Positions 1 through 24,000 of a DNA stretch of 24,000 nucleotides are shown here, piece after piece. The notes below the pieces were generated by a model, which made no database searches, had not been told where the DNA came from, and worked only from the letters and a program-made list of their open reading frames with translations. The stretch's first letter is position 1, and each line of letters begins with the position of its first letter. The stretch comes from Candidatus Scalindua rubra (GTDB lineage: Bacteria > Planctomycetota > Brocadiia > Brocadiales > Scalinduaceae): assembly GCA_001723765.1 (NCBI GenBank), contig MAYW01000029.1, positions 1 through 24,000 on the forward strand, in the 5' to 3' direction. A program made the translations under genes and the position numbers.

Positions 1-188
1 GCCCTCCTTTAACCGCCATATTTAATTTGTCGTATGGCCATCGGCAATCCTGATCGCAAAATAATATGCCGAAAAGAAAAGCTAAGTTTTCAAGGTATTA
101 GCTTATTTGAAGGGGATGCAAAAGAGATGGTATATCGAAAATAAAGGGTTGTTGTGTAAAACCAATTAGTAATATAAAAAACATGCAT

Positions 189-464
189 TGGGTCTCCAGC
201 AGTATCACCTTCCATTAATTCTTCTAACAGCTTCACTACATCAGTTTTTTTTTTAATTGAAGGTCTGCCAGCTCCAACTTTGCGTATTCGTTCTGGTGTA
301 ATGTTCTTAATCAAGAGTTCCTGTCGTCCTTTTGCAATAGTTTTTACATTTACTCCTGTTAGTTGCGATATCTTATGATCGCCACCACGACCAAGTTTCA
401 TTGATTCTAATCCCAAATAAAGCCTCATCTGCTTTTCATCAAGAATTGAAAGAAATACTGGCAA
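189..464 (-). pseudogene. ISAzo13-family (Rhodopirellula-type DDE) transposase, N-terminal fragment only
   Basis: ORF 90..464(-) begins MPVFLSILDEKQMRLYLGLESMKLGRGGDHKISQLTGVNVKTIAKGRQEL...RKVGAGRPSIKKK...LEELMEGDTAGDPM. This is the characteristic N-terminal HTH region of ISAzo13-type transposases. Similarity ends after GDPM (about aa 92) and I could not find the DDE part in any frame of 1..190. Confidence 0.55.
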
Positions 465-862
465 ACATTCTGAAACGACTTCATTACTCGTATTGTAAGA
501 TATTTAACAGGGTGAAGGTTGCGCTATTTAAAGAACATTTTAATCAATTTCTCTCAAAAAAAGAAAGATTTGTCTTTCAAAAAGCATTTATATTTTTGTA
601 CAATTACAATATTGTAAAAACTGACCTCTTTATAACTTTAAATTTTTAAATAAAATATGAGATTCAGAAAAAAAGGAGGTAGATATGCAAGAGAAAGAAA
701 TAGGTACAATCACTCACTATTACGGACATCTCAGTGTTGGCATTGTTGAGCTTCAAGATGCCCTGAAAATTGGTGATACGGTCCATATTAAAGGGCATAC
801 TGCTGATTTTACGGAAGTTGTCGAATCAATGCAGATTGAGCACGCCAATGTCACTGAAGCTA

Positions 863-2136
863 AGTGCTCCTGTTCGTAAATACGATGACGTATTATGATT
901 GACTTTTTCCCTAAATATTTGTTATTGTACCTCACAAAAGGAGGTGCAATATGCCTAAAAAGAGCCCTTATTCTATTGTTCTTACTCCATGTGAGGAGAA
1001 GTACTTGCAAGAAATCGCACAGAAATATACGTCACCGTATTTTAAAGTTATCCGCGCCAAAGCTATTCTCCTTGCCTCTCAAGGCATGGAAAATAAAGAA
1101 ATTGGCAAAAGACTTGAGTTGCCACGACAAATCGTCAGTAAATGGCGAAAACGTTTTTTCGAACAACGTTTGTCTGGGCTCCAAGATATGCCAAGGCTGG
1201 GACGACCCTGCCATTTTCCCCCCTGAGATTATAGTGGAAATTAAAGCCTTGGCCTGTGAGATACCCGTCGAACGTCAAATTCCTTTCTCCCGCTTGAGCC
1301 ATGCCGATATTGCCCAAGAAGCCATCAAATCGGGAATAGTGGCTTCCATCAGTGGGGCCACGGTTTGGCGATGGCTTAGTGCGGATGCAATCAAACCATG
1401 GTATTACCGAAGTTGGCTCTTTCCCCGTGACCCGGATTTTGCCAAAAAAGCTGGAATCGTTCTTGTTCTTTATCACAGGATATGGAAAAACAAACCAATG
1501 GGAGCCGATGATTATGTGATCAGCGCCGACGAAAAAACTAGTATCCAAGCTCGCAAAAGAATGTGTGCCACAACACCCTGTGCTCCTAATCGCAAACGCC
1601 GTGTGGAGTCTGAATACGAACGTAAAGGCTCTTTGGCCTACATGGCTGCCTGGGATGTCCATCATGCCAAAATGTTTGGAATTTGCGAAAAACAAACTGG
1701 TATTGAACCTTACCGCCGTTTGGTAGATTTAGTGATGCAACAAAAACCTTACCGGACGGCAAAGCGTGTTTTTTGGGTGACTGACAATGGCTCATCTCAT
1801 CGAGGTAAAGCTTCTTGCATTCGTCTCTCAAAGTGGTATCCAAATGCAATCCAAGTCCATACTCCCATTCATGCCAGTTGGCTAAATCAAGTTGAAATAT
1901 ACTTTTCAGTAATCCAGCGAAAACTCCTAACTCCAAACGATTTCCCAGACTTGGCGACCCTTAAAACTGGAATTTTAAATTTTCAAGAACATTATGAAAA
2001 AATCTCAAAACCTTTTAAATGGAAATTTACAAAAGAAGATATGAAAAACATTCTTTCGAAAATCTCCAATAACCAGAATAAATTGGAACAACAGGCTGCT
2101 TAAAAAATACGTCACCGTATTTACGACTCAGAGCAC
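863..2136 (+). mobile_element. IS630-family insertion sequence (about 1274 bp) with TA target-site duplication
   Basis: TA sits at 861-862 and at 2137-2138. There are imperfect terminal inverted repeats of about 31 bp: left aGTGCTCctgtTCGTAAATACGaTGACGTATT, right reverse complement GTGCTCtgagTCGTAAATACGgTGACGTATT. A 16-bp subterminal copy ATACGTCACCGTATTT occurs at 1027-1042 and 2107-2122. The element encodes a DDE transposase with an N-terminal HTH. Confidence 0.85.
951..2103 (+). CDS. IS630-family transposase encoded in two frames (orfA 951..1226, orfB about 1225..2103); needs a +1 shift at 1218-1226 or is frameshifted
   Basis: orfA reads MPKKSPYSIVLTPCEEKYLQEIAQ...NKEIGKRLELPRQIVSKWRKRFFEQRLSGLQDMPRLGRP (HTH). 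orfB reads ...FPPEIIVEIKALACE...WVTDNGSSH...HASWLNQVEIYFSVIQRK (DDE/D motifs typical of IS630/Tc1-mariner). The first ~100 aa of the 402-aa track ORF (895..) are out-of-frame read-through, not real protein. Confidence 0.8.
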
Positions 2137-2619
2137 TAAGGCAGGGGACATAATAGGTATAAAGGTTAGAGAAAAAGTGCACCCTCACGACAAAGTTTAT
2201 AAGGTTATAGCTTAGAAAGGCGAATCGTTTCAGAAATGGTACTGAGACATTGATGCAGAAATAACTTCTTAAGACGATTTATGTCTAAATCTTCTCGTAA
2301 TATGTCTATAGATAAAGTATAATCCCTGCCATTGATAATTACTATCTAGTTCAATTTTATATCTTTCGGGCGCCTATCGCCTTGTTGGCCTTAGCTACTC
2401 CTTTTCTCTTTCGCCAACGACCAGATCCATAGATTTTCTTCAATCTCTCCTTATTTACCTCGAACTTAATATATATAAACAAAAAGCCTTGAATATAATA
2501 AATGTTTTTGATACCATTTTCCCCTATCAGATGGGGATGTTCATTAGATGCAAATAGGCACCTTTAAAATAGTCTTTGACATGGTTTAATACAACTTCGA
2601 GGGTTGTTTTTATAAACAT

Positions 2620-3375
2620 TTGGGAAAAAATTTGAAAGATTATTTTGTATCAATTTCATCGAAATACGATGATCTAAGGGGTAAAGAGATATTACCTCCT
2701 CTCTGTAATACGCTGGAAAGATTGACAAATAAGGACTCAAAAGTATTAGATGTGGCTTGTGGGACAGGCTTATTTTTAATTCCCATTGCAACTAAATTTG
2801 ATCTTGAGCTTTTTGGGTCTGATTTATCTTTAGGTATGTTAAAGACTGCGTATAAAAAGACAGGAAATAACAACCACAAAGTAAGATTTTTAGGAGCAGA
2901 TGTACATAATTTACCATTTCCAGACAAATACTTTGATGTTCTAATAAGTACAAATGCAATACATCATTTTGATTTGGTAAAGAGCCTTAAAGAGTGTGCT
3001 CGTGTTCTAAAAAAGGGTGGAAGTTATGTAGTTTTTAGTAGATTTAGAGAGCAGAATGACCGTTCTTTTTGGGGGAAAAACTTTCCAAATTTTGCTGTTA
3101 AGGAAAATAGATTGTATGATAGGGAAGAATTCGTAGATGCAGCAGAAAAAATTGAAGAGCTTGATTTAGACAACATAAATGAGTTACGTTTTGAAAAACA
3201 AGCGACAGAAGAGGAAATTTTAGCGGAGGCAACCAATAAGAAATACTCGACTTTTGAACTCTATACTGAAGAAGAGTTTAAAGAGAGTTTGAATTCATTT
3301 AAAAATTGGCTAAAGGGTAGAAAGAACATACACTTTACTTCAGAAATAGGTGAAGTAATCTTCAAGAGGATTTAG
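2620..3375 (+). CDS. Class I SAM-dependent methyltransferase
   Basis: Motif I is VLDVACGTGLF. The post-motif FDVLISTNAIHHF is typical of Methyltransf_11-type enzymes. The TTG start at 2620 is uncertain. Confidence 0.7.
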   Translation: MGKNLKDYFVSISSKYDDLRGKEILPPLCNTLERLTNKDSKVLDVACGTGLFLIPIATKFDLELFGSDLSLGMLKTAYKKTGNNNHKVRFLGADVHNLPFPDKYFDVLISTNAIHHFDLVKSLKECARVLKKGGSYVVFSRFREQNDRSFWGKNFPNFAVKENRLYDREEFVDAAEKIEELDLDNINELRFEKQATEEEILAEATNKKYSTFELYTEEEFKESLNSFKNWLKGRKNIHFTSEIGEVIFKRI

Positions 3376-4113
3376 ATGAAAAGAATTATTCAGGTTATTT
3401 ACTCTATATATGCGTGGTTTGTGTGTTGTTTAGTATGGTGTGTTGGTTATTTTGTTTCTGTCATTTCTACTATTGGCACTAAAGATAAGGAAGGTAAATA
3501 TAACTCTATAGAACGGTTTTTTACAAGAATTACATTTAAACTTATAGGAATAAATATAGATATAAAGGGCTTAGAAAATATTCCAGATAAAGAACCAGTA
3601 ATATTTGTCTCGAACCATCAGAGTCTTTTAGACATAAAGCTTTCTATAGCAGTTATACCCAAAAATTTCAGTTTTATTTCTAAAGAAATTATTTTTAAAA
3701 TGCCTATACTTGGAAAATATATGAGGACTTCAGGACATATATCTTTGCGCAGGAGTGATGAAAGAAGGGCATATGCAACATTGAATGAGGTTATAAAAAA
3801 GCTTGATGATGGCAAATCAGTAGTCTTTTTTCCTGAAGGTACGAGAAGTATAAGTGGTGAACTCGGATGTTTTAAGAGAGGTATTTCAATGATTATTCTA
3901 AGGTCAGGTAGAAAGGTAATTCCAACAGCTATTATTGGAAGTGGAGGGTTTTTGCCTAAAAGTAGTTTTCTTGGTAACCCTGAAAGTAGGGATATCAGAT
4001 TTAAATTTGGTAAACCACTAGAGTTTCCAAAAGTTGAGAAAGAAGATAGAGTGCGATCGAAAGATGTGCTGGAGAAAGTAAGATCTGAAGTCTCAAAACT
4101 TCTATATAATTGA
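3376..4113 (+). CDS. plsC: 1-acyl-sn-glycerol-3-phosphate acyltransferase (lysophospholipid acyltransferase)
   Basis: It has an N-terminal TM helix, the HX4D motif NHQSLLD and the FPEGTRS motif. The start codon abuts the stop of the upstream gene. Confidence 0.8.
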   Translation: MKRIIQVIYSIYAWFVCCLVWCVGYFVSVISTIGTKDKEGKYNSIERFFTRITFKLIGINIDIKGLENIPDKEPVIFVSNHQSLLDIKLSIAVIPKNFSFISKEIIFKMPILGKYMRTSGHISLRRSDERRAYATLNEVIKKLDDGKSVVFFPEGTRSISGELGCFKRGISMIILRSGRKVIPTAIIGSGGFLPKSSFLGNPESRDIRFKFGKPLEFPKVEKEDRVRSKDVLEKVRSEVSKLLYN

Positions 4114-4124
4114 AAGGGAAAACA

Positions 4125-4358
4125 ATGTGTGACTTAGGAGGAAATGTTAGTTGTGACTTAGGTACATGGCAATGCGCATGCTGTGGTAGAGGTGTCAATG
4201 ACCTCGACGTAAAGGCAGGGAAAGTAGAAGGTCTGTGTGATATAGGTATATGTAGCTCTTGTCGCAATGAACCAGATGAGTGGATTGATTTCGCAAAGAA
4301 TGAATGGGATTTAGGAACATGCGATTTATGCGATTTTCCTTGTAAGCTGAAACGCTAA
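4125..4358 (+). CDS. Hypothetical small cysteine-rich protein (12 Cys in about 77 aa)
   Basis: ORF 4110..4358. The likelier start is ATG 4125, preceded by AAGGGA. CDLG/CDIG/CDLC motifs recur (MCDLGGNVSCDLGTWQCACCGRG...GLCDIGICSSCRN...LGTCDLCDFPCK). I recognise no family. Confidence 0.45.
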   Translation: MCDLGGNVSCDLGTWQCACCGRGVNDLDVKAGKVEGLCDIGICSSCRNEPDEWIDFAKNEWDLGTCDLCDFPCKLKR

Positions 4359-4359
4359 T

Positions 4360-4386
4360 AAATTAGCTCCCTTTGGTCGCTAATTT
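4360..4386 (+). terminator. Putative hairpin terminator after the Cys-rich ORF
   Basis: The stem is AAATTAGC (4360-4367) / GCTAATTT (4379-4386) with an 11-nt loop, followed by ATAATCGTTTT. The stem is AT-rich and therefore weak. Confidence 0.3.
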
Positions 4387-4442
4387 ATAATCGTTTTGCT
4401 CCGCAAAACAAAAAACTGTTTAGAGTTAATTCGTGAAGATTC

Positions 4443-4742
4443 GTGGCTAAAAAGCTGAAAAGAATGAGTACTCAACAAATAGCATTATTTATTGCAGCAG
4501 GTGTTGCAGTATGGGTGTATATAGATGCAAAAAAGAATGGTTATAGTACGCCTGCAGCCATAGGGTGGATGTTGGGTGTTTTTTTGCTCATGATAGTATT
4601 CTTACCTATTTATTTAATAATGAAAGCAAAGCGTGCAAAACGTCCTCAATTATCAACATCCTGTGAATTTTGTAGAAAGCATTATTATGGTAACCCAAAC
4701 TATTGCCCGCACTGTGGACATATGGTTCGCAAAATAAATTAG
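4443..4742 (+). CDS. Hypothetical two-TM membrane protein with C-terminal zinc ribbon
   Basis: It has two hydrophobic helices (IALFIAAGVAVWVYI; WMLGVFLLMIVFLPIYLI) and a C-terminal CEFC...CPHC. The start is GTG 4443 or ATG 4464. Confidence 0.5.
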   Translation: MAKKLKRMSTQQIALFIAAGVAVWVYIDAKKNGYSTPAAIGWMLGVFLLMIVFLPIYLIMKAKRAKRPQLSTSCEFCRKHYYGNPNYCPHCGHMVRKIN

Positions 4743-4749
4743 CTTTCAG

Positions 4750-4950
4750 CCTGCCTGTGCGTGAACGCACGCAGACAGGTCGCTACTTTATCGCATTTTA
4801 ACACGAAAATAACCGCTGGACTCCTCCCGAAAGGGAGGAAGCACCTTGCTTTCGCAAGGAATCCAATCCTGACCTGTTGCCAGTGCCTGTCCTGAACTCG
4901 ATTCAGGGACAGGTTTTCATCCTTCGTGGTGTCCCAAAGGGGCATGAAGG
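4750..4950. repeat. Cluster of GC-rich hairpin modules (REP/MITE-like repeat family), copy A
   Basis: Hairpins lie at 4750-4779, 4822-4839 (CCTCCC-GAAA-GGGAGG), 4844-4859 (CCTTGC-TTTC-GCAAGG), 4886-4913 and 4921-4950. The modules recur in inverted orientation at 23300-23409, including a 24-nt exact match (4844-4867 vs 23361-23384). Confidence 0.75.
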
Positions 4951-5077
4951 TTTGCTTCGCAAAATGAGAATTACCGTTTAGAATGTGTATTATCTCTTTG
5001 AATACAATAATTAGATTTTGTAAGGTATAATATTTCCGTAACTTGTTGAATTTACGATATATTGATACGTAAGAATT

Positions 5078-5500
5078 ATGAGAGAAAGAATAACAAAAGA
5101 ATTAAGAGAAGCAATGAAGTCTCAGAACAAACTGAGAATGTCCGTATTGAGGATGTTATTAGCTGAGATTACAAATGCAGAAAAATCTGGTAGAGACTTT
5201 GAATATATAGATGTAGTAAAAGGATATGCAAAGAAACTGAAGAAGACGATTGAAGAATACGAACGTTTGCAAATTCAGGATAAGGTAAATTCATGTAAGG
5301 AAGAACTGAAGATAGTCGAAGAATTTCTGCCAAAGCAGATGACAGACGAAGAACTTGAGAGGGTTGTGACGGAAGTAATAGAATCAGAAAAACCTAAAGA
5401 TATCGGATCGGCAATGAAGATTATTATGAGTAAGTACAAAGGCGTTGTTGATGGCAAAAAGGTTCAGACTTTGGTAAAGGATATGTTTTTAAAAAAATAG
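5078..5500 (+). CDS. GatB/YqeY domain-containing protein
   Basis: MRERITKELREAMKSQNKLRMSVLRMLLAEITNAEK... together with the ~140-aa length is typical of YqeY-like proteins. Confidence 0.75.
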   Translation: MRERITKELREAMKSQNKLRMSVLRMLLAEITNAEKSGRDFEYIDVVKGYAKKLKKTIEEYERLQIQDKVNSCKEELKIVEEFLPKQMTDEELERVVTEVIESEKPKDIGSAMKIIMSKYKGVVDGKKVQTLVKDMFLKK

Positions 5501-5578
5501 CTTATGTGGAAGAAGTATGGCAAGTATGGGGGTCAGGTCTTGCAATATAACAAATAATTTTTTACTATTGTGTCTATA

Positions 5579-6094
5579 ATGGCAAGACCTTTACGCTTAG
5601 AAATTGAAGGAGGAGTTTATCATATAACTTCTCGTGGTAACGCAAGACAACTCATATTTCTAGATGAGAATGACAAGCAAAAGTTTCTTGAAACTCTCAA
5701 TTCAGTAGTAGAGAGATTTAACTGGCTTTGTCATGCATATTGTTTGATGAACAATCCATTTAATGATTGAAACCCCTGATGGAAACATTTCCAGAGGAAT
5801 GAGGCAACTAAATGGTGTATATACTCAGTCTTTTAATAAGAGACACAAAAGTATAGGAAACTGCTTAAGGGAAAAGAGGACTTAAAAGAAGTGCCAGGGA
5901 TTCAGCGATATGCGTTAAGGCCAAAACTTGACAAATTACTTTTAGAAAGTAAATATGAAAACAAAAAAATAGAGGATAAAATCATTTACGAAGCATACGT
6001 TCGTTATGGATATACACTGAAAGAGATTGCAGAATATTTAGGTGTTCGCTATGTTACCATAAGCCGTACTATCAAGCGGGTTGAAGAAAAATGA
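5579..6094 (+). pseudogene. Degenerate REP-associated tyrosine transposase (RAYT / IS200-IS605 Y1 type with C-terminal HTH)
   Basis: MARPLRLEIEGGVYHITSRGNARQLIFLDENDKQKFLETLNSVVERFNWLCHAYCLMNN is followed by a frame break where the HUH motif should be. The +1 frame then gives HLMIETPDGNISRGMRQLNGVYTQSFNKRHKSIG (from about 5757) and stops. The central catalytic-Tyr region is missing. The C-terminal HTH part is 5891..6094 (...YEAYVRYGYTLKEIAEYLGVRYVTISRTIKRVEEK). Confidence 0.7.
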
Positions 6095-6200
6095 TAAAAA
6101 GTAATATTGTAAGACCTGACCCCATATCTTCATTGTAAGACCTGACCCCATATCTTCAATGATAAAAAGTAATATTGTAAGACCTGACCCCATATCTTCA
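6091..6200 (+). repeat. REP-like direct repeats (3 copies of a 26-nt core; 42-nt unit twice), with an inverted partner at 5525-5548
   Basis: The core TTGTAAGACCTGACCCCATATCTTCA lies at 6107-6132, 6133-6158 and 6175-6200. The extended unit ATGATAAAAAGTAATA+core lies at 6091-6132 and 6159-6200. The inverted near-copy TATGGGGGTCAGGTCTTGCAATAT lies at 5525-5548, upstream of the RAYT remnant. Confidence 0.8.
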
Positions 6201-6235
6201 TGCTTATTAAAGCAGTGACACGGTCACTGTACTCC

Positions 6236-6267
6236 AAAAAGATTATTGTCGGGTAAGGATACCCGAC
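6236..6267 (-). terminator. Rho-independent terminator of nrdJ
   Basis: On the minus strand GTCGGGTA-tcct-TACCCGAC (6248-6267) is followed by AATAATCTTTTT, directly after the nrdJ stop. Confidence 0.7.
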
Positions 6268-6270
6268 CTA

Positions 6271-8034
6271 CTACAGAATCTCCTCGCACGCACATTCTAT
6301 TGAAAGGGCTTGAGACATACGGCTTTTGTCTCTATAAACGGTGATTCCTTTACATCCACCTTTATACGCTAAAAGAAAAGCTCTTTCCACATCTTCCTTT
6401 GTAGTATCTTGAGAAAAGTTTATTGTTTTGGAAACGGCATTGTCTATATACTTTTGAAAAGTAGCTTGCATTTTGATATGCCACTCAGGAGAAATATCTT
6501 TTGCTGTAACAAACACTTCCTTTATCTCTTCAGGAATGCTTTTAATATCTCTAATTGTTCCTTTCATTGAAATTTCTTTAACAAGGGTTGATGAATAAAA
6601 TCCTTTTTCTTTTGCTGCTGCTTCAAATAAGGGGTGTAAACCAGATATATTTTTATTACCAAGAATATGATGAACATAAGATAAAGCGAATAACGGTTCA
6701 ATTCCACTTGAACAATTCGCAATTATGCTTAAGGTGCCTGTTGGTGCAATAGTTGTTCTTGTTGCATTTCTAAATTTTAATGAGTCTGGTTTATTGAGCT
6801 TACTTTTCTCAAAATTAGGAAAAGCACCTCTTTCCTCAGCAAGTCTTGCTGAAGAGAGATTTGCTTCTTTAGAAAAGAATTCCATTAATTTATCAGCGAT
6901 ATTTAAAGCATCTATTGAATTGTAGGGTATACCCATTTTTATAAGCATATCGGCAAAGCCCATAACCCCGAGCCCTATTTTTCTATTGTTTTTTGTCATC
7001 CTGGAAATTTCATTAAGCGGAAATCTATTCACGTCTATAATGTTATCTAGAAAATGTACACTAATCTTTATCGTGTCTGATAGTTTTTCCCAGTTAATTT
7101 TATAGGTATTACCATCTTGTAATAACATTTTGGCCAGGTTTATAGAACCAAGTACACAAGATTCAAAAGGCAGTAAGGGTTGTTCACCACAGGGGTTCGT
7201 GCCTTCAATTTTTCCAATATTTGGCGTTGGATTTGAGTCGTTAATTTTATCTAAAAATATCATGCCGGGTTCACCATTCTTCCAGGCTGCATAGACAAGT
7301 TTATCGAAAACGTCTTTTGCATAAAGTTGTTTTACTACTTTACCTGTGCGGGGATTGACTAAAGGATACTTTTTATTTTTCTCTAGTGCCTTCATAAATT
7401 CATCCGTAATGGCTACTGAGATATTGAAGTTAATTAAATTTCCTTCCTGATTCTTTGCGCTAATAAAATCCAGGATATCAGGGTGGTTTACCCTTAGTAC
7501 TGCCATATTAGCTCCACGTCTAAAGCCTCCTTGATTGATAGATTCTGTTGCCTCATTGAAAACCTTCATAAATGATATAGGACCACTTGCTTTTCCTCCT
7601 GAAGTACTTACAACATCATCTTTGGGCCTTATATTCGAAAAAGAAAATCCTGTACCACCACCGCTTTGGTGAATCAATGCAGCATATTTGACAGTATCAA
7701 AGATACTTTCGATCGAGTCCTCAATTGGTAATACAAAACAGGCAGCTAGTTGCTGAAATTCTCTGCCTGCATTCATAAGTGCAGGAGAATTTGGTAAGAA
7801 TTCCGAGTTTAACATTAAATCATAGAACTGATCTTCTATAGCTTTAATGTCCACACCATTGTTGTATATAGTATCAGCAGATGCAATGTTTCTGGCGATA
7901 CGACGAAACATTTCCATAGGTGTTTCGACAATTTCTCCAAATTCATTTTTTTTCAAATACCTTTCTTCTAGTACTATTTTTGATTTAGGAGAAATTTTTA
8001 TTTTGGAAGAGTTTGTGGATAATTTTTTTGACAT
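6271..8034 (-). CDS. nrdJ: Adenosylcobalamin-dependent (class II) ribonucleotide reductase
   Basis: The ORF is 587 aa. The N-terminus LEERYLKKNEFGEIVETPMEMFRRIARNIA, the active-site TNPCGEQPL, GCKGITVYRDKSR near the C-terminus and a C-terminal Cys pair (ECACEEIL) all fit. There is no ATP-cone. Confidence 0.85.
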   Translation of the reverse strand: MSKKLSTNSSKIKISPKSKIVLEERYLKKNEFGEIVETPMEMFRRIARNIASADTIYNNGVDIKAIEDQFYDLMLNSEFLPNSPALMNAGREFQQLAACFVLPIEDSIESIFDTVKYAALIHQSGGGTGFSFSNIRPKDDVVSTSGGKASGPISFMKVFNEATESINQGGFRRGANMAVLRVNHPDILDFISAKNQEGNLINFNISVAITDEFMKALEKNKKYPLVNPRTGKVVKQLYAKDVFDKLVYAAWKNGEPGMIFLDKINDSNPTPNIGKIEGTNPCGEQPLLPFESCVLGSINLAKMLLQDGNTYKINWEKLSDTIKISVHFLDNIIDVNRFPLNEISRMTKNNRKIGLGVMGFADMLIKMGIPYNSIDALNIADKLMEFFSKEANLSSARLAEERGAFPNFEKSKLNKPDSLKFRNATRTTIAPTGTLSIIANCSSGIEPLFALSYVHHILGNKNISGLHPLFEAAAKEKGFYSSTLVKEISMKGTIRDIKSIPEEIKEVFVTAKDISPEWHIKMQATFQKYIDNAVSKTINFSQDTTKEDVERAFLLAYKGGCKGITVYRDKSRMSQALSIECACEEIL

Positions 8035-8079
8035 TTTTTTTATAAGTTATTGTTTTCTCAAGATATTTCTCTATATATA

Positions 8080-8108
8080 ATTATAAACTTACTACACAAT
8101 ATGTACAA
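8080..8108 (-). promoter_or_regulatory. Putative sigma70-type promoter of nrdJ
   Basis: The minus strand reads TTGTAC (8108-8103), 17 nt, TATAAT (8085-8080). The -35/spacer region overlaps putative NrdR box 1. Confidence 0.5.
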
Positions 8109-8140
8109 TTAGATTTTAAATGATATACAAAATATAGTAT
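8094..8140. promoter_or_regulatory. Two putative NrdR boxes, 31 bp apart
   Basis: ACACAATATGTACAAT (8094-8109) matches 12/16 and ATACAAAATATAGTAT (8125-8140) matches 13/16 of the published NrdR consensus acaCwAtATaTwGtgt. The start-to-start spacing of 31 bp (three helical turns) is typical of tandem NrdR boxes. Confidence 0.5.
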
Positions 8141-8149
8141 TTTTTTCCC

Positions 8150-8178
8150 TTGACATTGTGTTTTCATTTGTTAAATTA
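8150..8178 (+). promoter_or_regulatory. Putative promoter of the small redoxin gene
   Basis: TTGACA (8150-8155), 16 nt, TAAATT (8172-8177). The RBS AGGAGG lies at 8200-8205. Confidence 0.4.
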
Positions 8179-8209
8179 CACAGCCAAATATTTTTAATTA
8201 GGAGGTATT

Positions 8210-8410
8210 GTGAAGTATATTTATACAGCGCCTGAATGTCCAAAGTGCGAATCCCTAAAGGAAAAGTATAAAGCACAAAGTATAGAGTATATTGAAAGAG
8301 ATGCAGAGAGACTCAAAAATCCCTCACACGGTAGAGACAATGTTGATGTTGAGGCATTTGTGCAGCTATCAATGCAGAACATGATTTTGCCTGTAGAAGT
8401 AGATAAATAG
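8210..8410 (+). CDS. Small glutaredoxin/NrdH-like thioredoxin-fold protein (CPKC motif)
   Basis: The ORF is 66 aa with a GTG start after a strong RBS. The N-terminus reads KYIYTAPECPKCESLKEKY (beta1-CxxC-alpha1 pattern). It is divergent from nrdJ. Confidence 0.55.
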   Translation: MKYIYTAPECPKCESLKEKYKAQSIEYIERDAERLKNPSHGRDNVDVEAFVQLSMQNMILPVEVDK

Positions 8411-8454
8411 AACCCAAAATTTTCCTCGTTGCAAAAGCATGATTCTGGGTTCTA
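8408..8454. terminator. Possible bidirectional terminator hairpin between convergent genes
   Basis: A 9-bp stem, TAGAACCCA (8408-8416) / TGGGTTCTA (8446-8454), has a large loop (29 nt). Confidence 0.3.
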
Positions 8455-8480
8455 TTAGGGATTTGCCGAGTATTAAATAG

Positions 8481-9566
8481 TTACAATATTAACATGCAAT
8501 CTCCATAGCTATAAAATCTATAGCCGTAGTTTATGGCTGCTTCATAGGAAGTAGTGATATTTTCCTTTCCTGCAAAAGCAGACACTAGAAGGATTAATGA
8601 TGTCCTCTGCAAATGAAAGTTTGTTATTAGTGAATCTGTTAATTTAAACTTAAAGGGTGGATATATAAACAAGTTTGTCCATCCTGAACTTTCTTTTATT
8701 TTACAATTTCTGGCTATAGTCTCTAGCACTTTGCATGTTGTTGTTCCGGTAGCAATAATTTTCTTGCCAAGTGATTTTGCTTTATTAATTATGCTTACGG
8801 TTTCTTTAGGAACAATATAAAATTCCTTGTGCATAGTGTGCTTTTTGAAATTCTCTTCATTAATAGTTTTGAAAGTTCCTAATCCAACGTGTAAGGTTAT
8901 ATAAGCGATTTTTATTCTTTTGTTAACTATTTTTTCTAAGAGGCTGTTTGTAAAGTGAAGGCCAGCGGTGGGAGCAGCAATTGCTCCCATTTTTTTTGCA
9001 TAAATAGTTTGATAGCGTTCCATATCATGTATCCTTAATGACTCATTCTCAAAATTTCTCTTTATGTACGGTGGCAACGGCATCTGGCCTGAATTTTTTA
9101 AGATATTTGTAAATTCCTTTCCGTTTTCAAATTTTATTATCCGACTTCCTGTCTCATTTTGACATACGATTTTTCCTTTTACAGAATATGGAAGGCTAAA
9201 GCCTTCCGCTACATGATGATCGTTGAAAAACAAGGATTCATTTTCCTTTAGCCTACTATTGGATTTTAAAAGCATTTCCCATATTCCATCTTCAATTTCT
9301 TTTATTATTAGAGCTTCTATTTTTCCACCCGTTGTCTTAAAGGCTATTATCTTTGCTGGTATTACTTTCGTGTCGTTTAGCACCAAGACATCTCCAGGAT
9401 TTAAATATTCAATGATTTCGAAAAATCTTCTGTGTTCAATTTTAGAGCTTTTTCTGTGAAGTACTAACAAGCGTGATTCATCTCTTTTAGCAATTGGATG
9501 TTGAGCAATAAATTGTTTGGGGAGATCATAATCATAGTAAGACGTTTTGGACGAATCTGAATTCAT
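8481..9566 (-). CDS. queA: S-adenosylmethionine:tRNA ribosyltransferase-isomerase
   Basis: YDYDLPKQFIAQHPIAKRDESRLLVL, LVLNDTKVIPAKI and MPLPPYIKR are hallmark QueA motifs. Length is 361 aa. Confidence 0.9.
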   Translation of the reverse strand: MNSDSSKTSYYDYDLPKQFIAQHPIAKRDESRLLVLHRKSSKIEHRRFFEIIEYLNPGDVLVLNDTKVIPAKIIAFKTTGGKIEALIIKEIEDGIWEMLLKSNSRLKENESLFFNDHHVAEGFSLPYSVKGKIVCQNETGSRIIKFENGKEFTNILKNSGQMPLPPYIKRNFENESLRIHDMERYQTIYAKKMGAIAAPTAGLHFTNSLLEKIVNKRIKIAYITLHVGLGTFKTINEENFKKHTMHKEFYIVPKETVSIINKAKSLGKKIIATGTTTCKVLETIARNCKIKESSGWTNLFIYPPFKFKLTDSLITNFHLQRTSLILLVSAFAGKENITTSYEAAINYGYRFYSYGDCMLIL

Positions 9567-9725
9567 AGTTTTTCCACTTAATATCTCAAATTTTGTGTAA
9601 AAAATTTTTTAAAAACTTTTATTTGTGATTATACAATATGTTGTTGTTTATTTAAAATCAGTATTAAATATAGTAAAAAGAAGGTTATTTCAAGTTTAAA
9701 TATAAAAAAATATAATAAAAAATAC

Positions 9726-9753
9726 TTGACAAAGGCGAGAAATGGTGTATTTT
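9726..9753 (+). promoter_or_regulatory. Putative dcw (mraZ) promoter
   Basis: TTGACA (9726-9731), 16 nt, TATTTT (9748-9753), preceded by a very AT-rich UP-like region. Confidence 0.4.
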
Positions 9754-9762
9754 CCTATAAAA

Positions 9763-9788
9763 ATGGTGAAAGATGGGTAGAAATGGGG
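9763..9788 (+). promoter_or_regulatory. Putative MraZ operator: three direct repeats with 10-bp period
   Basis: ATGGTG (9763), ATGGGT (9773) and ATGGGG (9783) lie between the promoter and the mraZ start, with a fourth ATGGTG at 9742. They resemble the TGGGN direct repeats at 10-bp spacing bound by E. coli MraZ. Confidence 0.45.
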
Positions 9789-9798
9789 AACAAAAATC

Positions 9799-10260
9799 AT
9801 GTTTACGGGAAAACATCTACATACTATTGATGATAATAATCGATTAGCCATACCTTCTTCTATGAGAAAAAGTGTTGATGAAAAAAAAGAAGGGAAGGGG
9901 TTTTTAATAACACCAGGGTTAGATAAATGTCTTGCCATATACCCTCCACTTCATTTTAAAGAAATAACAAAAAAACTATCAGAACTTATGTTTACTAATC
10001 AAAAGGCGCGAAATTTTCAGCGCCTTTTTTTTTCAAGGTCAAGTAGTTTTGTTACCTGTGACAAACAGGGAAGAATTATTATACCTCAAATGCACAAGGA
10101 TTATGCCGGTCTTAAGAAGGAAGTCGTTATAGTTGGTGTAATGGATAGGATCGAGATATGGGACTTACAACGCTGGAATGAATACGAAGAAGATCATGAG
10201 CAGAATTTTGAAAGAGATGCAGAAGATCTTTTTCAATTGGGTTTTAGCCCGAATAAATGA
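9799..10260 (+). CDS. mraZ: Transcriptional regulator MraZ
   Basis: MFTGKHLHTIDDNNRLAIPSSMRK... with a second half ...CDKQGRIIIPQMHKDYAGL (two SpoVT/AbrB-like repeats). Length is 153 aa and it is the first gene of the dcw cluster. Confidence 0.9.
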   Translation: MFTGKHLHTIDDNNRLAIPSSMRKSVDEKKEGKGFLITPGLDKCLAIYPPLHFKEITKKLSELMFTNQKARNFQRLFFSRSSSFVTCDKQGRIIIPQMHKDYAGLKKEVVIVGVMDRIEIWDLQRWNEYEEDHEQNFERDAEDLFQLGFSPNK

Positions 10261-10311
10261 GAAAATCCACCAGTTTCATAAAATTCTGTAAAATGAGCGA
10301 ATATTTTATCA

Positions 10312-11232
10312 ATGATTTTTTTTGATGATGAGCAGCCTCCACATAAACCTGTTATGCTTGGTGAAGTCATAGACTTTATCAGGCCGGGTGTGGGGGACGT
10401 CATAGTTGATGCAACAGTTGGTGCAGGAGGACATAGCTGTGAGATATTAAAAATGATAGGGTCTGATGGTCTTTTAATAGGAATAGACAAAGATGCTGAA
10501 ATACTGAAGATAGCACATAAATATTTATCGAGGATAAGTAAATCTTATAAATTATATCATGCTGATTATACAGACTTAAATTACATACTGAGTGAATTAA
10601 AAATTAGTAGGGTTCAGGGCATTCTCCTGGATCTTGGAGTTTCATCATTGCAGTTAGATTCCTTGGAGCGCGGTTTCAGTTTTAGTAAGGAAGGACCTTT
10701 AGACATGAGAATGGACAGATCAAAAGGTCTCACTGCTGAAGAGCTATTAAAAAAGCTTTCACAAAAAGAAATGGAAGACATCTTTTGGAGATATGGTGAA
10801 GAAAGATGGTCCAGAAGCATTGCCAGGACTATTTCGCAAGAAAGGAGAAGGGGAGGAAATATAAAAACAACGACCCAATTAGCAAAGATTGTCGAAAAAG
10901 CTTTATACACATCAAGAAAACTTCCGAAAAAAAGAAAAATTCATCCTGCCACACGAGTGTTCCAGGCTCTACGTATAGTAGTAAATGATGAGTTAAAGAG
11001 TCTAGAGTATTTCATAAATAATGTACATGAGTTCTTGGCGAGTGGTTCAAGGATTGTTGTTATATCCTTTCATTCTCTTGAAGACCGCTTGGTCAAAAGA
11101 GCCTTTCTTAAAGGTCAAACTACGTCTAGTTTAAAAATATTAACAAAAAAACCGTTGAGATCCCATGACTCAGAGATAAGAGAAAATATTAGATGTAGAA
11201 GCGCTAAACTCCGAGCAGCAGAAAGGACATAA
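10312..11232 (+). CDS. rsmH: 16S rRNA (cytosine1402-N4)-methyltransferase
   Basis: HKPVMLGEVIDFI, DATVGAGGHS, DLGVSSLQLDSLERGFSF and SFHSLEDRLVK are RsmH/MraW motifs. Confidence 0.9.
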   Translation: MIFFDDEQPPHKPVMLGEVIDFIRPGVGDVIVDATVGAGGHSCEILKMIGSDGLLIGIDKDAEILKIAHKYLSRISKSYKLYHADYTDLNYILSELKISRVQGILLDLGVSSLQLDSLERGFSFSKEGPLDMRMDRSKGLTAEELLKKLSQKEMEDIFWRYGEERWSRSIARTISQERRRGGNIKTTTQLAKIVEKALYTSRKLPKKRKIHPATRVFQALRIVVNDELKSLEYFINNVHEFLASGSRIVVISFHSLEDRLVKRAFLKGQTTSSLKILTKKPLRSHDSEIRENIRCRSAKLRAAERT

Positions 11233-11235
11233 CTT

Positions 11236-11424
11236 ATGAAGGTTTATAGATATGTTTGCATACTCGTAGTTATTTTAGTAATGACAATATTTACTATCTC
11301 AGAAGATTCGAGGGTAATAAAGATTGGGTATGAAATTACAGAAATGGAGAAAGAGTTAAAAAAATTATCAGAAGAAAACAAAAAAGTTAGCACTCAAGTC
11401 AGACAAATTGAAGACTTACGATAA
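11236..11424 (+). CDS. ftsL: FtsL-like small bitopic division protein (possibly truncated; continuation in +1 frame to 11551)
   Basis: It occupies the position between rsmH and ftsI. It has an N-terminal TM helix (YVCILVVILVMTIFTI) followed by a coiled coil (EMEKELKKLSEENKKVSTQVRQIEDL). The +1 frame continues DKISLKVKDMKLNLIISDGYKDITIV... Confidence 0.55.
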   Translation: MKVYRYVCILVVILVMTIFTISEDSRVIKIGYEITEMEKELKKLSEENKKVSTQVRQIEDLR

Positions 11425-11690
11425 GATATCTTTAAAAGTAAAAGATATGAAGCTGAATCTGATTATTTCAGATGGTTATAAAGACATTACTATTGTAAAA
11501 ACGCCTCAAGAACAACCGAACAAGAATCTTCATGGAAAAATTGAGACGTAGACTATAGTAAGTTAAGGTAATATTTTTTTAAACCAATTGTTGTAAAAGT
11601 GCATAATGTTAAATAGAAAAAAAAATTCCTAGCTGTTTTAGAATCAGGGCGAACATATTATATATTTGCATTTTTATAATATTCTCTGCA

Positions 11691-13343
11691 TTGCTCTATC
11701 AGCTTATTCGCATTCAAATCCTTGACTACAAAAAATATTCCTCATTAGCTTTTTCACAACAATTCAAAAAATTAGATATTCCCACGAGAAGAGGGCTTAT
11801 TTTTGATAGAAACGGGGTCAAATTAGCAGAATCAATTCAAACGAATTCTGTCTTTGCAGACCCTTTCTTAATAAAAGACAAGAAGAGGACCTCTCAAGTT
11901 ATATCTAATGTGCTTCAGTTAGATAGTGCAAGAGTCCTGAATCTATTAAATAAGAAAAAGAGATTTGTATGGATAAGAAGGAGGATAACAGATAAACAAG
12001 CGGATGCAATAAGGGAATTAAATCTTAAAGGTATTGGTTTTAGGCATGAGAACAAAAGGGTTTACCCTTACGGAAAACTATGTTCTCATGTGTTGGGCTT
12101 TACTGATGTAGATGAAAATGGCTTGGAGGGTGTTGAAAATTCACTCAATCATATCCTTTCAGGAAATAAGGGTTATAAGGTAATCGAAACAGACGGTCGC
12201 CAACGACAATTTTCTACATTAGATGAAGAAACTGTTTCGGCAAGATACGGTAATAGTGTCTTTTTAACAATTGATTGTGAAATTCAGTCCATAGTTGAAG
12301 ATGAGCTTGAAGATGCATGTTTGAAATGGCGAGCAAATTCAGCCACTGCAATTGTAATAGACCCTTCAACAGGTGAAGTATTAGCAATGGCTAATTACCC
12401 TGCATTTGATCCAAACTTTGTACAGAATTCTAAGCCACATGAAAGACGTAATAGGGTAATTACAGATTGCTTTGAACCAGGTTCATTGATTAAACCCATA
12501 ATCGTATGCGGTGCGCTGGACGGTGGCTTAGTGAAAGAAAATGAAATGTTTTTTTGTCATAACGGTAATTATAGAGTTAGAAAAAGGGTTATCAGGGATG
12601 TTCATCCATACAATTATCTAACCGTATCCGAAATAGTAATTAATTCGAGCAATATAGGAATGGCACAGTTAGGGATGCTTATGGAAAGAAAGAGATTATA
12701 CAACCATTTGAAGAATTTCTCTTTTGGTGAGAAGACAGGAATACAATTACCTGGTGAAGCTAGGGGTATAGTAAGACCCTTAAGATTATGGTCTACTGAT
12801 TCAGCAATTTCAGTTGCTTTTGGCTATGAGACGGCAGTTACACCTATGCAGTTATCGACAGCTTTCTGTTCGATTGCTAATGGTGGGATGTTGTTAAAAC
12901 CACAAATTATCCATGCAATAACTGATTACTCAGGTAAAAGGGTAAAAAAGAAATTTGGGACCGCTGAACGAATTAGGCGAGTTATCACTCCAAAAGTATC
13001 AAGAGAAATAATGACGCCTATATTGGAGAATGTTATAAAGGAAGGAACGGGGAAAAGAGCAGGGCTTTTAGCGTATAGGATTGCGGGAAAGACTGGTACA
13101 GCCAAGAAATTACGAAGGGTTGGGGGTAGAATGGAGTATTCTAATAATAAATATGTTAGTTCTTTTGTTGGATATGCGCCTGTGAATGATCCAAGAATAT
13201 GTGTGCTGGTATCTTTGAACGAGCCTAAAAACGGCGCTTATTATGGGGGTACCGTAGCTGCGCCAGCAGTGAGAAATATCATAGAAAGGGCACTTCATTA
13301 TATGCGAGTGGAATCACAGCATGTACAGGTAGCTCAGAAATAA
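11691..13343 (+). CDS. ftsI: Peptidoglycan D,D-transpeptidase FtsI (class B PBP); true N-terminus probably starts at ATG 11606 in another frame
   Basis: SxxK is present (GSLIKP), SxN (SSN in INSSNIG) and KTG (AGKTGTA). The dimerisation-domain sequence lies upstream. The membrane anchor is only recovered by joining frames at the A9 run 11617-11625. Confidence 0.85.
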   Translation: MLYQLIRIQILDYKKYSSLAFSQQFKKLDIPTRRGLIFDRNGVKLAESIQTNSVFADPFLIKDKKRTSQVISNVLQLDSARVLNLLNKKKRFVWIRRRITDKQADAIRELNLKGIGFRHENKRVYPYGKLCSHVLGFTDVDENGLEGVENSLNHILSGNKGYKVIETDGRQRQFSTLDEETVSARYGNSVFLTIDCEIQSIVEDELEDACLKWRANSATAIVIDPSTGEVLAMANYPAFDPNFVQNSKPHERRNRVITDCFEPGSLIKPIIVCGALDGGLVKENEMFFCHNGNYRVRKRVIRDVHPYNYLTVSEIVINSSNIGMAQLGMLMERKRLYNHLKNFSFGEKTGIQLPGEARGIVRPLRLWSTDSAISVAFGYETAVTPMQLSTAFCSIANGGMLLKPQIIHAITDYSGKRVKKKFGTAERIRRVITPKVSREIMTPILENVIKEGTGKRAGLLAYRIAGKTGTAKKLRRVGGRMEYSNNKYVSSFVGYAPVNDPRICVLVSLNEPKNGAYYGGTVAAPAVRNIIERALHYMRVESQHVQVAQK

Positions 13344-13381
13344 TTTATTGGGGAGGATTTTATTAAGGAGGGAGGTGATAT

Positions 13382-13469
13382 ATGGTCAAAAATGCTGGAA
13401 GGTAGGTACATCAGTGGGTGATGTATTGATACCCTATGCTGCCCAAAATTGGGGGTAGTGTAGGGTATC
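13382..13469 (+). promoter_or_regulatory. Mini-ORF with very strong SD followed by two hairpins (possible intra-operon attenuator/terminator)
   Basis: AAGGAGGGAGGTGAT (13366-13380) precedes ATG 13382 (MVKNAGR*, stop 13403-13405). Hairpins follow: TACATCA-gtggg-TGATGTA (13407-13425) and GATACCCTA...TAGGGTATC (13428-13469). Confidence 0.3.
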
Positions 13470-13506
13470 GTTTAATAATTGTAATATTATTTAAAAAGGA
13501 AATATT

Positions 13507-13743
13507 GTGACAGAAAAAGAATTAGAGAAACATAATTTTCTTACATGGTGTAAATATGCTACAATTGAGGAAATTGAAAAGGCAAAAGGGGAAAACAATC
13601 AGGCATTGGAAAGGCTGTATAATGAATATGCAGATGAAATAGAGGTAATAAGTAAAACAAAGTGTCTCTATGAATCTTTCTCACAACATAATCATAGTAT
13701 AGGGATACAAAAGTTTGATCTTTCTTTAAAAATTTCAAGATAA
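13507..13743 (+). CDS. Hypothetical protein (78 aa), orphan ORF between ftsI and murE
   Basis: The open frame has a GTG start after AAGGA. The protein is acidic with no recognisable motifs, so coding status is uncertain. Confidence 0.35.
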   Translation: MTEKELEKHNFLTWCKYATIEEIEKAKGENNQALERLYNEYADEIEVISKTKCLYESFSQHNHSIGIQKFDLSLKISR

Positions 13744-13759
13744 TAGCCATGGCACTATA

Positions 13760-15211
13760 ATGAAATTGAGTACATTAGTTCGCCATTTAGATTCAAAAGG
13801 AACATACAACTTTAGTGATGTTGAAATAATTGGTGTTACAAATGACTCTAGAAATGTGAAACCTGGTTACCTTTTTGTTGCGATTAAGGGATATAAAACA
13901 AATGGACATAATTTCATTGAAAAATCTCTTGAACGTGGTGCAATTGCTATTGTTAGTGAAAGAAAATACTGTCTTAGTCAAAAGATTCCTCAAATAATCG
14001 TTTATGACTCAAGGAAAACACTTTCCAATCTAAGTTGCAGTTTTTACAATAACCCATCTCAAAAAATTAATGTTATTGGGATAACGGGTACAAATGGTAA
14101 GACAACTACGGCTTTTCTAACCAAGTTTATACTTGAATCGGCAGGATATGAAACGGGATTAATCGGAACGATTAATTATCAAGTAGGAAAAAGAGTCATT
14201 CCCGCACAAGAAACGACACCTGAATCAGTGAAACTTCAAAGTCTCCTCGCAGAAATGGTAGCTTCAAAGATAAAATACGCAGTGATGGAAGTATCCTCCC
14301 ACTCGACTGCTCAACACAGGATTGAGAATATTAACTTTAAAACGGCTGTCTTTACTAATATAAGTACTGAGCACATGGATTATCATAAAACGATATCAAA
14401 TTATATGGATGCCAAAATAGAATTATTCAAAAATTTAAGAAGAGACTCTTTTGCAATATTAAATGCAGATGATGAGTATAGTAAATATTTTTCTGATAAA
14501 ACAAGAGCACAAAAAATATGGTTTGGAATAAAGAATAATGCTGACATAAAAGCTGAGATATGTAGTGAATCCATGAGTAATATTGTGATTAAGATGATCT
14601 ATTTAGGGAATAAAATAGATATTAAAATACCTTTTATCGGTTTACATAATGTTTATAATGTGCTTGCCTCTGCTGCAGTTACACTTTCACTTGGATTTGA
14701 ATTAGACGCAATAAAAAATGGTATTGAAACTGCGCCTGTTGTACCCGGGAGACTAGAAAGAATACCTTGTGAACGCGGTTTTGAAATTATTGTTGATTAT
14801 GCTCATACCCCACATGCCCTCGAAACTGTATTGCATGCGCTTAAGAATTTGGTGAAAGGCAGGGTAATCCTTGTTTTCGGTTGTGGAGGTGATAGAGATA
14901 AAGAAAAACGTCCAAAGATGGGAAAAATAGCCGATGAAAATTCTGACATTTTTTGGATAACAAATGACAATCCACGTTCAGAGGACCCGGCAAGAATAAT
15001 CGAAGATATCAAGGTTGGAATAAAAGCAGGAAGGCCATTTCACGTCCAGATGGATAGATATAAAGCAATAAAAGAGGCGCTAGATGAAGCAGAAAAAGGT
15101 GATCTAGTACTGATTGCAGGAAAAGGTCACGAAAAATATCAAGTAATCAAAGATGCGAAAATCCCTTTTGATGATAAGGAAGTAGTCAAAAATATACTCT
15201 CAAGATATTAA
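13760..15211 (+). CDS. murE: UDP-N-acetylmuramoyl-L-alanyl-D-glutamate--2,6-diaminopimelate ligase
   Basis: The P-loop GITGTNGKTTT, DYAHTPHALE and the MurE-specific DNPRSEDP motif are present. Length is 483 aa. Confidence 0.9.
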   Translation: MKLSTLVRHLDSKGTYNFSDVEIIGVTNDSRNVKPGYLFVAIKGYKTNGHNFIEKSLERGAIAIVSERKYCLSQKIPQIIVYDSRKTLSNLSCSFYNNPSQKINVIGITGTNGKTTTAFLTKFILESAGYETGLIGTINYQVGKRVIPAQETTPESVKLQSLLAEMVASKIKYAVMEVSSHSTAQHRIENINFKTAVFTNISTEHMDYHKTISNYMDAKIELFKNLRRDSFAILNADDEYSKYFSDKTRAQKIWFGIKNNADIKAEICSESMSNIVIKMIYLGNKIDIKIPFIGLHNVYNVLASAAVTLSLGFELDAIKNGIETAPVVPGRLERIPCERGFEIIVDYAHTPHALETVLHALKNLVKGRVILVFGCGGDRDKEKRPKMGKIADENSDIFWITNDNPRSEDPARIIEDIKVGIKAGRPFHVQMDRYKAIKEALDEAEKGDLVLIAGKGHEKYQVIKDAKIPFDDKEVVKNILSRY

Positions 15212-15255
15212 AGTATTAGTGTTGTGACCTGATTTTTGCGCCTTTTTTAGTTTTC

Positions 15256-15447
15256 CTCAGTAGTGTCCGGTTAGGTTTTTGCATGCGCTGCTTTTGTCAT
15301 ACCCGAATGCTTCCCCGTTTTCACGAGGACAAGTTTATCGGGTATCTAAGAGGTTCGTTCATCCTAGATTCCCGCTAAAAAAATGCGGGAATGACAGCTT
15401 TGGGACAATAAATAAAACACGCAAAAACCTAACCGGACACTACTGAG
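15256..15447. mobile_element. MITE-like element, 192 bp, with perfect 27-bp terminal inverted repeats
   Basis: CTCAGTAGTGTCCGGTTAGGTTTTTGC (15256-15282) is the exact reverse complement of GCAAAAACCTAACCGGACACTACTGAG (15421-15447). Internal hairpins include ATACCCGA...TCGGGTAT and GATTCCCGC-taaaaaaat-GCGGGAATG. Confidence 0.75.
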
Positions 15448-15471
15448 TATTCCTATTTAAAAGACGAGGAT

Positions 15472-16632
15472 ATGATGACAAAAAGGCTAAAAATAATTAC
15501 TAGTCTGGTTTATACCTTTATAATGTTAAGCTCGTTTAATCTATCATTTACGATTGGTAGTGATCAACCCGACCCATCATCACCTGCTCGCCTGAATGAC
15601 CCGTCCGATACGGCACGGGCGGGCGAAGTCGAGCAGGTACAAGAACCGGAAGGCGAATGGCTCCTGCCCGAAAGGCTTGGTCAGGCGGGTAGCCGGGAGG
15701 GCAAAGCCATCCTGGTGGGAATAACCAATACATCTGAATGTTTTTTTACAGATAATTTTTCAAAACATGGTTTCAAACCAGTGCCAGATGAGTGTCCATA
15801 CCTTGATAATAGTGGAAAATTATATGACAACTTCATGTATAGAGAATGGTGTGAAGAAACATTTGACAATGGAAAATATATATATGAGGCATACAAGGAT
15901 ATAGCTTTCAATATAAAATACACTCCAGAACCAGCTAAAACTGACATCTGGCAAACTCCATTTGAAACCATCAGGTCAAAGAAGGGTGATTGCGAGGATG
16001 CCGTCTTTCTTTTTTTCTCACATCTCCCCTCAAAACAAAAAAACGCTATGATTACATGGGGGTGGGTAAATGACAAAGGAAGCAGAGTTGCGAGGGCACA
16101 TGTATGGTATCAACTGATAGATAAGGGAGGACAACAATATATTGTAGAAGCCTTCTCTAAAGATTGGGATGGAATAATACCAATTGGAATTGTAGAAGAG
16201 ACTGAATCAAGAAGACCAATATTTACAATAACACACTCAGAAGTTTGTAGACTGGCCAGTCTAACCTCAAAACCAGATAGCTGGCATACATACCAATCAT
16301 TAATAGATTTATGTGAATCAGCAAATTTTATAGATTTTTATTCCAGGAACATAAACATCTCTCAGGGTATGGATACTCAAAACCATCTAGATTACGAGGT
16401 CATTGAATATCTGCTGAATACACAAAGTAAGCCCTTTGAAAATACGACGGCTCATAGATACCCCACCAGCCACAAAACTCCTCCAGTTATGGGCAAAGAA
16501 ATATCTAACATCCTTGAAAAACTTCATGGACTTTTTACTAGATGTGAGAGACAGAGAGAAAATTTTGGCTCAAACTTGCAAATTGGTACTTCGACGGCGC
16601 TCAGTATCAACCCTGAGCAAACCCGTCCTTGA
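15472..16632 (+). CDS. Secreted transglutaminase-like / BTLCP-like cysteine peptidase-fold protein
   Basis: There is an N-terminal signal-like sequence (MMTKRLKIITSLVYTFIMLSSFNLSFTIGS). The Cys motif WQTPFETIRSKKGDCEDAVFLFFSHL is followed by a His motif ARAHVWYQLIDKGGQQYIVEAF, which fits the Cys-His(-Asp/Glu) arrangement of transglutaminase-like peptidases. This is motif-level evidence only. Confidence 0.55.
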   Translation: MMTKRLKIITSLVYTFIMLSSFNLSFTIGSDQPDPSSPARLNDPSDTARAGEVEQVQEPEGEWLLPERLGQAGSREGKAILVGITNTSECFFTDNFSKHGFKPVPDECPYLDNSGKLYDNFMYREWCEETFDNGKYIYEAYKDIAFNIKYTPEPAKTDIWQTPFETIRSKKGDCEDAVFLFFSHLPSKQKNAMITWGWVNDKGSRVARAHVWYQLIDKGGQQYIVEAFSKDWDGIIPIGIVEETESRRPIFTITHSEVCRLASLTSKPDSWHTYQSLIDLCESANFIDFYSRNINISQGMDTQNHLDYEVIEYLLNTQSKPFENTTAHRYPTSHKTPPVMGKEISNILEKLHGLFTRCERQRENFGSNLQIGTSTALSINPEQTRP

Positions 16633-16717
16633 GGTCGGGGAAAGTCGAAGGGTTGATTATAGAGGTATAATGAATACCCACTCTAAAAGAAATCTAAATT
16701 GTAGACGATAAAGGAAA

Positions 16718-17072
16718 ATGGATATTATAAAAGTTTCTGACATTTTGAAGGCGACTAGTGGAAAGTTAATTCAAGGTAATTCGGAATTAAATATTACAGG
16801 GATATCAACAGATACAAGGTCTATAAAAAGTGGAGAAATATTCTTTGCTTTGGAAGGCAAAAATTATGATGGTTATGAGTTTGTTAAACAAGCCATATAT
16901 AAGGGCGCAGTTGGCGCGGTAATATCGAGTTGCAAAAGAGTTAAGTCTACATCGCTTAATGGTTCTCATAAAAGGCTCAAGAAAAATGAAACTTGAGTGT
17001 GTTTCACGCCAAATCGAGAATTGTTTTTCAAAGAAAAAAGAAACTAATACCGCACTGCTAAGTTTAGTCTGA
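16718..17072 (+). pseudogene. murF: murF remnant (UDP-MurNAc-tripeptide--D-Ala-D-Ala ligase): N-terminal domain fused out of frame to the extreme C-terminus; central ~1 kb missing
   Basis: 16718..about 16925 reads MDIIKVSDILKATSGKLIQGNSELNITGISTDTRSIKSGEIFFALEGKNYDGYEFVKQAIYKGAVGAVI (MurF N-domain). The +1 frame 16923..17072 reads YRVAKELSLHRLMVLIKGSRKMKLECVSRQIEN... (MurF C-terminal KGSRGMKLE motif). There is no P-loop or central domain. Confidence 0.8.
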
Positions 17073-17132
17073 AACTAAGAATACTATTAAATTCGTCTTT
17101 TTAGTGTCATTAAGCTGCTATGGAGAAAATAA

Positions 17133-18228
17133 TTGTTTTATAACTGGGTTTATCCACTTCACGACCATTTTCAAGGACTCGAAATAATAAGATACATATC
17201 ATTTAGAGCAGGCGTAGCAGCTATAACAGCTTTTTTTAATAAGCGTACTTATAGGAACAAAAATAACAAAAATACTAAAAAAATATAAAGTTTCAGAAGA
17301 TACTACTAAGACTGATTCTGAAACATTGAAAATTTTACACAAAGACAAAAAAGACGTGCCTACAATGGGCGGTATCATTATATTGATAGCGATTTTTATT
17401 TCCACCTTGCTCTGGTGTAACTTGTTTAACATATACGTCTTAATGGTATTGTTTACAACTATTTGGCTTGGCGCCCTGGGTTTTTTTGATGACTACATAA
17501 AATTGACACAAAAACATTCATCTGGTTTAACTAGCACATCAAAACTCCTCTTCCAATGCGGCCTGGGACTTATCCTGGGTTTGATGTTGTATTTTCATTT
17601 TAATGAAATTAATGACGGAACAAAACTTGTGATACCATTTTTCAAAGAAATCAGACCGGACCTGGGGGCATTTTATGTATTAATGGTTATGTTTTCCGTT
17701 GTAGGAATGTCCAATGCAGTCAACATTACTGATGGTCTTGATGGACTAGCAATTGGATGCACGGTGATAGCTGGTCTAGTCTTTACCTTGATAGCCTATA
17801 TCGTGGGACGTGTTGACTTTAGTAGCTACTTACAGGTTCCCTATATAGCAGGGACTGGTGAGCTAAGTATTTTATGCTCTGCGTTGGTAGGCGCTGGACT
17901 AGGTTTTATGTGGTTTAATTGTTTTCCCGCACAGACATTTATGGGAGATATAGGTTCATTGCCATTGGGGGGTATGCTTGGTCTTATAGCAATTATTGTG
18001 AAGCAAGAACTACTTCTTTTTTTTATAGGTAGCATATTCATTGTGGAAGCGCTCTCAGTGTTATTACAAGTTAGTGTATTCAAGATTTCTGGAAAGAGAG
18101 TGTTTATGTGCGCACCTCTTCACCACCATTTTCAATTTAAAGGCTGGCCAGAACCAAAAATTACAGTAAGGTTTTTAATAATTGCCGCAATAATGTCACT
18201 TTTTAGCCTGATAACTCTAAAATTATGA
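17133..18228 (+). CDS. mraY: Phospho-N-acetylmuramoyl-pentapeptide transferase MraY, frame broken at the T7 run 17231-17237 (track ORF 17326..18228 is the in-frame distal part)
   Basis: TTG 17133 follows GGAG at 17122-17125 and gives MFYNWVYPLHDHFQGLEIIRYISFRAGVAAITAFF (canonical MraY N-terminus, RYITFRA motif). The +1 frame continues LISVLIGTKITKILKKYKV...KKDVPTMGGIIIL...NAVNITDGLDGLA... Confidence 0.85.
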
Positions 18229-19448
18229 AGGTTTTAAAAAGCCAATTTGCAACTAATACAAACTGTAACATGGATATACAATCGAACTTAACCAGAGGTC
18301 TTAATCAGATCGAAATACGCAGTTTAGAACCAGCAAATGTCATTATGTATCTCATTACAACTTTACTCGTGATCGGGATAATTATGATATACAGCGTGAG
18401 TTCAATAAAAGTAGGTGAAGGTGTTAATTCAATGAACATTGCTTTTTTTAAGCATATATTGTGGATAATCCTTGCTTTAATAGGTATGTTAACCATGATG
18501 AGATTTGATTATCATAATTTACAAAAATATAGCATGGCAATTCTCATCATTGCTCTTGTCGGCCTGGTAGTTGTGCTCATTCCTGAAATAGGAACTGTAT
18601 CTAACGGCGCTCGAAGATGGATAAGGTTTGGAAGTTATTTTGGGTATCAGCCATCAGAATTCGCCAAACTTGCAATGATTATCTTTATGTCGAGTTATAT
18701 AGCGAAAAATCAGGAAAAGATGACAAACTTTACAAAGGGTTTTGTGGTTCCTGTTATATTAATTGGTGTTGTTTCCTTGCTTATTTTGAGAGAGCCTGAT
18801 TTTAGTACAGCCATGTTCATAACATTAATCTCATTTATGCTAATAATAGCTGGAGGAACCAGGATAATTTACGTAATCTTTACCATAATAGCATCGATTC
18901 CTCATATTTATGAAATTGTTTATAAAATTCCAACTTATCAAAAAAACAGAGTAGTAGCATTTCTTGATCCTTGGAAAGATCCTGAAGGAATTGGCTATCA
19001 AATCATACAATCATGGATTGCGCTTGGCTCAGGAGGATTAACAGGATTGGGACTGGGAGAAGGACGTCAGAAATTATTTTTTCTACCCGAAAGTAATAGT
19101 GACTTTATCTTTTCAATAATTGGAGAAGAGCTAGGATTTATAGGGACGACATGTATTGTCATTATGTTTGCCTTACTAGCATGGCAGGGGATGAGGATTT
19201 GTAAGTCAGCGCGTGATACATTCGGTTTTTTTCTTGCATTGGGCATAAGTGTTTCAATTGCCTTGCAATCAGCTATAAATATTGCCGTTGTCACTGGATC
19301 TATACCAACAACAGGCGTTCCATTACCATTTATAAGTACGGGAGGCTCATCACTATTTTTGTCGCTGCTGGGAATAGGAATACTTTTAAATATTGCGAAG
19401 CAATCAAAAAATAACACTATTTCAGTATTCGATACAGGAAAATATTAG
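18225..19448 (+). CDS. ftsW: SEDS-family peptidoglycan glycosyltransferase FtsW
   Basis: It is a multi-TM protein with QPSEFAKLA and LPESNSDFIFSIIGEELGF motifs. The start ATG overlaps the mraY stop (ATGA at 18225-18228). Confidence 0.85.
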   Translation: MKVLKSQFATNTNCNMDIQSNLTRGLNQIEIRSLEPANVIMYLITTLLVIGIIMIYSVSSIKVGEGVNSMNIAFFKHILWIILALIGMLTMMRFDYHNLQKYSMAILIIALVGLVVVLIPEIGTVSNGARRWIRFGSYFGYQPSEFAKLAMIIFMSSYIAKNQEKMTNFTKGFVVPVILIGVVSLLILREPDFSTAMFITLISFMLIIAGGTRIIYVIFTIIASIPHIYEIVYKIPTYQKNRVVAFLDPWKDPEGIGYQIIQSWIALGSGGLTGLGLGEGRQKLFFLPESNSDFIFSIIGEELGFIGTTCIVIMFALLAWQGMRICKSARDTFGFFLALGISVSIALQSAINIAVVTGSIPTTGVPLPFISTGGSSLFLSLLGIGILLNIAKQSKNNTISVFDTGKY

Positions 19449-19458
19449 GAGTTGTAAT

Positions 19459-20601
19459 TTGAAAGTTGTTTTTGCTGGTGGAGGCACTGGCGGGCATTTA
19501 ATGGCGGGTCTAAGTATAGCACAGGAAATATCATCTCGGTTTCCTGATACTGATATAGTTTTTTTTGGTACAAATAAGAAAAATGAATCAGGATTCATAG
19601 AAAAGAGCGGCTATGAGTTTAAACAAATTAAGGCATGTAAGTTAACATCTTTTATTCGTTTGCCGGTTTTTGTTTTTATCTCATTAATTGGGATAATACA
19701 TTCCATAATTAATATTATAAGAATTAAACCTGACATAATCGTCGGGTTAGGTGGCTATGGTTCAGTTTCACCTGTTATTGCAGCATATATTATAGGTGTG
19801 CCAATTGTTTTGATAGAACAAAATGTTATACCAGGAGGAGCTAATTTAATAATGGCAAGATGGGTAGATGCTATCCTGTGCCATTGGGAAGATACAACAA
19901 AAAGGTTTAAGAAAGCACATTCTATTAGTGTTACTGGTATACCGGTGCGTAAGAACGTTATAAAAAGTGAAATAGAGATTAATAATAATCCGTTTGGTTT
20001 AGCTTATCAAAAAAAGACATTGTTGATAATGGGTGGCAGTCAGGGTGCTCAAGCTATAAATAAAGTAATATTACAAAGTGTTCCAAAACTTAAAACTTTA
20101 ATTCCAGATTTGCAAATTATTCATTTTAGCGGAAAGCATGGATACAAAGAAATTAAAGCTACTTATGATAATATAGGAATAAAATCTTTTGTTTCTGAAT
20201 TTTTTGATGATATAGGCATTGCCTATGGATTATCAGATGTTGTTATTTGCCGGGCTGGGGCAAATACAGTTGCAGAAATTACTGCTGTAGGCATTCCAGC
20301 AATCTTTATACCTTATCCATATGCGACTGATAACCATCAGTACTGGAATGCTTATGAACTTGCCAGGATGGGAGGCGCCTTAATCATAAAGCAGGATGAG
20401 TTGAAGCCTGAAAAGATTGTAGAATTAGTATCAAATTTACTTACGAACGACGAAAAACTAAATAATATGAAGAAGATTAACAGCAGTTTGAGCAAGCCAT
20501 TCGCTGCTGCAAAAGTTGTGGAAAAAATATGTCAAATACTTGAGAAAAAAAAGACTAAAAATGAACCTTACTTCACAAAGTTATTATCAGGAAATAAGTA
20601 A
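19459..20601 (+). CDS. murG: UDP-N-acetylglucosamine--N-acetylmuramyl-(pentapeptide) pyrophosphoryl-undecaprenol GlcNAc transferase
   Basis: TTG 19459 follows AGGAG (19447-19451) and gives (M)KVVFAGGGTGGHL. GGSQGA is present and the C-terminal half is CRAGANTVAEITAVGIPAIFIPYP. The track ORF start at 19393 lies inside ftsW and is unlikely. Confidence 0.85.
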   Translation: MKVVFAGGGTGGHLMAGLSIAQEISSRFPDTDIVFFGTNKKNESGFIEKSGYEFKQIKACKLTSFIRLPVFVFISLIGIIHSIINIIRIKPDIIVGLGGYGSVSPVIAAYIIGVPIVLIEQNVIPGGANLIMARWVDAILCHWEDTTKRFKKAHSISVTGIPVRKNVIKSEIEINNNPFGLAYQKKTLLIMGGSQGAQAINKVILQSVPKLKTLIPDLQIIHFSGKHGYKEIKATYDNIGIKSFVSEFFDDIGIAYGLSDVVICRAGANTVAEITAVGIPAIFIPYPYATDNHQYWNAYELARMGGALIIKQDELKPEKIVELVSNLLTNDEKLNNMKKINSSLSKPFAAAKVVEKICQILEKKKTKNEPYFTKLLSGNK

Positions 20602-22195
20602 TCAACATTACCCTGACATTGTTAATTACGGCAAAAACTATGGGAAATACGTTTACTTTATTGGTATCGGTGGTGCAGGAATGGGTGCAATTGCTAAGAT
20701 TTTGATAGATGAAGGTTGTTTTGTATCTGGTTCCGATTTGGAATGCTCTCCCATTACTCATGATCTTGCAAAATTGGGTGCCAAGATTAACACGGAACAG
20801 GAAGGAAGGGGGCTTGATTCATATACAAACTTAGTAATAACTTCTGCTGCTATTAATGAAAACAATCCTGATCTTAGGAAGGCAAGAATGTTAGGACTAA
20901 AGGTCATTAAATATTCTGAGTTTTTAGGTTCTTTAATGAAAAATAAATGTGGCATTGCAGTAAGTGGTACACATGGTAAAACCACCACAAGTGCAATGAT
21001 TTCTACAATATTGAAAAAGACAGGTCATGAGCCAACATTCGTAATTGGTGGTAACGTTGCAGAAATTGGAGGTAATTCTTGTGTTGGAAAAGGAAGCTTT
21101 TTTATTGCTGAAGCATGTGAATATGATAGGACATTTTTGAATCTGTCACCTCAAATAGGAGTAATCACTAATATAGACGAAGATCATCTGGATTACTATA
21201 AAGATATTAATGGAATAACAGATGCTTTTACAGAGTTTATATCCTTGATTCCTGAAGATGGTTTACTTGTAATAAATAATGATGATACGAACATTAAGAA
21301 GGTTATAGAGAGTGCAAAATGCAGGATTGAAAGTTATTCAATTTTTATGACGTCTAACCTGCCCGACAAGCCAATTCCTATCCAAAAGACTCCGACCCGA
21401 CAAAACCATTTTGGTAAATGGTCAAATAGACAAGGGATACCTGTGTTATATAGATCCTCCTCACTTAGTGTAACTTCTGAACAGCTAATTGATGAGTCAG
21501 ATAATAAAATATATTGTGAATTGGATGCAAAATGGCTTGCTATTGTATATTATTTTGATAAGGAAATAACTCGTTTTAGTCTATTTAATGTGGGGGAGTA
21601 TTTTGATGACTTCTGTCTCAAGATACCGGGATTACATAATGTATCGAATGCGCTTGCAGCAATATCTGTTTGCAATTATATAGGCTTAAATAAAAAAGTT
21701 ATAAAAAAAGCATTAGCTTCATTTAATGGTGTAAACCGACGTTTTCAAACCATTAGTAGTAAAGATAGAATTACGATTATCGATGATTATGCCCACCATC
21801 CTACAGAAATTAGGACAGCATTGGAAACAGCAAAATCAATCTATCCTTCACAACGGCTTTGGTGTGTATTTCAACCGCATCAACATAATCGTACAAGACT
21901 TCTTCTAAAAAAATTTGCTATGGCACTCGCACTTGCTGATAAAGTAATCATCACTGATATTTATCCTGCAAGAGATTCAGATATAGAAAGGGCGTCTGTT
22001 AGTTCGTTAGATCTTATGTATGAATTGCTGGAAATCGGTGGTGATGTTGAATGCGTTAAAAGTATCTCTGAGATTGTAGATAGTTTACGTTTGAATGTAA
22101 AAACAGGTGATATTATTTTAACATTAGGCGCCGGTAACATATGGGAAGCGGCATACGGTTTAAAAAATTGCCTTGAAAGCGAATATGATTGGTAG
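20561..22195 (+). CDS. murC: UDP-N-acetylmuramate--L-alanine ligase with an in-frame insertion of about 60 aa
   Basis: MNLTSQ...FIGIGGAGMGAIAKIL, GTHGKTTTSAMI, IPGLHNVSNALAA and DDYAHHPTEI are MurC motifs. The likely start is ATG 20561; the track start 20516 lies deeper inside murG. Confidence 0.85.
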   Translation: MNLTSQSYYQEISNQHYPDIVNYGKNYGKYVYFIGIGGAGMGAIAKILIDEGCFVSGSDLECSPITHDLAKLGAKINTEQEGRGLDSYTNLVITSAAINENNPDLRKARMLGLKVIKYSEFLGSLMKNKCGIAVSGTHGKTTTSAMISTILKKTGHEPTFVIGGNVAEIGGNSCVGKGSFFIAEACEYDRTFLNLSPQIGVITNIDEDHLDYYKDINGITDAFTEFISLIPEDGLLVINNDDTNIKKVIESAKCRIESYSIFMTSNLPDKPIPIQKTPTRQNHFGKWSNRQGIPVLYRSSSLSVTSEQLIDESDNKIYCELDAKWLAIVYYFDKEITRFSLFNVGEYFDDFCLKIPGLHNVSNALAAISVCNYIGLNKKVIKKALASFNGVNRRFQTISSKDRITIIDDYAHHPTEIRTALETAKSIYPSQRLWCVFQPHQHNRTRLLLKKFAMALALADKVIITDIYPARDSDIERASVSSLDLMYELLEIGGDVECVKSISEIVDSLRLNVKTGDIILTLGAGNIWEAAYGLKNCLESEYDW

Positions 22196-23066
22196 TCAAG
22201 AAATTATTGATGAGATTTGCAGATATGATGTACCATTACAAAGATATACTTCTTTCAAGACAGGAGGTGCAGCAGAGATATTTGTGGAACCAAGGAATAC
22301 CTCAGAGTTAGAGAAAGTACTCCAGTTCTGTAAGGATGAACAGAAGAAGATATTCATTTTTGGAAATGGGACCAACATCCTCGTTAATGATAATGGTGTT
22401 AGAGGTATGGTAATTCGTTTAGGAGGAGTTAATTTTAAGAAGGTAAGCAGAATTGATAAATACGTGTCTTCTGGAGCAGGTGTGGACCTCTCTCAACTTA
22501 TTCGGAAGACAGCCTTATGGGGATTAGAAGGTTTAGAAGTATTGGTAGGAATTCCGGGTACTGTAGGTGGTGCAGTGATGATGAATGCTGGAGGGAAGCA
22601 CGGGAATATAAGCGAAACGATAAGTTCTATTACAACAATGACTTTTGATGGTAAGATCAAAGATTATAATCGTGAAGATGTTGAGTTTACATATCGTGGG
22701 TGTAATCTTGATAAACAAATAGTTATGAAAGTAGAGTTCATTCTTAAGGAATCAAGAAAAGAAGAAATTCTTGAAAGGATGGATAAAATCTATAAAGAAA
22801 AGAAAGAAAAACAACCGTTATCAACCTTCAGTGCAGGTTGCATATTTAAAAACACACATTACTTTAAAGCCGCAGAACTTATTGAAAAGGCAGATCTTAA
22901 AGGGAAGAAAGTAGGAGGCGCTATTGTTTCTAAAAAACATGCAAATTTTATAGTTAATACGGGAAATGCTACCAGTGCTGATATACTTGAACTCATAAGA
23001 ATAATCAAGGAAACTATTAAGAAAAAATACAATGTCTCATTAGAACAAGAAATACAAATATGGTAA
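22185..23066 (+). CDS. murB: UDP-N-acetylenolpyruvoylglucosamine reductase
   Basis: YTSFKTGGAAEIFVEP, GNGTNILV, IPGTVGGAVMMNAGG and SAGCIFKN are MurB motifs. The start is ATG 22185 or TTG 22173, overlapping the murC end. Confidence 0.85.
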   Translation: MIGSQEIIDEICRYDVPLQRYTSFKTGGAAEIFVEPRNTSELEKVLQFCKDEQKKIFIFGNGTNILVNDNGVRGMVIRLGGVNFKKVSRIDKYVSSGAGVDLSQLIRKTALWGLEGLEVLVGIPGTVGGAVMMNAGGKHGNISETISSITTMTFDGKIKDYNREDVEFTYRGCNLDKQIVMKVEFILKESRKEEILERMDKIYKEKKEKQPLSTFSAGCIFKNTHYFKAAELIEKADLKGKKVGGAIVSKKHANFIVNTGNATSADILELIRIIKETIKKKYNVSLEQEIQIW

Positions 23067-23299
23067 CAACTTGCGTTTTCCATTTTAATTGCTGAGAACG
23101 TACGTAATTTTGAACTATTACCTTTAGGGCTTTTTTCTTTTGATCATTTGGTATTGTAATTTGTTTGGGATTTGTTATTTGAGATTTGTAATTTATCAAA
23201 CTAAACTCCTGTTTGGTTCTGGCTTGTCCAGGTTAGGGTACGGTCTGTTATTCTCTGTGCACCTAAAAAATTAGGGAATTAACTCCATATTAAACGATA

Positions 23300-23409
23300 G
23301 TGATCCCTTGGGTCACTACCTGTCTGCGTGCGAACACGCACAGGCAGGCAAACTATGAAAATTGGATTCCTTGCGAAAGCAAGGCTACAGAGCCTCCCTC
23401 TCGGGAGGA
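23300..23409. repeat. GC-rich hairpin module cluster, copy B (inverted relative to 4750-4950)
   Basis: Hairpins lie at 23300-23316, 23319-23348, 23369-23384 (CCTTGC-GAAA-GCAAGG) and 23393-23408. The 30-nt hairpin equals the reverse complement of 4750-4779 except for its 2-nt loop centre. Confidence 0.75.
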
Positions 23410-23457
23410 TTCCAGGAATCTATTTTCATAGCAAAATAAAGGAGAATTCCACACCTT

Positions 23458-24000
23458 ATGTTTCAATTAGAGAACATAATGGGAATTGTTGTAACCGACA
23501 AAGATGGAATTATAAAGTCGGTGAGCAGTCATAGTGACGATTTAATTCCCAGCTTAATTGGAGTTAAGTGGTACAATGCTCTTTCGATACCGGTAGAAGA
23601 ATCATATAAAGCCGAAGATAAATATCCAAAGGTTTTCAGGTTGATTGAAACTGGACAAAAAATCACCGTATATCCTTCCTATGGTGAAAGAGGAGATGTA
23701 TCTGGGCTTCATATTTTGGTGGAGAAAACAAGTTTTGGAGAAGTCCCAACACAGTTTTTGAATAAAATGTTATGTTTAGGGAAGATCGTCCCTGGAGTTG
23801 CTCATGAGATTAATAATCCCTTGACCTTTGTTTCAGGATGGTTACAGATGTTCCTTTTGGAAGCACATGATACTGACCCCAAAAAAAAGACCTACAAGGC
23901 GCTTATCAAAGAGTTTGAACGAATAGCCAGGTTAACTAATAATCTACTTGAATTTGCAAAACAAATTCCAAAATCAAAAAAAATCTTTGATGTAAAACAA
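23458..24000 (+). CDS. Sensor histidine kinase, 5' partial (runs off the window)
   Basis: The frame is open from ATG 23458 to the window end (181 codons). It has a PAS-like N-terminal part followed by the H-box GKIVPGVAHEINNPLTFVSGWLQM (HisKA). AAGGAG lies at 23439-23444. Confidence 0.75.
   Translation, partial: MFQLENIMGIVVTDKDGIIKSVSSHSDDLIPSLIGVKWYNALSIPVEESYKAEDKYPKVFRLIETGQKITVYPSYGERGDVSGLHILVEKTSFGEVPTQFLNKMLCLGKIVPGVAHEINNPLTFVSGWLQMFLLEAHDTDPKKKTYKALIKEFERIARLTNNLLEFAKQIPKSKKIFDVKQ

Follow-up and report, generated by a model that had tools for sequence, protein, structure and literature searches.

The window analysed here is a 24,000-nt stretch of DNA (contig MAYW01000029.1, positions 1 to 24,000) from the Candidatus Scalindua rubra MAG. 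The window MurE is the deposited protein ODS33413.1, a 92-aa ORF discussed below is ODS33415.1, and FtsW is ODS33417.1; the contig is 37,390 bp long. S. rubra is an anammox planctomycete, and its MAG, with 92% completeness and 5.1% contamination, originates from the interface of brine and seawater at Discovery Deep, Red Sea; the three Scalinduaceae drafts tabulated have genome sizes of 4.1-5.2 Mb (PMC5486813). ORF, Pfam, NCBIfam and tblastn evidence places a dcw cluster within the window, with the following features.

9799: mraZ
10312: rsmH
11236-11548 (+): ftsL-like gene, with a +1 frameshift adjoining an A6 run
11625-13343 (+): ftsI (PBP3-type), intact, with the SxxK, SxN and KTG motifs present
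13760-15211 (+): murE, intact, 483 aa (NCBIfam NF001126, E = 6e-180)
15472-16632 (+): gene for a 386-aa secreted, putatively LapG-like (transglutaminase-fold) cysteine protease, between murE and murF
16718-17072 (+): murF remnant, whole, between murE and mraY
16718-16961 (+): murF remnant, N-terminal part, codons 1-81 (PF01225, TIGR01143, tblastn)
16718-16996 (+): 92-aa ORF, 81 MurF codons followed by 11 out-of-frame codons (ODS33415.1)
16955-16965: deletion junction, as placed by nucleotide alignments to six related murF loci
16962-17072 (+): murF remnant, C-terminal part, codons 441-476 and the natural stop (tblastn)
17133-18228 (+): mraY, frameshifted by +1 at a T7 run; apart from this, 83% identity to S. 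arabica MraY
18225 (+): start of ftsW
19459 (+): start of murG
20561-22195 (+): murC
22173-23066 (+): murB, with a histidine kinase gene next

The murE gene is free of stops, and its product is 76% identical to S. arabica MurE. The genes ftsW, murG, murC and murB (18225-23066) are all intact as well, so that Pfam and tblastn bear out what the original prediction had said of these five genes. The mraY start codon is a TTG at 17133, 61 nt past the murF stop; the original prediction had given 60 nt. There is no murD in the S. rubra dcw cluster or in any Scalinduaceae locus examined, and no ddl follows murB in the S. rubra window. The ORF called for MurC is 559 aa long, or about 543 aa counted from its conserved start, compared with 523-526 aa in relatives; the extra length is an insertion of about 17 residues within ORF residues 280-345, and the Pfam match is split around it.

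Farther from the remnant, a 402-aa ORF for an IS630-type DDE_3 transposase occupies 895-2103 in a block with a GC content of 45%, compared with about 35% elsewhere, and a fragment of another transposase-like ORF adjoins this block at 90-464 (-). A 587-aa ribonucleotide reductase gene (6271-8034, -) lies between small ORFs and queA, and is missing from this queA-side site in S. brodae and other relatives. An Rfam scan of the window gave no match, promoter and terminator scans gave results at chance level, and a repeat scan near the murF remnant gave nothing relevant.

The first frame from 16718 encodes the MurF N-terminus and runs into a stop at 16996, as predicted, which gives the 92-aa ORF. 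Residues 26-77 of this ORF match PF01225 (Mur_ligase, E = 3.3e-7), the sole Pfam domain there, and residues 31-72 correspond to positions 1-42 of the 418 positions of TIGR01143; the score of 44.9 bits is below the curated cut-off of 288.6. In a tblastn search, residues 1-82 of the 476-aa S. arabica MurF align to 16718-16963 with 73% identity (E = 8e-31), and the N-terminal homology thus extends about 35 nt beyond 16925, where the original prediction had let it end.

Residues 441-476 of the same S. arabica protein align to 16962-17069 in the other frame, with 75% identity (E = 1e-10). This second frame reads ...VLIKGSRKMKLECVSRQIENCFSKKKETNTALLSLV* and ends at 17072. The natural murF stop is the TGA at 17070-17072, and the tail, NTALLSLV*, is the natural C-terminus of the 476-aa MurF. 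Many full-length Scalindua MurF proteins match the C-terminal piece with their residues 441-467 (81-85% identity, E about 1e-12), a sequence similarity that is far beyond chance, and the proposal that the piece might have no homology to MurF is thereby set aside. On its own it gives a weak match to TIGR01143 (positions 397-415, E = 0.077); its identity is settled because close relatives such as S. arabica MurF align with it. The stretch first read as the MurF C-terminus, 16923-17072, is therefore correct from 16962 onward, while its first part, YRVAKELSLHRL, is the N-terminal part read in the wrong frame.

Alignments to six related murF loci show that about 1076 nt are missing between the two parts, corresponding to residues about 83-440, and that this number is not divisible by 3. 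The junction motif, AATGGTTCT, is similar to the left and the right parental sequence alike. The remnant has no Pfam match to PF08245, the domain with the GxxGKT P-loop, and none to PF02875, the C-terminal domain, of which the last 36 residues alone remain, in a different frame. The missing central domain is not found elsewhere in the window, where only paralogous matches to MurE and MurC, with 25-30% identity, were obtained. These results agree with the prediction that about 1 kb is lost, and with it the P-loop domain and the greater part of the C-terminal domain.

The position of the remnant, after murE and before mraY, is orthologous to that of murF in 15 intact Scalinduaceae loci with which it shares synteny; alignment with these dcw clusters, which had been suggested as a check, shows murF intact in the 15 loci and its interior missing here. 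The intact MurF proteins (TIGR01143) of S. arabica, S. brodae and S. japonica resemble the remnant over the N-terminal 81 and C-terminal 36 residues, with 73-83% identity, and intact Scalindua murF genes share its location between murE, or the LapG-like ORF, and mraY. The remnant differs from them in that residues about 83-440 are gone and the two parts are out of frame. Both flanks are homologous to one intact gene, the interior is absent, and the frame is broken, as in an internal-deletion pseudogene. These alignments confirm that murF between murE and mraY is an N- plus C-terminal remnant, left by an internal deletion of about 1.1 kb. All that such a locus can encode is a 92-aa peptide, not a Mur ligase. 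The fragment ODS33415.1 has been deposited under the full MurF name, and pathway reconstructions for S. rubra will therefore wrongly count this step as present.

One illegitimate deletion took the approximately 1076 nt, codons about 83-440, out of murF and left the two stumps joined out of frame. The deleted codons are those for the ATP-binding P-loop domain and for the greater part of the C-terminal domain. The locus is probably a true pseudogene of the dominant Candidatus Scalindua rubra population in the sample.

The same contig could arise if the dominant genome had a full-length murF and the assemblers had taken a deletion path, representing an artefact or a minority allele. All of the S. 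rubra evidence comes from a single Ion Torrent data set, for which the authors corrected contigs for 'persistent IonTorrent-specific errors'. The assembly was done with CLC and then SPAdes, with a CLC bubble size of 5000 followed by iterative reassembly, and the sample also contained a second, rarer Scalindua species (PMC5486813). These procedures, the incompleteness and contamination of the MAG, and the homopolymer frameshifts in mraY and ftsL, which as residual errors would show that the assembly is imperfect, all lend this explanation some weight. However, a Logan contig from run SRR3738821 (L001, 1099 nt) is 100% identical to 16632-17730 and passes unbranched through the junction; it and the MAG were produced by different assemblers from one shared Ion Torrent read set. 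Furthermore, no repeat longer than 8 nt is common to both breakpoints in seven intact relatives, so a collapse of the k = 31 graph is ruled out. Ion Torrent sequencing errs by indels of single bases, not by the deletion of a kilobase. Finally, a protein collection that includes the Logan products of SRR3738821 gave, among the best 120 MurF matches, no MurF, complete or partial, whose termini are of the S. rubra type, the maximum identity being 74% to the N-terminal stump and 85% to the C-terminal stump. Misassembly, which the original prediction had named as the finding that would overturn it, is thus unlikely, and the feature is probably a genuine and recent murF deletion pseudogene.

The window MurE was used as a query against one genome per GTDB species, which gave 21 Scalinduaceae loci. 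A full-length, stop-free murF of 456-476 aa is found at this position in 15 of the 21, and in another (L020) murF is intact as far as the contig end. Three contigs (L011, L014 and L028) end ahead of murF, and at two loci (L008 and L009) murF is absent between the LapG-like ORF and mraY. S. brodae and a lineage from a JGI metagenome (L053) have an intact murF in the dcw cluster, and S. japonica has an intact 476-aa MurF, seen as the protein alone. Every Scalinduaceae murF of known context among the loci examined is located in the dcw cluster. The S. rubra stumps are 73% (N-terminal) and 75-83% (C-terminal) identical to the S. arabica group, and intact orthologues at a similar distance are 56-71% and 61-74% identical over the same segments. 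Since the stumps have not diverged further than intact orthologues, we infer that the deletion is recent in evolutionary terms, relative to the divergence of the lineages.

The 386-aa ORF upstream of the remnant is conserved at the murE-murF site in most Scalinduaceae, with 55-69% identity. It has the motif DxWQTPxET...GDCEDAVFLF...AHVW, which is of the BTLCP/LapG type (DxWxTPxE...GDCED), and Cys174 and His210 are invariant or nearly so. The family profile matches LapG 4u65_E at the DxWxTPxE...GDCED motif (E = 9e-4), and an AF2 model (pLDDT 74) gave a Foldseek match to LapG 4fgq_A (E = 3.9e-5); a single-sequence AF2 model, with pLDDT 34, was unusable. The predicted transglutaminase-like fold, the Cys-His pair and the motif together suggest that the ORF belongs to the LapG/BTLCP type of periplasmic cysteine proteases. 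The family is small, with 114 cluster representatives among 1.84 billion; S. brodae, L053, L020 and L026 either lack the ORF or have a degenerate form of it. Two sister lineages show a reciprocal pattern at this site, L053 having murF without the LapG-like ORF and L008 the reverse. In relatives, c-di-GMP genes (HD-type and GGDEF) lie directly downstream of the cluster.

A 72-nt GC-rich insertion at 16585-16656, found in no relative, replaces the C-terminus of the 386-aa ORF in S. rubra. It folds as a branched hairpin with a free energy of -31.6 kcal/mol (z -2.5). The Logan contig starts inside this insertion, which hints at a repeated element, and there is a single copy in the window.

Two other genes of the cluster are interrupted. 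The T7 run at 17231-17237 in mraY contains an additional T, the corresponding sequence of relatives being TTTCTT, and the gene is split after codon 35; the ftsL-like gene, 103 aa in relatives, has an additional nucleotide beside an A6 run (about 11382-11389), with the remainder in the next frame. The other conserved genes of the window are uninterrupted. The cluster outside murF is thus not wholly intact as it stands in the assembly, and the original prediction had passed over both frameshifts. Homopolymer +1 indels fit the Ion Torrent error mode, and for this reason both frameshifts are probably sequencing errors. If the mraY frameshift were real, a second step of lipid II formation would be broken. 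One could then propose that the murF, mraY and ftsL lesions are all real and reflect a general decay of the wall and division cluster, with a drift toward life without a wall in the osmotically buffered setting of the brine interface. It would agree with this proposal that all three broken genes are in the dcw cluster, the window's other conserved genes being intact, and that the Logan contig, too, has the frameshift in mraY. However, that contig was built from the same reads, both frameshifts are +1 insertions at homopolymers, and errors of this kind were reported as persistent by the authors of the genome. Moreover, ftsI, murE, ftsW, murG, murC and murB are free of lesions. We regard general decay as unlikely.

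The two loci without murF in the species survey are the Rifle MAG RIFCSPLOWO2_12_FULL_40_19 (L008) and a Hainich groundwater MAG (L009), both with the order murE, LapG-like ORF, mraY. At their junction, ...GATAAAGAAAAATGAAGCTT..., an in-frame deletion of 1344 nt has joined the start codon of murF directly to Met449. The arrangement is present on 11 contigs: the one from Hainich, and all ten from the Rifle aquifer among the matches listed, which belong to four NCBI MAGs and six ENA assemblies. At the DNA level L008 and L009 are about 4% apart, and comparison of the two gives dN/dS values of 0.19 for murE, 0.16 for mraY, 0.25 for ftsW, 0.18 for murG and 0.14 for murC. Values of 0.14-0.25 indicate that the remaining pathway has been under purifying selection since the Rifle/Hainich deletion. 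Proteins of the sister lineage L053, in which murF is intact, are 92-99% identical to those of L008.

A contig from a Red Sea-series metagenome (L004), with about 90% DNA identity to the S. arabica group, has a different deletion, of 1257 nt and also in frame, which leaves 49 N-terminal and 8 C-terminal codons of murF followed by an intact mraY. In L006/L007, murF is otherwise intact and has a stop at codon 57. In L005 (ERZ27232232 k141_141978, 255-896), murF codon 49 is joined to an unrelated glycine-rich ORF; the break is at the same codon as the start of the L004 deletion, and the join may reflect either a chimeric contig or a true rearrangement. The full-length murF genes of L002 (3x long reads) and L003 (2x coverage) are frameshifted, which may be due to sequencing errors, and were left out of the count. 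The sampling of broken alleles is biased, since a short N-terminal query favours short products, and more than 100 intact sequences stand against the few that are broken.

The mechanism of these deletions is ordinary when compared with known microhomology-mediated deletion pseudogenes. The junctions in the window and in L004 share merely a few bases, whereas the Rifle/Hainich deletion is flanked by two 12-nt near-identical sites, AAGAA[G/A]AATGAA, as seen in the parental sequence of L053. What is unusual is the target gene and the recurrence. At least two related lineages have deleted murF independently, with other wall-pathway genes kept, and the dcw murF would have been inactivated at least four separate times in Scalinduaceae. 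Loss of the dcw-cluster murF therefore appears to be tolerated in the family, as judged from the relatives rather than from the S. rubra genome; it is recurrent in these free-living bacteria and stably tolerated in one lineage, that from groundwater. No publication that deals with Scalindua murF or with the Rifle MAG was found.

MurF is an antibiotic target and, to our knowledge, is regarded as indispensable wherever peptidoglycan is made. What then replaces it? The groundwater lineage has diversified without murF while its lipid II genes were under selection, and so the D-Ala-D-Ala step must either be provided by an unlinked, nonorthologous gene or be dispensable. In the first case, MurF activity would come from a divergent paralogue or an acquired Mur ligase outside the window, and the peptidoglycan would be ordinary. 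S. rubra may retain MurF function in this way, given a MAG that is 92% complete. FtsI retains its SxxK, SxN and KTG motifs in S. rubra and also in the Rifle lineage without murF, which suggests that D-Ala-D-Ala donors still exist, and the purifying selection on the remaining pathway after the loss of murF points in the same direction. Unlinked wall genes are normal in Scalinduaceae, murD being outside the cluster in all of them and ddl in most. Furthermore, Kuenenia takes up the dipeptide EDA-DA, and thus uses the MurF route (PMC4432595).

The searches for such a gene, however, speak against it. No second S. rubra MurF, and no protein labelled as from a Rifle MAG, is found among the best 120 matches, which extend down to 61% identity. 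One 476-aa MurF labelled S. rubra (P0074) was considered as a second copy and rejected: the sequence is shared with S. brodae (KHE92778.1), the label sits on another MAG, and the gene is in a normal dcw cluster. Two further candidates for relocated copies, P0119 and P0052, were likewise rejected, both being in the dcw clusters of other lineages. In a collection of 15 billion proteins, there is no MurF at least 90% identical to P0052, that of the sister lineage, although MraY of the Rifle lineage is present there on at least 20 contigs. Finally, as noted above, the Scalinduaceae murF genes of examined context are all in the dcw cluster.

In the second case, lipid II would be made from UDP-MurNAc-tripeptide or by another route, and murF, perhaps together with ddl, could be lost. 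The independent deletions in S. rubra, the Rifle/Hainich lineage and L004, with the rest of the cluster kept where the locus is long enough, are in accord with this. In the Rifle lineage, neither MurF nor Ddl has an orthologue near that of the sister lineage, whose other proteins are 92-99% identical; the protein collection contains no Ddl at least 87% identical to the sister's P0179, where the Rifle Ddl would be expected. In Kuenenia, EDA-DA is incorporated, and yet the commonest muropeptide monomer is the tripeptide M3 (PMC4432595). Buchnera of Aphidini aphids have lost murF and still build a wall (PMC9116674). On the other hand, absence from a list of matches is indirect evidence, the identity expected for an S. 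rubra Ddl is right at the cut-off of the list, and the conserved FtsI transpeptidase motifs point to pentapeptide donors. A review of obligate intracellular bacteria found MurF and Ddl in all surveyed organisms thought to possess peptidoglycan (PMC5814848). Known exceptions are found among endosymbionts, the Buchnera of Aphidini being one (PMC9116674).

The position of ddl does not help to decide. Co-loss of ddl with murF at the locus was considered and is uninformative, as ddl is also absent after murB in S. brodae, whose murF is intact. As the window (23066-24000) and the loci L013, L010 and L003 show, ddl follows murB in the S. arabica group only, and in L003 an ftsQ-like gene is next. What comes after murB in S. 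rubra, S. brodae, L053 and the Rifle lineage is a cassette with genes for a histidine kinase, a response regulator and GAF-HD proteins. The 10 kb downstream on the Rifle contigs contain histidine kinase, HD and GGDEF genes only, and no ddl. A metagenome scan with a chimeric MraY+Ddl query returned only distant relatives, since conserved 8-mers swamped the signal.

Taken together, we favour compensation by an unlinked ligase over a pathway without D-Ala-D-Ala, because the DD-transpeptidase motifs of FtsI are conserved; we hold compensation to be a plausible reading, just short of an even chance. It is a more tentative possibility, to which we give about half that weight, that the D-Ala-D-Ala branch is dispensable. 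Equally tentative is the corollary that some free-living anammox Scalinduaceae produce peptidoglycan precursors, and put them to use, with no MurF and, in the groundwater lineage, apparently no Ddl either. This corollary covers S. rubra, the Rifle/Hainich groundwater lineage and an S. arabica-like population. If it is true, the lipid II pathway would end at a tripeptide stem in these bacteria, or the D-Ala-D-Ala enzyme would lie outside the known MurF family.

The nearest parallel is in insect endosymbionts, in which one stem-peptide ligase gene is lost and other peptidoglycan genes persist; besides Buchnera, Moranella of mealybugs is reportedly such a case of murF loss. Those bacteria are obligately intracellular, with reduced genomes and host compensation, whereas Scalinduaceae are free-living and have no host to supply the step. 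Repeated loss of murF with the rest of the wall pathway kept is therefore unexpected. The family would offer a natural experiment, in which murF is repeatedly deleted while murC, murE, mraY, murG, ftsW and ftsI are kept under selection. It would test whether the D-Ala-D-Ala step is always needed for the bacterial wall, or point to an unrecognised ligase.
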